From: a phage
DNA length: 64,000 bases
Sequence record: OZ346228.1
Reading direction: 5' to 3' (one strand)
In this document: piece after piece, positions 1 through 64,000 of the stretch
Numbering within the stretch: the first letter of the stretch is position 1
Layout: each line of letters opens with the position of its first letter
Position numbers and translations under genes: made by a program
Notes under the pieces: generated by a model
What the model was told of the DNA's origin: nothing
Seen by the model: the letters and a program-made list of their open reading frames with translations, nothing else
The model's database searches: none

Positions 1-351
1 ACATCTGACGGTCAAACTGAAAGAATTTATTACTCCAAGGCAAACACCTACCGCCTAGATGTAAGAATTACCTACTCCGGTGCTGCGCTTTCTACAACCG
101 AAAAAGATGCCATTATAGAGGCTCTTTTGCAGGTTGTTAACGGACTGGATGTTGCAGATACGTTGTATAATATCCAATTGGTAGGTGCTGCATCTGCTGC
201 TGTGTCAATAGGCAGATTTAATAGGCTGGTAATTCAAGTTAAATCCGTAGGAGCTTCTGATGAAGCTTACACTACAAACGATATTGTTGCGAACATGACC
301 GAGGTGTTTGACCTCGACGAAAGTAATATAACTTTCCAACAAACTATTTAA
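1..351 (+). CDS. C-terminal fragment of tail/baseplate-like structural protein (5' end outside window)
   Basis: Frame 1 is open from position 1 to the stop at 349-351; sits directly upstream of the tail-fibre module. Confidence 0.5.
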   Translation, partial: TSDGQTERIYYSKANTYRLDVRITYSGAALSTTEKDAIIEALLQVVNGLDVADTLYNIQLVGAASAAVSIGRFNRLVIQVKSVGASDEAYTTNDIVANMTEVFDLDESNITFQQTI

Positions 352-362
352 GGCGGCGAGAT

Positions 363-1049
363 ATGGCAGAGATTAAGTCGGATGTTAACCACATCCACAC
401 TCTGCCAGATTTTGTTCAGGGAGGTCTTGACTACCTGCCTGGAGATTTTCTGGCTGAGAAGGTTAATTTAGTCACATTCTTAACCGTATACCTTAAAAGG
501 TTGGAGGATGTTGATAAGATGCTGGTAGGTTTGGCTGAAGGAAGATTGCTTAACAATGCCAGCGGAAGATACCTTGACGAAGTTGGTAATCAACTTGGTA
601 TTCTTAGGAATGGACTTTCAGATGCTGATTTTCGTGCCACACTAATTATTCAGCAGGCCGCAGCATCAATGGGCGGGACTCGCGAAGATGTCATCTCCAC
701 CTTGCGACAATTGTTCGGAAGAGACAATTTCGATACGTGGAAAGGAGACAACTTCAGGTTTGACATAAATATTAGAAAAACTTGCTTTGACATATTGCAG
801 TCTATCGATCAGATCTTAGATATGCTACCATTGCCTTGTCATTTGCGTCTTACAGAATCGCAAGGGCAAGCTTTTGGTTTTGAAGGGGACTCTACAGCTC
901 TTGGCTTCGGATCAGTATGGGAAGAAAACCAGTTTGGAGTTGGTGGACTGGCTACTTTGCTGTATGTTCCTGACGTAAGACCTGATTGGGACACCACAAC
1001 CATTTATTGTGAAAGTATTACAGTAAACGCAACTAGACAGGAGGGTTAA
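363..1049 (+). CDS. hypothetical tail/baseplate-associated protein
   Basis: 228-aa ORF with ATG start; stop overlaps the next start (ATGA-style coupling); position in tail module. Confidence 0.5.
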   Translation: MAEIKSDVNHIHTLPDFVQGGLDYLPGDFLAEKVNLVTFLTVYLKRLEDVDKMLVGLAEGRLLNNASGRYLDEVGNQLGILRNGLSDADFRATLIIQQAAASMGGTREDVISTLRQLFGRDNFDTWKGDNFRFDINIRKTCFDILQSIDQILDMLPLPCHLRLTESQGQAFGFEGDSTALGFGSVWEENQFGVGGLATLLYVPDVRPDWDTTTIYCESITVNATRQEG

Positions 1050-3121
1050 TGGCAACAGCTGTTTTTAAACCTTACCGTGATTACTCTACAATGGCTGCAC
1101 GGTTTCATTACCGAACAGTTCAGGATACTGCCGTTCCTGGTAGGGATTATGATCATGTTGAGGGCGATGTAACTATCCCAGTTGGGGCAACCAGTATTGA
1201 GATCCCCGTGGAAATTGTTGACAAATTACCCAACAGGTTGCCAAGAAGCTTCTTTATGGAGTTTTCATCAAAATCTCAAGGGGTGATGATTGGAACACAA
1301 AGGGCGAAATGTACAATAGTTTCAGATGAGAATCTTGACAGGATATCTTGGGATACTGTTGAGGAGAGAATGTTTCACCCAAGATATTGGGTTACAACCA
1401 CTCAGCAGACTGAAAGTACCTGTATTGTTGCAGATAACAACTGTTGTATTAACCGTTTAGTGTCAAGAACATATGGAGGTATGGCTGGGTGCATTTGGGA
1501 AACAGTTGACAAGTATGACCATTTCGGTATTGGGTTTGATGATCACTATGAGATGAGAAACACCAAGCTTTGGTTCAGAATGTCAATAACCAACGCCAGC
1601 AACTTCTCCACTCCTGAAAAGATGATTATGACTGTAGACCTTGTTGATGGCACAATCATCTATGTTCCTTTAGCTCAATATGCTGTCAGCATCTCAGAGG
1701 ATAAGAATGTTGCAGAAATTCATATTGATTTTGAGGACTGCGTCGGGATGGACCAGAACAACAACATGATGGGTGTTGATCCTCGGCAGGTGAGAAGGAT
1801 TTTAATACCGCTTATGCCTAAAGACTGGGTAAGTAATAGCACAGACCCGAGAACGGAAAATGTAAAGTGTGAGTTGCGCCTAGATCTGCTTCAGCCAGAC
1901 ACAGGCTGGAAAATGATGCAACTTAACAATATCCAGGTGAGAGAGCACGATGTTGGGATCTGCACCGCATATGACGATATGTGGAACGTGTCTCCTTTAA
2001 GGGTGTTGAACAATATCAAGCGTCTGGGCTATACCGGAACCATAAACCATTATGTTGGTATGAGTCATTATTATGACTACACATGGTCAGGAACCCAATG
2101 GTCTATAAACAGAACAGGAGCGCTAAACGCTGCAGCTTATAAATGGCATGATGATTTTATGTACAATGCCAAACGACATAACTTCGACGTTATGCAATCT
2201 GTAAGTTTTGAGCTTTTCAGCGATGCCTGCCCGTTGGAATGGACCCAAAGAGACTGGAACGATAACTACGCTAAAACAGGGTATACACCTTGTAGCTACC
2301 TCCTGTCTCCAACCATTGAAGAGGGTATGAATTTCCTTACTGCAGTATTTAAGAATTTTGCATCAGCCGCTATGAGAAACAACCTGCCAGTGATTATGCA
2401 GGTTGGTGAACCGTGGTGGTGGTACAATACCGATACTCGTAGACCTTGTATTTATGATTACCCTACAAAACAGGCGTTTTATGATGAGACAGGCGAGTAT
2501 GCATTAGATATTGGGACTATTGACGATCCTAAAACTGGCGGTGTTTACGATAAGTATGTAGCATTTTGTCGTGGTAAGCTTGGCGCTCGTATTGCGGCTA
2601 TTTCAAAGGCAATAAAGGCACACGCTGCATCAGCTCAGATGACAGCTCTGCTGTTTTTCCCAACCATTATGGAAACCGAGCTTACGCAAAAGCTTAACCT
2701 TGCTGACCAATATAAAAAGGAAGCAGGTGCTCTTGATTTCTTCTGCACCGAGTGCTACGATTGGGTGATGCAGGGAGGTATTGAAAAGGCAAAAGAGTCT
2801 GTAAACATACCTATCGTTAAGTTAGGTTGGCAACCGTCTGAAATACAATACCTTGCAGGGTTCGTTCCTAGTAAAGAGCTTGCTCCGGTATATGGCTACG
2901 ACCCAACCAGGAATTACCAAGAATTTTTATGGAGATGTATCTGCGGAAACATGGCAACCATAGAGTATAGATACCCTGAGGTAAAACAGTATGTGTGGGC
3001 ATACCCGCAAGTAATGTCTGACAGCATCACTGTTACAGCCAGAGATTCTACCGTGCTTCATATGGGGCAGGTTGCTCTGAAAGGGTATGTAGAAGATGTT
3101 GTCCCTCCAGACTTCTCATAA
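1049..3121 (+). CDS. hypothetical structural protein (690 aa)
   Basis: Long uninterrupted ORF, translationally coupled to the upstream gene; lies before the tail-fibre genes. Confidence 0.55.
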   Translation: MATAVFKPYRDYSTMAARFHYRTVQDTAVPGRDYDHVEGDVTIPVGATSIEIPVEIVDKLPNRLPRSFFMEFSSKSQGVMIGTQRAKCTIVSDENLDRISWDTVEERMFHPRYWVTTTQQTESTCIVADNNCCINRLVSRTYGGMAGCIWETVDKYDHFGIGFDDHYEMRNTKLWFRMSITNASNFSTPEKMIMTVDLVDGTIIYVPLAQYAVSISEDKNVAEIHIDFEDCVGMDQNNNMMGVDPRQVRRILIPLMPKDWVSNSTDPRTENVKCELRLDLLQPDTGWKMMQLNNIQVREHDVGICTAYDDMWNVSPLRVLNNIKRLGYTGTINHYVGMSHYYDYTWSGTQWSINRTGALNAAAYKWHDDFMYNAKRHNFDVMQSVSFELFSDACPLEWTQRDWNDNYAKTGYTPCSYLLSPTIEEGMNFLTAVFKNFASAAMRNNLPVIMQVGEPWWWYNTDTRRPCIYDYPTKQAFYDETGEYALDIGTIDDPKTGGVYDKYVAFCRGKLGARIAAISKAIKAHAASAQMTALLFFPTIMETELTQKLNLADQYKKEAGALDFFCTECYDWVMQGGIEKAKESVNIPIVKLGWQPSEIQYLAGFVPSKELAPVYGYDPTRNYQEFLWRCICGNMATIEYRYPEVKQYVWAYPQVMSDSITVTARDSTVLHMGQVALKGYVEDVVPPDFS

Positions 3122-3133
3122 TCAGGAGATAAA

Positions 3134-4174
3134 ATGTCAAAACCTAGTTTTCCATTAGAGATTTGGGCAGAGGAGGATCAGGTTCTGCCTAACACCCACA
3201 GACAGAACAGGCTACGCCCGATCGATGATTTGTGGAGAAAAGGTTGGGATCTTGGTCAAAAGCCATCCTGTGAAGAACTTAACTATATTTTCAATATGCT
3301 CGGAACTTGGGCAAAATACATTGCTGACGAGCAGATCCCCGCTCAAGAAGGCCGTTATCTGGTACGTGATAATAACTTGAGCGATCTTTTGAACATCCCT
3401 GTTGCCCGTAGAAACCTTGGGATTATCACTAAGGAAGAGGCAGACGCCAGGTATGTAAAAGTTACAGGTGATACAATGACAGGCCCCTTGGGGTTGCAAC
3501 GTATCAACTTTAAAGCTGCCGAGACAGATAAGGCTTGGATAGAGACAACTATTGGCCCAGATAAGACAACTCTCGACTTTGGGTTAAGTGATAATACCGG
3601 GTCGTTTGATGATGGTGGTACATCTACAGTGGATGCGTTTCGTTGGAGATTCCAGCCAACTCAGCCGGATATTAATCCAGAGTTCACTTTGATGTACCTT
3701 AACGCGATCACGGCTAATCGTGCGCTGTTGAAAGTGGTAGGCAATGTTGAAGTTGTCGATAACATGAGGTGCAATAACCTTACTATCAGCAATACAGCAA
3801 CATTCACCAACTGTAATGTGGCTAGTCAGTTGACGGCTGGGTCAGTATATGTTAATGGTGGTGCAAGTTGTGACAGTATGGTTGTAAGAAGCCAGCACTG
3901 TGTTGTCGGTAACAGAAATGTGGTGCGCTCCGTGAATGGAGTGACGGCTAACGGTAACGGTGATGTAACGATCACTATCCCGCAGACAGGTGTGCAAGAC
4001 ATCAGAATCGGTGCAAGACTTGTGGACGGCGTTTCTGAATCTCCAATCCGCAACGGCTACGTTGTCACAGGCTGGCATTTCGGTGACAAAAAAGAGATGC
4101 GTGGTTCAACCTACTGGGCAGGACCCTTACAAAAACTTGTAAATGGTCAATGGATCACTGTTAATTATGCATAG
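3134..4174 (+). CDS. tail fibre protein (paralog 1)
   Basis: 346 aa; GDTMTG-type fibre motif (VKVTGDTMTGPLGL); N- and C-termini conserved with ORF 5184-6230 (C-terminal QKLVNGQWITVNYA); followed by a Tfa-like chaperone. Confidence 0.7.
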   Translation: MSKPSFPLEIWAEEDQVLPNTHRQNRLRPIDDLWRKGWDLGQKPSCEELNYIFNMLGTWAKYIADEQIPAQEGRYLVRDNNLSDLLNIPVARRNLGIITKEEADARYVKVTGDTMTGPLGLQRINFKAAETDKAWIETTIGPDKTTLDFGLSDNTGSFDDGGTSTVDAFRWRFQPTQPDINPEFTLMYLNAITANRALLKVVGNVEVVDNMRCNNLTISNTATFTNCNVASQLTAGSVYVNGGASCDSMVVRSQHCVVGNRNVVRSVNGVTANGNGDVTITIPQTGVQDIRIGARLVDGVSESPIRNGYVVTGWHFGDKKEMRGSTYWAGPLQKLVNGQWITVNYA

Positions 4175-4188
4175 ATCGGAGGACTAGC

Positions 4189-4773
4189 ATGAAAATACTT
4201 CAAGAGTTTAAACTTTACCAACCAGGATCTGGCGAATACCACTCCAACAAGGAAACCAAGGAGCTGACCCCTCAAGAGGTAGAGGATTACACCGCATACA
4301 CTGGGTATTTTTTACGTAATGATGATGGTGATTGGTATGTGCAGTCACGAACATTACGACAAGAAAATCCAGGGTGTATCTTCCTACTTGTTGACGAGAA
4401 GGGAATTCTTAAGACATCTACAGAAGAACCTGATGCCTTATGGCCTGCTCCAGGTCTTCGTGTGGTTATCGCCAAAAAAGAAGAGGTACCAGAAAACATT
4501 ATGCTTCACCACGACGCTTTGCGTTTAGTTGGTGATGAATTTGTCACAGACAATGAATTCTTTGTTCAACAGGCAGAGGGTGTCATAGAGACAGAACTTG
4601 CTTGGGCTACTGCTAGAATTGGTGCCTATCAAGACATGATTGACCTTGAATATGATCTTACTGATGACCAGAAACGTAACATCAGAGATTTGAAAATGTA
4701 CAGGGTAAAACTTCTTGAAATAGATACATCTAAAGCCCCTGACATTTTCTTCCCAGAGCGACCTACCCTCTAA
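4189..4773 (+). CDS. tail fibre assembly protein (lambda Tfa / P2 G-like)
   Basis: 194 aa; C-terminal KMYRVKLLEIDTSKAPDIFFP matches the conserved Tfa C-terminus ([21 protein letters not shown] in lambda); GGAGG RBS. Confidence 0.75.
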   Translation: MKILQEFKLYQPGSGEYHSNKETKELTPQEVEDYTAYTGYFLRNDDGDWYVQSRTLRQENPGCIFLLVDEKGILKTSTEEPDALWPAPGLRVVIAKKEEVPENIMLHHDALRLVGDEFVTDNEFFVQQAEGVIETELAWATARIGAYQDMIDLEYDLTDDQKRNIRDLKMYRVKLLEIDTSKAPDIFFPERPTL

Positions 4774-4784
4774 GAGGAGGTGTT

Positions 4785-5099
4785 GTGGAGTTGGATTTGG
4801 CGGCATTGTACGGTATCTGCATGGGTACCGTTGTCCCGATCTGTGTATGGGCTTTCAACCAGTGGCACACCAAATGGAAAGACATTTCCAAGAGGTTGGA
4901 TGAGCTGGAGAAAGACCTCATCTTAGTGAAAAACAGTATGGTTACAAAAGATAAACTTGATTCCGTTATAGAGACCCGGTTAAGCAAGCTAGAGGCCGAT
5001 ATTAACGACCTTAAGCAGGATGTCAGGACAGATGTCTCCGGCATCAGAGCCGATGTACAAAAGATTTTGCACATGCTCGTAGAGCATAGTAAAAGGTAA
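4785..5099 (+). CDS. hypothetical protein, N-terminal hydrophobic segment plus coiled coil
   Basis: 104 aa, probable GTG start after GAGGAGG; hydrophobic N-terminus and heptad-rich C-terminal half. Confidence 0.45.
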   Translation: MELDLAALYGICMGTVVPICVWAFNQWHTKWKDISKRLDELEKDLILVKNSMVTKDKLDSVIETRLSKLEADINDLKQDVRTDVSGIRADVQKILHMLVEHSKR

Positions 5100-5183
5100 A
5101 CAAAGGTCAGAACGGAAAGGACTCCTCTTGCATTTTGTTCCCTAAAGTGTTAAAATAGTCCTAAGGAATTTTCTCAGGAGAAC

Positions 5184-6230
5184 GTGATGACTAAACCAGT
5201 TATCCCTCTTGATATTTGGGCCAATCAGGATGTTGTGCTTGAAAATACGGGAGAGTTGAATAAGTCTCAACCAAAAAAAGAAGAGAGATTGAAAGGTTGG
5301 GATATGACACAAAGAGTGGCATGTGAAGTTGTTAACTTTGAACTTCACATGCTTTCTGCGTGGTTAAAGCATTTAACAGAAGATGTTGTCCCAGGATGGG
5401 ATAATAGATTCTTAAGGGTCACTAATAATCTAGCAGACGTTCCAGACAAAGCTGCTGCACGTCAAGTTCTCAATGTATACTCGCCTGAAGAAATGGACGA
5501 TCTGTATGTTGACAAGTCTGGAGACATAATGACTCAGACTCAAACTTTAGGCCTTCAAAGAATCGAGTTTGCATCTGCGTCAACAGACAATGCGGCAATA
5601 TATACCACCATAACTCCAGACAAGACGACGATGGACTTCTGGATTATGGACAACATCGGTGGTGCTGACGGCACAGACCTTGATGATCCTTCTCACCAAA
5701 TAGACGGGTTCCGTTGGAGATTTCAACCTTCTGGTGGGCAGCCTGTGTTTTCGGCTATGAAGCTCAATGCTATAACTGCCAACCGTGCAAGACTGGCTAT
5801 CCAAGGAAATCTTGAATGCAACGATGCAAAAAGTTCCTCTGCAAATGCCAATGCGGTCACGATACCAAGAGCCACTGTTAACGGACAACAATCCTGCGGA
5901 AGCGCTCAAATAGGTGGAAGAGTTGATTGTAACGATGAAACCGTTAGAGGCCAATATGCAACCGTTGGTGGAAGAAACGTGGTCCGCAGGGTAAACGGTA
6001 ACAGCGCAGACGGTAGTGGTAACCTTACTGTCCCTATGCCCAGTAGAGGGGTTGACGATGTAAGGATAGCGAACCGTTTCAAAACCACCTACAGAGAGTC
6101 AAGGGTCTACCCTGGACATGTGATGTGCTCTGGTAACTACGCTTATAAACACCCTTATCAAGGTGATTACTGGACAGGTGCTATCCAAAAACTTGTAAAC
6201 GGTCAATGGATCACTATATCTTATGCTTAA
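5184..6230 (+). CDS. tail fibre protein (paralog 2)
   Basis: 348 aa; shares N-terminus (PLDIWANQD, KGWD) and C-terminus (QKLVNGQWITISYA) with 3134-4174; middle region divergent; KSGDIMT motif. Confidence 0.7.
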   Translation: MMTKPVIPLDIWANQDVVLENTGELNKSQPKKEERLKGWDMTQRVACEVVNFELHMLSAWLKHLTEDVVPGWDNRFLRVTNNLADVPDKAAARQVLNVYSPEEMDDLYVDKSGDIMTQTQTLGLQRIEFASASTDNAAIYTTITPDKTTMDFWIMDNIGGADGTDLDDPSHQIDGFRWRFQPSGGQPVFSAMKLNAITANRARLAIQGNLECNDAKSSSANANAVTIPRATVNGQQSCGSAQIGGRVDCNDETVRGQYATVGGRNVVRRVNGNSADGSGNLTVPMPSRGVDDVRIANRFKTTYRESRVYPGHVMCSGNYAYKHPYQGDYWTGAIQKLVNGQWITISYA

Positions 6231-6241
6231 AAAGAGGGTAA

Positions 6242-6508
6242 ATGAAACTAACTCAGTTTTTATGGGGACTGGTTGCGGAATCTGATGACCCTACGAAAGT
6301 ATCCCAATCTAAGCTATGGTCGAACATAGGCATGGTGGTGATGACTGGGGTGTTTATTCATATGGGGTATAATGATACGCTTCCTGAATGGTATGCGTGG
6401 ATATATGCACCTTCAGTAGCCTGCCCCCAGCTTATTAGCAAATTCATCTCGCTCCGGTGGGGTTGCCAGCACCCTGACCACGTTAAAAACGAAGAGCAAA
6501 AAGCTTAA
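6242..6508 (+). CDS. hypothetical small protein
   Basis: 88-aa ORF with RBS (AGAGGG) upstream; between fibre paralog and the 581-aa gene. Confidence 0.4.
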   Translation: MKLTQFLWGLVAESDDPTKVSQSKLWSNIGMVVMTGVFIHMGYNDTLPEWYAWIYAPSVACPQLISKFISLRWGCQHPDHVKNEEQKA

Positions 6509-6517
6509 GGAGAAATC

Positions 6518-8263
6518 ATGGCGCAAGACATGACAAGCTTCGAGCAGGCGGTAGATCAAGTAATTGTTGATTCTGAACGTTTGCACTTGATTGTCAACGG
6601 TAACGCTGTGGATGAAGTTGTCGTAGAGGATGGGACCACTATCCCTACGGTACGAAAAGCCATGCTTGACACCCTTTATTTTAAAACGCCACCAATCCCT
6701 TGGGCGTATGGTGCATCCACAACAGTTTTTAACCAGTTGTATGAGTTTAAAGGGGATACAGGCACTCAGTGGTGGTACGCCCCAGCAGCATCAAAATCTA
6801 ACCCGGTTAGAATGCCAGCAGATCCTTCACAATCTCCAAACTGGAGATTATACACCGACTCTGCAGTAATGGCAAAATACTACGCAAAACTTAACAGCCC
6901 AAGGTTCGAAGGTGACCCGCGAGTACCTACACCTCCAATGGACGATAAGTCAGAGTCCATAGCAAACACAGAGTTTGTTGTTGACTATGTTGATAGCATA
7001 TTTAAAGCCATGGAGGGGATGAAAGTTACTGTAGGATCTTTGGTGGTAAAAGGTCTTACAGAACTCGCTAACACTATAGTTGGTGGCACCCTTACCTTAC
7101 ATGGACCTGTTAATGGGGCAGATTCTACTGCACGCTTTAGGAATCTAATCCTCACGGCAAATACTTCTACACTTACTTTTGCGTGGAGCGATCCTAAGCA
7201 TGCAGACTGGAGAAGTACAGAGCTGCAACCTCATGAAGTGTCCACCCACAGGGTTATAGCTGACACTATAACTTCTGGGAAACCAGTGGCTAATAATAAC
7301 GATGTGCATTTTGATGGTCTGGGTAATAACTTTTTTGACTACGTGTACATTCGTGGTAATGCCATGAAGGCAGCAACCGAACCGACATTGCAGGTAGATG
7401 GGACCACCAGGGTTAAGAACCTTGAGGTGACAGGTACCGTTACAGGGATAACATACTCTGTCGATGGCACCATGATCTACCCTAGCTATATTGAAAGCAC
7501 TGGTGATGCATTGATAAATGGCGATTTGGAGGTTGGCGGGTCTGTAGTTATTCGAGGTACGGCCTCTATCCAAAACATAGCTCTGAATACCTTAAGAGTC
7601 AATGAGCGTGCAACTTTTGAAGGAGAAGGGCTTACAGCCAACAAAGGTGTAATTACCGAGCTGACAACAACCACTTTAACTGCAACAGCTGCAAACTCTG
7701 AAAACTGCAACGTTACCCGCAACTTGCAGGTAAATGGAGATGTCAGTTTAAACGCAGCAGGGCCTGGCACCACCTCTGTTCACAACCTTGAAATATCCGG
7801 CACGGTGACTGGGTGGTTGCCTGACTTCTCTAATGTCACCTTTGTCTGTAATGGCATTAACTCCAGTGGCAAGATAACCACCTCTCAAGAAATTGAGGCG
7901 GGTAAAACCATTACTGCCCCTACTTTCCACGCAGGAAAGGTAGATTTTGATTTAGAGGAGGTTGACGCGTCCAGTGGGACATGGACACCTAACGGGCAGG
8001 CCAGTATGTATGTTGTTCACGCGAAAGGGGATTTTACAATAGGACAGTGGCCTGGGACATCAGCGGAAGATAAACCTTATCCATTCACTGCGGTTATCTA
8101 TGTAATTCAGGATGCTGTAGGTCACAACGTGACTTTGCACGATAAGTATGCTATCCTGTCGGCAACACCTGTTATTAACAACAAGGCTAACAGTGTTACC
8201 TTGCTGCAATTAACGTATTGTGGTGTTGGTGATATCGTAGACGTAGTAATTGCACAACGTTAA
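6518..8263 (+). CDS. putative tail fibre / tailspike-like protein
   Basis: 581 aa; Thr/Gly/Val-rich repetitive beta-type sequence (LEVTGTVTGITY, NLQVNGDVSL); followed by a rho-independent terminator. Confidence 0.55.
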   Translation: MAQDMTSFEQAVDQVIVDSERLHLIVNGNAVDEVVVEDGTTIPTVRKAMLDTLYFKTPPIPWAYGASTTVFNQLYEFKGDTGTQWWYAPAASKSNPVRMPADPSQSPNWRLYTDSAVMAKYYAKLNSPRFEGDPRVPTPPMDDKSESIANTEFVVDYVDSIFKAMEGMKVTVGSLVVKGLTELANTIVGGTLTLHGPVNGADSTARFRNLILTANTSTLTFAWSDPKHADWRSTELQPHEVSTHRVIADTITSGKPVANNNDVHFDGLGNNFFDYVYIRGNAMKAATEPTLQVDGTTRVKNLEVTGTVTGITYSVDGTMIYPSYIESTGDALINGDLEVGGSVVIRGTASIQNIALNTLRVNERATFEGEGLTANKGVITELTTTTLTATAANSENCNVTRNLQVNGDVSLNAAGPGTTSVHNLEISGTVTGWLPDFSNVTFVCNGINSSGKITTSQEIEAGKTITAPTFHAGKVDFDLEEVDASSGTWTPNGQASMYVVHAKGDFTIGQWPGTSAEDKPYPFTAVIYVIQDAVGHNVTLHDKYAILSATPVINNKANSVTLLQLTYCGVGDIVDVVIAQR

Positions 8264-8272
8264 TATATCTAA

Positions 8273-8297
8273 CCGCTCCTGACGGGGCGGTTTTCTT
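8273..8297 (+). terminator. rho-independent terminator after 581-aa gene
   Basis: Hairpin CCGCTCC-TGAC-GGGGCGG followed by TTTTCTT. Confidence 0.6.
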
Positions 8298-8311
8298 ATC
8301 TGGAGAACACA

Positions 8312-11300
8312 ATGCTTCCAATCCCTTTGCTAAAACTTGGTCGTCATTTCCTCGATAAGAGGGGTGGAATTAAGGAACTTGCTGTTCTGTCATACCCAAT
8401 AGACAACAGTGATGGTACAAGCAACACAGTATCCTATGTAAATAGCTTAGCTATACTTTTTGATGATGGTCAGCTTAATATTACTGGCTATAACAAGTTC
8501 GGAGAGTGCCGCACTGGGGATCGTAGCCCTATAAACTATCCGAGCGAAACAGCCTGGAATGTTGATCATGTGTGGAGAGCAGACCGCGCGTTTGTGATCC
8601 GGACTTTTGATAACCAGTTTTTCTACATCGGCTGCACTGCAGGTCTTATCGGATCCACTGCGGCAGGCGGTAATGATGTTTGCGTAAACGAGTGGACACC
8701 ACTCCCAGAGCAGATTGTTAAAGGATTGCACCTTGACACCCACCCAGAACGCCTTATTGAGGTGATGGGCGGTATTAACAACACTGTCTGGGTTATTGCA
8801 GAGGCAGAAGGTACTGGCATACTTAACCTGTATGGATCTGGTAACAACACCTACGGATCTTTGCATGTAGATAAAAATCAGCATGCAACCCCTGTAAAGA
8901 TTGGTGAGACATCGGAAAATCCTGAAACAGGCCCTTGGAAAAACCCAAGCATCAACTGTGAGGTGCATGACAACTCTGTTATTTTCGGTGGTCCTAGGGG
9001 TTTCTGGATTGCTGGATACGACTTTCTGAGAAATAACAGTAGAAACGACCTTGTTTGGCCTCCTGTGCAGATTACTCGTAACGATTTGAGGGGCATTCCT
9101 GCAGATGAGGAGTGGAAAGGGTTTATGTGTGGTCCTAACGGGGCAGTAATTGCTACACAGAGGATGCATAGACCCGATGACCAGCAGCTTGTTAACGTAT
9201 TTTATGGTCAAAACATTTGGGGAGATGATACATGGCGGGAACTGAATATCACCTACACCCATGAGGTAATGATGGCTCGTGGGTACGGCACAAGTGGCAT
9301 TTTCTTCAATAATGGCACTAAGCAGTATCGTGGGTTCTCTCGCAACTTATGTAATGATATTGGTGCACAATCTGCAAACAATAGTCCTAGGGCCGATTTT
9401 ATCCACTATCAAGCTCTTGCTACAGCTAAATATGTTGAGCAACGCCTGCCAGTCAGCTGGACAGAGAGTGTTTATTTCCAAGGCATCCACAGAGAAGGTT
9501 TCTTAGGGACCTTTACTGTTGTTAATGGTAAACTTTGGTGGTCAGGTATCCCAAGGGGAAGTTTTACAGGCTCTAATAACCTGTTTGGCGGCAGACTTAA
9601 TAGTCAGGGGTTCACAGAGGTTCCTGAGAATTGGTATAAAAATGTCCCAGTAGACAGTTGGGGCGTTGATGATATTTTCGACGTTAATGGTGTTAGCAGT
9701 GTTAGCAATATCTACATTGGTGACACGGTCAAGATGAAATTGAAGCCTCAGCCAGAGGGAGCTACGTTCATCATTGACAAGATTGAACTGGTGAATGCTG
9801 CAGGTACGGTTGTTACAGATGCAAATTACCAATTCTCCACCAACTGGAACCACGGCGGGGCCAACGAAGTTGTTGTTACCCAGTATAACAGAAATGTTAA
9901 CAGACGTGGCCTGTACTCTGTAAAAATAACCTATCATGACAAGCATGGCACAGGCAGAACTCACACGACAAGGACTTTGAACTGGAACACCATAGTTCCT
10001 GCGTATCCGTCCAACGGCAAGTGGCATACCGTTGGTAGAAACAAGCAGTTCCATGTTAACGATACTGTATACTTTGGGCTGAATGGGACCCAGCCTGCAG
10101 TAGAAGGGGATACATCGTATATGGTCAGACTCCACAGAATGGATGCTGGATCAGTCACTTATGATGTGACCCAAGAGATCTACGATCAAAGACGCGCCAC
10201 GTATGACAATATTGTGAAAACACAAGCCTTGTGGGAGTTCAATCCTAATGGCAAGGGTGGTAAAATGTTGCAGGTTAATGAGCAGAACGGAACGTCGTTG
10301 ACTGTTCACGAACACCCAGACCCTTGGCCTGATCCTGGAAAACCTCACCCGGGAGCTCGTACACTGAAAATTGTCAGCCATGATGCAGGATATTTCGGAA
10401 TACGCTGGGAAGCTACAGTAAGATATGTCGACGGGACAACAAACAACATAGGGATTACACTTGGCGGCACTAGTGAAGATAGCTCGCTGAAAATTGCCTA
10501 CACGCCCAGAGGTATCTCTATTGATAATATGGATGTTGTTCGCAATGGTTACGGCGATGTGAATGTCAAAGTTACTCTTGGCGAACATCTTGGTGGGGAA
10601 AGGATCATCATGTATGCCTTTGATCATGATCCACGCACCAATGGAACTTATGCAAATCAGGCATGGAGTTACCTGATAAATGCACCTGAGCCGAATACTA
10701 AAGAGTTCTACTATGGCATGAAGCGAGATGTGTGCAAGAAAACAGGAACACATGACTGGATTGCTATCTGCGTTAAAGATGAGCGCACAGCTTGGGATGA
10801 GCCTGTTAACAGATGGTTCATAGGTATTCCTACCAGAAGTGATAAGTATGTCGCAGAATATATTGTATGCATGGGCGGTACCAACCTAAACATGTGTTGG
10901 AACGAAGATGTAAACAAATACTCTGATTATGACTATATGAGGGATTACTCTTGTAATTTGTGGTTTAACCAAACTACAGGTTACCCTCCAAGACAGGCGA
11001 GAGTAAACCCTGCAATCTTCACAGACACGCAGGTTTTCTTGACAAAACAGGCCAACGAGGTTCAGACCTTCAAGAATAAATACGATCCTAACAAGTGGTT
11101 CTACAACTGTTACGGCGCATTTTTCTGGGGACCTGGTGAGTTACCTGGTGGTGGATCTTGCTTGAATGAGGCAACTTACGCAAGTGACTACATCATGGGG
11201 CAGGTCAAGAAGTATAAGATAATCCCCGGTCCTGAGACTTTGGGCAATGCCGTTGACCCTTATATCATCATGACTGCACTGAGATCAAACATGGATGGGA

Positions 11301-13948
11301 CATCCATGTCCATGCAAATTCCGGTAACAAACGGATACAAACGTGTTGTGATGATCATTAAGTGCGACCTGATAGGTAAACAAGTTCTTGCAGAAAACGG
11401 GACATCCACACATCCTTTTGAGATCGCTCTGCACTATCAGTTTGCTGACTCACCTTTTGCAGGGGATAAGAGAATATCTGATACAGACGCACAGCGTTGT
11501 AAGAAAGTATTGTTGGGTGCAGGTTGGTGGTGGTATGAGTTTGATTTAACAGACAAATTCACCGACACGTCTAAAGTTGTAACAGGACTTCGTCTAGACC
11601 TTGGCGAGAACATGCACAAAGCTGTTTGTGATGGCACCTATGGTGACCCTACAATATACCTAAAATATGTTTCTTTTGAGCATCCGGAAGATGTTGTCTA
11701 CGGTCCAAAACTGAGATTGTTTGGCAGCTGGATTGCAAAAGATAGGGTAGGCATGGGTAAGAAGGTAAGAGGGTTCTTGGTTGATGCAGGAACAGAAGAC
11801 ATGCTGGTTAATGCAGTATGGCCTGAATTACCTGGGACTCAGTGGGACAACTCAGCCAAATCTATAAACTGGTTTAACATTCATAGGGCCATGTGGACCA
11901 CTAACTGCTACTTGTGGAGAGAGCTTAACGATCAGGCCTTTGGATTCAGCGAGGGTAGAAGGATGGCGATCATTTGCTGGACAACACTGCAAAGATGTTA
12001 TGACCATGACTATGAGATTGGGGGCAGGGCATGGAAAAATATCAGGGATAGAATCATAACCAATTTTGCAGACGACAACGGTGGTGGAGCACATAACTTT
12101 GGCACAAGCCGACTCATCCATTTGAACGGATCCTCAGCCTACAAGAAAGAAGGTTACTCTGGGTCTATGATCGAGCGGGGTCTGGTGAAAGATGCTCGCG
12201 TATTGATGGGCCAGCAACTTGCTGCCGCAGTAGGTCCCAGCGCAGTGCAGTCGGTTAAACCAGCGTGGTTCGATATTCCATTGTGGTCACCCGGAACACC
12301 GGGAACTGCTGCAATCAACCCTACCACTGGGGATCTGGAAATCTCCTGGGAAGACCTGAAGCAGGTCGGTGGTTGGGACAAAACAGGGTATCAGGTTCAA
12401 TGGTGGAGGGCTGACGGATCTTTAGCCGCTGATGAGTTTGTTAAGGACAATTTCTACACTATGTCCTCTGCAAAAGCACAGCAATTATTTGGTCAGGCAA
12501 CTCCGTCAACGATCACCATGTCTATGTGCTGTAAAGACAACAGGACTGGAGCTTTGGGGCCAAGGGTTGCTAAAGTTTTCTCAGGTATTAAATGGAATCT
12601 ACCTGTCCAAAGTATTTCATGGAAGCAAATAGGTGATAACAAGCTGCTGGTTACCCCTGCCTGTCAGTTCAACGCAACTCTTAACGTTGATCCTGCTGTT
12701 GCGGCAAACTCAGCTAAAGCTTCTGACTTCTCTGTGTCTAACACTGCTATGGCAGATGTGAGGAAGATTGACACGCTGAACGCCAGAATTACCTGTAAAA
12801 ACACTTATGGCACATTCCAAATCATCAACAACTTCACAGATGCTGATTCTAAGGTAGTGAGGACAGCAAGCCAGACTCTGAGTTTAGGAACTCTGGCCTA
12901 TGCGGCCCTGATCACCGAACAGTCGGCAACACTCCAAGGAGGTGGTGTAGGCAAGTCCATTACAACACCTGTGTGGAAGCCAAATGAGTGGGTTGTGTTT
13001 GATTTGACTGTGGACTTCTCCAGCGATAATAACTGGACATGGGTAAGGAATTGTTTGTCACAGTTGATGGGCGGTCCAAGCTCCGTTAGTGATAGTCACG
13101 ACTCTACTGACCCGAGTGTGTTCCAGGTAGGTAAAACTCACCCAGAGACTGGAGAAACGTTGCCTGACAGGAAGTATGCTTTGGTTTGCATCTCTTACGG
13201 GAAGGCAGATGTCGCCTTCTCAGGGACACACACTTATAACGGAACCTACAACTTCTCAAGGAAGTATAGTCTCAAAGCAGGGAACATTATAGACGAGGTT
13301 GGTGCGCTGTATAATCCGGGCAACGGCATAGGGATTGTTGGTGGTAAACTGCAGATGCAGGAACCTTCTATTACCCCTTCCAACGTATCCGGGATTAGAA
13401 AGACTTGGGAAAGTAGTAATACCAACATTGCAACAGTGGATGCCACCACAGGACTGGTAACATTTAAAGCTACTGGGAATGTCACCATAAAGTTTGTAGT
13501 TACTGATGATGTAGGGCGCAAAACGTCTTCAACATCTTTTACTGTCAAACAGATGGCACCACAGTGGAGAATGTGGATAGGTACAGCAACAAACGGGGCA
13601 TACCCTAATCCGTCAGGTACTTCTGGTATGAAGACTTTCTCTACAAGCAAACCGATGGAGTACGGCAGCGGTCCTAAGGTAGGGCAGATGGTGTACTTTG
13701 GTGCGTATATTCCTGAAATTATAGGGCTTCCTAGAAGTCAGCTTCAGTTGCTGTTTGGGGCTGGTGTTGACGATCTTGCCACTTTCGGGTATAGCGACAA
13801 CATCGAGGCTGCAAGGAGTTCAGGATGGGTAGGGTTCAGAATGGAGTCTGGAAAGGAAGGCAGGATTCTAGGGACAGCCTCTATAGGTGTTATGTTCCCT
13901 GGTGACCAGCAGTATCGTCTAGAAGCCTACGCAACCTTTTCTCGTTAA
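8312..13948 (+). CDS. large virion-associated protein with C-terminal Big_2-like Ig domain
   Basis: 1878-aa ORF; residues near the C-terminus (IATVDATTGLVTFKATGNVTIKFVVTD) resemble a bacterial Ig-like group 2 domain; strong terminator follows. Confidence 0.6.
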   Translation: MLPIPLLKLGRHFLDKRGGIKELAVLSYPIDNSDGTSNTVSYVNSLAILFDDGQLNITGYNKFGECRTGDRSPINYPSETAWNVDHVWRADRAFVIRTFDNQFFYIGCTAGLIGSTAAGGNDVCVNEWTPLPEQIVKGLHLDTHPERLIEVMGGINNTVWVIAEAEGTGILNLYGSGNNTYGSLHVDKNQHATPVKIGETSENPETGPWKNPSINCEVHDNSVIFGGPRGFWIAGYDFLRNNSRNDLVWPPVQITRNDLRGIPADEEWKGFMCGPNGAVIATQRMHRPDDQQLVNVFYGQNIWGDDTWRELNITYTHEVMMARGYGTSGIFFNNGTKQYRGFSRNLCNDIGAQSANNSPRADFIHYQALATAKYVEQRLPVSWTESVYFQGIHREGFLGTFTVVNGKLWWSGIPRGSFTGSNNLFGGRLNSQGFTEVPENWYKNVPVDSWGVDDIFDVNGVSSVSNIYIGDTVKMKLKPQPEGATFIIDKIELVNAAGTVVTDANYQFSTNWNHGGANEVVVTQYNRNVNRRGLYSVKITYHDKHGTGRTHTTRTLNWNTIVPAYPSNGKWHTVGRNKQFHVNDTVYFGLNGTQPAVEGDTSYMVRLHRMDAGSVTYDVTQEIYDQRRATYDNIVKTQALWEFNPNGKGGKMLQVNEQNGTSLTVHEHPDPWPDPGKPHPGARTLKIVSHDAGYFGIRWEATVRYVDGTTNNIGITLGGTSEDSSLKIAYTPRGISIDNMDVVRNGYGDVNVKVTLGEHLGGERIIMYAFDHDPRTNGTYANQAWSYLINAPEPNTKEFYYGMKRDVCKKTGTHDWIAICVKDERTAWDEPVNRWFIGIPTRSDKYVAEYIVCMGGTNLNMCWNEDVNKYSDYDYMRDYSCNLWFNQTTGYPPRQARVNPAIFTDTQVFLTKQANEVQTFKNKYDPNKWFYNCYGAFFWGPGELPGGGSCLNEATYASDYIMGQVKKYKIIPGPETLGNAVDPYIIMTALRSNMDGTSMSMQIPVTNGYKRVVMIIKCDLIGKQVLAENGTSTHPFEIALHYQFADSPFAGDKRISDTDAQRCKKVLLGAGWWWYEFDLTDKFTDTSKVVTGLRLDLGENMHKAVCDGTYGDPTIYLKYVSFEHPEDVVYGPKLRLFGSWIAKDRVGMGKKVRGFLVDAGTEDMLVNAVWPELPGTQWDNSAKSINWFNIHRAMWTTNCYLWRELNDQAFGFSEGRRMAIICWTTLQRCYDHDYEIGGRAWKNIRDRIITNFADDNGGGAHNFGTSRLIHLNGSSAYKKEGYSGSMIERGLVKDARVLMGQQLAAAVGPSAVQSVKPAWFDIPLWSPGTPGTAAINPTTGDLEISWEDLKQVGGWDKTGYQVQWWRADGSLAADEFVKDNFYTMSSAKAQQLFGQATPSTITMSMCCKDNRTGALGPRVAKVFSGIKWNLPVQSISWKQIGDNKLLVTPACQFNATLNVDPAVAANSAKASDFSVSNTAMADVRKIDTLNARITCKNTYGTFQIINNFTDADSKVVRTASQTLSLGTLAYAALITEQSATLQGGGVGKSITTPVWKPNEWVVFDLTVDFSSDNNWTWVRNCLSQLMGGPSSVSDSHDSTDPSVFQVGKTHPETGETLPDRKYALVCISYGKADVAFSGTHTYNGTYNFSRKYSLKAGNIIDEVGALYNPGNGIGIVGGKLQMQEPSITPSNVSGIRKTWESSNTNIATVDATTGLVTFKATGNVTIKFVVTDDVGRKTSSTSFTVKQMAPQWRMWIGTATNGAYPNPSGTSGMKTFSTSKPMEYGSGPKVGQMVYFGAYIPEIIGLPRSQLQLLFGAGVDDLATFGYSDNIEAARSSGWVGFRMESGKEGRILGTASIGVMFPGDQQYRLEAYATFSR

Positions 13949-13961
13949 CAAGGGGATAAAT

Positions 13962-13990
13962 AAAAAGGGGCCAAACGGCCCCTTTCTTTT
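13962..13990. terminator. bidirectional terminator between convergent genes
   Basis: AAAAA-GGGGCC-AAAC-GGCCCC-TTTCTTTTT; A-tract upstream and T-tract downstream. Confidence 0.7.
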
Positions 13991-13995
13991 TATAG

Positions 13996-14196
13996 TTAGT
14001 AATACTCCCAACATGCCCCATCTTCAGACGGCTTGACGCGCTTACCTTTATGGTCAACATAGGTATAGCCACAACCTTCACAAATAACAGGTGCTGCATA
14101 GCCTTCCTTCCACTGATCCTCAGTGATCAGACCTTCCAAATCTTTGCAGTCAAAGCCAAACAACTCTTCAGAGCAATCTTTACAAAAATCAGCCAT
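13996..14196 (-). CDS. small zinc-ribbon protein
   Basis: 66 aa with CxxC...CxxC cysteine pairs (CKDC, CEGC). Confidence 0.45.
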   Translation of the reverse strand: MADFCKDCSEELFGFDCKDLEGLITEDQWKEGYAAPVICEGCGYTYVDHKGKRVKPSEDGACWEYY

Positions 14197-14199
14197 TTC

Positions 14200-14664
14200 T
14201 CAGTCCTCGCATTTAACAAATTTTTCTATAGATCCACCAAGCACAGCTTGTTGTTTGATGGCACTTTCTTCATCATAGTGGATAGACTTATGTTCCGTAC
14301 CTCCAAACTTACCTGTGTGGAAGGTGTGCACCCAAATCTCTTTAGGAAGGGATTTATTCTCTTCCTCCACCAACTCCCACATACCCCACAAGTGATCTGT
14401 GATATCTCTGATGAAATATCCCTCGCCGAGGTTTGTATTCACACTGTAAGCTGATTCGTGATCTCCGCAAATATAACGGAAGGCAGTGTACTCTTTACCT
14501 GGTGTGAAGTGAGTATCCATTAGTATGGCTGTTAAAGAATAAGGGTCTCGAAAGCCCAAGAACTTTAGTTTAACAATTTCGACATTTACATCTGCAAGAT
14601 TATCCATGACGATCTCCTCTGTTTGGTTGGTGAGAATTATATATAGATCTGGTGGTGGCGTCAA
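14200..14664 (-). CDS. hypothetical protein
   Basis: 154-aa ORF contiguous with neighbouring minus-strand genes; true start may be an internal Met. Confidence 0.45.
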   Translation of the reverse strand: MTPPPDLYIILTNQTEEIVMDNLADVNVEIVKLKFLGFRDPYSLTAILMDTHFTPGKEYTAFRYICGDHESAYSVNTNLGEGYFIRDITDHLWGMWELVEEENKSLPKEIWVHTFHTGKFGGTEHKSIHYDEESAIKQQAVLGGSIEKFVKCED

Positions 14665-14768
14665 GCTTAATTTTAAGAGATCTGAGAGGGTATTTTATTC
14701 AGGAAGGCAATCGCACAGGGTGGAGAAATTTATGAAGGCACAGGCCTCGTTTGAGGCCTTAAATTCTA

Positions 14769-15149
14769 TTATGACACTTTGACATAGCGCTCTGACAAAG
14801 CTGGGAAGCCAAAAGTAGTGCCTATACTACCATAGGCTATCCACCATTGGAGTTCATCGTGACACCATTTTCCGATCAGGAAGGTGCTGGGATAGCGGGT
14901 CAGTATTTTGGCATAAGCTTTAGGATCTGCATCTTCTGGGATAATGATGCTTGGAATATCTTTGTTATGACCACAGCAGCAGTTTAGCGTTTTCAAACCT
15001 GCTGCCCACAAACTCATGATAGGCTTAGCCATACACTTATCAAGGCACACACGTTTTTTGCCGTCACGAAGATTTTTAGGCACATCAACGATAACATTTG
15101 GATGCTTGGCACCTTTTACTTTCCAATTATAGGATTTACACTTGCACAT
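14769..15149 (-). CDS. hypothetical Cys-rich protein
   Basis: 126-aa ORF with several Cys clusters (CKCK, CCCGH). Confidence 0.45.
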   Translation of the reverse strand: MCKCKSYNWKVKGAKHPNVIVDVPKNLRDGKKRVCLDKCMAKPIMSLWAAGLKTLNCCCGHNKDIPSIIIPEDADPKAYAKILTRYPSTFLIGKWCHDELQWWIAYGSIGTTFGFPALSERYVKVS

Positions 15150-15199
15150 TTAATCAGTCTCCGTCTAGAAAGCCGCACTATACGTTTTTGAGGTATACT

Positions 15200-15370
15200 T
15201 TACTTAAAGTCTTTATCACCTGCCACGATTGCATGAATCCACTCATTGTGATGCTCAATAGCGGTGAGATGTAACATGATGTAGTGATCGTCATTGCCAA
15301 ACATGATATGATAGGCTTTGGCAGCATTTTGATATAACTTCCACATCAGGTAATGATATCTTCGCCTCAT
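15200..15370 (-). CDS. hypothetical small protein (not in ORF track)
   Basis: 56-aa ORF read manually (MRRRYHYLMWKL...); ATG 5 nt after the upstream TAA stop, GGAG upstream; fills an otherwise empty gap. Coordinates approximate. Confidence 0.3.
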   Translation of the reverse strand: MRRRYHYLMWKLYQNAAKAYHIMFGNDDHYIMLHLTAIEHHNEWIHAIVAGDKDFK

Positions 15371-15375
15371 GGCTC

Positions 15376-15846
15376 TTACTCCGGTTCAGGATCTGGGTAA
15401 TCTTCAATAATAAAGGGCCATCCGTTCCGCTTAGCCTCAGACTTATACTCAATCTCCTTCATTGCAAACTCTAACTGATTCTTAGCCGGAATACATGCCG
15501 GAGAATCATCAATCCAGATATCTGGGTAGATATCAAACTGCGCCAGGTAGGCTGCCTTCTGAACACCACCTGTGTAGAACACACCAACATCGAGCTCCTT
15601 GCGCCAATACTCAATGTCTACATTGTCTTGAGTAATGAATCGGAAAGTCACAAGGTAGACTGTCCACCCCTCCTTCTTCAGATCCCTGATCAGGCGGGAG
15701 AAGATGAAAGGGCTCGCATTAAACGTTCCATCAAAGTCGATGGCAATGATGTGCGTGCCGTGGCGAGTCTCATATGGATTGCTCGTGGTAAGATTGCTGT
15801 AATTAAAAGGGACTTCTTCCCCGCAGTAGCTGTAGTCCATATTCAC
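15376..15846 (-). CDS. HAD-superfamily phosphatase-like protein
   Basis: 156 aa; HAD motif I (IAIDFDGT) and a downstream acidic motif (IWIDDSP). Confidence 0.6.
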   Translation of the reverse strand: MNMDYSYCGEEVPFNYSNLTTSNPYETRHGTHIIAIDFDGTFNASPFIFSRLIRDLKKEGWTVYLVTFRFITQDNVDIEYWRKELDVGVFYTGGVQKAAYLAQFDIYPDIWIDDSPACIPAKNQLEFAMKEIEYKSEAKRNGWPFIIEDYPDPEPE

Positions 15847-16118
15847 ACCTTCTCGTTGATAAATTTACGGGCGGTTTGGTGAGTTGTTTCTGCTGTCTTC
15901 AGAATGATATTAATTTTATCGTCAAGATCATTCATCTCGGCAGTTAATTCAGGAATCTCTCCGGCATGCATGGTGAAATCATACATAGACATGCCCAAGA
16001 TCTCATTGATGCGGCGGTTGCATTCTGCAGCACGCTGGTTCATTTTCCAAGCTAACACCAAAGCCTCCTGCGTAGCCTCTAGTGCAAAATCTAATACGTC
16101 GGCCTCTTCTTTCGTCAT
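15843..16118 (-). CDS. hypothetical protein
   Basis: 91-aa ORF overlapping the downstream gene start by 4 nt. Confidence 0.45.
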   Translation of the reverse strand: MTKEEADVLDFALEATQEALVLAWKMNQRAAECNRRINEILGMSMYDFTMHAGEIPELTAEMNDLDDKINIILKTAETTHQTARKFINEKV

Positions 16119-16175
16119 CTTAGTCTCTCCTGTTGTATTGTTGGTAGGTGTATGAATACCTTATAACTCACCTTT

Positions 16176-16742
16176 TTATTCAAACTGCAATAGTAAGTCC
16201 ACCACCGCGCTAGGTCTGTCAACAAATTCCCCAGGTCCACATGCCCACAGAGGGTATCCGTCTACATACCGCCAAATCCAACCTGCAGTGTGGAGTTCGA
16301 GCAGGGCAGTACCGTCCTTACTGTCAACCACTCTTTCCCACAGTGTCGGGCAGCGAAGCTTGAGGATCGGATCCCCTCCCTTATACCCATCCATGTAGAT
16401 ACCCATTGCAAAGTTCAGCATCATCTTTTTGTGCACTGATCTTTTACTGAGGGTACTCATCACTTCCTCTTTGTGAATGTTTGTAAGCTTCTCCTTGGCT
16501 ACCCGCAGATCGTTGCAACCATTGTTCAGCAGATCTTCCAGACACTTGATCCGAAGGTCGTGAATGTCTTTGTCGTGTACCGTTGGCACAGGGTCGTAGC
16601 GGTATAGCACTGTTGATACAAGGTTGCTCGGGTGTGGGTCTGACAGCAACCCATAACCCCAATACTCTTCTGTATCTGAAAGGACAAGACACCCAATGTC
16701 TCTGTCAAGCTTTCCTGTGTTGTAAGCCACATTGACCGCCAT
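16176..16742 (-). CDS. hypothetical protein
   Basis: 188-aa ORF in the minus-strand operon; no motif recognised. Confidence 0.5.
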   Translation of the reverse strand: MAVNVAYNTGKLDRDIGCLVLSDTEEYWGYGLLSDPHPSNLVSTVLYRYDPVPTVHDKDIHDLRIKCLEDLLNNGCNDLRVAKEKLTNIHKEEVMSTLSKRSVHKKMMLNFAMGIYMDGYKGGDPILKLRCPTLWERVVDSKDGTALLELHTAGWIWRYVDGYPLWACGPGEFVDRPSAVVDLLLQFE

Positions 16743-16744
16743 GA

Positions 16745-16990
16745 CTATAGCTCCACTAGCAAAGTGCTTTCAAAGTGACGTTCATGCAGACCGTTGTAAG
16801 GGACCACTTCCACAACGCCATCACGGACATATGGGGCCATCATGGTGGTATAATCTCCAAACGGGTTGGTATTGTCACTAACCACAACCACCTTCTGCCC
16901 TTCCTTGGCAGAGTGCCAAATAGATCTGCACTTCATCAGGTGTTCGAGAGCCCCAGGTAAAATTTTGTTACGTTCTTTACGGGTCTTCAT
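16745..16990 (-). CDS. hypothetical protein
   Basis: 81-aa ORF, tight spacing with neighbours. Confidence 0.45.
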   Translation of the reverse strand: MKTRKERNKILPGALEHLMKCRSIWHSAKEGQKVVVVSDNTNPFGDYTTMMAPYVRDGVVEVVPYNGLHERHFESTLLVEL

Positions 16991-17436
16991 AACAGGTATA
17001 GCTCCTTATGAAAGTGATCTTTTAATTTCTCACTGAGAAACTTCTTGATACCTTCCTCTAAAGTGTTTTCGATGTAGTCCAGCTTAACTGCTTCGATGGA
17101 CATATCATAGATCGCCAGCTCTAAGCTGTCAAGTCCCATCATAGCATGAACCATAAGATTTTCATCTTCAGATACATTCAGGGGACTTCCTATAACATCT
17201 GGAGGCAGAATAGTTTCCCAATTATTCTGGGTGGTAGTTCTCCCTCCCTCTACTTTACGGCGCAGTTCGAATGTGTTCTTAGTGTAGAACACTTCATAAG
17301 AAACGATACGACTGTCGCTCTCGTAATAAACGAAGTTCAGGTAGGAGCCTAGCCGCAGTCGGCAAACTTCTACCCCAAACCATTGTTTCTTATAAGAATT
17401 CAGGCTAATGCTGTCGCATTCACGTTTGCTCAACAC
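16987..17436 (-). CDS. hypothetical protein
   Basis: 149-aa ORF, 4-nt overlap with downstream gene. Confidence 0.45.
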   Translation of the reverse strand: MLSKRECDSISLNSYKKQWFGVEVCRLRLGSYLNFVYYESDSRIVSYEVFYTKNTFELRRKVEGGRTTTQNNWETILPPDVIGSPLNVSEDENLMVHAMMGLDSLELAIYDMSIEAVKLDYIENTLEEGIKKFLSEKLKDHFHKELYLL

Positions 17437-17452
17437 GGCTCTCTCCTTTTTG

Positions 17453-17689
17453 TTAATCTTCGTAAATCAGGATTTCTGCTTTAGGTTTTCGTGCTTTCAT
17501 GTCCAGCTCTATCCAGTGCACCATAGCTGTTTCAAGAAAAACAGCCTGGATGCATCCGTCCTCAGCAGCGTGTCCTAGCAGCATAACAAGATCTTCTCCT
17601 TCGTCATCTGCACCACGAACATACAGAATCTCCCCGGGTTCAAAATCTTTAACAACCTGATTGTTGGATAATTTACGAATTTTCGCCAT
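17453..17689 (-). CDS. small protein, member of tandem paralog array
   Basis: 78 aa; shares a G.(I/V)V core and overall pattern with the three 87-aa ORFs upstream. Confidence 0.5.
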   Translation of the reverse strand: MAKIRKLSNNQVVKDFEPGEILYVRGADDEGEDLVMLLGHAAEDGCIQAVFLETAMVHWIELDMKARKPKAEILIYED

Positions 17690-17690
17690 A

Positions 17691-17954
17691 TTAGAAACCC
17701 TCTAAAAAGCTCTTGTAGAAAATAATTTCAGTATCTACACCAGTCACGATCTTATCGTTCCTGATTTCATCTGTAAGGTAGGTGTCAAAACGCAGAACCT
17801 GTGTGGTGTTGTCACACATCCACTCAGCTGTGACCATTGCGAAAATCTTAGCATCTTCATTATCTGGTGTGAATGTTACCACCTCACCGCACTTAAACTT
17901 TTCGATAGGCTGAGTGTTAGCTTTCGGTTCTGCGATAGTGATTTTTGTGGTCAT
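17691..17954 (-). CDS. small protein, member of tandem paralog array
   Basis: 87 aa; KFKCGEVVTF core; same length as two neighbours. Confidence 0.5.
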   Translation of the reverse strand: MTTKITIAEPKANTQPIEKFKCGEVVTFTPDNEDAKIFAMVTAEWMCDNTTQVLRFDTYLTDEIRNDKIVTGVDTEIIFYKSFLEGF

Positions 17955-18217
17955 TATTCTCCTCCTTCTTTTGAATAGCTTGTCTCTCCAAGGATGGTAA
18001 TTTTGGTGTCAAGCTCTGTAACTTTCATGTTTGGCGGCAGATCGTACAACTCATTATTTTCTAAATCGAACCCCCACACACAATGTTCTCCTGTTTTGAC
18101 AATCATAACTATGTTTTGAATGCCGTCTCCGTCGCAACTTACCACAGTCCCACACGGAAAGCTGTCTGCACGCTTTTTGTTCTTCACCTTAGAATTGAAT
18201 ACAATGCTGGTAGCCAT
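17954..18217 (-). CDS. small protein, member of tandem paralog array
   Basis: 87 aa; MATSIVFNSKVKNKK and GTVV core; start overlaps upstream stop. Confidence 0.5.
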   Translation of the reverse strand: MATSIVFNSKVKNKKRADSFPCGTVVSCDGDGIQNIVMIVKTGEHCVWGFDLENNELYDLPPNMKVTELDTKITILGETSYSKEGGE

Positions 18218-18480
18218 TATTGTTCCTCCACCATAACTTCGCCAATAATTTCTATGCAGGCATCCATTTCTGTAACAACCAAACTGTGAGGTAGTTCTAC
18301 AAACACCTTTCTGAACAGGTCAAATACCCCAACATATATGTTTGCAGGATGTGATTTTACAACAAGTGCTGTATTCACATCCCCAAGTTCATCAACAAAC
18401 ATCACCACAGTGCCTGGAGCTACTGAGGACAGATACTTCTTAGTTTTACGGTTTGATGCAAATTTTAACTCTGTTGCCAT
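18217..18480 (-). CDS. small protein, member of tandem paralog array
   Basis: 87 aa; MATELKFASNRKTKK and GTVV core; FDL motif shared with 17954-18217. Confidence 0.5.
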   Translation of the reverse strand: MATELKFASNRKTKKYLSSVAPGTVVMFVDELGDVNTALVVKSHPANIYVGVFDLFRKVFVELPHSLVVTEMDACIEIIGEVMVEEQ

Positions 18481-18495
18481 AAATAACCTCCTCTC

Positions 18496-19977
18496 TTACT
18501 TAGCGTACTCGATTAATTCCACAGTTTTACCAAAGCTCGGGATATAATTTTTATTATACCCCTCAGTGAGGACCCATAGAGTATCGTACTTTTTCCACTT
18601 GTTGTCAACAACCTTTTGTTCAAAGTTATGCTCAAAGTATAGGTCGGTCAGGACGATGACATCTTTTGCATTAGGTATGTTGGCATCCAGATACTCGAAC
18701 ACGCAAGCAGCTGTTGTGCCCCATGTTGAGTGGACCTCATAGTTGATCATCTCGTCTATGTTGCCGCGAGTGTATACTTTAACCTCTCCAACCTCAGTTG
18801 ACCAACAGAACATTGTAACCTTAAACTCTTTATACAGATTGCACAATCCGGTGATTTCATTGAACATTTTCTTTAAAGTTCTTTGAGAGATCGAGCCAGA
18901 AACGTCTAAAGCCACCACAATATCTATAGTGTTTTCCGGATTACGACCAGGAACAATAACGTGCTGGTTCTTGTTTATAGCCCCAACTTTTCGCATTGTG
19001 CTGGTCAAAGACCCAGATCGGCGACCAGGTTTTCTGTAGGTCAGTTCGGCCTTTCTTTTAGACAACATACGTTGCTTAATGATGTCTATATAGTTGATTA
19101 CAGGCTTACCTCTGTTCTTGACAAACTCACGCACCGCCTCAGGGCAACGGCCTCCGGACGCTTGCATTGCTGCCTCCAGCATATCACCAGAGTCCTGCAT
19201 GGCCTGATCTTTATCAGATTGGCTGATTACAGGTTGTGGCTGATCATACCCCATAGCCTTTCCAAGATTATCACTGGTGCCACCGTTCCCACTCATGTGA
19301 TCATCGGTTTGTCGCTTATCACTTTGAGAGTTCTCACCTTTACCGTTCTTACTTTTACCGTTATTCTGATCTCTTTGCTTATCAAGAACTGCATAAACGT
19401 TCTCAGCAATCCATCCATGAAACTTCATGTCGCAGTAGCAGCTGGCTAAGAAGCCAAAAGGCTTACCTTTCATGAACGTAGTGCTTTTCCCCTTCGGGAA
19501 GAAAACACAAGGGGGTTTGCTAAAGTCAACCACAAGGCCTGTGTTGATAACGTGATCACAAGCAATATTGAACAGTTCCGGCTCAAAGCTTTTACCACGG
19601 ACTAGGTGATCACAGATAATATGCCCCACCTCATGTGACAGAAGGAAGGCCACCTCTTTCACAGATTTTGGGGAATAGAAAACTTCAGCCATCTCAAACT
19701 GCTCGTCAGTTAGAGAAGCCTTAAGAATAGCCTTGCGCTCATCAGCCAATCCCATAATGAACTCAGGACTGTAATAGATGCGTTTATGGTCGGTTGCCAT
19801 GGTGGAGCACCATGTGTGGTTTTCTACGAACTGCAACCCTGACAGTAGTGTGCCATAAAACGGCAGCTTTTCAAGGAGATACATACGTGCAGCCTGCAAC
19901 ATTCTCAGGGCATCATCTTTCTGCGAGGCAATGATTTCTGAACTTCTGCTATCCATTAAAACTCCAGAAGGGGCCAT
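18496..19977 (-). CDS. VWA-domain protein with N-terminal HExxH metallopeptidase-like domain
   Basis: 493 aa; HExxH (LSHEVGHIICDH) in N-terminal half; MIDAS-type DxSGS (VVALDVSGSI) in C-terminal half. Confidence 0.75.
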   Translation of the reverse strand: MAPSGVLMDSRSSEIIASQKDDALRMLQAARMYLLEKLPFYGTLLSGLQFVENHTWCSTMATDHKRIYYSPEFIMGLADERKAILKASLTDEQFEMAEVFYSPKSVKEVAFLLSHEVGHIICDHLVRGKSFEPELFNIACDHVINTGLVVDFSKPPCVFFPKGKSTTFMKGKPFGFLASCYCDMKFHGWIAENVYAVLDKQRDQNNGKSKNGKGENSQSDKRQTDDHMSGNGGTSDNLGKAMGYDQPQPVISQSDKDQAMQDSGDMLEAAMQASGGRCPEAVREFVKNRGKPVINYIDIIKQRMLSKRKAELTYRKPGRRSGSLTSTMRKVGAINKNQHVIVPGRNPENTIDIVVALDVSGSISQRTLKKMFNEITGLCNLYKEFKVTMFCWSTEVGEVKVYTRGNIDEMINYEVHSTWGTTAACVFEYLDANIPNAKDVIVLTDLYFEHNFEQKVVDNKWKKYDTLWVLTEGYNKNYIPSFGKTVELIEYAK

Positions 19978-19989
19978 CGGCCCCTGTCA

Positions 19990-21033
19990 TTATTTAACGT
20001 GTTTGAAAATACCTGCCAACTCGGTCATTGTCATGCGGGTGGTCTTCATAAGATCTGTCATAGCTTTCTCCATAATTGGAGATACTACCATAAAGTTTCC
20101 TTTAGTGAAACCTTTATTCCAGTCGGTCACCAACAGGGGTTTAAGTCCAGCTCCAAGACGTTCACCAGTTAAAGCACAGCATTTGCGAATATACGAACTC
20201 TTAAATTGGCTGAACGACAGATCAACTTTCATACCTACATCGTAGAACGTTTGACAATAGAAAGTGTAAGCTTTGGCAATCTCAACATCATCAGGTAGTG
20301 CAGGAACCTCTTCTGTAAGCTCCTCTTCGACCTCCTGAGTCTCTTTTTCCTCTTCATGCACCTGTTGCGTCATTTCTTCAATCTCTTCTGTGATAGGCTC
20401 GTTTACAATGTCGGAAATGTGCTTCTTGGGTGCACGATAAGTAACTTTAGACATCGGTAGCATATCTTCCTCCTCTTCTTCGTCAAAGAGTGCTAGTTTA
20501 TCCTCTTCCGTTCCATATTGCAAGATGAAATCTTCAAAAGTATAATCACCTTTCAATTTCTCCATACGCTCTTCGCTCAGGTGGAGCATCATCTGCTGGA
20601 CAATTTTTCGATCAGTTTCGTCTTTAATCAAGACTGCAGTCTTTTTATCTACCAGACAGTCCTTTAGAGAGTTGCATCTCAATCCCACCACACAACAGTT
20701 ATCAACCGCATAAGGACCTTCATCATCTATCCGCTCCAGAGATGGGTAGAAAGGATTCCCCAGCCCGTTTTCATCTGTGTGCATGTCAAAAGGTATAAGG
20801 GTATAGTCGCATACTCCATCTCCTAAAAGTTTTTTACCAAATAGGAGGTATTCTTCCCATGACAGGTCGAACTCTATATCTCGTTTCCGTGCGTTATTCT
20901 GTTTGCGTCTATATTTTTTGAGCAAGCGCTCTAACTCTTCTGGTGTATAATATTTTTCAAGATTCATGAGTCGTCTCTCGTGCTCTGTAAGTGAAGAAAT
21001 CGTATCAATTGTCTCAACAGATGTCAACATCAA
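19990..21033 (-). CDS. hypothetical protein with degenerate HNH-like motif and acidic linker
   Basis: 347 aa; PSLERIDDEGPYAVDNCCVVGLRCN resembles the SIDRID...GY...N...C..CN nuclease-like motif; Glu-rich linker; internal SD plus ATG at residue 194 sits inside a 29-bp inverted repeat. Confidence 0.5.
   Translation of the reverse strand: MMLTSVETIDTISSLTEHERRLMNLEKYYTPEELERLLKKYRRKQNNARKRDIEFDLSWEEYLLFGKKLLGDGVCDYTLIPFDMHTDENGLGNPFYPSLERIDDEGPYAVDNCCVVGLRCNSLKDCLVDKKTAVLIKDETDRKIVQQMMLHLSEERMEKLKGDYTFEDFILQYGTEEDKLALFDEEEEEDMLPMSKVTYRAPKKHISDIVNEPITEEIEEMTQQVHEEEKETQEVEEELTEEVPALPDDVEIAKAYTFYCQTFYDVGMKVDLSFSQFKSSYIRKCCALTGERLGAGLKPLLVTDWNKGFTKGNFMVVSPIMEKAMTDLMKTTRMTMTELAGIFKHVK
20431..20459 (-). 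repeat. 29-bp inverted-repeat copy spanning an internal ATG of the 347-aa ORF
   Basis: Reverse complement equals TACCGATGTCTAAAGTTACTTATCGTGCA at 22293-22321; perfect 29/29 match. Confidence 0.7.
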
Positions 21034-21109
21034 AAACGTGTTGACTTTACTCTAACTCCACAATATAGTGCACCCATTCGAAAGAAAACTAACATAGGAG
21101 CACTTACTT

Positions 21110-22009
21110 ATGGCAAATCTTAACAGTTTTAGTACGCGGTGGAAACAGGACATAACAACCAATCTTTCAGCTGGGGACATCCTTTCTGCAATTTACGAGG
21201 CTTTAGATGATAAAGCTACTTCAAAAGCGGTTTGTACCAACCCATTAATTCCTATAGTGATGAAGGTTATTGAGCGTAGATTGGTATCTGGGTCTGATAA
21301 GTGGACATATTTAGATAATGAAGGACACACCTATTCCAATGGGTATGTCGATATAAAAGTAGAATACGCGGTATCATACCGCCGGAGCGGTTCTGTAACT
21401 TTCAACTTCTCTGGAGGTTTTCGATCTCTGGCTACCTCACCTTTTGTTTCCTCAGAGGAGAAGTATGAGCTGCCATTTCTTTGGATGATGGCTAACGCGA
21501 CAGGAAAAACCCCCGTTAGCATCCGAGTAAAATACAACTACAACGGATCTAGTAAGATCTATGCCGAAAGTGTCTCAGCAAGTTTTTATTTTGTGATGGG
21601 GGATGGAATCCTCAAACATATAAAGATGTGCGATATGCATGATGTTATAAATGAAGTGACTGATAAGAATGTTCTAGTGAAAGACCTCAACAATTTTTAT
21701 ACACCTGGAGACTATTACGTCAGCCGTCCACTGTGCATCTTTAATGCCGCACACCCTCTAGGTGAGTATTTGATCGCCAATAGCGATATTGCCAATAACC
21801 GCTTCGAGGTAGCAAGAGTTCAGAATGAGGTATTGACATCTTGCAAGAGCGGTGATAAGTTTACCGAAGAAGAGATGGGTGTTTTAGAAATGATGGGATA
21901 TAAGTGTAGCCTTTGGGTAGATGAGGTGTTTAATGATTGCATCTATGGACAGGATATTTACCCATTAAAGAAGTATACTGATACAAGTTTAATTTATGCG
22001 AGGGTTTGA
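21110..22009 (+). CDS. hypothetical protein
   Basis: 299-aa ORF, first gene of the rightward cluster. Confidence 0.5.
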   Translation: MANLNSFSTRWKQDITTNLSAGDILSAIYEALDDKATSKAVCTNPLIPIVMKVIERRLVSGSDKWTYLDNEGHTYSNGYVDIKVEYAVSYRRSGSVTFNFSGGFRSLATSPFVSSEEKYELPFLWMMANATGKTPVSIRVKYNYNGSSKIYAESVSASFYFVMGDGILKHIKMCDMHDVINEVTDKNVLVKDLNNFYTPGDYYVSRPLCIFNAAHPLGEYLIANSDIANNRFEVARVQNEVLTSCKSGDKFTEEEMGVLEMMGYKCSLWVDEVFNDCIYGQDIYPLKKYTDTSLIYARV

Positions 22010-22284
22010 CTATGATGAAGGCATGTGGTAATGTATATTACGTCGGTGAACATGTTCAGGCAGACAGTGTGTGGAAATCTATTAAGTCCACCACTGACGA
22101 TGCCCTTCTGAGTGGACTATGTTTCCCCAATCCGGGAGACATCCTCCCTCATCCTGGAGATTTTGTTGTCAACAAGATGGACGGTTATACCGTGTGCCTG
22201 ATGGTTGAAAAAATCTTTTTAGACACTAGACACAATCACCGTCTTGTGTTAAAATTTCAAGAATGTAAAATGACAATTGCCTAA
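22006..22284 (+). CDS. hypothetical protein
   Basis: 92-aa ORF overlapping upstream stop by 4 nt. Confidence 0.45.
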   Translation: MTMMKACGNVYYVGEHVQADSVWKSIKSTTDDALLSGLCFPNPGDILPHPGDFVVNKMDGYTVCLMVEKIFLDTRHNHRLVLKFQECKMTIA

Positions 22285-22292
22285 GGAGACCT

Positions 22293-22321
22293 TACCGATG
22301 TCTAAAGTTACTTATCGTGCA
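22293..22321 (+). repeat. 29-bp inverted-repeat copy spanning the start codon of ORF 22298-22654
   Basis: TACCGATGTCTAAAGTTACTTATCGTGCA; partner at 20431-20459 on the opposite strand. Confidence 0.7.
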
Positions 22322-22654
22322 GCTATTTACTGCAATGAACACCCAATCAATAATGATGGTCACTGCCTTTTTAAAGAAAATCAATTGGGCTGTATTGTCC
22401 TCCCTGATGAAGGGGAAGGTTATCTGATTGCATTGACAGGGTTTGAACCTGAGGCTCTGGAAGCCAATCTGGACTACCTGGTAGAAGAGGGTGCTGCAGA
22501 CCTGGTTGCCAATGGCCTCTCCATAAGCCTTGACGAAGTAGAGCGCTTCATGGGCAATTACCGTGTAGTGCGTGAGTTTACTATCGAGGTGGAAACTCCC
22601 GAGTGGAGTAGCCATGAAACTAATGCCGAAGAAAAAGAAGAGGAGGTAGAATAA
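22298..22654 (+). CDS. hypothetical acidic protein
   Basis: ATG at 22298 preceded by AAGGAG; the track start at 22277 is TTG; the first 8 codons (MSKVTYRA) are identical at DNA level to an internal segment of 19990-21033. Confidence 0.5.
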   Translation: MSKVTYRAAIYCNEHPINNDGHCLFKENQLGCIVLPDEGEGYLIALTGFEPEALEANLDYLVEEGAADLVANGLSISLDEVERFMGNYRVVREFTIEVETPEWSSHETNAEEKEEEVE

Positions 22655-22911
22655 TGAAAGTGCAGATCTTGACTAATGCCGAGAAGATGTTTATTGAAGA
22701 TACACCTTTTGAAGCTGGTGAGCTACAGTTCGTTTATTTTGTTGACTTAGATAAGGTGTTTCCTGCACTGAATCTAGGTTTGGATGAAGTTCCTCATAAG
22801 GTTTTGTGCCAAGTTGTTCGTGCCTTAGCGGCAGAGGGGGAGTTCCACACCCTTCAAGATGTCCAGACCTACGGGTATCTTGAACTACAACGAGAAGAAG
22901 AGGTGGACTGA
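22654..22911 (+). CDS. hypothetical protein
   Basis: 85-aa ORF, coupled to upstream gene. Confidence 0.45.
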   Translation: MKVQILTNAEKMFIEDTPFEAGELQFVYFVDLDKVFPALNLGLDEVPHKVLCQVVRALAAEGEFHTLQDVQTYGYLELQREEEVD

Positions 22912-22913
22912 TA

Positions 22914-23294
22914 ATGGCTCAGTGGAAGACGACAGTTGACCTTCATGATCAGTGGTTAGGACGCATCACTGAAGACGGGAAGCTAGTGGAGTGGGACAAT
23001 AAGCATGTTAGCGAGTTGGCAAGTATTGTGGCTGGCAAGTTACGCTCCAAGTTCCCTGAACAACTGGATCCTGATAGTTCAAAGTTCGATCCTGAGTTGG
23101 AGGATGTTGTATACTACTTCGATACCGTGGATGACTACGATGCGTGGTTTGCAGCACGGGAGCTTTACCCACAAGGCTCTGCTATGCGCCAGATGGAAGA
23201 AGATTATCCTCCGTGTGAGCAATTCAATAGTGCAATGACTTGCCTCTATGATTGGGCAGATAAGAACCTTGTCTGGATTCGGACTGCATTTTAG
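22914..23294 (+). CDS. hypothetical protein
   Basis: 126-aa ORF. Confidence 0.5.
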   Translation: MAQWKTTVDLHDQWLGRITEDGKLVEWDNKHVSELASIVAGKLRSKFPEQLDPDSSKFDPELEDVVYYFDTVDDYDAWFAARELYPQGSAMRQMEEDYPPCEQFNSAMTCLYDWADKNLVWIRTAF

Positions 23295-23338
23295 TGGGCA
23301 GGAATGGCGGCAAGGATGCCGCTTAAGGAGTAGTAGAG

Positions 23339-23608
23339 ATGTTATACCAGCAATATGAACTTCGTGCAGAAAAAGAGTTAAATTTTGACAAAGATATTCA
23401 CAGATATTATTATGGGAAAGTTAGAGGGCAAGCAAGAAAGTGTACTCCAACACTCTTTTATGCCAGCAGACGACTAGCGCCAGAAGAGGCAACAGCAGAA
23501 AGGGTTGCGTACAACTGGAGAGTCACGTATGATATTGACAGATTCGATGTGATATCTGTTTTGGAAAACTTTGAAAACACTTACACACAAGTAGAGGACT
23601 TTTACTAA
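23339..23608 (+). CDS. hypothetical protein
   Basis: 89-aa ORF immediately upstream of the AAA ATPase. Confidence 0.45.
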   Translation: MLYQQYELRAEKELNFDKDIHRYYYGKVRGQARKCTPTLFYASRRLAPEEATAERVAYNWRVTYDIDRFDVISVLENFENTYTQVEDFY

Positions 23609-24792
23609 TGTCAAGAAACGTATTCGAAAGTGGTCAAATCACTGTCCGTGAGTTGCCAGCTATTATTCAGTTTGCCCAACGTCATAGCCGATCTGTCCTA
23701 ATTTTGGGACCAATGGGTGTGGGTAAAAGCCAGGTGATGAAGCAGATCGCTGATAATATGTTCGGTGAGCGAGATGACAACCTTGTTGACGTGCGACTGT
23801 CAGATAAAGATCCTGCCGACTTATCTGGGCTACCTATCCCTGTAGAAGCGGATGGAACTACACGTACAGTGTTTGCAATTCCAGAATTTTGGCCTGCGGA
23901 TCCTGACTGGAGCGGAATTATCTTTCTGGATGAGCTCACTCATGCAGATAACTACCTGCAAAAGGTTGCAATGCAAATTATGCTTGACCACAAGTGCGGC
24001 ACCTATGCATTCCCTAAGGGTTCTGTTTTTGTGGCTGCGGGTAACCGTTCTACAGATGGTGCGGTTCTTTCGGCGCTCGAAGCCCCTCTGGCTAACCGTT
24101 TTATCATTGTAGAGGTTACAAGCAATGCAGAGGTGTTTATTGAGGACTACGCATTCCTCAACGGGGTTCACTCCTCTGTAATTGGGTATCTGAAAAGAGT
24201 TCCATCAGCTATTGATAATTATGAGGCTATGGCTGAGATTAATTGTCCATCTTTTGCCACACCACGATCTTGGGTTGCTGCATCTGACATCTTGCACGAT
24301 TTTGACAGCGGTATTATTTCTGACGCTATGGCCCGTGTTCTTCTGCAAGGTGCTATTGGTCACACTGCAGCGGTAGAGATCTGGACATACCACACCAAGA
24401 AACGCAATTTACCGGAAATCGGTCGGATTATGGCAGGTGGCTGCAAAGAATACGTAGGCCCTAAGCAGCCAGACATTTTGTGGATTCTTGGATCTGAAGG
24501 TTGTATCGCTATTCGTAATATGATGGAAAATGCAAGTATCTCAGACGAAGATCTTGTCAGCTGTGTGGCAAACTTCCTCGATTTCCTTTGGGAAAACTTC
24601 AAGGACGAGAACCGAGATTTTGTATTCTCAGTCTTTATGGCGATGATGAAACCTAATGCCTTAGGAAATGCCTTGCTTATCGGTAAAGGGCGTGACAAGA
24701 TTGTTGCTCAGCTGATCAAAGCATACCCAAACCTGATGAAGATTGTAAAAGAGTTTGGTGAAGAGTTTAGCGCCATTTTGGCTAAAGCTTAA
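23608..24792 (+). CDS. MoxR-like AAA+ ATPase
   Basis: 394 aa; Walker A GPMGVGKS, Walker B IIFLDEL, AAGN sensor segment; fits MoxR/AAA_5-type ATPases. Confidence 0.8.
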   Translation: MSRNVFESGQITVRELPAIIQFAQRHSRSVLILGPMGVGKSQVMKQIADNMFGERDDNLVDVRLSDKDPADLSGLPIPVEADGTTRTVFAIPEFWPADPDWSGIIFLDELTHADNYLQKVAMQIMLDHKCGTYAFPKGSVFVAAGNRSTDGAVLSALEAPLANRFIIVEVTSNAEVFIEDYAFLNGVHSSVIGYLKRVPSAIDNYEAMAEINCPSFATPRSWVAASDILHDFDSGIISDAMARVLLQGAIGHTAAVEIWTYHTKKRNLPEIGRIMAGGCKEYVGPKQPDILWILGSEGCIAIRNMMENASISDEDLVSCVANFLDFLWENFKDENRDFVFSVFMAMMKPNALGNALLIGKGRDKIVAQLIKAYPNLMKIVKEFGEEFSAILAKA

Positions 24793-24802
24793 GGGGGGTT
24801 GT

Positions 24803-25183
24803 ATGGCTAAAGTAGGTAAGCGGGGAAACTACCTGGTGGTATTGACCGAGGAGCCGGAGAAGGAGTACGAATGCAGCTCCACTTGCGTGATCGATATCCG
24901 AGAAAAAGATGTAGATGAAATCTGGTTTAAAATATTGGACGCTTGCGATAGCAGTGATTATTTCTTCATTTATGTCAACGATAAGGCTGGATTCTTCCAT
25001 GACGACGGAGAGTTGCCGTATGAAATCTATGAACTTGTAGAGGCTTGCCATCGTGGAGATGCGGAGTTGTTTGGCCTACGGCTGAAAAGCGGTAAATTCT
25101 TCTATCAAGATGAGTGCATGAATCTTCATAACTTTGTAGAGGGAACTTGCAACGATGGAGAGATTTTGGCACACTACGATTAA
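24803..25183 (+). CDS. hypothetical protein
   Basis: ATG at 24803 after a G-rich RBS; the track start at 24755 overlaps the ATPase gene; terminator follows. Confidence 0.5.
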   Translation: MAKVGKRGNYLVVLTEEPEKEYECSSTCVIDIREKDVDEIWFKILDACDSSDYFFIYVNDKAGFFHDDGELPYEIYELVEACHRGDAELFGLRLKSGKFFYQDECMNLHNFVEGTCNDGEILAHYD

Positions 25184-25192
25184 TTTCTAAGA

Positions 25193-25222
25193 CCTCCCCC
25201 GCTTCGGCGGGGATTTTCTATT
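25193..25222 (+). terminator. rho-independent terminator
   Basis: CCTCCCCCGC-TTCG-GCGGGGGATT followed by TTCTATTT. Confidence 0.65.
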
Positions 25223-25232
25223 TGGAGTCATT

Positions 25233-25733
25233 GTGAAAATTAAGATCTTTGCTATTATTTTGAGCGCACTTTTATCGCTGCCTGTTGTTGCAGCACCAAA
25301 ACAAAAAGTATATCATACTTGCAAGCCCTCAGATACTAAGGAAAACATTCTGGCATGCAATATCTACAGGGAGGCTAGAGGGGATGGCACGATGGGTATG
25401 CTGGCATCAGGGTTTGCCACACTAAACAGGAAATCTCACCCCAAATACCCAGACACTATAAGAAAGATTGTCTACCAACCTAACCAGTTTTCGTGGACAA
25501 ACCACGGCAAAACTTTTAAGGTGACAGAAAAAGATTCATGGGATCACGCTAAAAGTCTTGCAAAGATGCTTCTAAAGGTCTATAATAACAACCATGTTGC
25601 ATACATGGCTATGGACATAACAGGTGGAGCAACACACTACCATACAACCAAAGTACGACCGAAATGGGCAAAAAAGATGCAGAGGACAGCTCAATTCGGG
25701 AGTCATATCTACTACAAGGAGCGCAATAAATGA
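25233..25733 (+). CDS. SleB-like cell wall hydrolase with signal peptide (endolysin candidate)
   Basis: 166 aa; N-terminal signal-like segment (KIFAIILSALLSLPVVAAP); CNIYREARGDG and QFSW motifs typical of SleB/Hydrolase_2 family; GTG start after GGAG. Confidence 0.7.
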   Translation: MKIKIFAIILSALLSLPVVAAPKQKVYHTCKPSDTKENILACNIYREARGDGTMGMLASGFATLNRKSHPKYPDTIRKIVYQPNQFSWTNHGKTFKVTEKDSWDHAKSLAKMLLKVYNNNHVAYMAMDITGGATHYHTTKVRPKWAKKMQRTAQFGSHIYYKERNK

Positions 25734-26275
25734 TTGTAAACAGTAATGAAACTAAAGCAGTACTAACCGGAAATATGGAGGTCACCAGGGGCTCAATTTC
25801 TCTGAACAAAGAGACTTTTGGGCTAATCATTAAAGGGATTTACGAAGATAAGGTGCTGGCAAGCTGCCGTGAACCAATCTTCAATGCTGTGGACTCCCAT
25901 GTTGAGTCTGGACGGGGTGATGTACCGATCATCATTCACTCTCCTACAGACCTTGAACCATACTTCTTTGTGCAGGACGTTGGATTGGGCATGTCGGAAG
26001 AGATGGTCCGCAACACTTTCATGAACCTCGGGGAGTCAACCAAGCGCAACAGCAACGCTCTGGTAGGTAATAAAGGTGTAGGTTCAAAGGCCCCGTTCAG
26101 CATGGTGGACACTTTCGATGTGATCAGTGTGCCATACCAACACAACAGTGCTAAGTGCCGTGCATGCCGCTACGAAATAGTAGCAGCACCGGAATCACGC
26201 AAAGATGGCGATCCGATTGAATACGTAGTTGACCGTGATGGTAACATCATCGACATTATCTACGAGGAGGCGTAA
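25730..26275 (+). CDS. stand-alone GHKL (Bergerat-fold) ATPase domain protein
   Basis: 181 aa; N box EPIFNAVDSH, G1 box VQDVGLGMS, G2 box GNKGVGSKAPF in canonical order; resembles Hsp90/MutL-type ATPase N-domain. Confidence 0.6.
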   Translation: MIVNSNETKAVLTGNMEVTRGSISLNKETFGLIIKGIYEDKVLASCREPIFNAVDSHVESGRGDVPIIIHSPTDLEPYFFVQDVGLGMSEEMVRNTFMNLGESTKRNSNALVGNKGVGSKAPFSMVDTFDVISVPYQHNSAKCRACRYEIVAAPESRKDGDPIEYVVDRDGNIIDIIYEEA

Positions 26276-27645
26276 TGGAAAAAGGGCAGTATGACGTAGG
26301 CACAGATGCTGCCCTCATTGCAATCATGAGTGGTGAGAATGTCTTCGTTTCAGGACCTGCAGGTTGTGGGAAGACGTATCTCATCAACATGATCCAGTCA
26401 ATGTATGGAGACTCTTGCATAACGGTTGCCCCGACAGGGGTAGCCGCTTTAAACGTTAATGGAGCAACAGCACACCGAACATTCGATCTTGCAGCAGGTG
26501 TGAGCATGGAGTCGGACTGGACCGCAATAAGGGCAAAAACAGCAAAGCCTTTGAAAAGCAAGGCATTTACCATCCTAATTATCGATGAAATCTCTATGAT
26601 CCGTGCTGATAAGTTTATAGAGATGGATAGGAAACTCCGCTTCCTTCGAAAAAATGACAAACCTTTCGGAGGCATACAGGTCATATTGTTTGGCGATTTT
26701 TACCAGGCACCTCCTGTTGTCTCTTCTATGGAGAAGGAAGCCTACTTCAACTTCTACCATACGGACCTGTGTTGCTACACCGAATCTTGGAAAGAGCTTG
26801 ACCTCCACAACATAGCCCTAATAGATCAGTTCCGACAGGAGTCTATTCGATTTGCCACAATGCTTAACTGTGTTCGTGAGGGTCGTCGCATAAAAGAGGT
26901 TGTAGCAGAACTTAATGCTCGCTGTTACAAAGGTGGTGTACCAACAGATGCTCTCACAATTTGCGCCACCAACAAACAAGCAGAGGAAGTAAACAGAAGG
27001 TTCTATGATGCCATCAACGCCCCAGAGAAGGTATACACTGGTGAAATGAAGGGTAAGTTTCCCTCCACCCTGCCAGTTGAGCAGGAGATGAAGTTGAAAA
27101 TTGGCATGAAAGTTATGATAACCGCCAACGATGTTGACCCGACGCACAAAGTACCTTATTATGTTAACGGAACACGTGCCACAATTGTTAAATTTAAGAA
27201 CAAGGCGGTGGTGGTAGAGCTTGAAGATGGAACACAGGTTGACATAGAGCAGAGGTTGTGGGAGAATAACGAGTATAAGCCCTCTCAGAGATACAACATT
27301 GCAGAAAGGAAGATGGAGAAGTTTATAGAGAGGGTAGTGATTGGGTCATACAAGCAACTTCCTCTGAAATCTGGGTACGCCGTAACATCTCATAAAAGTC
27401 AAGGACTTACGCTAGATTGTTACAACCTAGACCTTGGAAAGAACGGAGCTTTCTCTCCTGGGATGACGTATGTCGCTTTGAGTAGAGTTAAGACAATACA
27501 AGGAATAAACTTGTTGCGTCCCCTAAGAGAAGTTGACATTATTGTTGACCCGCGAGTAGTAGAGTTTTACAATACAACATTCCCTGACTTAGACAAAATT
27601 GTCAGGAAAGATTTTGAAACCAGAGCAGAAGAGGGGGACGTATGA
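26275..27645 (+). CDS. Pif1/RecD-family (Dda-like) DNA helicase
   Basis: 456 aa; Walker A GPAGCGKT, IIDEISM, FYQAPPV, SHKSQG, YVALSR helicase motifs. Confidence 0.8.
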   Translation: MEKGQYDVGTDAALIAIMSGENVFVSGPAGCGKTYLINMIQSMYGDSCITVAPTGVAALNVNGATAHRTFDLAAGVSMESDWTAIRAKTAKPLKSKAFTILIIDEISMIRADKFIEMDRKLRFLRKNDKPFGGIQVILFGDFYQAPPVVSSMEKEAYFNFYHTDLCCYTESWKELDLHNIALIDQFRQESIRFATMLNCVREGRRIKEVVAELNARCYKGGVPTDALTICATNKQAEEVNRRFYDAINAPEKVYTGEMKGKFPSTLPVEQEMKLKIGMKVMITANDVDPTHKVPYYVNGTRATIVKFKNKAVVVELEDGTQVDIEQRLWENNEYKPSQRYNIAERKMEKFIERVVIGSYKQLPLKSGYAVTSHKSQGLTLDCYNLDLGKNGAFSPGMTYVALSRVKTIQGINLLRPLREVDIIVDPRVVEFYNTTFPDLDKIVRKDFETRAEEGDV

Positions 27646-27983
27646 GTTTGTGGAGAAATATCGTTAACTACGTGTGTGGCAATCCGACTCCTGAAGAGAA
27701 GGATGTTGTGATTCACGATTTTACTAAAAGATCTCGTGAAAAAGATCTACTGCTAACAAAGGTGACTGATAAAGATCCTGCAGTAGGGGACTGGGCAGGT
27801 TTTGCGTTTACATCGGACAAATACACCTTTAACAAAGGTGACTACCTTGTTGTGGATTTTAACGAAGACATTGAGGGTGCTGAACCTTACTATCAAACCC
27901 TTATTGTTGCAGGGTGTGTTAATCTCTCTGCAGGTATGCACAGTTTGATTCTTTTTGAGCTTGACTCTGAAGACCTTGAGTAG
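27642..27983 (+). CDS. hypothetical protein
   Basis: 113-aa ORF overlapping helicase stop by 4 nt. Confidence 0.45.
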   Translation: MSLWRNIVNYVCGNPTPEEKDVVIHDFTKRSREKDLLLTKVTDKDPAVGDWAGFAFTSDKYTFNKGDYLVVDFNEDIEGAEPYYQTLIVAGCVNLSAGMHSLILFELDSEDLE

Positions 27984-28044
27984 TAAGATGTGAGTATAAA
28001 GGGGAGGCACTCCTCCCCACAAAAACTAAGGAGAGCACCAAACG

Positions 28045-29370
28045 ATGAGTAAAACCAAATTAGAACTAACCTGGATAGGTAAAAACGAGCGCAAAAAGTT
28101 AGAGCCGCACATTTTGTTAGAAGATTCTAGCAAGTCTTACCACAGCCAGAAAGTGACCGAAAACGATATTTTTGATAATAAACTGATTTTTGGAGATAAC
28201 TTATTAGCATTGAAGGCGCTAGAGCAAGAGTATGCAGGCAAAGTGAAGTGTGTTTACATAGACCCGCCATTCAATACCGGGAGGGCTTTTGAGCACTACG
28301 ATGATAGCCTGGAGCATTCCATTTGGCTGGGCTTAATGAGGGATAGGTTAGAAATAATTCGTAATCTTCTAAGTGATGATGGGGTAATATTCGTTCACTT
28401 AGATGATTGCGAAATGGCGTATTTAAAAGTTTTGATGGACGAGATTTTTGGTCGTGCAAATCAGTTAAATACCATATCGATGACCACAAATTCCCCTTCG
28501 GGATTTAAGGCAACAGGAGCCACAGTTTTCTCCACAGCAAACTTTTTGCTTGTATATGCAAAAGATCGCACCCAGAAACCGCTTAATAAAATCTATATAC
28601 CTAAAGGGTACGATACAGGATATAACAAATACCTATTAAACCCGGATGACCATTATAAAAATTGGACGTGGTGCAGTATTGCCGATGCGTTTGCAAAGGC
28701 CAATGGCTATAAGGATGCAAAAGAAGCCAAGAAAAAACTGCCTGACACATTCGATGATGAATTAGCACAATTCGCAATTGATAATGCAGAACGTGTATTT
28801 CAATCTGTTGCAATTGGTGGTGGTGCTAAAATAAAGAGAAAAGAAACTATCGAGAAGTCAAAGAAAGATAGGGATAAGGTTTATGTACATCCAAATGAGG
28901 ATGTTGAAGGATTTTATATCGCAAATGGTAGGCAAATGGTCTTTTACTCCAATAGGCTTTTGGAAATTGACGGTGAGATGCAACCTGCGGAACTAATAAC
29001 TGATGTTTGGACAGACATTAGTTGGAATGGAATAGCAAATGAAGGCGGCGTTAGTTTCAAAAATGGGAAAAAACCAGAAGCGCTTTTGAAGCGGATTTTC
29101 GAAATGTGTACGCGAGAAGGCGATTTGGTATTGGATTCATTCGGTGGTTCGGGAACTACTGCTGCTGTAGCTCACAAGATGAAAAGACGTTGGATCTCAA
29201 TCGAGCTAGGTGATCATTGTCATACCCATATTATTCCGCGCTTGGAAAAAGTGATCGATGGCGAAGATCAAGGTGGTATTTCTAAGTCTGTAAGCTGGCA
29301 AGGTGGTGGTGGCTTCCGTTATTACAAACTCACCCCGGCCTTAGTTGCGAAAGATAAGTCTGATCAATAA
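28045..29370 (+). CDS. DNA amino-methyltransferase (beta-class; N6-adenine or N4-cytosine)
   Basis: 441 aa; catalytic DPPF motif N-terminal (VYIDPPFNTG), AdoMet motif FGGSGTT C-terminal: order IV then I as in Mod/beta-class enzymes. Confidence 0.8.
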   Translation: MSKTKLELTWIGKNERKKLEPHILLEDSSKSYHSQKVTENDIFDNKLIFGDNLLALKALEQEYAGKVKCVYIDPPFNTGRAFEHYDDSLEHSIWLGLMRDRLEIIRNLLSDDGVIFVHLDDCEMAYLKVLMDEIFGRANQLNTISMTTNSPSGFKATGATVFSTANFLLVYAKDRTQKPLNKIYIPKGYDTGYNKYLLNPDDHYKNWTWCSIADAFAKANGYKDAKEAKKKLPDTFDDELAQFAIDNAERVFQSVAIGGGAKIKRKETIEKSKKDRDKVYVHPNEDVEGFYIANGRQMVFYSNRLLEIDGEMQPAELITDVWTDISWNGIANEGGVSFKNGKKPEALLKRIFEMCTREGDLVLDSFGGSGTTAAVAHKMKRRWISIELGDHCHTHIIPRLEKVIDGEDQGGISKSVSWQGGGGFRYYKLTPALVAKDKSDQ

Positions 29371-29383
29371 AGAGTACAATCAA

Positions 29384-29689
29384 ATGATGAAACGTTATAA
29401 ACCATACACTTTTGAAATCGATTTCGAACTTGACGATATGTTCACTGTGGAAGCTCAGGCAGTTGTCCAGTTGCCAGACCCAGAGTGTCGTGATTCTGAT
29501 GTTGACTATTATGGATTTAGACAGATCACTGATGTGCATGTTTACCACAACGGTGAAGAGGTGGACTTCCACCAATTGCCAAACGATATGCGCCACTCAA
29601 TTTACAAACGTGCAGCCCGTGAACTAGAGTCCTATCTGGATGCAGCGACGACAGCAGCTGCATTTGCTGAAGAAGTGGGAGGTTTCTGA
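29384..29689 (+). CDS. hypothetical protein
   Basis: First ATG after the MTase stop; the track start at 29345 is TTG inside the MTase gene. Confidence 0.4.
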   Translation: MMKRYKPYTFEIDFELDDMFTVEAQAVVQLPDPECRDSDVDYYGFRQITDVHVYHNGEEVDFHQLPNDMRHSIYKRAARELESYLDAATTAAAFAEEVGGF

Positions 29690-30084
29690 TGATTACAGGT
29701 GTGAAGATTATCCAATACCACTTAACCAAATTGGAAGATGCTGAAAAAGAGCTTGCAGAAGTTCTAAATAGTGGATATACTTTGCTATCATGCGCCTGCT
29801 CAGACACCTACGCTGTGTGGACACTTATCCGGAAGGAGGAGCCTGCAGGGATCTTGGTGCCAAACCCTAAGATTATCAGTGAAGTGGATGACTGCTCTCA
29901 GGACGGCCTGTCAGAAGACTGGGAAGCATGGGAAGGTGGTGAAAACCCTGCACCAGGTAAGTGGGTAAAATACAAACTACGTAGCGGTGCACAGCACGCT
30001 GGATACTCTGATAACCTGGACTGGAGTCATTCTTCACCGGAATCATTGGTAAGTGCATATGATATCGTTGCTTTTCAGGAATAA
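29689..30084 (+). CDS. hypothetical protein
   Basis: 131-aa ORF, start overlaps upstream stop. Confidence 0.45.
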   Translation: MITGVKIIQYHLTKLEDAEKELAEVLNSGYTLLSCACSDTYAVWTLIRKEEPAGILVPNPKIISEVDDCSQDGLSEDWEAWEGGENPAPGKWVKYKLRSGAQHAGYSDNLDWSHSSPESLVSAYDIVAFQE

Positions 30085-30096
30085 GGAGAGAGTGTT

Positions 30097-30579
30097 ATGT
30101 CAGATTTTATGTGGAAAGTAGGTTATGCCTCTCCTGAAATGTGCGAGGCTTGCTTTGTAAAAATAGGCCGCGAGGATATTGACAAAGTGATCTTTAAGTT
30201 TCGTGATGTATCTGTGATCGGCAACCGAGTGCTTAAGCACTTAAAGAATCTGAAGCTCACCAAAAAGAAGTTCTTCGGACTTTTCGAAGAGAAAGTTGAT
30301 GCTTGGACCCATTGCATTCAGGAAGCTAAATCTCACTACAGTGCTATCGTTACCCCAGAACGGGTAGCCAAGATGGAAGGATTCATCAACAGCACAGAGT
30401 TTGAGTGCCTAAAGGCTGCCCTTAATAGTTATCCAAAGTGCCTCAAACACCTTGACAAGTATGTAGAAAAGGATGGGGAAATGTATCTCACCCTGGACGC
30501 ATATTATGAGATGCAAGAAATTTTAAATTTAGATTTGACATTGGTATCCACCGAGTATACAATAGGTATCCGGGTTTAA
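30097..30579 (+). CDS. hypothetical protein
   Basis: 160-aa ORF with GGAGAG RBS; terminator follows. Confidence 0.5.
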   Translation: MSDFMWKVGYASPEMCEACFVKIGREDIDKVIFKFRDVSVIGNRVLKHLKNLKLTKKKFFGLFEEKVDAWTHCIQEAKSHYSAIVTPERVAKMEGFINSTEFECLKAALNSYPKCLKHLDKYVEKDGEMYLTLDAYYEMQEILNLDLTLVSTEYTIGIRV

Positions 30580-30585
30580 CACTAG

Positions 30586-30612
30586 GCCCTGCCCGAAAGG
30601 GTGGGGCTTTTT
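30586..30612 (+). terminator. rho-independent terminator
   Basis: GCCCTGCCC-GAAA-GGGTGGGGC then TTTTTG; near-identical to the terminator at 41575. Confidence 0.65.
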
Positions 30613-30630
30613 GCATTAGGAGACAGCAAA

Positions 30631-31395
30631 TTGAAATTTATCTACAAAGAACACTACCACAAAGGTGTTGTGTGGAGTCTATTTGACGGGTCTGGTGGTG
30701 CAGTCATTGACTGGGCAAAAGCTGGGTACCTGTGCCTGTGCTTTAATGCAGAAGGCGCTGATCACGGCAGTTATGCAGAGGTTATAACCGATCATCCCAA
30801 CATTCACTATGTGGATTATTGGATTGACCCATGGTTCCCTCAGGAAACTTTTTGCATGTACCCAGCTCCAGACTTTATTCTTGCATTTCCTCCGTGCACG
30901 CATTTAGCGGTATCAGGTGCTGCACATTTTAAGAAAAAGCTGGCTAAGGACCCTCTGATCCAAATTAATGCCGTAAAGGATGCTCGGGTTGCGGAAGAGC
31001 TGGGAGAGATTTACGATTGCCCGTGGCATGTAGAGAATCCTGTGGGTGTTATGTCCACACTGTGGCGCAAACCTGATTACCGTTTTCATCCTTCTGACTA
31101 TGGTGGGTATTTACCGGAGGATGATGTAAACCCTTGGTTTCCTGAATTTATAGCTCCACGTGATGCCTATCCAAAAATAACTTGCGGCTGGATAGGTAAT
31201 GGATTTATAATCCCGCCCACAAAACCTGTCCCGCAAATAGTTGACGCGGTTAGCGGGTATTCTATGCAACACGCCAAGCTGGGTGGAAAGAGTGCAAGAA
31301 CGAAGATGATTCGAAGTCTCACACCACGTGGCTGGGCAAAAGCCGTATTCTTAGCAAACGAGCCTGTAGTAAGGAGCAGAATTAATGGGAAGTAA
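30631..31395 (+). CDS. C5-cytosine methyltransferase-like protein (short)
   Basis: Motif I LFDGSGG, motif IV FPPCTHLAVSG (PC), motif VI HVENPVG (ENV); probable TTG start after AGGAGA, since the track start GTG 30601 lies inside the upstream terminator hairpin; too short for a typical target-recognition domain. Confidence 0.5.
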   Translation: MKFIYKEHYHKGVVWSLFDGSGGAVIDWAKAGYLCLCFNAEGADHGSYAEVITDHPNIHYVDYWIDPWFPQETFCMYPAPDFILAFPPCTHLAVSGAAHFKKKLAKDPLIQINAVKDARVAEELGEIYDCPWHVENPVGVMSTLWRKPDYRFHPSDYGGYLPEDDVNPWFPEFIAPRDAYPKITCGWIGNGFIIPPTKPVPQIVDAVSGYSMQHAKLGGKSARTKMIRSLTPRGWAKAVFLANEPVVRSRINGK

Positions 31396-33463
31396 ATTTA
31401 TGGCATCTGCATACAACCGTTTCGGTGAGCCAAACCCGAAAGCAACTAAGTATAAAAGTGGGGGGAGTGTGAAACGAGACTATCGTGATGAAAAAGAAGT
31501 TGAAACTGTAGAGACTGTTTTAGAAAATACTAAAATTGTCCCTGTCCCACAACAAAATATCGGTCTGATGGCTGCACAATATTTTGGTGTGCGATCAGCA
31601 TTGTCCCAAGAAGACGGTGTGACAGTCACTGCAACATATTTCCCATATTACGACCGCTACGGAAATCTGTCTGGTTTCAAAAAGCGTGACTGGACTATTC
31701 CTAAAGAGCAAAGGGGCCATTTCTCCGTTGTTGGCATCGTAAAGGCCAACTCCCAGATGTTTGGTCAAAAGCTGTGTGCATCTTCCAACAACCGTAAGCA
31801 GATTAATGTTTGTGAGGGAGAAGGTGATGTTATTGCAGCATGGCAGGCTGCATATCAAATACAAGTAAAAGGGATTCTCACCAACGCTAAAGCCCCGGCA
31901 AAGGTGAAACAGTGGGCTAAAGAGGTCCAGGACGGGATCGATGCAGTTATCAACGGGGGTGATTTGGCAGGAAAACCCTGCCTGCCTTTTGTTGGAATTA
32001 ACTGTGGATGTGCAAACGCAGTAGATACTTTTGCAAACAATGAGAAATTTATCCGTAGCTACGGAACAGTGGTCCTTGCAATGGACAACGATGCGGCTAA
32101 CGAGGTAGAGAAGCAAAAACACGTTATCAAAGGTGTTGAAGCCACACATAATATTGCAGCATTTTTGATGGCTGACAACGTTTACCACGTGGAATATCCT
32201 GGCGAGGTAAACGACCCTGATGGTGTAAAAGATATCCGTGACATGCTGAAGGCTAAAAAGCTGGAAGATATTGTAAACATGTTCCGGCATCCTGTTAAGT
32301 ATGTGCCTGATGCTGTGTCGGATTTAGAAGACTTCTCTATCGAATCTTTGCGGAAAAAGACTTCCAACGGGGTAGATATCAGCGCAGAGTTTCCAAAACT
32401 GCAAAAAATGCTAAAAGGCTTGCACAAAGGGACACTCGTAATGCTTACAGGTCCATCAGGAGGTGGTAAAACAACTGTAGCCAAAAAACTGGAACACTGT
32501 ATTGCAAGATACCTAATGGACCCGACATGTCCAAAGGCCGATGACTACGAAGAGGATGATCGTCTATGCATGATTCATCTTGAGGAGGACCCAGAGGAAG
32601 CAATTAACTCCTTGTATGCAAACCAGTTAGGGTTTGATGTTAAAGAGTTTGTTGAAGATCCTAGCCAGTTTTTAACTGATCAAGAACATGCAGAGATTCA
32701 CCAATCATGGGCAAAAGCTGGAAAAATCAAAGTGTTCAAACATTTCGGGTCTATTCCAGTGGACGAGTTGATTACCAAGCTTAAGCAAATGGTCTGCCTG
32801 TACCATTGTCGCTATATTGTGCTGGATCACCTGTCTATGGTAATTTCAGGGCTTAATGTTAAAGATGAGCGAAAAGAACTGGACATGGCTATGACTCAGC
32901 TGGCTGCGTTTTGTAAGCAGTTTAACGTGTTTATCTTGGTGATCGCTCACCTCAAACGTACAGAGATTGTGCCTCCTAAGGACAAGGATGGTAACCCATT
33001 ACCTTTCTGGTATCCTGTGCGAAAAGAGAATTTGCGAGGATCGGCTGGGCTTGAACAGTTGAGTTGGGTAGTCATAGGTGTCGAGGCCGAAGAAATGGTG
33101 GATCGTTCTCGTGGGCGTGTCCGTCTGGTAGGTCTTAAAAACCGTCCAGCAAAAACTTTAGGTATTGCTGACACTTTAGTTATGGACCCACATACAGGTA
33201 AGTTCCATGATGCCAGTAATTGGTACTGGGACAAAGAAATGCAGATGTTTACAGACGGAGAAGGTGGGGAGGTTGTTTGGAGACCTCAGGCCATGTTTGA
33301 GGACCAAGAGCATGCAGTTGTAGAAACACCTATGGGCAAGGTTGTAGCCGATAAGGTTGTAACTCCTACTATTAAGCCTGTTGACACGCAGGAAGACCTT
33401 CAGTACGATGATCCATCCTCTGATCCGGTCCCCGGTTTTGAGGATGATGAAACACCTTTTTAA
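31385..33463 (+). CDS. primase-helicase (T7 gp4-like; TOPRIM plus DnaB-type helicase)
   Basis: 692 aa; TOPRIM-like CEGEGDVIAAWQ, Walker A LTGPSGGGKTT, Walker B IVLDHL; AAGGAG RBS. Confidence 0.8.
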   Translation: MGSKFMASAYNRFGEPNPKATKYKSGGSVKRDYRDEKEVETVETVLENTKIVPVPQQNIGLMAAQYFGVRSALSQEDGVTVTATYFPYYDRYGNLSGFKKRDWTIPKEQRGHFSVVGIVKANSQMFGQKLCASSNNRKQINVCEGEGDVIAAWQAAYQIQVKGILTNAKAPAKVKQWAKEVQDGIDAVINGGDLAGKPCLPFVGINCGCANAVDTFANNEKFIRSYGTVVLAMDNDAANEVEKQKHVIKGVEATHNIAAFLMADNVYHVEYPGEVNDPDGVKDIRDMLKAKKLEDIVNMFRHPVKYVPDAVSDLEDFSIESLRKKTSNGVDISAEFPKLQKMLKGLHKGTLVMLTGPSGGGKTTVAKKLEHCIARYLMDPTCPKADDYEEDDRLCMIHLEEDPEEAINSLYANQLGFDVKEFVEDPSQFLTDQEHAEIHQSWAKAGKIKVFKHFGSIPVDELITKLKQMVCLYHCRYIVLDHLSMVISGLNVKDERKELDMAMTQLAAFCKQFNVFILVIAHLKRTEIVPPKDKDGNPLPFWYPVRKENLRGSAGLEQLSWVVIGVEAEEMVDRSRGRVRLVGLKNRPAKTLGIADTLVMDPHTGKFHDASNWYWDKEMQMFTDGEGGEVVWRPQAMFEDQEHAVVETPMGKVVADKVVTPTIKPVDTQEDLQYDDPSSDPVPGFEDDETPF

Positions 33464-33521
33464 TGTTTAACAAAGAGTGGGAGGGGTAGTACAACCGCCT
33501 CCCCTTTAAGGAGAACTGTAT

Positions 33522-35945
33522 ATGAGCATGTGGTCGTTCGACTTTGAGTCATCCGGTTTGCTGGAAGACCCAGATCTTTATTATCACTGCGGCCTGTTTA
33601 AAGAGCTGAATAAGAACCGTTTTATGCTGTTCCTTCCTCTAAATGACCGCACACACTACTCCGAGGAGGATATAGAAAAGGCTAAGAACTTCATTCTGGC
33701 AAAGAAAACTCTTTATAAAGATTTTGAAGTTCGCATAGCAGATTTTTCAGAGTTGGAAGGTTGGCTTACAGGAAATTCTGACTGGTCACCAACAGCTTTG
33801 AACTGCCATAACTGCTACAGTTATGACTTTATGCTGATGGAAAGATTATCTGGTATTCATTTTGATATGTTCCGTGATCCTAAGTGTATGGGGACTATCA
33901 ACGATCACCAGGTTAACCTGTTTGATACGTTGGCGATGAGCCGAATCTTGTGGCCTGATCGCCCTTTACCAAAAGGTTGTCCGGACTCTGTATTCAACCC
34001 GGTTACTAAGAAAATGCAGCCTGTTGGTCCTCACGGCCTTATGGCATGGGGCTACGCCCTTGGTAACCAGAAAGTTCAAATTGATGACTGGCGCGATCTT
34101 CCGTTATGGAAGTATGTGGATCGTGTATTTGAGGACGTTATCATCCAGGAGCTGCTCTGGAAAGAGCTGGTAGCGGAATCAAAAGGTGTATTCTACGGCA
34201 AATCTGACATGCAGAACTTTATGTACGATCCTGCCAAAGAGAAGCCGAAAGGGTTCAAGAAGATCACCTGGAAGAACGCATTACGTCGAGGCATGTTGCA
34301 GCACTTCCTGATGGAGCTGCAGGCCCGTCAGGGTGTATACTTCGACATAGATGGGGCTATTGCTTTACGTGACCGCTGCGATGCGTGGATGAAAGAGATC
34401 GCTGATCGTGTTGAACCACAACTGCCTTTAAAAGAGCTGTCAATGTCTCAGCGGCCCAAGTTCCCTGAAAAGCCGTTTAACCAAGATGGGACAATCTCTA
34501 ATAATGGTTGGAAATGGTTAAAAGATAAGCTTGGCTATCCTGTGGACATGAGTGCTTTAGAGTTCAAAGCCCCACCTAAGCGAGCATTTACCTCTACAGG
34601 AGATGTCAGTAAGATGGGGATAAAATGGTGTGAAGAGATGGGCTGCAAAGACCACGATAAGATGGCTGATTTCTTGAGAGGTTATATTAAGGGCACCTCC
34701 ACACCACAACCTTTACCTAAAGAGCTGATGGATCAGGCAATAAGCGATCTGCAACAGAAGCGAATGCCTGACTGCAAGATACCTATGAAAATCAGCAATC
34801 AGGACGACATTAAGCGATACCTGATCAGTGCTGGTTGGCTTCCGACAATGTGGAGAACTAAGGATGTAACTAAGGACAGCAAGAAGAAAGCTCTACCTGA
34901 TGCAGATGTTGATGCACGAGTATATGCATACATGGACGAGCTTTTAGAGTCAGAGTATTGTGACCTAATTATCAACTTCTGGAACAAAACTGATGCTAAG
35001 TTTCAGACAACAGTGCACAAGTTCCGAAGCTTTCCTAACTCCGAAAGGATTAAAAAGGAAGTGTTCGGGAAAATACGCAGAAAAGCCAGGGCACTTATTA
35101 CTTCTCCGCAACTGAAAGATACGTTTGGACACCTATGTCCGAATCTTGAAAAATTGAACGGAGAGATGGCTAAAGATATCGTCTTGTGGTTATCATTGCG
35201 AAACCGCAGATCGGTCCTTGATCCAATCAAGGAGGATAAGGTTGATACTGGTCTTCTTAATCACCCACGTTTGAAGATTGACCATAAGCTTCCTGCTAAA
35301 AGCTCTGGATTAACAAACACTTCCCGACAGAAACACAGTATTTGTGCAAACATGCCTAAACCATCTCCTAAAGTGGTTATGGGTAAAGAGATGCGTAGCT
35401 TGTGGGGTGTTCCTCCTGGATACTTTGAGATCGGTATTGACGGGTCCAACTTAGAGCAGCTTATCGGGGCTTGGGGTGCCTTTGAGTTCGACAACGGCTT
35501 GTACTATGATGTTGTAAGTAACGGGGACGCACACCAAAACAATGCTGAGGCATATACAAAAGTAGCAGGCAGAGAGGTGTCTCGTAACGACGGTAAACCT
35601 ATCACGTATGGGGTTATGTACGGGGCACAAAAAGATAAAGTTGCAGATATGCTGGATATCTCCCCAGAGTTGGGGCAAAGGGTGATCGATGCACTTTGGG
35701 ATGCCAACCCAGGTCTTAAGGGGCGCAAAGAGGATCTGGAGAAATTCTGGGAAGCAACAGGTAAGAAGTTTATCTACTCTTTTGATGGTCATGCTATCTG
35801 GACCCGATCTAAACACTCTTTACTTAATGCATACCAACAAAATGGCGGCGCATCGTTGTGTGACTTAGTTGGGATACTCATGCACCATCAAATGGTGAAG
35901 CGTGGGTGGTACGATGAAGGTGTTCGTCGTATTATCTATTACCAT
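33522..35945 (+). CDS. DNA polymerase family A, exon 1 (ORF continues to in-intron stop at 35951)
   Basis: 3'-5' exo motif FDFESSG, pol motif A IDGSNLEQL, motif B K..ITYGVMYG; ORF stops right after ...IIYYH-K, before motif C. Confidence 0.8.
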
Positions 35946-36787
35946 AAATAACATTGTGGCTTCGTGCAGTGATGCACGTCGAAAACCTCTTTAATTGACG
36001 GGAAGGCTAAGTTGACTTTTACACCTAAACATGGTAAAAGCTCAATATGCTAATCCGCAGCGAAGACTAAAGGGGTGTAGTTAAAATGGCTAGATCAGTT
36101 GAGTATCACGGATATACCGTGTTTGATGATGGAACAATACCTTTATCGAAACGTGATCATACAACAATGTTTTGTTTTGATAATGGTCGAGGTTACCTTT
36201 GCGTAACCATGTTCATCGAGGGGAAGCAGTGCACAAAAGGTGTCCACCACTTGGTTGCTGAATGCTTTGTATCAAACCCTGATCCTGAAAGGCTCACATG
36301 GGTGAACCATAAGGACGGAAACAAATACAACAATGCATACTGGAACCTTGAATGGACCACCCCTGGTGGAAATATCAAACACGCTTATGATAATGACCTC
36401 AGAGTAAGGCCAGTCGGTGAGTATAATGCCAACGCTGTACTGACCGAGGATGAGGTAACGGAGATTTGCGAACTGTTACAAAGTGGTTTACGACAATGCG
36501 AGATTAGGGATCTTGGGTATCCTTATGAGACGGTCAGAGCCATAAAGCAAAGAAGACAGTGGAAACATATCTCTAAAAACTACACCTGGTAGTAACGTTC
36601 AGAGACTATCGAAAGCATAGCGCCAACATAAATTGGTGCGAAGAAGCGAGTAGAGTAGACCAGCAAGTGCGGTCGAAATGGGAGGTGCCTTGGTAACAAG
36701 GTAGTGAGATAGTCCGATCCATACAGGAAACTGTATGGCTGTGCACGTAATGGTGCGGGGTAGCTTAACGACCTACCTGAACTATTG
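35946..36787 (+). ncRNA. group I self-splicing intron (842 nt) in DNA polymerase gene
   Basis: 5' exon ends in U, intron ends in G; IGS UUGUGG (about 35954-35959) complementary to CCAU|AA; P/Q/R/S-like elements aattgacgggaaggc (~35993), aatccgcagc (~36052), gttcagagacta (~36597), gagatagtcc (~36706); HNH ORF between Q and R. Confidence 0.8.
36086..36592 (+). CDS. HNH homing endonuclease (intron-encoded)
   Basis: 168 aa; HHLVAECF ... NHKDGNKYNNAYWNLEWTT HNH signature; out of frame with polymerase exons; lies within the intron. Confidence 0.8.
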   Translation: MARSVEYHGYTVFDDGTIPLSKRDHTTMFCFDNGRGYLCVTMFIEGKQCTKGVHHLVAECFVSNPDPERLTWVNHKDGNKYNNAYWNLEWTTPGGNIKHAYDNDLRVRPVGEYNANAVLTEDEVTEICELLQSGLRQCEIRDLGYPYETVRAIKQRRQWKHISKNYTW

Positions 36788-37141
36788 GATGAGTACCAAC
36801 TTCAAGTCCCTGACACACCGAAGTATAAGACTGTGTACACCTTCGACACAATCGAAGAACTGGAAGCATTTAAGGCAGAGCAGGAGGCCAAACTTCATGT
36901 GTTCGACGGTCATAAGTACAAAAAGGCACGCAAGGATGAGGACGGAAACGAAGTGGTTGACAGAGACGGAAACACGGTGTACGATCCTATCCTGAACGAT
37001 GACGGAAAGCTTGAACTTATCTGGAGCCCTGTGGGTGAAATGGTGGTGCATTGCTTCTGGCAAGCTTCTAAAATGATGGGCGTCCCGTTCCAGATCACGG
37101 GTGAATACCTGTGTGGTCGTAATTGGGGTGATTGTCACTAA
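36788..37141 (+). CDS. DNA polymerase family A, exon 2
   Basis: Reading frame open from 36764; DEYQLQV supplies the DE of motif C (YYH|DE) when joined to exon 1; ends GRNWGDCH like PolA C-termini (T7 ...GPNWAICH). Confidence 0.7.
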   Translation, partial: DEYQLQVPDTPKYKTVYTFDTIEELEAFKAEQEAKLHVFDGHKYKKARKDEDGNEVVDRDGNTVYDPILNDDGKLELIWSPVGEMVVHCFWQASKMMGVPFQITGEYLCGRNWGDCH

Positions 37142-37190
37142 TGTAAACTATCAACACATGGAAGTGTTGTTGAGCAAAGAGGAGACTTTT

Positions 37191-37475
37191 ATGGTAGTAG
37201 AACCAACAAAAACATTTACATCCATGACTATCCCTGTTATTATGCAGGTGGAGTGTGTTCAGGTATCTCAAGTGTGGCCTGGCACCAAAATCCCGACAGG
37301 GCCTGATTTCTTTCAGGTTGGCAAAGTGTACAATGTCTGGAAGGCACCAGATTGTTACCCTTTCATCAAAGATGACCGTGGGATGCTGTGGTATCTTGGA
37401 AATGATTTGACACTGCACCTTGGGAATGCTATTATTGCAGTATTCAGACTTAACAAGAAGGAGACTGATCAATGA
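37191..37475 (+). CDS. small protein, KDD-motif family
   Basis: ATG after AAAGAGGAG; GKVYNVW...FIKDDRGMLWYL motif shared with neighbouring paralogs; track start 37101 overlaps polymerase exon 2. Confidence 0.45.
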   Translation: MVVEPTKTFTSMTIPVIMQVECVQVSQVWPGTKIPTGPDFFQVGKVYNVWKAPDCYPFIKDDRGMLWYLGNDLTLHLGNAIIAVFRLNKKETDQ

Positions 37476-37699
37476 CGACTTTGGTTAAAGCTACCTTTGT
37501 AGAAGAAAAGATGACAGACCTGTCATTCTTTAAAGAAGGAAAGACCTACGAGGTTTATTACGATAAAGCTCGTGCAAATAAAATGATTAAAGACGAGGAA
37601 GGGGTTGCCTGGTTTATCTCCCATCTGGCAAACGGTGAGTATCATATCTACGGAACCACCCTGCTTGCCAAGTTTGTAGCTGTTGAAGAGGACCTATGA
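37472..37699 (+). CDS. small protein, KDD-motif family
   Basis: 75 aa; GKTYEVYY...MIKDEEGVAWFI. Confidence 0.45.
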   Translation: MTTLVKATFVEEKMTDLSFFKEGKTYEVYYDKARANKMIKDEEGVAWFISHLANGEYHIYGTTLLAKFVAVEEDL

Positions 37700-37890
37700 A
37701 AGTAAAGTATCTGGCTGAGGGTATGAGTAGGTATTTCACCCTTGGTGAAGAATATTGGCCATTTACAAGCAACGGCGATGTCTACGTGAAAGATAATTTC
37801 GGCACGCCATGGTTTTTGCACCCTAACGGGTTAGGGTATTCTATTTATCGCAGTGCAATGAGCGACACAACCCTTGCAGAGTTTGTATAG
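37696..37890 (+). CDS. small protein, KDD-motif family
   Basis: 64 aa; VYVKDNFGTPWFL. Confidence 0.45.
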   Translation: MKVKYLAEGMSRYFTLGEEYWPFTSNGDVYVKDNFGTPWFLHPNGLGYSIYRSAMSDTTLAEFV

Positions 37891-37900
37891 AGGAGGTAGA

Positions 37901-38272
37901 ATGTTAGTAAAAGGTACTCACACAGTCAAACAACGTATCGAAGTTGAGATCGATGACTGCGAGCTGAAGCATATTTTACGGTCATGTTCCAACGTTTTGC
38001 TCCTTAGTATTCTCCAGGAGCGAGCGGAGAACGAGTTCTTAAATGCACTGGCAGGCCGCCCTGGTGATTTCTGTGTGCGTAAGCGTGGTGACAACAAGTC
38101 ATGGCTGTGGGAGATAGACGCAGAATGGGATTACCATAAAAATGAGGGTATAGATGAACCTATTCGTGAATTGACGGACAACGAGGTTCAGATGTACAAT
38201 GAAGTTTGTCAGTGGGCAAAAAGTCAACAAACTTATCTTGATCCTTGGTGGATGATCGAAAATAGTCGTTGA
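37901..38272 (+). CDS. hypothetical protein
   Basis: ATG after GAGGAGG; the track start at 37874 overlaps the upstream gene. Confidence 0.45.
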   Translation: MLVKGTHTVKQRIEVEIDDCELKHILRSCSNVLLLSILQERAENEFLNALAGRPGDFCVRKRGDNKSWLWEIDAEWDYHKNEGIDEPIRELTDNEVQMYNEVCQWAKSQQTYLDPWWMIENSR

Positions 38273-38348
38273 CAGGAAGTAAGATTAGATATAAGATGCT
38301 TCACACAAACAGAGCGTTGATTGTTTAACACTTAAGGAGACCGCTAAG

Positions 38349-38603
38349 ATGAAAATTACTCTGAAGCCAGAATGCGTTGAAAATGACCGAGCTTTTAAAG
38401 ATTGCACAATCGGTGCAATTTATGAAGCAGAGTTTTGTGAGAACCCTTTGGTAAAAGCCCTTCTGGAAGAAGGAGCTCCTCTATCACAGGAAGAGCTTGA
38501 TGAGTTGGAAAACTCAGCACAGTGCCTTACCTTTAAAGATGATGAAGGAGACTCTGTCTGGTGCACTGTTAATGAAGTAGTTTTTGTAAAACCTGAACAT
38601 TAA
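38349..38603 (+). CDS. small protein, KDD-motif family
   Basis: 84 aa; AFKDCTIGAIYEA...TFKDDEGDSVWCT; AAGGAG RBS. Confidence 0.45.
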   Translation: MKITLKPECVENDRAFKDCTIGAIYEAEFCENPLVKALLEEGAPLSQEELDELENSAQCLTFKDDEGDSVWCTVNEVVFVKPEH

Positions 38604-38606
38604 TGC

Positions 38607-38641
38607 TTGACAACAGTCATAGGGCCTACTATAATGGCCCT
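38607..38641 (+). promoter_or_regulatory. sigma70-type promoter with palindrome overlapping the -10
   Basis: TTGACA, 17-nt spacer, TATAAT; palindrome AGGGCC-TACTATAAT-GGCCCT spans the -10. Confidence 0.55.
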
Positions 38642-38666
38642 ATCAAAACGAAAGGGGACCACAGCA

Positions 38667-38939
38667 ATGACCAAACAATATCAACGAATTAAAGCCAAGG
38701 TTAAGCCAGACTATCTGGAGAAGGACTCTGCTTTTCGGGACTGCACAGCTGACAAAGTTTACACAGGGGCCGTCCTGTTGAACGATGAACTTGAAGTAGA
38801 TATTCTGGGTAAAGAGGCCACTATTAAGGACGACCAAGGCGATTATGTTTGCTGCACCACACGTGAGCTAGAAATCTTAGAATACTTCGGTGAAATCTTC
38901 ACCTCTCTTGATGATTACTTAGATGATGAGGAAGCGTGA
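38667..38939 (+). CDS. small protein, KDD-motif family
   Basis: Start at the internal ATG after AAAGGGGA; the track start at 38607 lies inside the promoter; AFRDCTADKVYTG...TIKDDQGDYVCCT. Confidence 0.45.
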   Translation: MTKQYQRIKAKVKPDYLEKDSAFRDCTADKVYTGAVLLNDELEVDILGKEATIKDDQGDYVCCTTRELEILEYFGEIFTSLDDYLDDEEA

Positions 38940-39328
38940 TGAAAAATATTTGGGATATCGATATCTTTGAAGCCTCTAAGCTTGATGGTGCTGATGGAGT
39001 GATTATGGTGTCTGATGGCAAAGCAACACTAACTTCCGGAGATATCATCTATGCCTTGGACGAGCTGGCGCTTCTGAAATCTACCGGTAACACTTTAGAG
39101 GAGCGTCTTCAAGGCTTCGCCTTCAAAGAAGGCACAAATACCGCCATGATGTGCACCACACGGACAGTTCAAGTTGGTAACGGTGTCTATATGATCATTG
39201 CTGTGTGTCCTAAATTCAGCAACGTCAACAAAGATGATGCTGACGCTGTCAACGATGTGGTTGTTCTCTTCGTGGGTGACGCTATGGCAGATCTGATGAA
39301 TGCAGGAGAAGCAGCAAATGAAGACTGA
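38936..39328 (+). CDS. hypothetical protein
   Basis: 130-aa ORF coupled to upstream gene. Confidence 0.45.
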   Translation: MMKNIWDIDIFEASKLDGADGVIMVSDGKATLTSGDIIYALDELALLKSTGNTLEERLQGFAFKEGTNTAMMCTTRTVQVGNGVYMIIAVCPKFSNVNKDDADAVNDVVVLFVGDAMADLMNAGEAANED

Positions 39329-39620
39329 AAACATCACCCCCGCAGGGTTCTTAAAAGTATACCGTGAACTGCTATATACTACAGAGGACAGTGTTCTAGA
39401 GTATCCAGAATATCTTTTGCTGTATAAGTATCTGCAGGAGGCTGGTGAAAATCTGCCAGTTAGTGCAGAAGGTGGTCCGAACTGGATATACAGCGCATGG
39501 AGAAAGGTTGACATTCTCCCAGATCCGGGTAAAGATATGGTAGTTTGGCAGCTTATCAACAACATCGGGATTCCAATCTTTGATGAAGCTGTTAAAATCT
39601 ATTTTGAACTTGACGATTAA
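39318..39620 (+). CDS. hypothetical protein
   Basis: ATG after AGGAGA; the track start at 39300 overlaps the upstream gene. Confidence 0.4.
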   Translation: MKTENITPAGFLKVYRELLYTTEDSVLEYPEYLLLYKYLQEAGENLPVSAEGGPNWIYSAWRKVDILPDPGKDMVVWQLINNIGIPIFDEAVKIYFELDD

Positions 39621-39637
39621 TATCAGGAGACCTTAAG

Positions 39638-39883
39638 ATGGCTGAAGTAGTTGCTCGCGCAGGACAGAAAGTACGTTGTGTGGAAGTAGGTTTTGGTGGC
39701 AAAGGGTGTCAAAACTTGACTCAAGGTAAGGAATACGCTGTTATTTCTGGTGGTGGCGACGAGAGTATTGTGTTCGAGGGCCACATCCTGGATGCTGAAA
39801 ACTTTGAAATCTTTGACGACGATGGAGATCCGATCACCTGCCTGCTGGACGGGAATTGGGGAACTTTCGAAGTGATTGGCTAA
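39638..39883 (+). CDS. hypothetical small protein
   Basis: 81 aa with AGGAGA RBS. Confidence 0.45.
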   Translation: MAEVVARAGQKVRCVEVGFGGKGCQNLTQGKEYAVISGGGDESIVFEGHILDAENFEIFDDDGDPITCLLDGNWGTFEVIG

Positions 39884-39966
39884 CAAATACCTATTGTAAT
39901 TTACAGAAGGGGATGCTAAAATAGTGTCTCCTTCTATGTTGTTCAAATAAAATCGGAGATTCCATA

Positions 39967-40332
39967 ATGGAACAAATGAACGATCAAGCGTCGGTTGCGA
40001 TGAACGAGCAAGAACAACCTCAAGAATTTTTCTTAGGGTTAAGTAAAGATCAAGTGTCTCTTCTGCTAGTGCTTTCTTCTTTCATGGGAAGACTTCAGGA
40101 GCTCACACAACAGCCAGAGGCTGAACAATTATTCCAAGCTTTGCGTGAAGAAGAAAAATATCGTCGTTTGGACTATGCCTTAGGTTGGGTAGCTCAACAA
40201 CGAGATATGCTGATGGCCCTCTCTGGGACCACAAGTTTTGCAATGGGGCTGTTGGCTCAAGTTCAGGACAAATTAATTCAAGCAGGGTTTGCACACACGG
40301 CAAACACTAACGAAGAACAAGGAGACAAATAA
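39967..40332 (+). CDS. hypothetical protein
   Basis: 121 aa, Gln/Glu-rich, immediately upstream of SSB. Confidence 0.45.
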   Translation: MEQMNDQASVAMNEQEQPQEFFLGLSKDQVSLLLVLSSFMGRLQELTQQPEAEQLFQALREEEKYRRLDYALGWVAQQRDMLMALSGTTSFAMGLLAQVQDKLIQAGFAHTANTNEEQGDK

Positions 40333-41558
40333 TGAGCGTTATTCAACAATTCGCTAACCCGATGAATCCGCGTGAAACTGTTTTACTGGCTCACGGCATG
40401 ATTAAACGTGTCAGCATCAAGCCTATCAAAGGTGCTGATCCTACAACAGGTATTAAAACCACTGTGTGGCAAGGTAAGAAAATTGAATCCAGCCACACCA
40501 TCTCTTTACTGATTTCTGAACTGGATTCCTCTGATAACCTGCTTCAAGGTGGTGAAGAAGTTTGGATCAGCATGGGTGATAAGCTGCTTAAACCTGGTCA
40601 TCAAGACTCTGTCTCTGTTAAAATTGATGACAAGTGGGAAACCGTAACGCCGGGATGGATCGTAAATATTCCTTTGAAGGCAAACGAGCATAACGGTAAG
40701 ACCTATTACAAAGGCTCACTGGCTAAGATGGTCAAGCTGGGTGCAGGAGAGGCTCCAGCAGCGACTCAGCAGCAAAAACAGCAACAAGGTGCACAATCAC
40801 AAGGCCAGAAGCAGAAACCTCAGCAGAATGCCAATCAGGACGTTTTACGCATCTATGGTGATGTGACTCAGATTGTTGGCAACGTGGTTACTGTTAATGA
40901 CCACAAGATTGGCGAAGGTGCTATGGTTGTAACTGATGAGCAGCTTAAAGACCTGGTGGTAGGTGGTCGTGTTGCAGCCATTGTTGACAAAGACACCGGA
41001 AACATTATCAGTGGTTTCAAGGCCTATCCTCCTAAGGCAGAGAACGGCACTCAAGGCTCTGGTGGCAAGCGTAAATCCTCTTACGACCCTATCGGTGTGG
41101 AAACGGGGCATAGCATCAATGCGTTGCAGATCATCCTGGATCGCGGGTTTAAGGTAGACGACCCACTGGGCGTGGCTAAAACACTGCACGTAGTCACCAT
41201 TGAGCTTAAGAAAGAGTATGCTCAAGCCACCAACCGAGCTGAAGATGAAGTAGGTGCCAGTGTCGGTAATGCGGTGTTGAACGCTTGTCGCCGTATTGAC
41301 AAGAAAACGAAAGTTGATGATTTTGCAGTGGCAATTACTGCAGAAGCAAAAGATGTCTTGACTAATCTAGCTGAGCCGTTGTACGATTGGATCAAGAACG
41401 GTGCTGAGTCCACTGACCATCAAGAACCTCAGGCTGCCAAACAGGAAGCAGCTCCACAGCAAAACACTGTAGACGCTCCTCCTGTAAATGATGCGGAAGA
41501 TGACCCAATGGATCAGAATCCAGCACAGTACGTCTTTGATGATGACATCCCATTTTAA
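40332..41558 (+). CDS. ssb: single-stranded DNA-binding protein (SSB-like) with acidic C-terminal tip
   Basis: 408 aa; C-terminus ...YVFDDDIPF matches the bacterial SSB tail (DDDIPF); Gln-rich flexible linker; AGGAGA RBS; terminator follows. Confidence 0.65.
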   Translation: MSVIQQFANPMNPRETVLLAHGMIKRVSIKPIKGADPTTGIKTTVWQGKKIESSHTISLLISELDSSDNLLQGGEEVWISMGDKLLKPGHQDSVSVKIDDKWETVTPGWIVNIPLKANEHNGKTYYKGSLAKMVKLGAGEAPAATQQQKQQQGAQSQGQKQKPQQNANQDVLRIYGDVTQIVGNVVTVNDHKIGEGAMVVTDEQLKDLVVGGRVAAIVDKDTGNIISGFKAYPPKAENGTQGSGGKRKSSYDPIGVETGHSINALQIILDRGFKVDDPLGVAKTLHVVTIELKKEYAQATNRAEDEVGASVGNAVLNACRRIDKKTKVDDFAVAITAEAKDVLTNLAEPLYDWIKNGAESTDHQEPQAAKQEAAPQQNTVDAPPVNDAEDDPMDQNPAQYVFDDDIPF

Positions 41559-41574
41559 CATTTAGTTAACATAG

Positions 41575-41602
41575 CCCTGCCAGAAAGGGTGGGGTATTTT
41601 TG
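41575..41602 (+). terminator. rho-independent terminator after ssb
   Basis: GCCCTGCC-AGAAA-GGGTGGGG then TATTTTTG. Confidence 0.65.
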
Positions 41603-41620
41603 TATAAGGAGATCTAAAAA

Positions 41621-42037
41621 ATGACATTAGAAGATATCATTGTTAAACCTGAGAACTATGACCAATACAACCTGTCAACTCAATCTGTAGACCTTGGATG
41701 CGCCACGGTCAGTGCGTGGCTGGTTAACGGAAAAGAGCTGGATAAATGCTTAGAAGCTCACATGTCTATTAACAAGTTTCTGGATGAAAATACTCACTGG
41801 CTTGAGGGTGCAGGAGTATATGCTTCATGGTTGGAAAGTATGGGATTCGACTACCAATCTGAAGAAGGGTGGTGGAGCTATTTAGCTATCTGCCCAGAGA
41901 CGCTGCAATGCTTCATGAAATATTCTGAAGATTTGGAGTACCGGGCGGTGGTTGATAGTGCTATTGCCCGTTATAGCCGTAAACCTTTTTCCCACGACAT
42001 TAAAACTGTGGAAGAGTTTGTTGAAGTTTTCTGTTGA
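41621..42037 (+). CDS. hypothetical protein
   Basis: 138 aa with AAGGAG RBS. Confidence 0.45.
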   Translation: MTLEDIIVKPENYDQYNLSTQSVDLGCATVSAWLVNGKELDKCLEAHMSINKFLDENTHWLEGAGVYASWLESMGFDYQSEEGWWSYLAICPETLQCFMKYSEDLEYRAVVDSAIARYSRKPFSHDIKTVEEFVEVFC

Positions 42038-42133
42038 CACAGGTGGAAAGGTGTGCAATTATAACTTCATAGAACGGGAGGACGTGATGAACGAAGAAAA
42101 CTGGGATGTATAACTAACAGGAGGCCACTGCCC

Positions 42134-42331
42134 ATGATTTATCGAATCCGTGTAAGAGAAGATGCACCAGGCTGTTACTTTGACTGGCGTGGGTGGTGGT
42201 TTCTCCACCCAATGGATGGACTCACAGATAGAATGCTGGATGCTGCCCTTTATACAGATACCGACATAGAATATAATCTCTATCTGAAGGACGGTATAGA
42301 TAACGGCCTGTTTGAAGCAATTCCTGTGTAA
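42134..42331 (+). CDS. hypothetical small protein
   Basis: 65 aa with GGAGG RBS. Confidence 0.4.
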   Translation: MIYRIRVREDAPGCYFDWRGWWFLHPMDGLTDRMLDAALYTDTDIEYNLYLKDGIDNGLFEAIPV

Positions 42332-42399
42332 GAGACTGTAATAGCTATGTTTTATGATCTTCCTGTAGCACCACCACCTGTTGAACCCGGAGAACTAAG

Positions 42400-42825
42400 A
42401 TGATCTATGAAATGCCAAAACTGATTCGTGACGATGCCCAAAACGCCCACACCTTTATCATGGGCAAGCGCATGGATATTATTTGTCATAAAGATTTCTG
42501 GGAAGGTAGTTACTTCACAGAATATTTTGGTAAACTGGATAATGGTCTGCTGATCCAGTTCTACACCGATGCGGAAAACAATATCTGCTGGGAGTTCGAA
42601 ACTGAAGATATCCATAAACTTTTCACCTTCCTAGGTATTAAGGTTGAGGCCAAGTTTGAAGAAGGCGAGTGCGACGATTGTGGATTCTACGAGGTAACAG
42701 ATTTCTATCTCCCAAGTGGTGAGAACCTTTACTATGAAAGCCACTTCGGCAACTCAAATATGCCACAAGGTTGGGATGAGTTTTTTGAAATTGCGGAAGA
42801 GGAGCTGACATACCGTGATTATTGA
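42400..42825 (+). CDS. hypothetical protein (coupled to macrodomain gene)
   Basis: 141-aa ORF; 3' end overlaps the start of the macrodomain ORF. Confidence 0.45.
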   Translation: MIYEMPKLIRDDAQNAHTFIMGKRMDIICHKDFWEGSYFTEYFGKLDNGLLIQFYTDAENNICWEFETEDIHKLFTFLGIKVEAKFEEGECDDCGFYEVTDFYLPSGENLYYESHFGNSNMPQGWDEFFEIAEEELTYRDY

Positions 42826-43273
42826 TACTGTAGCGGGAGATTTAATCTCCCTTTTTAAGAGCGGTGCTGGTCACCTGATCCACGGTTGTAACTGCTTTCA
42901 TACAATGGGTGCAGGCATAGCGAAAGATATTGCCCGTGAGTTCCCTCAAGCACTGGCAGCCGACAAAGAGACTGCCTATGGTAATCTGGACAAGCTGGGT
43001 ATGTTTTCTTGTTGGGAGCATTTTGCCAAGAACAGGGTCGTATATGGAATCAACCTGTATACCCAGTTCTACCCAGGGCCCAATGCTGAATACTTCTCAA
43101 TAATGAAAGGTTTTGAGCGAGTCAACGAGGTATTCAAAGGTGTGTCATTGCCGTTCTACATTCCTAAAATTGGATGCGGTATTGGCGGTCTAAAGTGGGA
43201 ACATGTAGAAGATGTAATTAATCTTGCAACCACAGATATTGATGTGGTTGTAGTAGAGTACAAAAAGTGTTGA
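42815..43273 (+). CDS. macrodomain protein (TARG1/OARD1-like ADP-ribose hydrolase fold)
   Basis: 152 aa; HGCNCFHTMGAGIAKDI and PKIGCGIGGLKWEHV resemble the two signature segments of TARG1/OARD1-type macrodomains; probable GTG start. Confidence 0.7.
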   Translation: MIIDTVAGDLISLFKSGAGHLIHGCNCFHTMGAGIAKDIAREFPQALAADKETAYGNLDKLGMFSCWEHFAKNRVVYGINLYTQFYPGPNAEYFSIMKGFERVNEVFKGVSLPFYIPKIGCGIGGLKWEHVEDVINLATTDIDVVVVEYKKC

Positions 43274-43524
43274 CGACCATCTTCTGAGGTGATATAGTTT
43301 CCACAACAACTAAGAGAGGAGAGCACTGTGGAGACTAAAATCTTAATTCTTGCTGTGGTAGATACAACCGAAGGAGCTATATTCGAATCTGCAGGGGGGT
43401 ATTTCTACCTACCATACGGAAAAAGAACTTCCGAGCCAAGTAAAGATTCAATCCTCAAGGTGTTCCCGTGTGCTTTCTGGCTGGAGATTTTGGTATAAGA
43501 TTGCAGAGGATTTGGGAGAGAATT

Positions 43525-43719
43525 ATGAGAAACAAGAAAGAGCTTTACTCTGGTGAGTGGATCAACGATCAACAGGTGGGAGAGGTAACCTGCTTCCGAT
43601 GTTTTACCAGGTACAATCTTAAAACTGCACCAAAAAGTGTTCCAAAGACTGACGGTTATTACATAAAAGAACCTCATTGCCCAAAATGTAAATGCCGATT
43701 ATACTGGAGTAACCTGTAA
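43525..43719 (+). CDS. small zinc-ribbon protein
   Basis: About 64 aa from internal ATG (MRNKKELYS...); CFRC...CPKCKC cysteine pairs; start approximate. Confidence 0.4.
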   Translation: MRNKKELYSGEWINDQQVGEVTCFRCFTRYNLKTAPKSVPKTDGYYIKEPHCPKCKCRLYWSNL

Positions 43720-43782
43720 AAGATTGACATCTGAAAACTGCAGTGTATAATATATGCATAAACTAACAGAGAGTGATGTATT

Positions 43783-43974
43783 ATGGTAATTTTTAACCGG
43801 GATGGTATCATAGTTAGACAGCACCCGTTCCTTGAATACTATCAAATTGAGCAATGGTGCTACGGGGATTGCAGTCACTCCTATGGGCAAAGTTGGGGAT
43901 ATCGTACAGTTTTTGAATCCACAGACCTTGACAAAGTAAAACAGAAAGTTTTAGAACTTCTTAACAACAAGTGA
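43783..43974 (+). CDS. hypothetical small protein
   Basis: 63-aa ORF. Confidence 0.4.
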   Translation: MVIFNRDGIIVRQHPFLEYYQIEQWCYGDCSHSYGQSWGYRTVFESTDLDKVKQKVLELLNNK

Positions 43975-43984
43975 GTATCGTGCC

Positions 43985-44317
43985 ATGGTAACATTGGAAA
44001 GACGTAAAGCTATTGCCGCCACACTGGCAGACATCTTTTGGGATTGTAATTTAAAATCTACCCGAAATTGTGGTGCATCTGTAGATGTATTATTCCCACG
44101 GCCTACTATTGTTGCAATGGGCAACCTGCTCGATGTGGTATATGGAGCATGGGACAAGGAAGGTGGATTCTATATCTGGCAACCTGACTACGGGACTTGG
44201 AAAGAGGTTAGTGGTTCTTCGGACTTCACTCCTGCAGTGGCTAAAATGGATGGCTGGAAAATCTATGTCGGTAACGACATGGAACTGAAAGGCGAAATTG
44301 TTTACTGGTTACCTTAA
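43985..44317 (+). CDS. hypothetical protein
   Basis: 110-aa ORF. Confidence 0.45.
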   Translation: MVTLERRKAIAATLADIFWDCNLKSTRNCGASVDVLFPRPTIVAMGNLLDVVYGAWDKEGGFYIWQPDYGTWKEVSGSSDFTPAVAKMDGWKIYVGNDMELKGEIVYWLP

Positions 44318-44338
44318 GAAAGTCCAGGAGATAAAGTT

Positions 44339-44584
44339 ATGAACAAAGGGTGGACATTTGTAGACGGCGTTAAAAACATGCCTCTAGGAAAGTATATTGT
44401 AGCCATGGCAGATGAGAATGGCAAGGTTGATTTCGGAGTTTGCGAGGTTGTTCTTGCAGGATCTGGTGACTATGCTCACAAAACTGGGATAATTAACGGT
44501 CATTTCTACTTTGATTACAACCCTGTTGTGGCGTATATGGCTATGCCAGAGTTCGAGCTCCCAAAGGAAGGTGCAGATGTTTAA
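44339..44584 (+). CDS. hypothetical small protein
   Basis: 81 aa with GGAG RBS. Confidence 0.45.
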   Translation: MNKGWTFVDGVKNMPLGKYIVAMADENGKVDFGVCEVVLAGSGDYAHKTGIINGHFYFDYNPVVAYMAMPEFELPKEGADV

Positions 44585-44774
44585 GCTTAAATCTGCATGG
44601 AACATCGCTGTGGGGGACGAGATCCGTATCCCAGGTGGAAAGACCATTATGAAAATATCTCGTATCGAGTACGAAGGTGATCGTGTATTTCATATCTTTG
44701 CAGAAGATGGTCGAGAGATTTATATACAGGCAGGATCTCACATCTATATTCGTAAGAAAGGGGAGGACAAATGA
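44577..44774 (+). CDS. hypothetical small protein
   Basis: ATG overlapping upstream stop (ATGTTTAAG); the track start at 44511 is inside the upstream gene. Confidence 0.4.
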   Translation: MFKLKSAWNIAVGDEIRIPGGKTIMKISRIEYEGDRVFHIFAEDGREIYIQAGSHIYIRKKGEDK

Positions 44775-45100
44775 CAGAGATCATCATTTCAACTGCAGGG
44801 TATGTATTCCTGACAATCATTGCACTGGCTATTTTGGTGACAGTGTATGGGTTTGTTATCCTTCCTATCCTTGAGACATTTAGTTTGTGTCGGTGTTGGA
44901 GAAAAGCTTACGGTCCACAACCATGGAAGGACTGGCCCCACCTGGTGCGCTTAGCGTTCTCTTATGCTTACGATCACTCCAGTAGTGCATGCATAACCGG
45001 ATACCACGCCCACAACTGGAGCTGGGAAGGGTTGAGGAAATGGAATGTTACAAAGACCATACCTCTGCGCATGTACAAACCTAAAAACAAAGACAACTGA
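44771..45100 (+). CDS. hypothetical membrane protein
   Basis: 109 aa; N-terminal hydrophobic helix (YVFLTIIALAILVTVYGFVILPIL). Confidence 0.45.
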   Translation: MTEIIISTAGYVFLTIIALAILVTVYGFVILPILETFSLCRCWRKAYGPQPWKDWPHLVRLAFSYAYDHSSSACITGYHAHNWSWEGLRKWNVTKTIPLRMYKPKNKDN

Positions 45101-45139
45101 TACTTGAAAATTCCTGGCATATCAAGTATAAGGGGGATT

Positions 45140-45667
45140 TCTAAAATGGATTTCCTCCTTTTGATATTTCACCGGGCTGGATATTTTAAAATTCTTAGAA
45201 AATCAGAAAATGGATCGAAAACTAAAATGGATTTTTCAGAGTAGGCGCGACAAGCTGAATAACTCATCCTATCGTTTGCACCATATTCCAGGCCACCATT
45301 ATAGATTTCCCACACATGCTAACCTCTCCCTACTAGAACTTCCTCCACTTACCCTTGACCTTCTATGGTAACAATCTAACCGCTATCTTGAAGTTGCGGT
45401 GCAGCTTTCCAGGTACTCGATCTACTTTTCATTTCAGGGCTTGGATTTTCTGAAAATTTTTCTCGATAAATTTCTCAGTACTCGATCTGTTTTTCGTTTT
45501 CTGAATCGGATTTTCTGGAAATCGTTCCGGCTCTCAACCTGAAATTTTTGGGGACGAAATCGATTTTTCGTTTTCAGAAATGGATTTTTAAAATTTCTAT
45601 ATGGGAATATTTTAGTGGATACTGTTTTATAGGAAATTGTTACGGAGGGTAATTAGCATGCTAATTA
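45140..45667. repeat. AT-rich iteron-like repeat block with 18-bp perfect palindrome (origin-like)
   Basis: Three copies of TCGATCT-N-TTTTC-R-TTTTC-W-G (~45411, ~45476, ~45555); four AAAATGGAT motifs; GGATTTTCT twice; palindrome TAATTAGCATGCTAATTA at ~45650-45667; no ORF over 60 aa. Confidence 0.45.
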
Positions 45668-45702
45668 AATTTATTAAATGCGAGGAGTTCTCATTTAGAA
45701 TT

Positions 45703-45930
45703 TTGAATGATAATCATTCTCGTTTGCAGAATAACGGGCAGGCCCGGTGATTGTCTCCCGGCCCCTGTTGCCCCGGCTTGTTATTATAGTATCACACAGG
45801 ACAAAGAAAGCAAGGACTTTTTGCATAAATTTTTAAATGATAATGATAACCGTTCTCATTTTATGCAGCGCCCATCCCCGGTGGTTGTCTCCCCCGTCAC
45901 CGGTGCCTGCCGTCCTTTCGATATGTATAT
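45703..45930 (+). promoter_or_regulatory. two direct ~90-nt repeat units, each with a Fur-box-like GATAAT array and a GC-rich hairpin segment
   Basis: Unit 1 GAATGATAATCATTCTC ... CCCGGTGATTGTCTCCCGGCCCC ... TTATTATAGT; unit 2 GATAATGATAACCGTTCTC ... CCCGGTGGTTGTCTCCCCCGTCACCGG ... TATGTATATTGT. Confidence 0.35.
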
Positions 45931-46121
45931 TGTGCCACCTGGCGGGGCCGCTGTCAACACTTTTCAAAAAATTTTTCTAACCTGGTGCGCTAACCGTTGC
46001 AACCTGGCGGGGCCAGCCTGGCAGGACCTAACTGACCAGGTAGGGGAGAATGAAGGCTTGTAAACCTGGTGGGCCTATGCTACAGGATAGGTAACAATTG
46101 AAGAGGAGGTACAAAAATGAT

Positions 46122-46232
46122 ATGATCCCCCTGGAAAATGTAGCTATTAATGACTCTGAGGCTATCGCCCTGGTTGAAAAGGCTATGGCGGGAGCGTTGG
46201 AACATAAAGAAGAGTACGAAAATGGTGGTTAA
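46122..46232 (+). CDS. hypothetical micro-protein (not in ORF track)
   Basis: 36 aa read manually (MIPLENVAINDSEAIALVEKAM...); GAGGAGG RBS 11 nt upstream. Coordinates approximate. Confidence 0.3.
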   Translation: MIPLENVAINDSEAIALVEKAMAGALEHKEEYENGG

Positions 46233-46286
46233 CCTGGCGGGGGCGGCAGGTGGATTCTATCATAAAAATAATTTAAAATAGTAGTT

Positions 46287-46312
46287 GACAACAAGGTTAA
46301 TCATGGTATTAT
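46287..46312 (+). promoter_or_regulatory. sigma70-type promoter
   Basis: TTGACA, 16-nt spacer, TATTAT. Confidence 0.45.
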
Positions 46313-46362
46313 TACCCTACAAGGTGAACAACACCGCACTAACCAGTAAAGAGGATAAATTT

Positions 46363-46560
46363 ATGAACGCATACGGGATCAAAGTACGTCGCAACACTCG
46401 CCAGGTGGTCACCAATCAAGTGATTTGCCGGGTGGATGTAACCATCAACAACGGGCAAGGCCTTTATAAATTTCGTCGCGGTCATAGCTATACCCTGCAA
46501 CAGCTTAATCGTTGCGCCCTGACAAAAGGTCAGATCAACCACTGGTTTAATAAAAAATAA
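46363..46560 (+). CDS. hypothetical small protein
   Basis: ATG after AAAGAGGATAA; the track start at 46285 lies in the promoter region. Confidence 0.4.
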   Translation: MNAYGIKVRRNTRQVVTNQVICRVDVTINNGQGLYKFRRGHSYTLQQLNRCALTKGQINHWFNKK

Positions 46561-46563
46561 GTA

Positions 46564-46592
46564 TTGACATACAGTCAGACACCAAATACACT
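46564..46592 (+). promoter_or_regulatory. sigma70-type promoter
   Basis: TTGACA, 17-nt spacer, TACACT. Confidence 0.45.
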
Positions 46593-46624
46593 AAAAGCAC
46601 AAAAGACACTAAGAGGATAAAATC

Positions 46625-46810
46625 ATGAAAACCACTACCTTTAATTTTGATAATGCAGACTTTTCTTTTTCTGATGTCAAGAACTGCCGCCGTGATCGTG
46701 GATTTTACAAGGCTTATAATCTGGTGGGCCTGGACGATGACAATAATTTGCACGAAGTAGCTGAGATCCAGCTTGACAGATTGGACGGGAAAGTACTAAA
46801 AACTTATTGA
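46625..46810 (+). CDS. hypothetical small protein
   Basis: 61 aa; AGAGGATAAAATC RBS; promoter 46564-46592 upstream. Confidence 0.45.
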   Translation: MKTTTFNFDNADFSFSDVKNCRRDRGFYKAYNLVGLDDDNNLHEVAEIQLDRLDGKVLKTY

Positions 46811-46812
46811 GT

Positions 46813-46857
46813 TTATTTTTAGATGGCCTTGACACCAGGGCCATCAATAAAGTAAAC
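46813..46857 (+). repeat. palindromic promoter-associated repeat element, copy 1
   Basis: TTATTTTTAGATGGCCTTGACACCAGGGCCATCAATAAAGTAAAC; inverted repeat GATGGCC/GGCCATC around a TTGACA; identical to copy 2. Confidence 0.6.
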
Positions 46858-46890
46858 TAACCACAGTTGAGCGGAAAAGGAGGCTTAAAG

Positions 46891-47010
46891 ATGAGCACTA
46901 CACGCCAGCACACAAAGGTAACCATCATCGTTTGCATCATTGGGTACATCCTGGCGCAAATGTTGATGGGTAGCGCCAACGGTGTCGCAAAATTTTTCTT
47001 AAACTTTTAA
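46891..47010 (+). CDS. hypothetical small membrane peptide (not in ORF track)
   Basis: 39 aa read manually (MSTTRQHTKVTIIVCIIGYILAQMLMG...); AAAAGGAGG RBS; single hydrophobic helix. Confidence 0.4.
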   Translation: MSTTRQHTKVTIIVCIIGYILAQMLMGSANGVAKFFLNF

Positions 47011-47038
47011 TTGACAAGCTAACTTAAATCGATATAAT
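47011..47038 (+). promoter_or_regulatory. sigma70-type promoter (consensus -35 and -10)
   Basis: TTGACA, 16-nt spacer, TATAAT. Confidence 0.6.
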
Positions 47039-47089
47039 AAGCACATAAACGGGAAAACTTCCCAGAACACACAAAAGGAGAAAAACACC

Positions 47090-47431
47090 ATGACTACTAT
47101 GACCGCCTCAGAAAAAGCTATGCAGATCGCTGAACTGAAAAAACAGATCGCAGACCTTGAGAATAAGATCGATAACTTTGAAATCGACGAGGACAAGTAC
47201 GACGAAAACTATGATGAATGGTTAGACGAGATCTACGGCGAAATTATGATCGGAAACATTTCTTTTCTTCCGTCGCGTATCCTCAAGGAGCTAGATCCTA
47301 TCGCTTACCGCTGCGGATTTAGCGACTACATCGACAGCCTGGATATTGAGGACGATGAAGAATACCAGGAATTACAGACAGAGTTAGAAGAAGCAAAAGA
47401 AGAGCTTGCGGAGCTGGAAGAAAACGAGTAA
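47090..47431 (+). CDS. hypothetical acidic coiled-coil protein
   Basis: 113 aa; strong promoter at 47011-47038 and AAAGGAGA RBS upstream. Confidence 0.5.
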   Translation: MTTMTASEKAMQIAELKKQIADLENKIDNFEIDEDKYDENYDEWLDEIYGEIMIGNISFLPSRILKELDPIAYRCGFSDYIDSLDIEDDEEYQELQTELEEAKEELAELEENE

Positions 47432-47433
47432 GC

Positions 47434-47478
47434 TTATTTTTAGATGGCCTTGACACCAGGGCCATCAATAAAGTAAAC
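47434..47478 (+). repeat. palindromic promoter-associated repeat element, copy 2
   Basis: Identical 45-nt sequence to copy 1; intergenic between 47090-47431 and 47521-47766. Confidence 0.6.
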
Positions 47479-47520
47479 TTTATACTGTTAACACTGAACT
47501 AATGCATAGGAGTTAAAACC

Positions 47521-47766
47521 ATGGCAGCACTAATCACCAAATATTATGCCCCTACCAACACCAAAAGCGCCCGTATCATGGTAAAAGGCTTCGGACGTAA
47601 AAAGGTGTACACCTGGGATTATGCCTTAGACACGGAAGACAACTACACCAACGCAATGACCGATTTTATTAATGAACTAAATAAGCAGATCTTGACAAGT
47701 TATAAAGTGACCGATATTGCTTATATAGGTGAAGGCGGGATCTGTTTTGTAGGCATTGTGAAATAG
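47521..47766 (+). CDS. hypothetical small protein
   Basis: 81 aa; follows the palindromic repeat element and an AGGAG RBS. Confidence 0.5.
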   Translation: MAALITKYYAPTNTKSARIMVKGFGRKKVYTWDYALDTEDNYTNAMTDFINELNKQILTSYKVTDIAYIGEGGICFVGIVK

Positions 47767-47812
47767 TTATTTTTTCGGTGGTCCTGGTTGCAGGGCCATC
47801 TATAAAGATAAT
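47767..47812 (+). repeat. degenerate relative of the palindromic repeat element
   Basis: TTATTTTTTCGGTGGTCCTGGTTGCAGGGCCATCTATAAAGATAAT; same architecture, diverged sequence. Confidence 0.4.
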
Positions 47813-47840
47813 TTATTAACACCATGAAAGGAGAAAGTAC

Positions 47841-48194
47841 ATGATCAGCGGGGCAAGTTTTATTATTGGCGCTATTGCTACGGCTTTAATTGTAAATAAG
47901 ATCCAGGATAAAAAGGAAAGAGGAAGTACCGCCCTTGCAGAATATCCATTTTGGGCATTCAACGATAACGAAGATTATATTATAAAGTATAAAAATAAAG
48001 AAGGTGACCAAGTAACACCGCGACCGATCCCGGCTTACAAAATGCAGGAAACACTATACCGCCTGGAGGCGGGTGGCGCAAAAATTGTAGACTTTTGGGG
48101 ATACGACCACACAGATCAGGAAGTTATAAAGCGCCGTATCCGGGCTATTCAGGCCAATATTGAAGTTAGCAAGGGGGGAATATATGAAAATTAA
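47841..48194 (+). CDS. hypothetical protein with N-terminal TM helix
   Basis: 117 aa; AAAGGAGA RBS; hydrophobic N-terminus. Confidence 0.5.
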   Translation: MISGASFIIGAIATALIVNKIQDKKERGSTALAEYPFWAFNDNEDYIIKYKNKEGDQVTPRPIPAYKMQETLYRLEAGGAKIVDFWGYDHTDQEVIKRRIRAIQANIEVSKGGIYEN

Positions 48195-48381
48195 TTTCGA
48201 GAAAATTGTAAAGCGCCCTCATGATTCCGAAGAGCTGCCAGAACGCCGCCAGCGTAACAATAAACTGAATAAGCCAAAAAGGTTTGGGAAGATCTGGCGT
48301 AATCATTATGATCGTAAATTGCCCGGCCTACTTTTGGAACGTGAACGACAGGCAGAACGATACCGCCATAAAGACAAATAA
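48184..48381 (+). CDS. hypothetical basic protein
   Basis: ATG at 48184 after GGGGGGA; the track start at 48160 overlaps the upstream gene; Arg/Lys-rich; terminator follows. Confidence 0.4.
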   Translation: MKINFEKIVKRPHDSEELPERRQRNNKLNKPKRFGKIWRNHYDRKLPGLLLERERQAERYRHKDK

Positions 48382-48389
48382 CAACCAAC

Positions 48390-48418
48390 GCCCCGCCATT
48401 GTGCGGGGCTTTTTATTT
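48390..48418 (+). terminator. rho-independent terminator
   Basis: GCCCCGC-CATTGT-GCGGGGC then TTTTTATTT. Confidence 0.7.
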
Positions 48419-48538
48419 CTATCCTACGAATAGCGCCCCTGGTTGGCCCTGTAAGCGCCAAAAAGGCCCCCACCTATGCAATCGCCCCTTTAACCTGAAA
48501 ACATCGCCCAGGGCCGTTTCATGGCGTTAAAAATATCA

Positions 48539-48566
48539 TTGACATCGTCAACAGGTTAGCTATACT
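48539..48566 (+). promoter_or_regulatory. sigma70-type promoter
   Basis: TTGACA, 16-nt spacer, TATACT. Confidence 0.5.
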
Positions 48567-48598
48567 AACCACATCAAAGAGAGAAAGGAGTAAACGCC

Positions 48599-48859
48599 AT
48601 GCGTAAATTAAAAAATTTTGATAAAGTTGATGTTATCCTGAATAATTTTTACTACTGCAACAACAAGGCTATTTGGTGGCGTGATAGTTCCACCGATAAA
48701 GTCAGGGCGCGCTTTCTTCAGGGGCACTGGCAAGGCCGCCCAGTGATTAAAATCATGGGGCAATCGGTAGCGTTTAAAAATTGCCGCCGTGTTGATGACG
48801 TTGAGGAGATTTTAAACATTTTGCGCCACAATAATTTAAAAAATAGTGTTGACAAGTAA
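48599..48859 (+). CDS. hypothetical protein
   Basis: 86 aa; promoter 48539-48566 and AAAGGAG RBS upstream. Confidence 0.5.
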   Translation: MRKLKNFDKVDVILNNFYYCNNKAIWWRDSSTDKVRARFLQGHWQGRPVIKIMGQSVAFKNCRRVDDVEEILNILRHNNLKNSVDK

Positions 48860-48876
48860 GCCTCAATAAGTATACT
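48849..48876 (+). promoter_or_regulatory. sigma70-type promoter
   Basis: TTGACA, 16-nt spacer, TATACT. Confidence 0.5.
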
Positions 48877-48933
48877 TAAACACACAGGCGGGAAAACTTC
48901 CCGCCACTAACAAAGAAAATAGGAGAAAATATC

Positions 48934-49557
48934 ATGACCACCGTTAACATTACCGCAGGTTACAATTTATCTTTCGACGTGCTGACCGACGAACAAAAAG
49001 AAAAAGCCGTTGAAATGGTCCGCGAAAGAGAAGAACACAGCGGGGATAACTTTTTTGCAGAAAGTGTAATTGAATACTATAAAGAATATGTTTTTCCAGA
49101 GTATGGCCTTGAAGATACCGAAGTACATTGGTCAGGCTTTTGGTGCCAGGGTGACGGCGCGTCAATCAGTGCTGAAAACGTGGATTTAGAAAAATTTTTA
49201 CGTAAAGTAAAGGCCCTGACCAAGTTCCGATCAATTCGTCACTTGTTCGGCACAATGCACGATGGCGAGTTATCAGCCAGTGTTGAACGCGACAAGTACA
49301 GCCATTACAGCCATGAAAACACTGTAAGCGGGTACATTGATACCACTTGGCTAGATCTGACCGCCAAACAAGAAAACAAAGTGGAAGACCTGGAAGAACT
49401 GATCACCGAGACGGTACGGGAGCTATCCCGCAAGGTTTACGTAGACCTGGAGGAGGCCTATCTAGAACAGTTCACCGCAGAAAACCTGATCGGCCTTATC
49501 GAGGCCAATGATTGGCGGTTTGATGTCGATGAATATGGTGAGATGACTTTTTCATAA
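48934..49557 (+). CDS. hypothetical protein
   Basis: 207 aa; promoter 48849-48876 and AGGAGAAAA RBS upstream. Confidence 0.5.
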   Translation: MTTVNITAGYNLSFDVLTDEQKEKAVEMVREREEHSGDNFFAESVIEYYKEYVFPEYGLEDTEVHWSGFWCQGDGASISAENVDLEKFLRKVKALTKFRSIRHLFGTMHDGELSASVERDKYSHYSHENTVSGYIDTTWLDLTAKQENKVEDLEELITETVRELSRKVYVDLEEAYLEQFTAENLIGLIEANDWRFDVDEYGEMTFS

Positions 49558-49647
49558 ATAAAGTGTTGCAATAACCTAAAAACCTGCTATATTAAAACTC
49601 AAGGGGGCAAGACGTTTGCCCCAACACAAAACAAAGAGGATAACATC

Positions 49648-50028
49648 ATGAAAAACACTACCAAGGCTATTGACACCGTTATGTTTAACCTGGTTACATT
49701 CCGTGAAGATATGAAAGATCTTCCTCGTGAAACAGTGTGCGACCATATCGAAAACTATCGCAAACTAATCAAAGAGTTGCCTTTAAAACGTGATCAATAT
49801 GCGGCTAACGCCATGCTTAATGCCATGATCAAAAAGATGATCCAGTGTGATTTAACCCTGGCCTATGATTATGCAGGCGGTCGTTTTGCAGTATACAATC
49901 AGCCCGTGCCCGGTATGAGCACCACCGAAGAATTGCACGCGCTCAATCTAAAACAAGACGTGTGGGATAGTATGCCTCGCGTGGTGGTATGGGTAGAAAG
50001 CGGAAAGATTTACGGCGATAATTTTTAA
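49648..50028 (+). CDS. hypothetical protein
   Basis: 126 aa; AAAGAGGATAA RBS; terminator follows. Confidence 0.5.
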   Translation: MKNTTKAIDTVMFNLVTFREDMKDLPRETVCDHIENYRKLIKELPLKRDQYAANAMLNAMIKKMIQCDLTLAYDYAGGRFAVYNQPVPGMSTTEELHALNLKQDVWDSMPRVVVWVESGKIYGDNF

Positions 50029-50037
50029 TCAGGTAGC

Positions 50038-50064
50038 AGGCGGCATATTTGCCGCCTTATTGTT
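50038..50064 (+). terminator. rho-independent terminator
   Basis: AGGCGGC-ATATTT-GCCGCCT then TATTGTT. Confidence 0.5.
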
Positions 50065-50092
50065 AATCAGAACTGTAAAAGAGGTACATAGA

Positions 50093-50464
50093 ATGGAATT
50101 TATTATTTTGGCTGTATTGGTTGCCTTGTTTAACGCCTGGATCGCTGGCAAGATGGGAAGATCCGCCTTTTTATGGTTTATTATATCTATTTTCCTGGGG
50201 GTGGTTGCAACTATTGTATTGGTTATCCTTGCAATTGTTGACAAGGGGAATAATAGAAAGGGTAAAGTATTTTCAGACCTGTACGACGCTCAAACGTTTG
50301 TCAACGCCTATTATAGTGATCTTCCAGTCTCCCTACGTTGCAGCCTTGCACAACAGGTTTTCGATGAAGCTAAAACCAGAGATCACGCCCATGAGATTTG
50401 TTTAACTGAGGCGGATCGCCTATTTGAGAGGAATAGAAAATATGTGGACCAGCCGTTTAAATAA
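50093..50464 (+). CDS. hypothetical membrane protein (two predicted TM helices)
   Basis: ATG after AAAGAGG; the track start at 50060 lies in the terminator. Confidence 0.45.
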   Translation: MEFIILAVLVALFNAWIAGKMGRSAFLWFIISIFLGVVATIVLVILAIVDKGNNRKGKVFSDLYDAQTFVNAYYSDLPVSLRCSLAQQVFDEAKTRDHAHEICLTEADRLFERNRKYVDQPFK

Positions 50465-50683
50465 TGCCACGTTAATTAACCCCTTTAGTAAAGATTTGAA
50501 GCCAGCCGCCTGGCGGGATGGATTCAATAACGAACGCTTTATTTTCAGGCCTGATCTTGAGGAATTTTATAACAATGGATCGAACAACAGCGGAGATAAT
50601 TTTTCTTGTGGTGTGTGTCGTGATAGGACTCCTGGGGGGCCATTGTAGATCGCGTCACTACTACCAGAAGGAAAGGGGAGACG

Positions 50684-50803
50684 ATGACAACCAAGGATAA
50701 GCCCCGCACCGATAAGGTGCGCCGTGTTATGGTATGGCTTGAGATCATCGCCCTTGAAATATTGTTAGGCGTAGGGATGTATTTTATCTCTGTAAGTAAC
50801 TGA
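50684..50803 (+). CDS. hypothetical small membrane peptide (not in ORF track)
   Basis: 39 aa read manually (MTTKDKPRTDKVRRVMVWLEIIALEILLGVGMYF...); AAAGGGGAG RBS; terminator follows. Confidence 0.35.
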   Translation: MTTKDKPRTDKVRRVMVWLEIIALEILLGVGMYFISVSN

Positions 50804-50807
50804 TAAC

Positions 50808-50838
50808 GGCCCCCGATCCCTGGGGGGCCTAACTTTTT
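50808..50838 (+). terminator. rho-independent terminator
   Basis: GGCCCCC-GATCCCT-GGGGGGCC then TAACTTTTTTC. Confidence 0.6.
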
Positions 50839-50946
50839 TCAAAAAATTTTTCTTCCGGGGTGTTGCAATCCGGTCCTGAATATGGATAATAACAATCAAC
50901 GGGGAAACATCCCCACCAACACAAAAACCAGAAAGGAGAAACAAAA

Positions 50947-51147
50947 ATGAGCAACAATATCCGCGTTATTAACTTCAAAAAAGAAGAAAAAATTGCCGTG
51001 CTGATTGACGGTCAAGAAATCTTCAAGGGCGACTATGAAGATCATCAAACGGCGATTAGTATCACTCGCGTGATTGGTTACCATAATTTTTACCCCCAAG
51101 GCGCTGAGGCGGCGGTTAAACGAATCAAAGAGATTGTAGGCCTGTAA
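50947..51147 (+). CDS. hypothetical small protein
   Basis: 66 aa; AAAGGAGAAAC RBS; followed by palindromic repeat copy 3. Confidence 0.45.
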   Translation: MSNNIRVINFKKEEKIAVLIDGQEIFKGDYEDHQTAISITRVIGYHNFYPQGAEAAVKRIKEIVGL

Positions 51148-51150
51148 AAT

Positions 51151-51194
51151 TTATTTTTAGATGGCCTTGACTCTAGGGCCATCAATAAAGTAAA
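51151..51194 (+). repeat. palindromic promoter-associated repeat element, copy 3
   Basis: TTATTTTTAGATGGCCTTGACTCTAGGGCCATCAATAAAGTAAA; 3 substitutions from copies 1 and 2, all in the loop. Confidence 0.6.
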
Positions 51195-51240
51195 TTTAAA
51201 CCCTGTTAAAATACCACGCAGTTAACAAGGAGTAATGATC

Positions 51241-51540
51241 ATGTTTATCCAGGCTAATAATCTTTATTTCTTTGATGGTCAGATCGTAGATGGTGTGGAA
51301 GTGGAGATCACTGGGTGCCCTGGTGGTCAGGCTATGACTTTTCGGAATAATGCCTTTGATGATTCTCATATCGTTATGAGAATGGAAGTTACAAAGCTGG
51401 ACGACAAGAAAACGCTCATTGACTATTCCGTGAAAGATCATCCAGACTACCACATGATCTATGGTGATTTGTGCATTGTTGACCGTGACAAGGTGGGCGG
51501 CATTGTGATCGCTATTGTGAACGATGTTTTCTCTGTATAG
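51241..51540 (+). CDS. hypothetical protein
   Basis: ATG after AAGGAG; terminator follows at about 51598-51631. Confidence 0.45.
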   Translation: MFIQANNLYFFDGQIVDGVEVEITGCPGGQAMTFRNNAFDDSHIVMRMEVTKLDDKKTLIDYSVKDHPDYHMIYGDLCIVDRDKVGGIVIAIVNDVFSV

Positions 51541-51597
51541 TTCCGCAAATGATGCAAAAGAAGGCCCCTAGCAGGGCCTACAGCGATATAATCACAT

Positions 51598-51631
51598 AAA
51601 GGCCATGCAACCGCATGGCCTTTATTATTTT
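51598..51631 (+). terminator. rho-independent terminator
   Basis: AAAGGCCATGC-AACC-GCATGGCCTTT then ATTATTTT. Confidence 0.65.
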
Positions 51632-51763
51632 GGCGTTACAGCGGCCCCAAGGCGCTTAAAAATTTTTTAAAGAAGTACTTGCATCAAGCCCTACAATATG
51701 GATAATAGGACGTGTCAGGGGGGGAGGCCCCAATCATTAACCGGATAGATAGGAGTTAAAACC

Positions 51764-52048
51764 ATGGCTATTGTTACCGCTGGCGATGTAGTAGAAATGG
51801 AAGCAAAATACTTAAAAGCGGGTATGCATATCCTACGCAACGATCTTGAACTGGTCCTGACAATGGTTGACTATAACCCAGGGCAAGATTATCCAAGTGT
51901 TGACTACTTTTTTGAGTATGTTGATGAAGAGTTGAAAGAGGATGAGGCCTATTGCGGTGAGTTCTGCAACTTCTTTTGTCCTGATGAGGTTGTAAAGGTT
52001 ATCTATCAACCTGGCGTAGCTTTCCCGCTGCACGCTATCAATAAATAA
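51764..52048 (+). CDS. hypothetical acidic protein
   Basis: 94 aa; AGGAG RBS; terminator follows. Confidence 0.45.
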   Translation: MAIVTAGDVVEMEAKYLKAGMHILRNDLELVLTMVDYNPGQDYPSVDYFFEYVDEELKEDEAYCGEFCNFFCPDEVVKVIYQPGVAFPLHAINK

Positions 52049-52052
52049 ACCT

Positions 52053-52080
52053 GGCGGGGCCGAAAAGGCCCCCGCCTGAA
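52053..52080 (+). terminator. terminator-like hairpin
   Basis: GGCGGGGCC-GAAAA-GGCCCCCGCC with a weak U-tract (TGAAATT). Confidence 0.45.
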
Positions 52081-52110
52081 ATTATGAAAAATAAAAAGAG
52101 GCAAACTATC

Positions 52111-52344
52111 ATGATGGAACAAATTAAACGCGCTGAGGCTATTAATGGCAATGTAATCTATTTTGTCAGCAAAAACGAAAAAGGCGTACCCTATGCGGCG
52201 GTAATAGTACAGCCTGACGGCGATTATTGGTGCACTGTGTACGGCGCTTATTCTTTTGGGCGTCCAGTGCATGATAAAATTTTGAAAGTAGCGAACCCTA
52301 CCGGGAAAAATATTACAGCAGAAAAATTTTTTGAAAAAAGTTGA
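52111..52344 (+). CDS. hypothetical small protein
   Basis: ATG after AAGAGG; the track start at 52084 has no RBS. Confidence 0.45.
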   Translation: MMEQIKRAEAINGNVIYFVSKNEKGVPYAAVIVQPDGDYWCTVYGAYSFGRPVHDKILKVANPTGKNITAEKFFEKS

Positions 52345-52368
52345 CATGACCATATAAAACTGTAGTAT
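52341..52368 (+). promoter_or_regulatory. sigma70-type promoter
   Basis: TTGACA, 16-nt spacer, TAGTAT. Confidence 0.45.
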
Positions 52369-52421
52369 ATAAATCAAAAGGGGGCAACAAGCCCCACCAA
52401 CCACAAAGAGGATAAAAAATC

Positions 52422-52601
52422 ATGGCTATTATTGCAAAGACCGAGATCGTAGGCTTAGATTCTATTCTCCTCGCATATGAGGAAGCTATAGAAATGTATG
52501 TGGTTTCCTATGGTGAGTATATCCGTGAATATGAATCTATTGATCTAGCTTTTGAATGTTATATTCGCCAGGTTAATAAAGCGTACGATGATTATCGTTA
52601 A
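52422..52601 (+). CDS. hypothetical small protein (not in ORF track)
   Basis: 59 aa read manually (MAIIAKTEIVGLDSILLAYEEAIEMYVVSYGEY...); AAAGAGGATAAAAAATC RBS; promoter at 52341-52368. Coordinates approximate. Confidence 0.35.
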   Translation: MAIIAKTEIVGLDSILLAYEEAIEMYVVSYGEYIREYESIDLAFECYIRQVNKAYDDYR

Positions 52602-52692
52602 AATAGTTTGACAACAAACAACCATCTAACAAAGCATAATACATAAGGTGGTAGAATGATCCGCCACCCGGAACAAAGAAGAGGTAAACACC

Positions 52693-52938
52693 ATGAAAAG
52701 CAATAAAGGTTATAACGGTTACAAAAACAAAACTCATTGGAATGTAAGCCTTTGGATTAATAACGATGAGTCATTGTACCGGTTGGCCCAAGGATTTATT
52801 AACGCTAATGCTAATCGTAATGATGCGGCGCGGGATATGATGCTTTTTCTGGAGCTAACCGGACAAGATAAGACCCCGGACGGCTTCAAGTACAGCACTA
52901 CGGCGATCCGTGCCGCGATGGTTGGAATGAAACACTAA
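52693..52938 (+). CDS. hypothetical small protein
   Basis: 81 aa; AAGAAGAGG RBS; last + strand gene before the large non-coding region. Confidence 0.45.
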   Translation: MKSNKGYNGYKNKTHWNVSLWINNDESLYRLAQGFINANANRNDAARDMMLFLELTGQDKTPDGFKYSTTAIRAAMVGMKH

Positions 52939-53256
52939 AAGCACATAGCCGCCAGATCTCAGAATTTACGTACGCTCACCAGTCTATAGCCTGCTAAGTA
53001 TTTATTCCAACCATAGAATAACGGAATAGTCAATACCTGCATAAAATAATTATTCGTGTAAACTGCATAACATAAATCGGCTAGGATGTCAACATTTTTC
53101 GTAAACAGCTCGAAATTATAACGGTGAGTTATAATAAACAGAGAAATCTTTAGTCGTCTAATGTTTACTGTACATTACTATACTGACTGGAATCATTAGA
53201 TGACTAAGAGAAAGATAAGAAATCATTAACAATGCAATTGTTTTATTCGTAACAAT

Positions 53257-53692
53257 AAGGCAACTATGCAAACGGATGGCATGGCGCGACGGAGTCGCGA
53301 CATAATATAAAAGCAGTAACCATCACCCCCGTGATAGTTTGTCTGCAAACTATTAATCAGATCATAGTTGCCTTGTATTTAGTTAATCATGACATAACAA
53401 GCAAGGCAACTATAGATCTGCTAATAGTTGCCCTGCTTTTATATTATGTCATAGATTATTAGCCTGTTAATTGTTAGTCAGTCAAATCAACAACGTTATC
53501 ATTTCAGTCTTTATTGTTGTTGATCGTTATTGTTATCATGCAAACGAATGGCATGGCTTATCATTTTTGAGTAAACAATCTATACGTGAACAGTGAGGCA
53601 TGCAATAGTAAGGGCGGGAATAATGAGAGTGTAAACTGTCAGGCATGTCAATTATATCAATCGTGTCAGTTATGTCACCATTATGTCAGACA
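53257..53692. repeat. iteron and hairpin cluster within the large non-coding region
   Basis: GGCAACTAT motif four times (two forming a 12-bp stem hairpin at ~53364-53413); direct repeat ATGCAAACGRATGGCATGGC at ~53266 and ~53538; five spaced TGTCA repeats at ~53636-53692. Confidence 0.5.
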
Positions 53693-54215
53693 AGTTTTTC
53701 TCCTCTTTGTCAAGTGCTGCATGAAAAATTTACAATCTTGTATGGTAGCATTTTTGCGGCCCTGTTTACATTCAGTATTGTATGTATAATCCTTGTTGTG
53801 TGGGCGTTTAGACGTCTAGACGGTCAGAAGTCTGCAGGTTAATATCTAATCTATCGGCTGCTAACTATATCCCACACAAATAGTAAGAAATATAATTGTT
53901 ATGTGCGTAAACAGTAACTCATGTTATCAATCCCTGTATGTATCGCCAGTGGTGCGCATAATGGGTATTATGTTAAATTGCCCGTAATGATAATGGTTCT
54001 CACAATGATAGGTATTCTCATTCCCCCACACAAAATAGATTGCAAATGTTGTGCCACTATGTGAACGGCCTCACCTATTAATTTGCCTCACTGCCTCGAT
54101 ATTTGAGAATTATCATAAGAATGAGAAGTATTCCCATTTCGTCCGCCTGGCAGCACTCCAGTCGCTACGGCTCAGAACAGGGCAGAATTGTGTCCATTCA
54201 GATATTTCTGTCTGG

Positions 54216-55423
54216 CTCTTCAGGTCTGTGTGGGAAAAGTCCACCTCTCTGGCGGGGCATGGGGTCATGACGGGAAAATTGCAGGTCAATTAAAAAATTT
54301 ACGTGGTGTATGAAGCGCTCTTCAGGTAAGGCATGTATTATGGGATGAAACCCTCTTCAGGCAATGATATTTGTGGGTGTGATATTTGCTGGAAAGCCAG
54401 ATATGACGGGACTCCCGGCGGGGCAGGGGTAGTACAGACAGGGGAAATATGGAGGATGTGGTTAGGTGAATTGATCAGACAGGTAGAGTATGGAATATGT
54501 TACAGGTATGTTAAATAGGGCGGCTGAATATCTGTAGGATTTGTGTGTAAAATCAAAGACTTAAGTGGTGTTGTGGTATTTTCTATAAATAATTCAAGTT
54601 TAATAGGTAATATTTGTCTCTATTCGCTTTGTGTGGTAAACAGATTCAGATGAGATTGGTTTACAAGCGTATACATAATATACAAATTAAAGATACAAGA
54701 AACCCCCCTCCCCCTTCGGCTACCATTCACCTTTTCCTCTGACTGGTACTTAAACACTTATTCAGACTCTTCAGGTTATCACCCATATATCATATGGCAG
54801 TGACTGGTGTCCTCCGGCCCCTCTTTCGTCACCCGTCCGCTTCGCCATGCTAATGCCATAGCCAATGGTTCGGTTGTTCACCCTGTTCACTCAGGTGTAT
54901 CTCCATACCCCTTCAAAACGAAGAGAACAGAAAACCCGAATTACTCGGTAAAAGAAAAGAGAAGAACTTAATTTTATCAGGATAGGCAAGAATGTCAAGG
55001 CATGACTGCTCACTAAACAAGCAAACAGTCATGTGTGGGAGGTAAGTGATTGTGGTGGTAGGAAATTTAGTTGAAAGATGTGTTATAGGTGCTTCCAGCA
55101 CTTTAGCCGGGCAGCTAATTGTGTGTCAGTCCAGCGGTTCATCCTCTACTTCACTGAAATCAATGTTCATGGTCTCTTCCCAACCATCGATCTCAGCACA
55201 AGAGTGGAGTTCTTTAGGGTTTACTCCTAAAGCCTCAGCAACAGAGTCTATATTTAACACCTCTGGCAGGTATGATTCATCAAATTCAAGGTAAATCAGG
55301 CCACGAGTGTTGTCAGCTCCACCAAATATTTCTATCTTCATAAAATCTCCTCTGGAAATGAGAGTGTGAACAGGGTTTTATACGTCCCAATGCACAGGAA
55401 TTATGCACGTTTTCCTCTTCAGG
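54216..55423 (+). repeat. five same-orientation copies of the 9-mer CTCTTCAGG
   Basis: Copies at about 54216, 54318, 54353, 54767 and 55415, all on the + strand, in a region without convincing ORFs. Confidence 0.5.
55126..55341 (-). CDS. hypothetical acidic protein
   Basis: 71 aa; first minus-strand gene after the non-coding region. Confidence 0.4.
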   Translation of the reverse strand: MKIEIFGGADNTRGLIYLEFDESYLPEVLNIDSVAEALGVNPKELHSCAEIDGWEETMNIDFSEVEDEPLD

Positions 55424-55462
55424 CCATGCTTTAGCATGAGGAACCTGTGTGGGCTCGGTGCT

Positions 55463-55675
55463 TCATAGTCTACCACCTCTGAACTCTTCGTGCTCAGGCA
55501 TAATAGAGAACCAGATATCTACGATGTCCTCCCACGTCAGGTCATCAGCCTCAGGATCTGTCTGGGACGAAGATGAAGAGTCCTCAGAATCTAAGTTTTC
55601 CTCTTTAACTGGCTCATCCAAGGGACATATGGTCACTCCTTCGGATGTCTCTTCAGATGCATGTGTGTTGATCAT
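55463..55675 (-). CDS. hypothetical acidic protein
   Basis: 70 aa, Ser/Glu/Asp-rich. Confidence 0.4.
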   Translation of the reverse strand: MINTHASEETSEGVTICPLDEPVKEENLDSEDSSSSSQTDPEADDLTWEDIVDIWFSIMPEHEEFRGGRL

Positions 55676-56035
55676 GTTCCACCCGTGAGTATTCCGGCAA
55701 CAGCTGCTATGGACGTAATGATCATCAGGATCACCACTAAAACTTCGGACAATGTTCTCATTGTGTACTCCATATTCTACAAACTATGTGTGGATACTAT
55801 CACTGGATCGGTAATGTGTCAACAGAAACGCCGCGAGGGTTTGGTTAAAATCCGAGCGTATGGTGATTTGGGTCAAAACGGACGTGCGTTCTCGCTACGC
55901 TCGAAAGAGAGATTTGTTTGTAGGAAGCTCTTAAACGCTCTGTAATGAGATTATCTGTCCAAGGTATGCAATCGTGCACCAGATAAAGAAAAGGACGCCA
56001 CAGAGCGTCCTAGGTGTCTTAAATTTGATATTTTG

Positions 56036-56347
56036 CTATACCCATGAGGGCTTATCAAGGTTGGAGTAGCTGAAAGGTGTCAAAAGGTGACTGTCAAAAT
56101 CTCTCAAACTATCTAAATCTTTTTCCTCGTCCTGACACCATCTGTGCCTACATTTATTGTTGTAGTGCATAGAATGCATAGCGTTCTGCAACTTAACAGG
56201 TACAAGTGATTCAGGAGTAGATAGTATTGTTGGGTATGCCAGAATCACCTCAAACAGTGGAAACACATCGAAACTAAAGTCTACCTCTGCAGAGGTTGAT
56301 GGCATATAGGAGTATTTAGCCGCCTTTGTAGACATAATCCACCTCAC
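56036..56347 (-). CDS. hypothetical protein
   Basis: 103-aa ORF overlapping the upstream gene by 4 nt. Confidence 0.45.
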   Translation of the reverse strand: MRWIMSTKAAKYSYMPSTSAEVDFSFDVFPLFEVILAYPTILSTPESLVPVKLQNAMHSMHYNNKCRHRWCQDEEKDLDSLRDFDSHLLTPFSYSNLDKPSWV

Positions 56348-56670
56348 ACAGGTTTGATAATACCTTTACCGAATAATTCTTCGTATCTAATCTTATCCGG
56401 ATCCCACTCTTGGATAATTTCGAAGACAATATCCAACCCAGGGATAATCACTTCTCCAGTGTCAAGTTTGGCAAGAACAAAACCAGAAGGCTGAATGGTT
56501 TCCCAGTTGCGCCGATTGGAATAGAAGACCTCGAAAATATCGCCGACCTTTATCTGTTGATCAAGATGTTCAAGATTCTCTTTCATATAGACGCAGCGGA
56601 TTTTTCGTGCAGGCCATAGACCACCTGCATCACGTTCATTTAGCTCTTTTACAGTAATCGGTATACCCAT
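56344..56670 (-). CDS. hypothetical protein
   Basis: 108-aa ORF; GAGATTTGAG RBS-like region; downstream of the bidirectional terminator. Confidence 0.5.
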   Translation of the reverse strand: MGIPITVKELNERDAGGLWPARKIRCVYMKENLEHLDQQIKVGDIFEVFYSNRRNWETIQPSGFVLAKLDTGEVIIPGLDIVFEIIQEWDPDKIRYEELFGKGIIKPV

Positions 56671-56692
56671 CTCAAATCTCCTTCATAGATAG

Positions 56693-56722
56693 TAAAAAGA
56701 GGGGCCCAAGCCCCCTCTTTGT
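56693..56722. terminator. bidirectional terminator-like hairpin
   Basis: AAAAAGAGGGG-CCCAAGC-CCCCTCTTTG; A/T tracts on both sides. Confidence 0.55.
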
Positions 56723-56724
56723 CA

Positions 56725-57030
56725 TCATTCTACAGAGCGTTTGAACAGAATGTCTGCCTCAGACATGTGCTCAACCTCTTCTTCGATTTTAGCGCGACGT
56801 TTTTCAGCCTCATAGCGAATATCGAACTCGGTAGCCACCAGAGATTTGATGAATTTAGGAGAATACAGGTGATCCTGCTTCTCAACGAGAATGATATCCT
56901 TAATGGCATCTTTCAGATCTTTAATCTGAAGTTGGAGTTCTACCAGTTCTTCGATTGTTTTGCGAAGGCGATCACGCTCTGCAGTGTCAGAAGGAAGAGA
57001 GGTGAACAGTTCAACTTTAGATTTAGCCAT
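56725..57030 (-). CDS. hypothetical coiled-coil protein
   Basis: 101 aa; AAGGAGA RBS; heptad-like pattern. Confidence 0.5.
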   Translation of the reverse strand: MAKSKVELFTSLPSDTAERDRLRKTIEELVELQLQIKDLKDAIKDIILVEKQDHLYSPKFIKSLVATEFDIRYEAEKRRAKIEEEVEHMSEADILFKRSVE

Positions 57031-57058
57031 AGTAAGAGTCTCCTTATGTTGTTTTAAA

Positions 57059-57310
57059 TTAACGTTCTACAAAAATACCGTTCAGTTCAATAACCAGGAA
57101 TTTCTGGTCTTCACTATCGTCTCGTGCCAGCACCTCACAGACGTATCGGTCATCCCCATCATCATCGCAGTCAAATACAAGACTGAGGACTTTATCATGG
57201 TAAACCTTCGCCACTACCGCCTCGTAAGTATTGCCGATTGTGAATCCAAGATAATCTCCGATGCATTTGACAACAACATGGTCTCCAGCATTTAAGTCAA
57301 TCTTCGTCAT
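57059..57310 (-). CDS. hypothetical protein
   Basis: Start at internal ATG (MTKIDLNAGDHVVV...) preceded by AAGGAG; the track start at 57376 is further upstream. Confidence 0.45.
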   Translation of the reverse strand: MTKIDLNAGDHVVVKCIGDYLGFTIGNTYEAVVAKVYHDKVLSLVFDCDDDGDDRYVCEVLARDDSEDQKFLVIELNGIFVER

Positions 57311-57465
57311 TACTGCGCTCCTTGGGTAATAATACTGTATGTAAAACTTTAACCAGAGATGTGAATAACGCCCCAAAACACACCGATAGCGCTAAAACAG
57401 ACAAGGCCATCATTAAAGCTTCAGTAAAATCAGTCATTCCTCACCTCTTGTTAGCCACTATACTA

Positions 57466-57729
57466 TCATTTATCCTTTTCGTCAAGAACTTTTTTAAATC
57501 TTTCAGGGATATCTCCCGTTCTTAGATAGTTCATGACCTCGCAAGGTTCCCACTTGAATTTCTTACAGAGCAGGGCGGCTGAGATTGTTTCATTGCGAAA
57601 AGAAAGGATATTAATATCCCACTCTGAGAACCCCAACTTCCGAAGGGTAGCTACAGAAATCCTCACCGCAACCCAGCAGCAAAAACATGCAACAAACGCC
57701 ACTGCTACAACCCACATCAGGATGTTCAT
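57466..57729 (-). CDS. hypothetical membrane protein
   Basis: 87 aa; N-terminal hydrophobic helix (ILMWVVAVAFVACFCCWVAV). Confidence 0.45.
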   Translation of the reverse strand: MNILMWVVAVAFVACFCCWVAVRISVATLRKLGFSEWDINILSFRNETISAALLCKKFKWEPCEVMNYLRTGDIPERFKKVLDEKDK

Positions 57730-57818
57730 ATAAGCACCTTACTGAAATACAAGACACAGTGTTAAGGTTACTGACCAGCAAATAATTAGCAGGACCATTG
57801 CAACCTTGGCAAGATTTA

Positions 57819-58106
57819 TCATAGTGCCTCTAAGATTTCATATCCTTCAGGTCGAAATACAAGCCACTCCGTGGCTCCGTTTGGTCGATACGCTTTATAC
57901 AGAACAACCTGATCTCGGCACATGCACATGGCTACATAGTTTTCATCCACACCTGCAGCCTGCATTGCATCTTCTTCTCCGGCAACTGCTTTGCTTACAA
58001 CTTCCTTGGTAGGTAGGTGTGCGATCAGCTCGTCACCATCATTAATTCCAAAATGACTGAGTTCTCCATTGGTATCTTTAATCTTAATCTTAACCAGATC
58101 TTTCAT
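57819..58106 (-). CDS. small acidic protein (paralog family)
   Basis: 95 aa; MK..KIKIKD start and acidic EILEAL end. Confidence 0.45.
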   Translation of the reverse strand: MKDLVKIKIKDTNGELSHFGINDGDELIAHLPTKEVVSKAVAGEEDAMQAAGVDENYVAMCMCRDQVVLYKAYRPNGATEWLVFRPEGYEILEAL

Positions 58107-58435
58107 TAGTCTTTCTCCAGGTTCAAAGGTCCTAAGATTTCATATGCCAGATTAGAAGTTACCAGAGGGTCTTCTGCATCTTTAGTATTGTACCACCCGT
58201 GAATAACCAGAGTCCCACTTTGTTTCATATCCAACTGGAACTGTTCTGCAGTTTCCTCATCCAGCTCCAAGATTTCCATAAGGTATTTGATGTTAGGAAG
58301 GTATGCAGCTGTTACAGTTCCCTCCACCAAACCTTCGGGCCAACCTACATCCGGATGACAAGTAGGAACCAGGTTGGTCAACTTAATGGTGTACGCTTTT
58401 TCTGCACGAGCCTTCAGTAACGGGTCAATCTTCAT
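58106..58435 (-). CDS. small acidic protein
   Basis: 109 aa; start overlaps upstream stop. Confidence 0.45.
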   Translation of the reverse strand: MKIDPLLKARAEKAYTIKLTNLVPTCHPDVGWPEGLVEGTVTAAYLPNIKYLMEILELDEETAEQFQLDMKQSGTLVIHGWYNTKDAEDPLVTSNLAYEILGPLNLEKD

Positions 58436-58785
58436 TATTCGTCCTCCTCTTCGGTGCCTGCTTCCAGTAATAAGTTAAGAATATCTTCTGCACAAGGCTC
58501 ATAGAACTCTTGGCCTTCATTATCGATGATTTTGTAGTCATCTCCACGAATAATCAGGGGATCACTCTCAAAATTATCGAGACCTTTAACAACGACAACA
58601 CGATCGATTGCCATCATTGTAAGAACTTTATCGACATCTTCCTCTGCTACACCATACTGCAGCAGAATGTCTTTGGTAGGAGGAACAGCATCCACCACAA
58701 CGCCGTTACCAAAACCTTCTGGAAGTTTAGCTAAAATATCTTCCGGAACCACATTCACATCAAAACCGGTAATTTCTACTTTCAT
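58435..58785 (-). CDS. small acidic protein (paralog family)
   Basis: 116 aa; MKVEITGFD start; poly-Glu C-terminus. Confidence 0.45.
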   Translation of the reverse strand: MKVEITGFDVNVVPEDILAKLPEGFGNGVVVDAVPPTKDILLQYGVAEEDVDKVLTMMAIDRVVVVKGLDNFESDPLIIRGDDYKIIDNEGQEFYEPCAEDILNLLLEAGTEEEDE

Positions 58786-59046
58786 TTACAGCACCTCTTC
58801 GTCAACTACTTCATAAAAATGGCCTGGGATTGCAATAGCGTTCTCACCTTCACCTGCAAACACAGTTCCGTCAAGAATCAACATCATAAGAATTTCTGTA
58901 ATATCCTCTTCCGGAACGTTGCCAAAACCTTTAATCAGCTCGTAGGTTGGAATATTTACATCTAAGATGTCACCATCTTTAGAACGGAAATCAACACCGT
59001 CCTGAATCTCTGCCGTTTCAAGGTTTTTCAATTTAATCTTCATCAA
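58786..59046 (-). CDS. small acidic protein (paralog family)
   Basis: 86 aa; MMKIKLKNLE start; YEVVDEEVL end. Confidence 0.45.
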   Translation of the reverse strand: MMKIKLKNLETAEIQDGVDFRSKDGDILDVNIPTYELIKGFGNVPEEDITEILMMLILDGTVFAGEGENAIAIPGHFYEVVDEEVL

Positions 59047-59122
59047 TCGGTCTCCTGTCTTGTTAAGATGAAGGTATTATTTCACACAGGGTTGGCGTTG
59101 TCAACACCTGTGTGCAAGAAAA

Positions 59123-59518
59123 TTACTGAAACAGTGCGGATAAATTACCTTCTGGTGGGAACTTATCTGCCAAAAACGGTGTTAGCACAGTAGCCTTCTG
59201 AAGATCTGGGGTCCACTCGTTGTTCAGAACATCCCAGTAGTACGCAATGTTGCTGTGTGGGTGCCGCATTACGAACTTTTTCCCTTCGTAGTCGTCTGAA
59301 ACCTCTACAGAAGAAATAACAACAGAATCTTCAAGGGTTTCTTCATAGAAAGATCCCCCTTCAAATTTCCAACGAGATGCAAGAGCCCCTGCCTTGAACG
59401 CTGCAGATAACGGACTGTCGGCAAGAACATACATTTCTTGCACTCTGTCGCTGCGATCTTTGCTTCTTACGTTGTATACAGTATCTGAGCTATACTCAAC
59501 ACGGTATAGGCTTACCAT
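59123..59518 (-). CDS. hypothetical protein, paralog of 61330-61728
   Basis: 131 aa; FVMRHPHSNIAYYWDVLNNEWTP matches FVIVHPDSRVKHYWNSRTKTWTP in the other ORF. Confidence 0.5.
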   Translation of the reverse strand: MVSLYRVEYSSDTVYNVRSKDRSDRVQEMYVLADSPLSAAFKAGALASRWKFEGGSFYEETLEDSVVISSVEVSDDYEGKKFVMRHPHSNIAYYWDVLNNEWTPDLQKATVLTPFLADKFPPEGNLSALFQ

Positions 59519-59850
59519 TACCGCACCTCCTCAATAACTTCCACATCTGAACCTACCACAAATGCAAAAGGACAGGTTTCATGAAAGACATCTGGATCGC
59601 CGCCAAGCTTGCTAACAATCTCTCCACCACTAATAAACACAAGCTCACCGATATTCATCAGATTGCTGAAATAGTACCCATAATGATTAAAGAATGCAGC
59701 AGGGTCAGGTAGACTGGTAGCCTCAAGCACTACATCGGTTGAGGTTACTTTCTTATCATAACCTCTCGCCTTTTGAGATGCAAGATCTGCAGAATCCTCA
59801 GGAGACCGGAGATGCACAGGAATTGTTTCACCAATAAAGCGTACTTTCAT
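59518..59850 (-). CDS. small acidic protein (paralog family)
   Basis: Start at ATG (MKVRFIGE...) 4 nt after the upstream stop; the track start 59877 is TTG; ends VGSDVEVIEEVR. Confidence 0.45.
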   Translation of the reverse strand: MKVRFIGETIPVHLRSPEDSADLASQKARGYDKKVTSTDVVLEATSLPDPAAFFNHYGYYFSNLMNIGELVFISGGEIVSKLGGDPDVFHETCPFAFVVGSDVEVIEEVR

Positions 59851-59854
59851 ATTA

Positions 59855-60118
59855 TCACCCAACAACCATAGCTTCAAAAGGAGTCATGAACGAATAAACG
59901 GCATCATCATCTGCTTCAGGGAATGCTCCCAAAGACTTCATATCTGAACCCTTGACAAATACAAGGTTTTGATCAAAGGCTTCTTGGGGGTCAATCCGAT
60001 ACATATTTCGTAGAATATCGCTTACCTCCTCATCAAGAGGTGAGTATGCTGTGCACGTTTTTCCGATCAAGCTTTGAGAATCAGGGTATCCACCTGAAGT
60101 TTTAAAATAAACAATCAT
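59855..60118 (-). CDS. hypothetical small protein
   Basis: 87-aa ORF. Confidence 0.45.
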   Translation of the reverse strand: MIVYFKTSGGYPDSQSLIGKTCTAYSPLDEEVSDILRNMYRIDPQEAFDQNLVFVKGSDMKSLGAFPEADDDAVYSFMTPFEAMVVG

Positions 60119-60209
60119 ATAGTATCACCTCTGGTAAGAGATTGGGATTCCTTTCCCACAAATAATTACAAATCTTCCTTATCGAGGAAGTATGCTAATC
60201 CAAGCAGGA

Positions 60210-60479
60210 TTATTCCTCTACAATCTCATACACATCAGGAGTTACAATCAACTCTTCTCCGTTACCCGGTGCAACAAACACCACCAAACCTTCAGGTGTG
60301 TGCTTTTTAGCCATCTCGATAACATCTTCTCGCAGAGCTGGCTCCATCAGATCAAAACCTTCACCCAGGGCATCACGAACCACCTTCATATAGTCAACTG
60401 GTTGTGCTTCAACAATCATGCCTTCAACCAGTCCACAGTTTTTGTCTGCCAGCTCAGTTTTGAATAATTTAATTTTCAT
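60210..60479 (-). CDS. small acidic protein (paralog family)
   Basis: 89 aa; MKIKLFKTELAD start; TPDVYEIVEE end. Confidence 0.45.
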   Translation of the reverse strand: MKIKLFKTELADKNCGLVEGMIVEAQPVDYMKVVRDALGEGFDLMEPALREDVIEMAKKHTPEGLVVFVAPGNGEELIVTPDVYEIVEE

Positions 60480-60616
60480 TTAGAGGTCTCCTCAATTATT
60501 TGATATTAATAGCCGTAACCTAACACATTAACTACAACTGCGATTGCAAACATAATTTCAAAGCATGCAATCTCTACATTTGGGACTAATTTCTTAATCA
60601 CACCCATTGTAGCACC

Positions 60617-60937
60617 TCATTCTCCAAAGTCAATCTTTACTTTGCCTTTCCCCTTACCTTTCTTTCCACCGCATTTAGCCAGCTGACGTGCTGCAACATC
60701 TACCATACGGTCAGTTGCCTCGTAAGCATCACTGCCTTTAGCCTTGGCAATAACTTCTTTTCCAGAATTGTCAAAAATGAACGCCATAACTTCCTGGTGA
60801 TCATTTTCAACTTTTACACTTACACGTGCATAGTTAACAGAGGGATGTAAACGCTCCAGCTTGGACATTTTGCGGGAAATAAAAGATACCATACCTTCTG
60901 TGATTTCTACATTGTTGCCAGTGATTTCAATTTGCAT
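60617..60937 (-). CDS. hpf: ribosome hibernation promoting factor / RaiA-like protein
   Basis: 106 aa; MQIEITGNNVEITEG...KLER...VKVE...GSDAYEATDRMVDVAARQLAK aligns along its length with bacterial HPF/YfiA (MQLNITGNNVEITEA...KLE...LKVEK...GQDMYAAIDGLIDKLARQL); Lys/Gly-rich tail. Confidence 0.75.
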   Translation of the reverse strand: MQIEITGNNVEITEGMVSFISRKMSKLERLHPSVNYARVSVKVENDHQEVMAFIFDNSGKEVIAKAKGSDAYEATDRMVDVAARQLAKCGGKKGKGKGKVKIDFGE

Positions 60938-61021
60938 AACGTGTTCCTTTTAAGGAAGAGGGAATAACTATCTCTCTTTGAAAACAATGATACTAAATCT
61001 GAAGCGTTGTGTCAACAGTTT

Positions 61022-61312
61022 TTACAGCTTGTTGTCGATAGTTTTTAAAATATCCACAGCAAGATCTGCCATTTTTCGAACATACTCTGCAAACTCAACA
61101 GGATCCTTGATCAAAGAATTCACAGGGTCGTACCCTAGAGCGTTTAAAATGGCTGCAGCATCTACAACCTTCTCATCATTTGCGAAGATCTCTCCGTCAA
61201 ACTTGTAGGTCCATTTTGAGTCAACCTTAGCAGAGCAGGGTTTGTCCATGCTTGTTACACCATCGTCTTTAAACTCTCCTGCGTTATCAATATTTAGAAT
61301 TAAATCCATCAT
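61022..61312 (-). CDS. hypothetical protein
   Basis: 96-aa ORF. Confidence 0.45.
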   Translation of the reverse strand: MMDLILNIDNAGEFKDDGVTSMDKPCSAKVDSKWTYKFDGEIFANDEKVVDAAAILNALGYDPVNSLIKDPVEFAEYVRKMADLAVDILKTIDNKL

Positions 61313-61329
61313 GGTGACACCTCACTGTT

Positions 61330-61728
61330 TCAGTTTAGCTTTTCTTCAACAACCCCATAACTTGGGGCAGAGTCAAGAGCTTTCTGGTTTAAAAGTGGCG
61401 TAGCAGAATCTGCAAACGGTGTCCAAGTTTTTGTTCTGGAATTCCAGTAATGCTTCACTCTGGAATCTGGATGCACTATAACAAAAACTTTTTCACTTGT
61501 CAACACATTAATTTCTTCTACACCCTTGCTGATAATTTCTCCGTCATAGCCCCCAGTCTGGTATCCTTCGTACCAGGTTCTTGCATAGGCATAGCCAGCC
61601 TGCCAGCATGCAGCCTCCTCCGAGGTGGAGACTACGTAGAAGTCTTTCTCAAATTCCGGAATACGCCCTTGCTTTACGCTCCAAGCTCCGCGAATTTTCA
61701 TTGTTACTTTGAAAAGCTTGTTCTTCAT
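61330..61728 (-). CDS. hypothetical protein, paralog of 59123-59518
   Basis: 132 aa; shared HP.S...YW.....WTP segment. Confidence 0.5.
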   Translation of the reverse strand: MKNKLFKVTMKIRGAWSVKQGRIPEFEKDFYVVSTSEEAACWQAGYAYARTWYEGYQTGGYDGEIISKGVEEINVLTSEKVFVIVHPDSRVKHYWNSRTKTWTPFADSATPLLNQKALDSAPSYGVVEEKLN

Positions 61729-61729
61729 A

Positions 61730-61984
61730 CTACCGCTCTACAATCTCTACGTCTGTTCCTACACCGAAGGCATAGTAATGTTCTTCCCCAAAGTAATACT
61801 TGGGGACACCCGCTTTGATCAGATCTAACCCGCGAATAAATACCACACCGTGTGATACAGTGGAATGCTTCTGACGCACAGGATCGTTGTCAGGCAACCA
61901 TTCAAAGTACACCGCAGGTACAACCTTTCCCTTCAGGAAGGATTGTCCCAAGTAGACGTTAGAATCAAGAATTTTAACCTTCAT
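61730..61984 (-). CDS. small acidic protein (paralog family)
   Basis: 84 aa; MKVKILDSNVYLGQ start; GVGTDVEIVER end. Confidence 0.45.
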   Translation of the reverse strand: MKVKILDSNVYLGQSFLKGKVVPAVYFEWLPDNDPVRQKHSTVSHGVVFIRGLDLIKAGVPKYYFGEEHYYAFGVGTDVEIVER

Positions 61985-62201
61985 TCTCGTCCTCCACTAT
62001 CTCTGCATCCTCACCAAGGGCAAAGTTGTAGGTCCACTGGCTGTCAAAGCAGTCTTGAGATGCACCAGCGGCAATAAGATCTGCACCTTTTATTTTTAAA
62101 AGGTCAGGATAATCTTCGTTAGGGATAGCGGTAAACACTTTCCCCACTAAGGGCTCCTGACCAATATAGAAGCTTGAATCTAAAACTTTAACTTTCATCA
62201 A
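61974..62201 (-). CDS. small acidic protein (paralog family)
   Basis: 75 aa; MMKVKVLDSSFYIGQ start; EDAEIVEDENEG end. Confidence 0.45.
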   Translation of the reverse strand: MMKVKVLDSSFYIGQEPLVGKVFTAIPNEDYPDLLKIKGADLIAAGASQDCFDSQWTYNFALGEDAEIVEDENEG

Positions 62202-62485
62202 CGGTCTCCCTCAGGCGGTTGTGGGACGTAAACACTGTTACGAATATCGTCAGCAGTGTAGTAATAAGTGGTTCCAACCCTATCTCGGGCTGCAATGTAC
62301 TCTGCTATACCAACAAGTGCCATTGATTTGGTGGCGTATCTTCCCCACTCGTTAGCTCCCCAGTAGAATTTAGACCAGTAGGGAATAAGACCGAACAAAT
62401 ATACCTTTTGACGAACTTCCCAGTAAGTGCCTTTTCCGACAAGTTTAAACTCTACTTCACTACTGTTAATCTTTTTCATTATCAA
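62198..62485 (-). CDS. hypothetical protein
   Basis: 95-aa ORF, 4-nt overlaps on both sides. Confidence 0.45.
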   Translation of the reverse strand: MIMKKINSSEVEFKLVGKGTYWEVRQKVYLFGLIPYWSKFYWGANEWGRYATKSMALVGIAEYIAARDRVGTTYYYTADDIRNSVYVPQPPEGDR

Positions 62486-62778
62486 TCTCCCTCTACCGTG
62501 GTCGGATTGTCAGTAAGAAATTGAGCATTGGCTGGAGGCACGCCTGACATTTTCCACACAACCATAAGTTTATAACCAGGCACTCTATTAAGTGCAGATC
62601 GAGTAGAGTTTGTGCACGTATACTTTCGCTTTCCAAACCCGTTCTCCATCATAATCCAGTACCCAGTATCTTTGTCACCAGGTATCGGTAGACCACCTTC
62701 ATCAACCCACTGAATTGACCACGGCACGATGGCTACAGCTTTATATTTAAACTTTTTAAACCACTCAAAAAGTTTCAT
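62482..62778 (-). CDS. hypothetical protein
   Basis: 98-aa ORF. Confidence 0.45.
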   Translation of the reverse strand: MKLFEWFKKFKYKAVAIVPWSIQWVDEGGLPIPGDKDTGYWIMMENGFGKRKYTCTNSTRSALNRVPGYKLMVVWKMSGVPPANAQFLTDNPTTVEGD

Positions 62779-63078
62779 AATTCAGCCCCGCATAGACATA
62801 ATCACTATAAATAGGCAAACAATGAATCCGAATGCCACGCCACCCATAAACGTTAATATTGATGCAATCATAGTCAATCAGCCTCGCCTGGCAACTCTTC
62901 TACCTTAACATGCCGAAAAGTGTTACCGTAATGGTTGATCCATGACATCAGCTCACTTTCTTGCTCTTCCTCTGGGATGAACTCTCGAATACTGACAAGT
63001 TTTAAGAAAACCTAATCACAATCTGCACCCATTCTACCAGACAGACAATAGTGCTTCATAAAAACCCTCCCGCCCGGT

Positions 63079-63273
63079 TTAGAATATTGCTTCTTCCATT
63101 GCGCCTGAGAGCAACAAAGAGGTGATCTGGCTAACATTCATCTCAGACTCTACTTCCTCCCCTTTGAAAGGTTCGCGGCAGAATAGGACTGTTTCAGGAC
63201 TTTTACTTCGAACAATATAATACAAATCATTCAATGTGTTGTAGTAATAAGTGTTAAAACGTAAGTTTTTCAT
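63079..63273 (-). CDS. hypothetical small protein
   Basis: 64-aa ORF overlapping upstream stop. Confidence 0.4.
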   Translation of the reverse strand: MKNLRFNTYYYNTLNDLYYIVRSKSPETVLFCREPFKGEEVESEMNVSQITSLLLSGAMEEAIF

Positions 63274-63557
63274 TTTCTAGTCCTCTTCTTAGATTTTTGG
63301 GGAGAAACGCTTTCTGCAATACGAGACAGACGTTCTTCTGAAGCCTTACCTACTCCAGGTTTTTTGAGTGGATTATCTTTATGACCACAATCCAACTGGA
63401 TATTGGATACCTCTCCAACTTTGTAAGTCAATTCTAGCAAAAGGTTGTCGTCCTTGTCAAATGTTTTTACGATAAATTTTTTATCGTTCTCCTGAACTTC
63501 ATATCTGGTACCTGCAGTATACAGCATGGTGCCATCAGCATAGGATATCCAGATCAT
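63270..63557 (-). CDS. hypothetical protein with basic C-terminus
   Basis: 95 aa; C-terminal KSKKRTRK. Confidence 0.45.
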   Translation of the reverse strand: MIWISYADGTMLYTAGTRYEVQENDKKFIVKTFDKDDNLLLELTYKVGEVSNIQLDCGHKDNPLKKPGVGKASEERLSRIAESVSPQKSKKRTRK

Positions 63558-63901
63558 TGAGCCTCCTTTTGCTGCAACAGCATTAACTCTTTGTTAGAGA
63601 TCTTTACTGCTGTTTTTATTGTTCCATCTTCACGAAACCACGACCAGAACTCTACAGTGTCACCACTATCAAGTAAAGCATGCCCATGGTAAAAATCTTT
63701 GTCCTTAGACAGTTTCTCATCTATATCTGCATCAACACATTCGTGATCCAGAGCATTTTGCCTGAACGCATCGGTTATGCCAATGCACGCCTTGCTCTCA
63801 AGACTGGTATATCCGATATCTTTTAATTCAGTTTCCCAAGTCCAGTACCCTATAAAAGCTAAAACAGCTACCCACAGTAATAACGTTTTAATCTTTGGCA
63901 T
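63554..63901 (-). CDS. hypothetical secreted/membrane-anchored protein
   Basis: 115 aa; N-terminal hydrophobic signal/anchor (LLLWVAVLAFIGYWTW). Confidence 0.5.
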   Translation of the reverse strand: MPKIKTLLLWVAVLAFIGYWTWETELKDIGYTSLESKACIGITDAFRQNALDHECVDADIDEKLSKDKDFYHGHALLDSGDTVEFWSWFREDGTIKTAVKISNKELMLLQQKEAQ

Positions 63902-64000
63902 TCTCTCTACCTCTTTCTTAGTTTATTTCACTATGGCACATCCTTTGTGCCATATCTCAACTACTACTTAAATAGTAGTTCAAAATAGTGCAAAATTAAC

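Follow-up and report, generated by a model that had tools for sequence, protein, structure and literature searches.

Two paralogous short tail fibre genes and a single Mu GpU/Tfa-type chaperone gene in the rV5-type locus of a Vequintavirus phage

Two tail fibre genes that lie close together, with one chaperone gene between them, raise the question of how the pair arose and what each fibre contributes to the virion. We addressed this question in a stretch of phage DNA of 64,000 nucleotides (OZ346228.1; referred to below as the window), for which the original prediction had proposed a duplicated fibre cassette with a swapped central region. The window is DNA of a Vequintavirus (rV5-like) phage: positions 3000-8300 showed 99.6% nucleotide identity to Escherichia phage naswa, megablast of these 5.3 kb gave Vequintavirus matches at 98-99.6%, and a nucleotide search found 118 phage records with >90% identity to the locus. 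Its genes correspond one by one, in order and size, to rV5 ORF28-34, and the same order and sizes were seen in CarlMeissner and naswa. Near-identity and collinearity with ORF33-ORF29 place it in the Vequintavirus short-tail-fibre locus (rV5 gp33-gp29). As compared with rV5 gp33, gp32, gp31, gp30 and gp29, the genes and their order were the same, the chaperone was 100% identical, and there was no substantive difference, the window having a 2-nt deletion in an intergenic hairpin and a few substitutions. BASEL annotations at the matching locus read 'short tail fiber protein' twice and 'tail fiber chaperone' once. The locus is thus the published rV5-type short-tail-fibre locus and was already known: rV5 gp30 and gp33 have been described as paralogs with 42.3% identity (Kropinski et al. 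2013, PMC3606486), and for Vequintavirinae sensu stricto a pair of paralogous short tail fibres has been reported along with a chaperone, with homology to Mu GpS/GpU (Maffei et al. 2021, PMC8594841). Since a locus of two 45%-identical fibre genes and one Mu-type chaperone has already been published, it is an ordinary one and not a newly swapped cassette.

The first fibre gene, STF1 (3134-4174, + strand; 346 aa), was identified by protein and neighbourhood matches as the ortholog of rV5 gp33. Its product, a short tail fibre of phrog_4465 (PHROGs), is 100% identical to proteins that several Vequintavirus records name 'short tail fiber protein', and it is closer to PVP-SE1 gp46 (51% identity) than to STF2 (45%). 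In gene position, and as the closest ortholog in sequence, STF1 corresponds to the one short tail fibre of other Vequintavirinae and to phi92 gp147. In PDB sequence searches, residues 1-108 of STF1 matched the docking domain of the phiTE short tail fibre (9cuy_c, residues 1-111; E 1.4e-19), as did the N-terminus of STF2 (E 2e-8). Residues 286-343 of STF1 matched Mu GpS (5yvq_A, E 1.7e-6; family profile, E 5.7e-9), so that its last ~60 residues are homologous to the Mu GpS tip (GpS 439-503). STF2 alone gave no match to the Mu GpS chain in the PDB sequence search, though it aligned to STF1 throughout. AlphaFold2 monomer models, made with 32-sequence alignments, had a mean pLDDT of 63 and a pTM of 0.30 for STF1, and of 60 and 0.32, respectively, for STF2, and a Foldseek search of the PDB with the STF1 monomer model returned nothing below E 0.56. 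Because the monomer models were of low confidence and had no fold matches, domain boundaries were based on sequence homology. Low confidence in single-chain models is expected for an intertwined trimer. By homology to phiTE and phi92, the first ~100 residues of STF1 would form a trimeric joint docking on the baseplate wedge, followed by a beta-rich shaft that contains GDTMTG and, over the final ~60 residues, by a receptor-binding tip like that of Mu GpS.

The gene at 4189-4773 (+ strand), which begins 15 nt past the STF1 stop codon, encodes a tail fibre assembly chaperone of the Tfa/Mu GpU type (rV5 gp32), as recognized by Pfam PF02413 and a GpU profile. Its product matched PF02413 (Caudo_TAP) over aa 121-192 with E 9e-12 and 45.7 bits, as compared with a cutoff of 22.1, and the chaperone family profile matched the whole of Mu GpU (5yvq_B; E 2.6e-21). 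No second Tfa was found when the window was scanned in six frames with HMMs, and no such gene lies behind STF2. Complete Vequintavirus genomes had one Tfa place each in tblastn searches. Homology to Mu GpU suggests that the fibre tip needs the chaperone to fold and form trimers; the chaperone may nucleate trimerisation there, and it probably remains on the virion, as in Mu. A single chaperone most likely serves both fibres.

The second fibre gene, STF2 (5187-6230, + strand; 347 aa), was related to STF1 by BLASTP and is a Vequintavirus-specific paralog, orthologous to rV5 gp30. Both ORFs of the original prediction, at 3134-4174 (346 aa) and 5184-6230, were confirmed on the + strand. The start of the second is likely ATG 5187 and not GTG 5184, because an RBS (AGGAG) lies at 5176-5180 and the annotated relatives and rV5 gp30 are all 347 aa. 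The predicted paralogy of the fibres was confirmed, the two proteins being homologous over their full length (BLASTP, 43% identity, E 1e-95) at a whole-gene nucleotide identity of 51%. Identity by segment was 38% for aa 1-90, 59% for aa 111-215, 31% for aa 216-260, 53% for aa 261-290, 26% for aa 291-326 and 75% for aa 327-346. Among long blocks, it is thus the centre (aa 111-215) that is best conserved between the paralogs, contrary to the proposal that the fibres differ in a swapped middle, and divergence is greatest in the distal shaft (aa 216-260) and the tip loops (aa 291-326). The proposed sharing of both ends held for the C-terminus, where QKLVNGQWIT is exact in both fibres (aa 333 in STF1 and aa 334 in STF2), but hardly for the weakly conserved N-terminal 90 aa. 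The GDTMTG motif, also proposed as shared, is present in STF1 and degenerate in STF2 (GDIMTQ plus a 2-aa insertion). Where the proteins align, five indels of 1-6 residues were present, and no mosaic breakpoints were found along the whole gene, nucleotide identity in overlapping 25-codon windows being 0.32-0.64.

The view that this variation is not of the DGR type agreed with our data, as the paralogs differ at ~55% of residues, with several indels, and the only direct repeats in positions 1-14000, at the settings used, were the 62-nt 3' ends (81% identity) and the 26-nt and 20-nt pairs. A DGR target was rejected, since positions 1-14000 held no template/variable repeat pair of ~100 nt and the differences span the whole length of the paralogs.

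A comparison with other genera bears on the extent of the duplication. By tblastn, the STF2-type duplication was found only in Vequintavirus, with two places per record and one in all other genera. Both fibres showed at least 95% identity to almost all Vequintavirus records, and the best match of STF2 beyond the genus was at 44% identity. The small ORF behind the chaperone gene, orf104 (4785-5099, + strand; rV5 gp31), belongs to phrog_5345 ('unknown function'), and orf88 behind STF2 (6242-6508, + strand; rV5 gp29), which encodes a small conserved putative membrane protein, to phrog_1322 ('membrane protein'); the two are unrelated, falling into different PHROGs. Both are real genes, as had been assumed (dN/dS across relatives, 0.036 for orf104 and 0.037 for orf88). 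By its sequence and weak coiled-coil family matches, orf104 has one N-terminal hydrophobic segment (aa 1-26) followed by coiled-coil-like sequence; the segment is kept in homologs from six genera, and the gene always lies directly 3' of the Tfa gene. The record of its CB7 homolog is without an 'MS/MS confirmed' note. orf88 is conserved in Vequintavirinae and phi92-like phages, and in the phi92-like phage inny its homolog does not adjoin the fibre gene. Other Vequintavirinae genera carry a set of fibre, Tfa, 104-aa, 133-157-aa membrane-protein and ~88-aa genes, and orf104 and orf88 flank the single-fibre locus in Seunavirus, Certrevirus, Mydovirus, Henunavirus and TH18. STF2 of Vequintavirus sits where these other genera have the 133-157-aa gene (phrog_7451; four TM in the PVP-SE1 record), which was absent from Vequintavirus records and of which tblastn found no remnant in the window. 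This synteny indicates that orf104 and orf88 are ancestral neighbours and not parts of a duplicated unit, and that the fibre gene alone was duplicated, without a cassette.

The region between orf104 and STF2 contains two conserved elements. At 5110-5139 (+ strand) lies a terminator-like hairpin with a T-rich run, whose stem is conserved: seven relatives have GAACGG...CCGTTC, then TTGCATTTTGTT, and in the divergent lineage L016 the stem is kept through compensatory changes (AATGAC...GTCATT). In the window, 2 nt of the 3' arm are missing. A late-promoter-like motif, TGTTAAAATA (5148-5157, + strand), lies 30 nt upstream of the STF2 start, is conserved in L016 as TGCTAAAATA, and has one mismatch to TggTAaAAtA, the late-gene motif of rV5 (Kropinski et al. 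2013, PMC3606486). The late-promoter motif had 13 matches in the whole window as compared with 6.8 ± 2.6 expected, a weak enrichment, and sigma-70 and terminator consensus matches in 2900-8400 were about as numerous as in shuffled sequence. From the two conserved elements, STF2 appears to be transcribed separately.

The C-terminal decapeptide is encoded by near-identical 30-nt tracts at 4130-4159 in STF1 and 6186-6215 in STF2 (both + strand). The tracts agree at 29 of 30 positions in the window and at all 30 in rV5, Murica, CarlMeissner, AlexBoehm, 206 and MiataMamis, and three synonymous differences between lineages are common to both paralogs. We found two divergent lineages that have both paralogs. 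In a whole-gene site-pattern test with L016, 23 sites were paralog-concordant vs 28 of the noise pattern, and the enrichment of concordant sites in the last 20 codons was not significant (Fisher P 0.09). As the whole-gene test gave no signal, we based the argument for gene conversion on the 30-nt tract only, and since NG86 was not computable at the high synonymous divergence between lineages, the argument is moderate, not decisive. The 3' tract shows signs of gene conversion.

We considered three other explanations for the fibre pair, one of which is that a whole cassette, fibre gene plus small accessory ORF, was copied and acquired a new specificity through exchange of its central region. Although this would account for two homologous fibre genes, each with a small ORF some distance behind, and for the identical C-terminal decapeptide, it is highly improbable: the two small ORFs come from different families and already flank the single-fibre locus in five other genera, and an exchanged centre is at odds with a best conserved block at aa 111-215 and a gene free of mosaic breakpoints. 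It is quite improbable, too, that STF1 and STF2 form heterotrimers, nucleated by the one chaperone at the identical C-terminal strand to give a single mixed fibre type. An identity of 45% with indels of 1-6 residues would put the chains of an intertwined trimer out of register, the transcription units appear separate and the N-terminal docking motifs differ, which outweighs the single Tfa per genome, the 75% identity of the last 20 residues with a decapeptide identical at the DNA level, and the one STF-type density reported from cryo-EM of MaxBurger at 7-9.5 Å, a resolution at which the paralogs are not distinguishable. We know of no precedent for heterotrimeric Mu-type fibres.

A redundant or decaying STF2 without a role of its own is likewise improbable. 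The dN/dS across relatives was 0.062 for STF2 and 0.018 for STF1, the limits of the range for all five locus genes (0.018 to 0.062), and nine genomes had 20 variable amino-acid sites in STF2 vs 5 in STF1, so that dN/dS and amino-acid diversity were ~3-5x those of STF1. In BASEL, moreover, the Vequintavirinae phages need the LPS outer core, allelic variation is small, and one waaG-dependent LPS-core phenotype is uniform across the group (Maffei et al. 2021, PMC8594841). However, a dN/dS of 0.062 still reflects strong purifying selection, none of the 118 matching records has a disrupted STF2, nor does a lineage at only 70% nucleotide identity, the gene is preceded by an RBS and by a promoter-like motif that is conserved, and its protein is found in rV5 virions.

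The explanation we prefer, and regard as very likely, is a Vequintavirus short-tail-fibre module in which an ancestral STF1 and a genus-specific STF2 share a Mu GpU/Tfa-type chaperone, are both present in virions and bind different LPS-core epitopes. Homology, synteny, purifying selection and the single Tfa were observed here, and presence in virions is taken from the literature: mass spectrometry of rV5 virions detected gp30 and gp33, and gp32 too (Kropinski et al. 2013, PMC3606486), in keeping with the expectation that both genes are assembled into virions. STF2, with apparently its own upstream terminator and late promoter, would have been inserted into the phrog_7451 slot, and would keep an STF1-like architecture with an identical C-terminal strand, differing most in the distal shaft and tip loops. 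Both fibres would be built into virions after folding, most likely, by the one chaperone, and the two tips would most likely bind different LPS-core epitopes as terminal receptors. Two receptor specificities are plausible, and two LPS chemotypes for gp30 and gp33 were hypothesized earlier (Kropinski et al. 2013, PMC3606486). STF2 deviates from the near-invariant docking residues I30/D32/L33/W34/P44/Y51/Y62, and because its N-terminus has lost the near-invariant RPIDDLW...P...Y...Y motif, it may dock at a place on the baseplate other than the STF1 site. In its full form, this idea comprises two full short-fibre sets per virion with different LPS-core specificities, a single Mu-U-type chaperone on which both depend, and repeated gene conversion of a short tract that keeps the chaperone-facing 30 nt identical; we consider it conceivable, though rather unlikely.

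Phage cocktails and typing sets for pathogenic E. coli make use of rV5-like phages, and the terminal receptor-binding proteins of these phages therefore matter for host-range engineering. Two short-fibre paralogs with one chaperone have been in the literature since 2013, so nothing is new at that level. The terminator-like and promoter-like elements before STF2, the one Tfa per genome, the signs of conversion in the 3' tract and the departure of STF2 from the docking motif are minor additions, and the replacement of a conserved membrane-protein gene by STF2 and the covariation of the 3' tract are minor details of the evolution of the locus.

Among known systems, Mu GpS/GpU (PDB 5YVQ) is alike in both partners, the chaperone being homologous to GpU over its full length and the fibre tip to GpS, and in the presence of the chaperone in virions in Mu and in rV5 (gp32). 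The PF02413 family also holds lambda Tfa and P2 G along with Mu GpU. Mu swaps two fibre/chaperone pairs (S/U and S'/U') by inversion of the G segment. In contrast, the present locus has two complete fibre genes side by side, one chaperone and no inversion system, and the N-terminal baseplate-docking domain of its fibres is not Mu-like in sequence. That domain is homologous, in both fibres, to the wedge-docking domain of phi92 gp147 and the phiTE short tail fibre (PDB 9CUY/9MJN). gp147 is fibre III of phi92, on wedge protein gp145, and residues 3-92 of the phiTE fibre dock on wedge 1. The wedge proteins of rV5 are gp36 and gp35, and gp35 corresponds to 363-1049 in the window. Phages of the phi92/phiTE type have their fibre gene in the same setting, with wedge, Tfa and small membrane-protein genes around it, and the phi92-like tip sequence is close to that of STF1. 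Whereas phi92 and phiTE have one such fibre, with six trimers per baseplate, Vequintavirus has two paralogs; at 554 aa, the phiTE fibre is also longer and contains a coiled coil and Ig-like domains. Cryo-EM of MaxBurger showed STF density, and the fibre of this phage resembles the Mu fibre tip; the MaxBurger and EmilHeitz data underlie EMD-51869 and EMD-51868. T4 gp12 is a functional analogue, as a baseplate-bound short fibre that binds the LPS core for irreversible adsorption; T4 has a single short fibre gene and uses gp57A instead of a Tfa-type chaperone. Searches of the PDB with STF1, STF2 and the family profile (phmmer/hmmsearch), run to E 1, gave no T4 gp12 chain, whereas a likeness of gp30 and gp33 to 1PDI has been reported by HHpred (PMC3606486).

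In T4, gene t lies after gene 38, and by analogy we considered whether orf104, orf88 or the 133-157-aa protein could be a missing holin or antiholin; evidence was found neither way. Pfam gave nothing for these three proteins, or weak matches well below the curated cut-offs (coiled-coil-type and unrelated families), and their PHROGs labels read 'unknown' or 'membrane protein'. A holin was not identified in LL12, and gp129 has been proposed as the holin candidate of rV5 (Kropinski et al. 2013, PMC3606486). The spanin pair lies elsewhere, adjoining the terminase.

A megablast search with positions 3000-8300 of the window matched 118 phage records. The top match was Escherichia phage naswa (99.6%, full length), and the remaining matches were rV5-like phages of the genus Vequintavirus. 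The gene order was that of the annotated relatives, in which a 690-aa protein comes first and a 581-aa lateral fibre last; between them lie, in this order, a 'short tail fiber protein' (346 aa), a 'tail fiber chaperone' (194 aa), a hypothetical protein (104 aa), another 'short tail fiber protein' (347 aa) and a protein of 88 aa labelled as hypothetical or membrane protein. These seven are the counterparts of rV5 ORF34 to ORF28. We refer to the two fibres as STF1 (3134-4174, plus strand; rV5 gp33) and STF2 (5187-6230, plus strand; rV5 gp30). Kropinski et al. 2013 (PMC3606486) reported 42.3% identity between rV5 gp30 (347 aa) and gp33, an HHpred resemblance of both to T4 gp12, and the presence of both in the virion proteome. 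Maffei et al. 2021 (PMC8594841) described two paralogous short tail fibres with a chaperone in Vequintavirinae sensu stricto. These proteins have homologs in Mu (GpS/GpU) and in phi92-like phages, where the locus has a single fibre; their allelic variation is small, and all these phages require the LPS outer core (waaG). LL12 genetics have been reported too. RBPseg (2025) presented cryo-EM density for such short fibres in MaxBurger, 98.1% identical to this locus, and noted a Mu-like tip. In view of these descriptions, the two-fibre locus and its interpretation are already published. The original prediction, a duplicated fibre cassette with a swapped centre and two receptor specificities, concerned a real feature; its observation was confirmed in part and its interpretation supported in part.

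Both fibre ORFs are present as claimed and are homologs end to end (43% identity over 356 columns, E 1e-95, BLASTP). The QKLVNGQWIT segment was found in both, and the GDTMTG motif, expected in both, is exact in the first fibre and degenerate in the second. Identity was profiled per segment and by sliding windows. In STF1 numbering, it amounted to 38% at aa 1-90, 59% at aa 111-215, 31% at aa 216-260, 53% at aa 261-290, 26% at aa 291-326 and 75% at aa 327-346. Among the long blocks, the centre is thus the best conserved, at 59%, contradicting the view that the ends are alike and the middle differs; the divergence sits in the distal shaft and the tip-domain loops. STF2 most likely starts at ATG 5187, with the ribosome-binding site AGGAG upstream at 5176-5180, and 347 aa is the length of rV5 gp30 and of every annotated STF2 relative. 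STF2 evolves faster than STF1 within the genus under strong constraint on both, with 20 versus 5 variable residues in nine genomes and dN/dS values of 0.062 versus 0.018.

The N-terminal ~100 residues of STF1 (E 1.4e-19) and STF2 (E 2e-8) matched the short tail fibre of Pectobacterium phage phiTE (PDB 9CUY/9MJN), whose trimeric joint (residues 3-92) is bound to the baseplate wedge-1 protein. At the other end, the last ~60 residues of STF1 matched the Mu GpS tip (5YVQ, E 1.7e-6), as did a profile built from seven short fibres (E 5.7e-9). It is highly likely that STF1 and STF2 are both baseplate short tail fibres, in which the N-terminus would dock on the wedge and the tip would be of the Mu type. 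The two tips are likely to recognise different LPS-core epitopes.

How the two fibres share the baseplate allows more than one arrangement. The phi92 homolog gp147, 'fibre III', forms six trimers on the wedge protein gp145, with a proposed role in irreversible adsorption and as contraction trigger, and STF1 and STF2 may compete for six such sites. Alternatively, they may sit at separate sites. The docking-domain residues I30, D32, L33, W34, P44, Y51 and Y62 are at least 90% conserved among 32 homologs, from which STF2 deviates: it has QPKKEERLKGWD at the position of RPIDDLW.KGWD in other homologs, and the RPIDDLW...P...Y...Y residues are lost over aa 29-62 (window 5187-5400). This departure suggests an altered docking interface, and raises the possibility that STF2 docks at a site different from that of STF1. 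Heterotrimers of STF1 and STF2, a third arrangement, are unlikely.

The 194-aa protein (4189-4773, plus strand) scored above the Pfam threshold for Caudo_TAP and, as a family profile, aligned with Mu GpU from end to end (E 2.6e-21), so it was correctly called a Tfa-like chaperone; by these matches, Mu GpU is its closest relative of known structure. According to the literature, Mu Tfa remains on the virion, attached to the tip of the fibre, and rV5 gp32, the ortholog of the 194-aa protein, is among the virion-detected proteins (Kropinski et al. 2013, PMC3606486). It is highly likely that Tfa acts as the folding chaperone of at least STF1 and is carried on the virion. Since each complete genome carries one Tfa, the chaperone is probably common to both fibres, and STF2 is likely to be folded by it as well.

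Six single-fibre genomes were compared, namely PVP-SE1 and SSE121 (Seunavirus), CB7 (Certrevirus), Mydo (Mydovirus), pEp_SNUABM_01 (Henunavirus) and TH18 (unclassified). All carry a wedge gene, a small baseplate protein, one short fibre and Tfa, followed by a 104-112-aa protein, a 133-157-aa membrane protein (phrog_7451; noted with four transmembrane domains in the PVP-SE1 record), a ~83-91-aa protein and the next fibre. In Vequintavirus, the slot between the 104-aa and 88-aa genes (window 5100-6241) holds STF2 in place of the phrog_7451 gene, which lies at 4312-4785 and 5520-5993 in two loci of other genera (L003 and L007, respectively). By tblastn, phrog_7451 was found in 107 records (16 from Escherichia phages), with none from Vequintavirus among the matches listed, and no remnant of it was found in the window. 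Two fibre-matching places per record occurred only in Vequintavirus; PVP-SE1 gp46 is 51% identical to STF1, as compared with 45% between STF2 and STF1, and the best match of STF2 outside the genus reached 44%, with no nearer relative. It follows that the ancestral fibre has its ortholog in STF1, and that STF2 is an extra copy specific to the lineage.

The proposed duplication of a whole cassette was not borne out, as the small ORFs following the fibres, orf104 (4785-5099, plus strand) and orf88 (6242-6508, plus strand), fall in different families and, judging from gene order, are both long-standing neighbours of the fibre locus, present where it holds a single fibre. Both are genuine genes, with dN/dS values (0.036 and 0.037, respectively) that show purifying selection. 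The CB7 fibres carry an 'MS/MS confirmed' note, which is lacking from the CB7 homologs of orf104 and orf88. Both encode putative membrane proteins inside the tail-fibre module, conserved in Vequintavirinae and phi92-like phages. A lysis-related role is conceivable, because the holin of the genus is without positive identification in the literature, but it is unsupported.

The gap upstream of STF2 is 87 nt; in single-fibre genera, only about 70 nt separate the 104-aa gene from its downstream neighbour, or the two genes overlap. This gap contains a terminator-like hairpin with a T-run (5110-5139) and a late-promoter-like motif, TGTTAAAATA (5148-5157), with one mismatch to the published rV5 late-gene motif. 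The stem is kept through compensatory changes in L016, a divergent Vequintavirus-like metagenomic lineage with only ~70-75% nucleotide identity, in which the motif is conserved too; the 3' arm in the window lacks 2 nt (GT) present in 7/7 relatives compared. Together, the hairpin and motif suggest that STF2 opens its own late transcription unit.

Between the paralogs, the 30-nt stretch that encodes QKLVNGQWIT (4130-4159 and 6186-6215) matches at 29/30 positions in the window and at 30/30 in six of eight relatives compared, versus 51% identity for the whole genes; in L016, too, the two copies are identical or nearly so. Three synonymous sites read CTG, GTC and CAG in both L016 paralogs (3935-3964 and 6000-6029), in contrast to CTT, GTA and CAA in both window paralogs. 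This pattern points to short-tract gene conversion or nucleotide-level selection; a whole-gene site-pattern test for gene conversion was not significant, and we therefore regard the evidence as moderate.

L016 and two further Logan contigs, L017 and L018 (ERR6997038_58, SRR27327045_19 and ERR4623478_835, respectively), represent an unsampled Vequintavirus-like lineage with unchanged gene order, in which the fibres show only ~74-78% protein identity and for whose genes deposited phage genomes give no close match. In the 690-aa protein (1049-3121), a Calx-beta domain is accompanied by two domains of 'non-contractile tail sheath protein', the N-terminal and the TIM-barrel one (PF23845, E 4e-80); BASEL labels the protein a lateral fibre and assigns it glycosidase and deacetylase domains. 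Its gene was found in Vequintavirus and TH18, and not at the same position in PVP-SE1, Mydo and CB7. Finally, 16-21 GenBank records titled 'Campylobacter phage' (host Campylobacter jejuni; e.g., MG065635.1, MG065676.1 and MG065655.1) showed 95-100% identity to the E. coli rV5-like locus or the phi92-like one, and are probably mislabelled or contaminant genomes.

Follow-up and report, generated by a model that had tools for sequence, protein, structure and literature searches.

Large lytic phages carry runs of short, co-transcribed and often dispensable early genes, which diversify by duplication and by the exchange of cassettes. These tandem small-protein families, early or accessory in function, have no homology to the four genes described here, two of which (paralogs C and D) are unusually conserved rather than fast-evolving. 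In phage rV5, the corresponding genes lie within a leftward unit with E. coli-type promoters (genes 11–26) and outside the late structural block, which comprises genes 27–66 (PMC3606486). Neither these genes nor any duplication is mentioned in the rV5 paper; array proteins are absent from the virion proteins that it names from mass spectrometry, as are gp14–17 from its supplements (PMC3606486). Family databases do cover the same proteins, with full-length matches in PHROG (E 1e-41 to 1e-62) to three families of 'unknown function' (Table 1), and with A and B also in pVOG VOG5597. These resources split the array into three unrelated families, whereas the profile tests reported below unite all four proteins.

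In predicted fold, the array resembles the Tudor domains of TDRD2 (3fdr), SMN (1g5v) and PHF19, the SH3-like domain of uL2, PWWP and KOW domains, and the C-terminal Tudor domain of UvrD/PcrA. These SH3-like and Tudor domains are parts of larger proteins and have no sequence similarity to the array, which consists of standalone acidic phage proteins. Neither the aromatic cage nor the KOW glycine motif is conserved across the array paralogs.

Organization of the array and its surroundings

The sequence analyzed is a stretch of 64,000 nucleotides of phage DNA (record OZ346228.1), referred to here as the window. An earlier note on this DNA described four consecutive ORFs of 87, 87, 87 and 78 aa between positions 17453 and 18480. 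All four are present, on the minus strand, and are transcribed from 18480 towards 17453 (Table 1).

Table 1. Coordinates of the array genes and neighboring features in the window.
Feature	Position	Strand	Length	Remarks
Paralog A	18217..18480	-	87 aa	naswa_83; phrog_10698; first in array; pI 5.0
Shine-Dalgarno sequence of paralog A (GAGGAGG)	18487-18493	-		
Paralog B	17954..18217	-	87 aa	naswa_82; phrog_10698
Paralog C	17691..17954	-	87 aa	naswa_81; phrog_12861; rV5 ORF15; bas54_0053
Paralog D	17453..17689	-	78 aa	naswa_80; phrog_12046; rV5 ORF16; bas54_0052
Exchangeable head cassette (almost all of A+B)	17966..18465	-		from blastn of rV5, MaxBurger and L016
DUF2201 metallopeptidase + VWA-like gene	18496..19977	-	493 aa	Pfam PF13203 (4e-28), PF09967 (6e-11)
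149-aa gene, rV5 gp17 homolog	16987..17436	-	149 aa	downstream of array; phrog_6790 'tail protein'
Srd-like putative anti-sigma factor	19990..21033	-		first gene of the leftward operon; PHROG 3118, 4592, 1400

Paralog A starts 15 nt past the stop codon of the DUF2201 gene. At the A/B junction (TAATG, 18215–18219), the ATG of B and the TAA of A have base 18217 in common; the B/C junction has a one-base overlap as well (TAATG, 17952–17956), and at the C/D junction (TAA-T-ATG, 17687–17693) a single nucleotide separates the stop from the start codon. A GGAGG-type Shine-Dalgarno sequence is located 6–9 nt upstream of every start codon in the array. Considering these overlapping or abutting codons and the Shine-Dalgarno sequences, coupled translation across the array is plausible, as judged from the junctions. 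No fifth paralog was found in the window, and a promoter and terminator consensus scan inside the array gave nothing convincing.

Positions 16000–20000 of the window match Escherichia phage naswa (MN850595, Vequintavirus murica) at ~100%, and the same region is matched at 90% or more by 119 related records. All four array ORFs are annotated as 'hypothetical protein' in naswa, and likewise in Murica, where each has an annotated ribosome-binding site. Over the ~19 kb compared, the window differs from the naswa record by 13 substitutions, one inserted G at 10598 and a 2622-bp deletion. Within the array, the substitution at 17613 makes residue 26 of paralog D a Gly (Asp in most orthologs), and that at 18146 is synonymous, in paralog B. 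With the extra G, a 1878-aa tail-fibre ORF with Ig-like/intimin domains (8312–13948) is continuous, as in Murica; the naswa record splits it into two CDSs, suggesting a frameshift or sequencing error there. The deletion (junction 26102–26132) has removed most of rIIA and rIIB and leaves a 181-aa in-frame fusion ORF (25730–26275) flanked by a 31-bp repeat. No record among 120 from related phages extends across this junction, and the deletion is therefore unique to this sequence. Among the related records, sixteen bear the name 'Campylobacter phage' and list Campylobacter jejuni as the host (MG0656xx). Their sequences are almost the same as those of E. coli Vequintavirus genomes, with MG065635 sharing 99.7% identity over window positions 16000–20000; their Campylobacter host labels look doubtful.

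The leftward unit that contains the array diverges from an operon carrying a MoxR ATPase. The DUF2201 gene, immediately upstream of the array, is called 'HNH endonuclease', 'putative anti-sigma factor' or 'metallopeptidase' in public records. Pfam backs only the metallopeptidase and VWA-like assignments, and 'HNH endonuclease' is a PHROG label that has apparently been propagated. A perfect GC-rich hairpin, AGGGGCCATCGGCCCCT, is located at 19969–19985 between the Srd-like and DUF2201 genes. It is annotated as a terminator in Murica and may thus attenuate transcription into the array. Our literature search found no paper linking DUF2201, MoxR and phage, and no Vequintavirus transcriptome with expression timing.

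Paralogy and predicted fold of the four proteins

The claim that these ORFs form a tandem array of diverged paralogs was correct. We compared the Smith-Waterman score of each pair with the scores of 1000 composition-preserving shuffles. The pairs A–B (z 18.7) and C–D (z 6.9) have scores that no shuffle reached, and B–C (z 4.4; reached by 4 of 1000 shuffles) and B–D (z 2.6; 25 of 1000) also exceed the controls. The remaining pairs, A–C (z 1.4; 102 of 1000) and A–D (z 0.1; 415 of 1000), are not significant by this measure. These two pairs are linked by leave-group-out profiles, which were searched against the complete set of 733 six-frame ORFs from the window. An HMM of the A/B clade detected C at E=4e-6 and D at 2e-3, ranking right after A and B themselves, with the best decoy at 0.48. 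In the same set of ORFs, a profile of A, B and C detected D at E 4.5e-6, and a profile of A, B and D detected C at E 2.4e-9. In addition, hhalign gave 9e-10 for A–B and 1.7e-4 for B–C. The four proteins thus group as one paralogous family when measured against both shuffled sequences and real decoy ORFs.

The features that the earlier note regarded as common to the array are less general. Its shared motifs reduce to one glycine (G23 in A) and one isoleucine (I76), which together with M1 are the only residues invariant across the paralogs. The 'FDL' segment is confined to A and B, and a common 'ELD' segment had to be dropped, as the 'ELD' of D is neither aligned nor homologous with the 'TELD' of B. 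All four paralogs are acidic, with pI values of 4.5–5.0. The proposed basic N-terminus stands out only in A and B, whose first 20 residues carry a charge of +4 and the remainder −8; the same segment of C and D has +1.

Structure prediction was carried out for A and D. The AlphaFold (AF2) models (pLDDT 81) of both proteins adopt an SH3/Tudor-like small β-barrel with the same strand order, the two models being not fully independent because both were built from alignments that include all paralogs. As predicted, they conform to the SH3-like/Tudor class of small barrels, defined by five strongly bent antiparallel strands and ~60 residues, and every paralog is predicted to form a five-stranded barrel of this type and size. 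An extra N-terminal β-hairpin is predicted in A and is missing in D.

No catalytic or ligand-cage residues are kept across the paralogs. Scans of Pfam, NCBIfam and PADLOC and a PDB profile search returned no meaningful match for the four proteins; PADLOC gave no family at E up to 1 for any of them, and no phage inhibitor was returned among the PDB sequence and fold search matches. Several better known families of small barrels were considered and rejected. A methyl-lysine or methyl-arginine reader of the Tudor 'royal family' would need a conserved aromatic cage of 3–4 residues, and the paralogs have no set of conserved aromatic columns, nor is there a Tudor domain among the Pfam matches. For KOW domains, as in NusG/Spt5, uL24 and eS4, Pfam gave no match up to an E of 1, and the PDB profile search left a single trace, eS4 (E=1.1). 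An Sm/Hfq-like assignment, which calls for an N-terminal α-helix ahead of Sm1/Sm2 motifs and for ring assembly, was likewise discarded, since no helix of at least four residues is predicted in A or D and no LSM or Hfq family is among the Pfam matches.

A Foldseek search of predicted viral structures (BFVD) returned many unannotated phage proteins of 70–90 aa (E 5e-4 to 2e-2, TM 0.55–0.7). Vibrio phage Thalassa A0A2H5BHC0, Serratia phage Hera A0A7T3N9D3 and N4 gp21 are similar to the array proteins in size and predicted fold, but no profile-level sequence relation was found between the BFVD matches and the array (hhalign E 0.068 for N4 gp21). N4 gp21 (74 aa; 2156–2380 in the N4 sequence, L013) is a weak structural match to A (E 0.023) and is encoded three genes upstream of the N4 MoxR-like ATPase gp24 and the VWA protein gp25. 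As gp21 has no sequence relation to the array, this proximity may be either a coincidence or a recurring association. PVP-SE1 gp217, an 81-aa ORF of the window (16745–16990) and N4 gp21 were rejected as family members, having no profile relation to the array.

Distribution, cassette exchange and selection

The family is nearly confined to Vequintavirus. A word-indexed protein search yielded 30 clusters, all from close Vequintavirus relatives. HMMER, run exhaustively over 1.84 billion representatives, gave 11 matches, in which P0031 and P0032 are the only genuine distant members; the long repeat proteins P0033 and P0034 match through multiple weak repeat stretches and were judged spurious. A scan of IMG/VR with the 149-aa neighbor found two loci only. 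P0032 is a single copy on a 123-kb metagenomic phage contig (L005), located between DUF2201 and a homolog of the 149-aa gene. P0031 is also a single copy (in L003), and adjoins a homolog of window ORF 14769–15149 rather than DUF2201. The 123-kb contig also has a TnpB-like gene (4119–5258; 379 aa; OrfB_IS605 and Cas12f1-like TNB domains), an insertion that separates the divergent operons and lies immediately upstream of the Srd-like gene.

Related phages carry 0, 1, 3 or 4 copies. Four copies are present in the window, Murica, phita32 and a more diverged lineage (L018–L020), and three in rV5 (ORF14, ORF15 and ORF16) and Bas54 (MaxBurger). The fetched DUF2201 loci of PVP-SE1, phiTE and A7_1 contain no family member, DUF2201 being present in all three. 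The array originated when a single-copy ancestor was duplicated in tandem.

The head of the array is exchangeable. In blastn comparisons of rV5, MaxBurger and L016 with the window, homology ends at 18466 and returns at 17965, while the flanks share 94–96% identity with the window in rV5 and MaxBurger and ~87% in L016. In place of A and B, rV5-type phages have one 85-aa gene, ORF14, without DNA similarity to the pair. The break in DNA homology between flanks of 94–96% identity indicates that A+B (~500 bp) and ORF14 (~230 bp) are alternative cassettes. The ORF14 type occurs in 74 phage records. With P0031 as the query, 50 records out of 118 gave nothing but matches below 60%, and those of them that are listed match at two places, the A+B type. 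A neighbor-joining tree of the family, with bootstrap values of 51–74%, is too weak to pick A or B as the ortholog of rV5 ORF14.

Within ortholog groups of close relatives, pN/pS is 0–0.17 for C, D and ORF14, 0.06–0.30 for A and 0.00–0.02 for B. Paralog C, which is 93–100% identical across Vequintavirus, has pS of up to 0.82 with pN of at most 0.046. These low ratios indicate that the array ORFs are real, constrained genes. The comparison of the window with the diverged four-copy lineage (L018) separates the array into two regimes. A (58% amino acid identity, pN 0.25, pN/pS 0.39) and B (63%, 0.24, 0.29) resemble the flanking proteins (55–82%, 0.12–0.30, 0.15–0.39), whereas C (97%, 0.019, 0.04) and D (94%, 0.027, 0.06) are far more conserved. 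A and B are thus exchangeable and evolve at their neighbors' pace. No other protein of the operon is as conserved as C and D, on which purifying selection is much stronger than on any gene nearby. The description of the paralogs as otherwise diverged therefore suits the fast-evolving, exchangeable A and B, but not C and D.

Dispensability in Bas54 and possible roles of the array

Transposon insertions were mapped in the HIDEN-SEQ preprint for the three-copy phage Bas54 (10.1101/2025.11.20.689424), the identity and gene order of which we checked. On K-12, the array genes are non-essential, with insertions at 17 of 17 TA sites in bas54_0054 (ORF14-type), 13 of 15 in bas54_0053 (C-type) and 12 of 12 in bas54_0052 (D-type) (10.1101/2025.11.20.689424). 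On a clinical isolate compared with K-12, the same three genes have non-significant log2 fold changes of +0.46, +0.33 and −1.32, respectively, as against −7.23 for MoxR (q=0), −2.20 for the DUF2201 ortholog (q=0.009) and −2.28 for the ortholog of the 149-aa gene (p=0.028, q=0.195), all from one condition in the sheet 'Data S6' of Extended Data Table 8, whose title, K-12 vs CFE303, disagrees with a command line that names a '311' library, so that the strain behind the values is ambiguous (10.1101/2025.11.20.689424). A later part of that file gives identical numbers. The authors report that MoxR has an anti-defence function directed at DS-28, a predicted system, and the 149-aa ortholog is non-essential on K-12 (10.1101/2025.11.20.689424). 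The 149-aa gene, being outside the structural block, non-essential and mildly depleted, may belong with MoxR and DUF2201. If redundancy among the paralogs is assumed, it could mask the phenotypes of single insertions. That C and D are so strongly conserved fits awkwardly with their being dispensable in the laboratory.

We favor, with a probability of about one half, a reading in which the paralogs are acidic, non-enzymatic accessory binding modules that arose by tandem duplication, are co-expressed early and provide a conditional benefit. The proteins would be produced together at similar levels early in infection and would bind host or phage macromolecules; because their net charge is negative, these partners are more likely to be proteins than nucleic acids. 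C and D would then engage conserved targets and A and B variable ones, with the benefit lying in host takeover, counter-defence or host range rather than in core replication. A role of the array in host takeover or anti-defence, as suggested at the outset, is plausible. It is consistent with the E. coli-type promoters, the Srd-like and DUF2201 neighbors, the lineage restriction, the variation in copy number and the A+B swap, and also with the reported anti-defence function of the neighboring MoxR and the depletion of DUF2201 in the same screen.

The proximity to DUF2201 could have a more direct meaning. The array directly follows DUF2201 in every examined Vequintavirus locus, as does the single copy in L005, MoxR is reported to be anti-defence in Bas54 with DUF2201 depleted on the same isolate, and N4 gp21, the weak structural match, is likewise encoded near MoxR-like ATPase and VWA genes. 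The paralogs might accordingly be adaptors, cofactors or decoy substrates of a MoxR AAA+/DUF2201 machine, one target per copy. We consider this unlikely: insertions in the array copies show no significant loss on the isolate that requires MoxR and DUF2201, among Vequintavirinae PVP-SE1 and phiTE have MoxR-related genes and, like A7_1, DUF2201 but no family member, the L003 copy adjoins another gene, and N4 gp21 has no sequence relation to the family. Slightly less probable again is a more specific version, in which the paralogs are interchangeable specificity adaptors or decoys for counter-defence by the MoxR/VWA-metallopeptidase pair, with C and D dedicated to conserved host targets and the A/B cassette serving for retargeting. 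If this were true, anti-defence by the array would be modular and protease-linked, and the A/B swap would redirect the MoxR/VWA-metallopeptidase pair to variable host immunity proteins.

Small β-barrels such as Sm/Hfq frequently oligomerize by strand pairing, and the array paralogs could similarly form one hetero-oligomeric complex, descended from a homo-oligomer of the single-copy ancestor, in which case they would work as a single machine rather than as four independent binders. Equal gene size and the plausible coupling of translation would favor matched stoichiometry, and single-, triple- and quadruple-copy states all exist in relatives. However, the A+B cassette is swapped for one gene while C and D remain unchanged, which is hard to reconcile with a complex of fixed stoichiometry; moreover, the predictions lack an N-terminal helix of the Sm type, and Pfam returned no Sm/LSM family. 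We rate such a complex as doubtful, on a par with the specificity adaptors.

The operon shared with the Srd-like gene and the extreme conservation seen in C and D, which a host target that is itself conserved would lead one to expect, would also be compatible with transcription modulators that dock onto host RNA polymerase in a Tudor-like manner, together with the Srd-like factor. The structural matches that point in this direction are generic for the fold and far down the list, and the genes are dispensable on K-12; this role appears more doubtful than the hetero-oligomer. Very improbable, finally, is a function as virion or assembly proteins, suggested by the 'tail protein' label of the downstream gene and by the virion-assembly role that Iyer et al. 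proposed for MoxR-VWA-peptidase pairs in jumbo phages (PMC7824862), as the proteins are missing from the rV5 virion proteins mentioned above, the late structural block does not include their genes, and Bas54 can form plaques without any one of them; this effectively excludes a structural role.

The array is genuine and its evolutionary pattern informative, yet it is a rather ordinary case, a member of a familiar class of small accessory phage proteins. It does not open a long-standing question, and the existing knockout data show no phenotype. What the analysis provides is one origin and one predicted fold for four 'hypothetical' genes found in ~120 sequenced rV5-like phages, a group considered for biocontrol of E. 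coli O157. The array adjoins a DUF2201 gene that was depleted in the very screen that identified MoxR as anti-defence. The combination of exchangeable A/B and ultra-conserved C/D makes this a sensible locus in which to seek conditional host-interaction functions.

What the first reader, a model, noticed from the sequence alone, without database searches (positions are those of the whole stretch)
18496..24792. MoxR-type AAA+ ATPase and VWA/HExxH-peptidase protein encoded on opposite strands 3.6 kb apart
ORF 23608-24792 is a MoxR/AAA_5-type ATPase. ORF 18496-19977 has an N-terminal HExxH metallopeptidase-like domain fused to a C-terminal VWA domain with a MIDAS motif. Established knowledge: MoxR ATPases usually work with a VWA partner, normally encoded adjacently. 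Here the pair is split across divergent transcription units. The function of MoxR-VWA pairs in phages is essentially unknown.
Basis: partly seen in the sequence, partly recalled or inferred. Interest (0 to 1): 0.5.

Follow-up and report, generated by a model that had tools for sequence, protein, structure and literature searches.

The report
Split MoxR ATPase / VWA-peptidase phage pair
This rV5-like E. coli phage carries the widespread phage and bacterial two-gene module of a MoxR-class AAA+ ATPase and a zinc-peptidase/VWA partner (the N4 gp24/gp25 pair), unusual only in that an old inversion placed the two genes on opposite strands; what the module does is still untested.

Summary
ORF 18496-19977(-) is a DUF2201_N HExxH zincin-like domain fused to a DUF2201 VWA domain with a complete, invariant MIDAS motif; its true start is probably 19956. 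ORF 23608-24792(+) misses Pfam AAA_5 directly, but family profiles and a confident model place it with the MoxR-class ATPases CbbQ and NorQ. The window is a Vequintavirus, 99.9% identical to phage naswa, and GenBank records already label these genes "MoxR ATPase" and "putative metallopeptidase". The pair is homologous to N4 gp24/gp25, two of 14 N4-like core genes of unknown function, and to the MoxR/vWA-metallopeptidase pair described in jumbo phages in 2021. In 68 of 80 viral loci and 69 of 80 bacterial loci the ATPase sits directly upstream of the DUF2201 gene on the same strand. Only the Vequintavirus, Seunavirus and Klebsiella-phage branch is split. Anchor genes fit one inversion of the [phosphohydrolase...ATPase] segment, which left both genes flanking one divergent promoter region. 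Most likely the ATPase hexamer remodels the VWA-peptidase or its bound substrate. This is a rearranged member of a known but uncharacterised module, of modest interest.

The parts
18496..19956 (-). Gene for the DUF2201-type protein (N4 gp25-like): N-terminal zincin-like HExxH domain, disordered Gly/Ser/Asp-rich linker, C-terminal VWA domain with MIDAS.
   Evidence: phrog_1314 E=5e-123. N4 gp25 scores 262 bits against the family profile.
19015..19692 (-). DUF2201_N putative metallopeptidase domain (Pfam stretch, residues 96-321 of the 493-aa ORF). It holds HEVGH (19621-19635), H124 (19606-19608) and D141 (19555-19557), all invariant in the family.
   Evidence: E=4.4e-28; invariant columns, numbered one lower there; coordinates checked; weak secondary hits to Peptidase_M48 and SprT-like in family members.
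18514..18921 (-). VWA-like domain (PF09967) with a full MIDAS: D358-x-S360-x-S362 (18892-18906), G420-T421 (18715-18720), T444-D445 (18643-18648).
19969..19985 (-). GC-rich hairpin (AGGGGCC-GAT-GGCCCCT) between the stop of the Srd-like gene and the ribosome-binding site and ATG 19956 of the DUF2201 gene. Possible attenuator, processing site or stabiliser.
19990..20967 (-). Srd-like 'anti-sigma factor' gene lying between the DUF2201 gene and the divergent junction. Present in the split lineages (4MG_242, L008) but not found next to the pair in CR8-type genomes.
   Evidence: phrog_3118; phrog_4592 'decoy of host sigma70' 2.9e-15; phrog_1400 Srd 2.9e-10.
20999..21069 (.). Divergent control region with back-to-back sigma-70-like promoter matches: (-) 21027-20999 TTGACA/17/TACGAT with TG, and (+) 21041-21069 TTGACT/17/TATAGT. 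Consensus matches only.
   Evidence: The promoter count in the whole region is not above the shuffles (26 against 19.8 +/- 4.5), so this is suggestive only.
21110..23608 (+). Six rightward ORFs of unknown function between the junction and the ATPase (21110-22009, 22006-22284, 22277-22654, 22654-22911, 22914-23294, 23339-23608). The last overlaps the ATPase start (TAATG).
   Evidence: 22914-23294 is homologous to 4MG_248.
23608..24792 (+). Gene for the MoxR-class AAA+ ATPase (N4 gp24-like), 394 aa. Motifs: Walker A 23707-23730, Walker B 23917-23934, sensor-1 N146/R147 at 24043-24048, APLANRF (R164) at 24082-24102, lid ATPRSW (R220) at 24253-24273.
   Evidence: (phrog_1297 2e-110).

Best explanation
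The two genes are the Vequintavirus copy of a conserved two-component module. One part is a MoxR-class AAA+ ATPase (N4 gp24-like). The other is its VWA/MIDAS partner fused to an N-terminal HExxH zincin-like peptidase (N4 gp25-like, Pfam DUF2201_N + DUF2201).

Ancestrally the module is an operon with the ATPase first. In the common ancestor of Vequintavirus, Seunavirus and related Klebsiella phages, one inversion of the segment [phosphohydrolase ... ATPase] moved the ATPase to the other strand. Its breakpoints were at a divergent junction and in the ATPase|DUF2201 intergenic spacer. The two genes now flank the same divergent promoter region and can still be expressed together, before the late genes.

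Inferred mechanism, by analogy with NorQ-NorD and CbbQ-CbbO: the ATPase forms a hexameric ring that docks the VWA domain of the partner. The MIDAS site grips an acidic residue of a target protein. ATP hydrolysis remodels the partner and/or its bound target, so that the zincin domain is activated or presented with substrate. This would amount to a two-piece ATP-dependent protease or remodeller acting on an intracellular protein of the phage or the host.

Shown here: gene identities, motif conservation, fold, linkage statistics and synteny anchors. Inferred: physical interaction, hexamer formation, proteolytic activity, expression timing and the target.
For: Identity:
- Pfam DUF2201_N + DUF2201. 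HExxH, H, D and a complete MIDAS are invariant over 35 divergent phage and bacterial members.
- Relatives carry AAA_3/AAA_5/bpMoxR.
- Walker A/B, sensor-1 N, NRF and lid PR motifs are invariant.

Module:
- ATPase directly upstream on the same strand in 68 of 80 IMG/VR loci (gap 58-563 nt).
- Same in 69 of 80 gammaproteobacterial loci; 71 of 71 with room have it upstream on the same strand.
- Same in N4 (gp24 -> gp25), Certrevirus CR8, cyanophage S-TIM5, jumbo phage K64-1 and Aeromonas phage 4L372D.
- N4 gp24 and gp25 score 188 and 262 bits against the family profiles.

Co-conservation while split: about 118 and 119 rV5-like records carry each protein at >=95% identity. The split persists at 53%/43% amino-acid identity in KpS11/L008 and in 4MG.

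Inversion:
- The phosphohydrolase -> ... -> ATPase block is conserved in adjacent-type genomes (CR8_111, L009, A5-4) and split-type genomes (4MG_244, L008).
- A CR8_118-like gene stays downstream of DUF2201 in both types.
- The SleB/helicase block flips relative to the ATPase.

Mechanistic precedent: NorD's VWA 'finger' enters the NorQ pore and NorQ remodels a NorD linker (PMC13036017). That binding mode has been proposed as general for MoxR/VWA couples (PMC9976466).

Timing and context: N4 gp24/25 are middle genes (PMC4193335). In six lineages the pair sits among replication and nucleotide-metabolism genes, not structural modules.
Against: - No experiment on this module exists in any phage or bacterium that I could find: DUF2201 has 3 incidental mentions, and N4 gp24/25 are listed as 'Unknown'.
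- The window ATPase itself fails the Pfam AAA_5 gathering score.
- The N-terminal domain found no solved structural relative here, because the VWA domain dominated both fold searches. 'Peptidase' therefore rests on the Pfam family, the invariant HExxH and weak M48/SprT-like hits.
- The intervening genes share no PHROG families between CR8 and the window. One anchor match is weak (4MG_239 against A5-4, E=4.5e-4). The inversion is the simplest reading but is not proven.
- Promoter-like matches in the region are not enriched over shuffles.
- The PA5oct record flags its ATPase homologue 'ESI-MS/MS'. If that means it was detected in virions, it would favour the rival assembly role.
- The 80 bacterial loci come from one narrow lineage (59-70% identity to the query), so they are not independent observations.
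Confidence: 0.6

Rival explanations
1. Virion-assembly chaperone and processing protease. As proposed for jumbo phages, the MoxR-VWA pair helps assemble a virion substructure, as ATV p618/p892 do for tail development, and the zincin domain trims structural proteins.
For: This was proposed explicitly for the same architecture in group 2.2 jumbo phages (PMC7824862). ATV p618 (MoxR) binds p892 (VWA) and virion proteins (PMC4124505). In S-TIM5 the pair follows Hsp20 and lies near genes annotated as virion structural.
Against: In N4 the genes are middle genes and are not among the listed virion proteins (PMC4193335). In the window, 4MG, CR8, 4L372D, N4 and the PA5oct-like contigs the pair lies with early/middle-type genes (anti-sigma, rII, helicase, exonuclease, dCMP/dCTP deaminase, thymidylate synthase), not in structural modules. 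The module is also a chromosomal operon in bacteria beside housekeeping-type genes. The PA5oct note also marks an exonuclease, so it is not specific.
Confidence: 0.22
2. Metal-cofactor insertion or maturation chaperone. Like NorQD, CobST, BchID and CoxDE, the pair matures a metalloenzyme, for example one in nucleotide metabolism, and the HExxH site binds or hands over metal rather than cutting peptides.
For: The closest structures are NorQ and CbbQ, and the VWA hits include NorD and BchD. The pair recurs near thymidylate synthase/ThyX, dCMP/dCTP deaminase and radical-SAM genes. A ferrochelatase gene lies two genes downstream in Sulfurivermis.
Against: None of the chelatase or maturase VWA partners named here was seen with a zincin domain in this work. 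The HExxH + H + D signature belongs to a Pfam family described as a putative metallopeptidase, with weak hits to M48 and SprT-like peptidases. No single candidate client enzyme is conserved next to the pair across lineages.
Confidence: 0.1
3. Functional uncoupling. After the inversion the two genes work independently in Vequintaviruses, with the ATPase serving another partner or the peptidase/VWA protein acting alone.
For: The genes lie in different transcription units 3.6 kb apart, with unrelated genes between them. The Vequintavirinae DUF2201 proteins carry a lineage-specific insertion of about 40 aa before HExxH.
Against: Both genes are retained intact in essentially all rV5-like records and in the Seunavirus and Klebsiella-phage split lineages at about 45-55% identity. 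All catalytic, MIDAS and AAA+ motifs are kept. The insertion is also present in the adjacent-type Certrevirus-like members (rows P0141-P0143). No second VWA gene was noticed near the ATPase.
Confidence: 0.06

Closest known systems
Bacteriophage N4 gp24 (AAA ATPase) / gp25 (vWFA protein), core genes of N4-like phages (Schitoviridae)
   Same: Homologous proteins: 188 and 262 bits against the family profiles, BLASTP 1e-27 and 1e-19. gp25 has HELWH and DTSGS. The pair sits in an early/middle replication-type region, with rIIA-rIIB and a helicase downstream in both phages.
   Different: In N4 the genes are adjacent and co-directional; here they are divergent and 3.6 kb apart. The Vequintavirus proteins are longer (394 against 352 aa; 486 against 380 aa), with an insertion before HExxH and a longer linker. 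The function is unknown in both (PMC4193335).
MoxR AAA+ / vWA-metallopeptidase pair of 'group 2.2' jumbo phages (Iyer et al. 2021, PMC7824862)
   Same: Same domain architecture. Homologues were found here in K64-1 ('gp24-like'/'gp25-like'), PA5oct, phAPEC6 and Atu_ph07-type jumbo phages.
   Different: That description covered jumbo phages only and proposed a virion-assembly role. It did not cover Vequintavirinae, the link to N4 or the split layout.
NorQ-NorD and CbbQ-CbbO (MoxR 'CGN' subfamily with VWA/MIDAS partners)
   Different: Sequence identity is only 17-19%. Their partners are not described as carrying a zincin domain in the papers read here, and their clients are defined metalloenzymes (NOR, Rubisco). 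No client is known for the phage module.
Acidianus two-tailed virus p618 (MoxR) / p892 (VWA)
   Same: This is the only viral MoxR-VWA pair with biochemical data that I found. The two proteins interact and p892 stimulates the ATPase (PMC4124505).
   Different: It is an archaeal virus. According to Iyer et al. that system lacks the peptidase domain. p618 is a virion protein linked to extracellular tail growth. Homology to the window proteins was not tested here.
Bacterial AAA_5 + DUF2201 operons (e.g. Sulfurivermis fontis AP018724)
   Same: Same two families in the same order, ATPase first, with a spacer of 10-530 nt. HExxH and MIDAS are invariant.
   Different: They are chromosomal, beside housekeeping-type genes (thioredoxin, ferrochelatase, Lon) rather than phage genes. 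Identity to the window protein is 21-25%. They are also uncharacterised.

Membership tests
MoxR-class AAA+ ATPases (AAA_5/AAA_3; CbbQ, NorQ, RavA, Midasin clade) | AAA+ catalytic motifs: Walker A, Walker B, sensor-1 Asn, conserved Arg before strand 5 (NRF), lid Arg (sensor 2) | tested here: met
   GPMGVGKS, IIFLDE, AAGN146-R147, APLANR164F and ATPR220SW are all invariant in 34 family members. They align with the equivalent Midasin motifs.
MoxR-class AAA+ ATPases (AAA_5/AAA_3; CbbQ, NorQ, RavA, Midasin clade) | Scores above the curated threshold of the Pfam MoxR-type models (AAA_5 PF07728 / AAA_3 PF07726) | tested here: inconclusive
   The window protein scores 16.7 bits on AAA_5 against a cut-off of 22, over the P-loop region only. 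However, 12 of 34 family members match AAA_5 and AAA_3 (best 2.4e-9 and 1.2e-8) and 5 match bpMoxR. Homologues at E about 1e-44 carry these Pfam assignments.
MoxR-class AAA+ ATPases (AAA_5/AAA_3; CbbQ, NorQ, RavA, Midasin clade) | Closest structures are MoxR-class, with beta-hairpin inserts in helix 2 and before sensor 1 | tested here: met
MoxR-class AAA+ ATPases (AAA_5/AAA_3; CbbQ, NorQ, RavA, Midasin clade) | Genetic coupling to a VWA/MIDAS partner | tested here: met
   The partner is adjacent in 68 of 80 viral and 69 of 80 bacterial loci of the same two families. In the window the partner is present but 3.6 kb away on the other strand.
MoxR-class AAA+ ATPases (AAA_5/AAA_3; CbbQ, NorQ, RavA, Midasin clade) | Hexameric ring, ATP hydrolysis, physical binding of the VWA partner | not testable with these tools
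   This needs biochemistry or a multimer prediction.
DUF2201-type VWA/metallopeptidase proteins (PF13203 + PF09967; N4 gp25-like) | Both Pfam domains above the gathering score, in the order N-terminal peptidase-like, C-terminal VWA-like | tested here: met
   99.1 bits (cut-off 23.2) and 43 bits (cut-off 26.4). All 35 aligned members have both domains.
DUF2201-type VWA/metallopeptidase proteins (PF13203 + PF09967; N4 gp25-like) | HExxH zinc-binding/catalytic signature with further conserved ligands | tested here: met
   H115-E116-x-x-H119, H124 and D141 (493-aa ORF numbering) are invariant in 35 sequences.
DUF2201-type VWA/metallopeptidase proteins (PF13203 + PF09967; N4 gp25-like) | VWA fold with a complete MIDAS (DxSxS ... 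T ... D) | tested here: met
DUF2201-type VWA/metallopeptidase proteins (PF13203 + PF09967; N4 gp25-like) | Actual peptidase activity and metal binding | not testable with these tools
   No experimental report was found. The N-terminal domain gave no solved structural match here.
Phage gp24/gp25-type operon (N4-like, jumbo and other phages) | Both proteins homologous to N4 gp24 and gp25 | tested here: met
   (188 and 262 bits; BLASTP 1e-27 and 1e-19).
Phage gp24/gp25-type operon (N4-like, jumbo and other phages) | Co-directional adjacent genes, ATPase first | tested here: not met
   In the window the genes are divergent and 3.6 kb apart. The same holds in L007, L008, 4MG and KpS11. The window therefore carries the components, but not the operon layout.
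MoxR-vWA 'ternary' conflict systems (Kaur et al. 2020, PMC7159879) | A conserved third component (VMAP, iSTAND, FtsH or a beta-propeller fused to vWA) | tested here: not met
   No third gene is conserved next to the pair across lineages. The vWA protein has only the zincin domain. Only 5 of 34 ATPase relatives give weak bpMoxR hits. PADLOC gave no significant hit.

The most novel reading that the evidence does not exclude
The gp24/gp25-type module is a previously unrecognised kind of two-piece ATP-dependent protease. A MoxR ring would feed or activate a MIDAS-guided zincin. Phages of at least three large groups (Schitoviridae, where it is a core gene pair, Vequintavirinae and Rak2/PA5oct-like jumbo phages) would use it early or mid-infection to destroy or remodel specific host proteins, such as defence or takeover targets. 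The Vequintavirus inversion would show that the two parts need only be co-expressed, not co-translated.
Probability: 0.2. Interest if true: 0.7.

Novelty: new member of a known kind. Interest (0 to 1): 0.3.

Why it matters
The module is one of the few gene pairs shared by N4-like podophages, rV5-like myophages, jumbo phages, a cyanophage and free-living bacteria, and it is a core pair in N4-like phages. Nobody knows what it does.

Two results here are practically useful:
- The rV5-type 'MoxR ATPase' and 'putative metallopeptidase' are the gp24/gp25 pair, so any result obtained in N4, rV5/EdH4 or PA5oct should be relevant to the homologous pairs in the others.
- The pair stays conserved after being separated by an inversion. 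This gives a natural test of whether the proteins need co-translation, and a convenient system in which each gene can be knocked down without polar effects on the other.

The many misleading database labels are also worth correcting. The DUF2201 protein is variously called 'HNH endonuclease', 'DNA repair ATPase' and 'putative anti-sigma factor'. Beyond that, the finding is a rearranged copy of a known, annotated module.

Tried and rejected
- Single-sequence searches of the ATPase gave only P-loop-level or no hits, so they could not assign a clade: Pfam, NCBIfam, PADLOC, PDB. Profiles and a structure model were needed.
- A single-sequence PDB search of the DUF2201 protein found nothing meaningful.
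- The search for related loci with the broad DUF2201 alignment failed for lack of a conserved stretch. The narrower A4 alignment worked but sampled only one gammaproteobacterial lineage.
- I tried to confirm the inversion through the intervening genes, but there are no shared PHROGs between CR8 and the window and no tblastn hits. Only the anchor genes are informative.
- Literature: 'rV5 + MoxR' and 'Vequintavirus + ATPase + metallopeptidase' returned nothing.
- The CRISPRi-ART paper used EdH4 and N4 but, in the passages found, only for capsid and rII targets, not for these genes.
- The PA5oct paper's gene numbers differ from the RefSeq tags, so temporal and virion data could not be mapped.
- Rejected: the defence-system reading (no PADLOC hit, no third component), and the 'HNH endonuclease' / 'anti-sigma factor' labels for the DUF2201 gene (no support in Pfam or in the fold).

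Full report
**What is in the window.** The region is 99.9% identical to Escherichia phage naswa. It matches 122 rV5-like records, genus Vequintavirus. They lie on either side of a switch in transcription direction near 21.0-21.1 kb, which also shows in the GC skew: negative over 14-21 kb, positive from 22 kb. GenBank records already call them 'MoxR ATPase'/'ATPase' and 'putative metallopeptidase'/'VWA-like domain containing protein'. Some records instead use clearly wrong labels such as 'HNH endonuclease' or 'putative anti-sigma factor'.

**The peptidase/VWA protein.**
- ORF 18496-19977(-) matches PF13203 DUF2201_N (E=4.4e-28) and PF09967 DUF2201 (E=6.1e-11), both above threshold.
- In an alignment of 35 phage and bacterial homologues down to about 21% identity, the invariant columns are the HExxH motif, a following His, an Asp, and a complete MIDAS (DxSxS, GT, TD). 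Coordinates were checked. numbers residues one lower than the 493-aa ORF.
- An AlphaFold model (pLDDT 82.5) has a helical N-terminal domain, a disordered linker (residues about 207-234) and a small C-terminal alpha/beta domain.
- The N-terminal domain found no solved relative, because VWA hits dominated. Across the family there are weak Pfam hits to Peptidase_M48 and SprT-like zincins.
- The probable start is ATG 19956 (GGAG, 6-nt spacer, ATG), as annotated.

**The ATPase.**
- A direct Pfam scan gives only sub-threshold, P-loop-level hits (AAA_5 16.7 bits against a cut-off of 22). NCBIfam, PADLOC and single-sequence PDB searches are equally uninformative.
- Homologues at E about 1e-44 (33-36% identity over 85% of the length) carry AAA_3 and AAA_5, and some carry bpMoxR.
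- A profile of 35 members finds Midasin as the best solved relative, E=1.8e-11, aligned over Walker A to the NRF motif.
- Walker A, Walker B, sensor-1 Asn, the NRF arginine and the lid PR motif are invariant.

**The two genes form a conserved module.**
- Of 80 IMG/VR loci that encode a relative of the ATPase, 68 have the DUF2201 gene directly downstream on the same strand (gap 58-563 nt). Nine more are cut off at the contig end and one (L039) is unresolved. Only two, L007 (rV5-like) and L008 (Klebsiella-phage-like), have the gene upstream on the opposite strand at 3.6-3.9 kb.
- Of 80 bacterial loci, all from one gammaproteobacterial lineage and so not independent, all 71 with room have the ATPase upstream on the same strand, and 69 of these lie within 600 nt.
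- tblastn finds the ATPase in 813 phage records and the DUF2201 protein in 620. These include N4-like podophages, Vequintavirinae, jumbo phages and a cyanophage.
- N4 gp24 and gp25 are the homologues (188 and 262 bits) and are adjacent. They are two of the 14 core genes of N4-like phages, are middle genes and are listed as 'Unknown' (PMC4193335 and PMC2784036).

**How the split arose.** The layouts found are:
- Adjacent: N4, Certrevirus CR8 (same subfamily as the window), L009, S-TIM5, K64-1 and Aeromonas phage 4L372D.
- Same strand but interrupted by a homing endonuclease: A5-4 and PA5oct.
- Divergent and split: Vequintavirus, Seunavirus 4MG and the Klebsiella-phage group.

Three anchors support one event:
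- A metal-dependent phosphohydrolase is the first gene after the divergent junction, upstream of the ATPase on the same strand. This holds in adjacent-type (CR8_111, L009, A5-4) and split-type (4MG_244, L008) genomes at 52-55% identity.
- A CR8_118-like gene stays just downstream of DUF2201 in both types, although one of these matches is weak (E=4.5e-4).
- The SleB/helicase block lies on the opposite strand upstream in CR8-type genomes, but on the same strand downstream of the ATPase in split-type genomes.

A single inversion of the [phosphohydrolase ... ATPase] segment gives exactly this result. Its breakpoints would be at the old junction and in the ATPase|DUF2201 spacer. Because N4, jumbo phages, the cyanophage and bacteria all have the adjacent layout, the split is the derived state. 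Later changes include the Srd-like anti-sigma gene between DUF2201 and the junction, and loss of the phosphohydrolase in rV5-type genomes. The intervening small genes are not conserved, so the model is parsimonious rather than proven.

After the inversion both genes flank one control region, which has back-to-back sigma-70-like matches at 20999-21069. These are consensus matches only and are not enriched over shuffles.

**Likely mechanism.** By analogy with NorQ-NorD and CbbQ-CbbO, the ATPase should form a hexamer that docks one VWA domain at its pore and remodels a linker in the partner (PMC9976466, PMC13036017). The invariant MIDAS would bind an acidic residue of a client, and the invariant HExxH site argues for a working zincin. 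I therefore favour an ATP-driven, two-piece remodeller or protease acting inside the infected cell.

In six lineages the pair lies among replication, nucleotide-metabolism and takeover genes rather than structural modules. This favours a pre-late, non-structural role over the virion-assembly proposal, but does not exclude it. The PA5oct homologue carries an 'ESI-MS/MS' note. A cofactor-insertion role and functional uncoupling are less likely rivals. None of this has been tested experimentally: DUF2201 has three incidental literature mentions, and the only biochemically studied viral MoxR-VWA pair I found is ATV p618/p892.

**Verdict.** The module itself is known, both as a GenBank annotation and as N4 gp24/gp25 and the jumbo-phage pair. 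What this work adds is:
- the unification of these cases;
- the linkage statistics;
- the corrected start codon;
- the inversion model for the split layout in one branch of Vequintavirinae.

Interest is modest (0.3). It would rise if the module proves to be a new type of phage ATP-dependent protease.

Noticed in passing
window 25730-26275 (junction about 26102-26132): Relative to naswa the window lacks about 2.6 kb, from about codon 134 of rIIA to near the 3' end of rIIB. What remains is a 181-aa in-frame RIIA(N)-RIIB(C) fusion ORF that abuts the helicase gene (26275-27645). The junction lies in a roughly 30-bp imperfect homology shared by the two sites. None of 120 related phage records spans this junction at >=80% coverage. 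It could be a spontaneous rII deletion mutant or an assembly artefact.
   Followed up: yes
window 19969-19985 and 19956: A GC-rich hairpin (AGGGGCC-GAT-GGCCCCT) sits between the stop of the Srd-like gene and the ribosome-binding site and ATG 19956 of the DUF2201 gene. The longer ORF start at 19977 lies inside the hairpin. It may attenuate or process the leftward transcript.
   Followed up: partly
window 18496-19956, 19990-20967, 23339-23608; PHROGs 1314, 3118, 13164: Database labels here are unreliable. The DUF2201 protein is called 'HNH endonuclease' (phrog_1314 and many RefSeq records), 'DNA repair ATPase' or 'putative anti-sigma factor'. The Srd-like gene's best PHROG is also labelled 'HNH endonuclease'. 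The 89-aa ORF upstream of the ATPase is labelled 'ATPase' or 'MoxR ATPase' with no domain support. Real homing endonucleases inserted next to the pair in some phages may have seeded the HNH label.
   Followed up: partly
L170 10285-10779 (phage A5-4); L172 14406-15902 (PA5oct): The spacer between the ATPase and DUF2201 genes is occupied by an annotated homing endonuclease in two unrelated phages. The same spacer is the inferred inversion breakpoint in the Vequintavirus lineage, so it may be a recurrent break or insertion site.
   Followed up: no
window 17691-18480 (-): Three consecutive ORFs of exactly 87 aa each (17691-17954, 17954-18217, 18217-18480) lie directly downstream of the DUF2201 gene. 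Two are assigned to the same pVOG in naswa. They look like a tandem triplication of a small gene of unknown function.
   Followed up: no
L167 (N4) compared with window 23608-27645 and L002: N4 and rV5-type phages share the gene order ATPase ... rIIA-rIIB ... helicase, despite different morphotypes and families. This hints at an old shared early/middle gene block.
   Followed up: partly
and one search hit lists (e.g. MG065635, MG065658, MG065647): Sixteen records named 'Campylobacter phage', with host Campylobacter jejuni, are >=99% identical to E. coli Vequintaviruses over this region. The host assignment looks doubtful.
   Followed up: no
NC_011041.1 7738-9214 (rV5 reference, H94): In the rV5 reference genome the DUF2201 gene matches in two pieces, under two annotated CDSs ('HNH endonuclease' and 'hypothetical protein'). 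This suggests a frameshift, either real or a sequencing error.
   Followed up: no
L171 8524-11159 (cyanophage S-TIM5): An Hsp20 gene lies immediately upstream of the MoxR-like ATPase and the DUF2201 gene, with ThyX a few genes downstream. This is a chaperone-themed neighbourhood not seen in the other lineages.
   Followed up: no
window 21110-22009 (+): The 299-aa ORF annotated 'putative alpha 1-3 fucosyltransferase' in related records has no Pfam or NCBIfam hit, only an unknown-function PHROG (phrog_12338). The annotation is unsupported here.
   Followed up: partly
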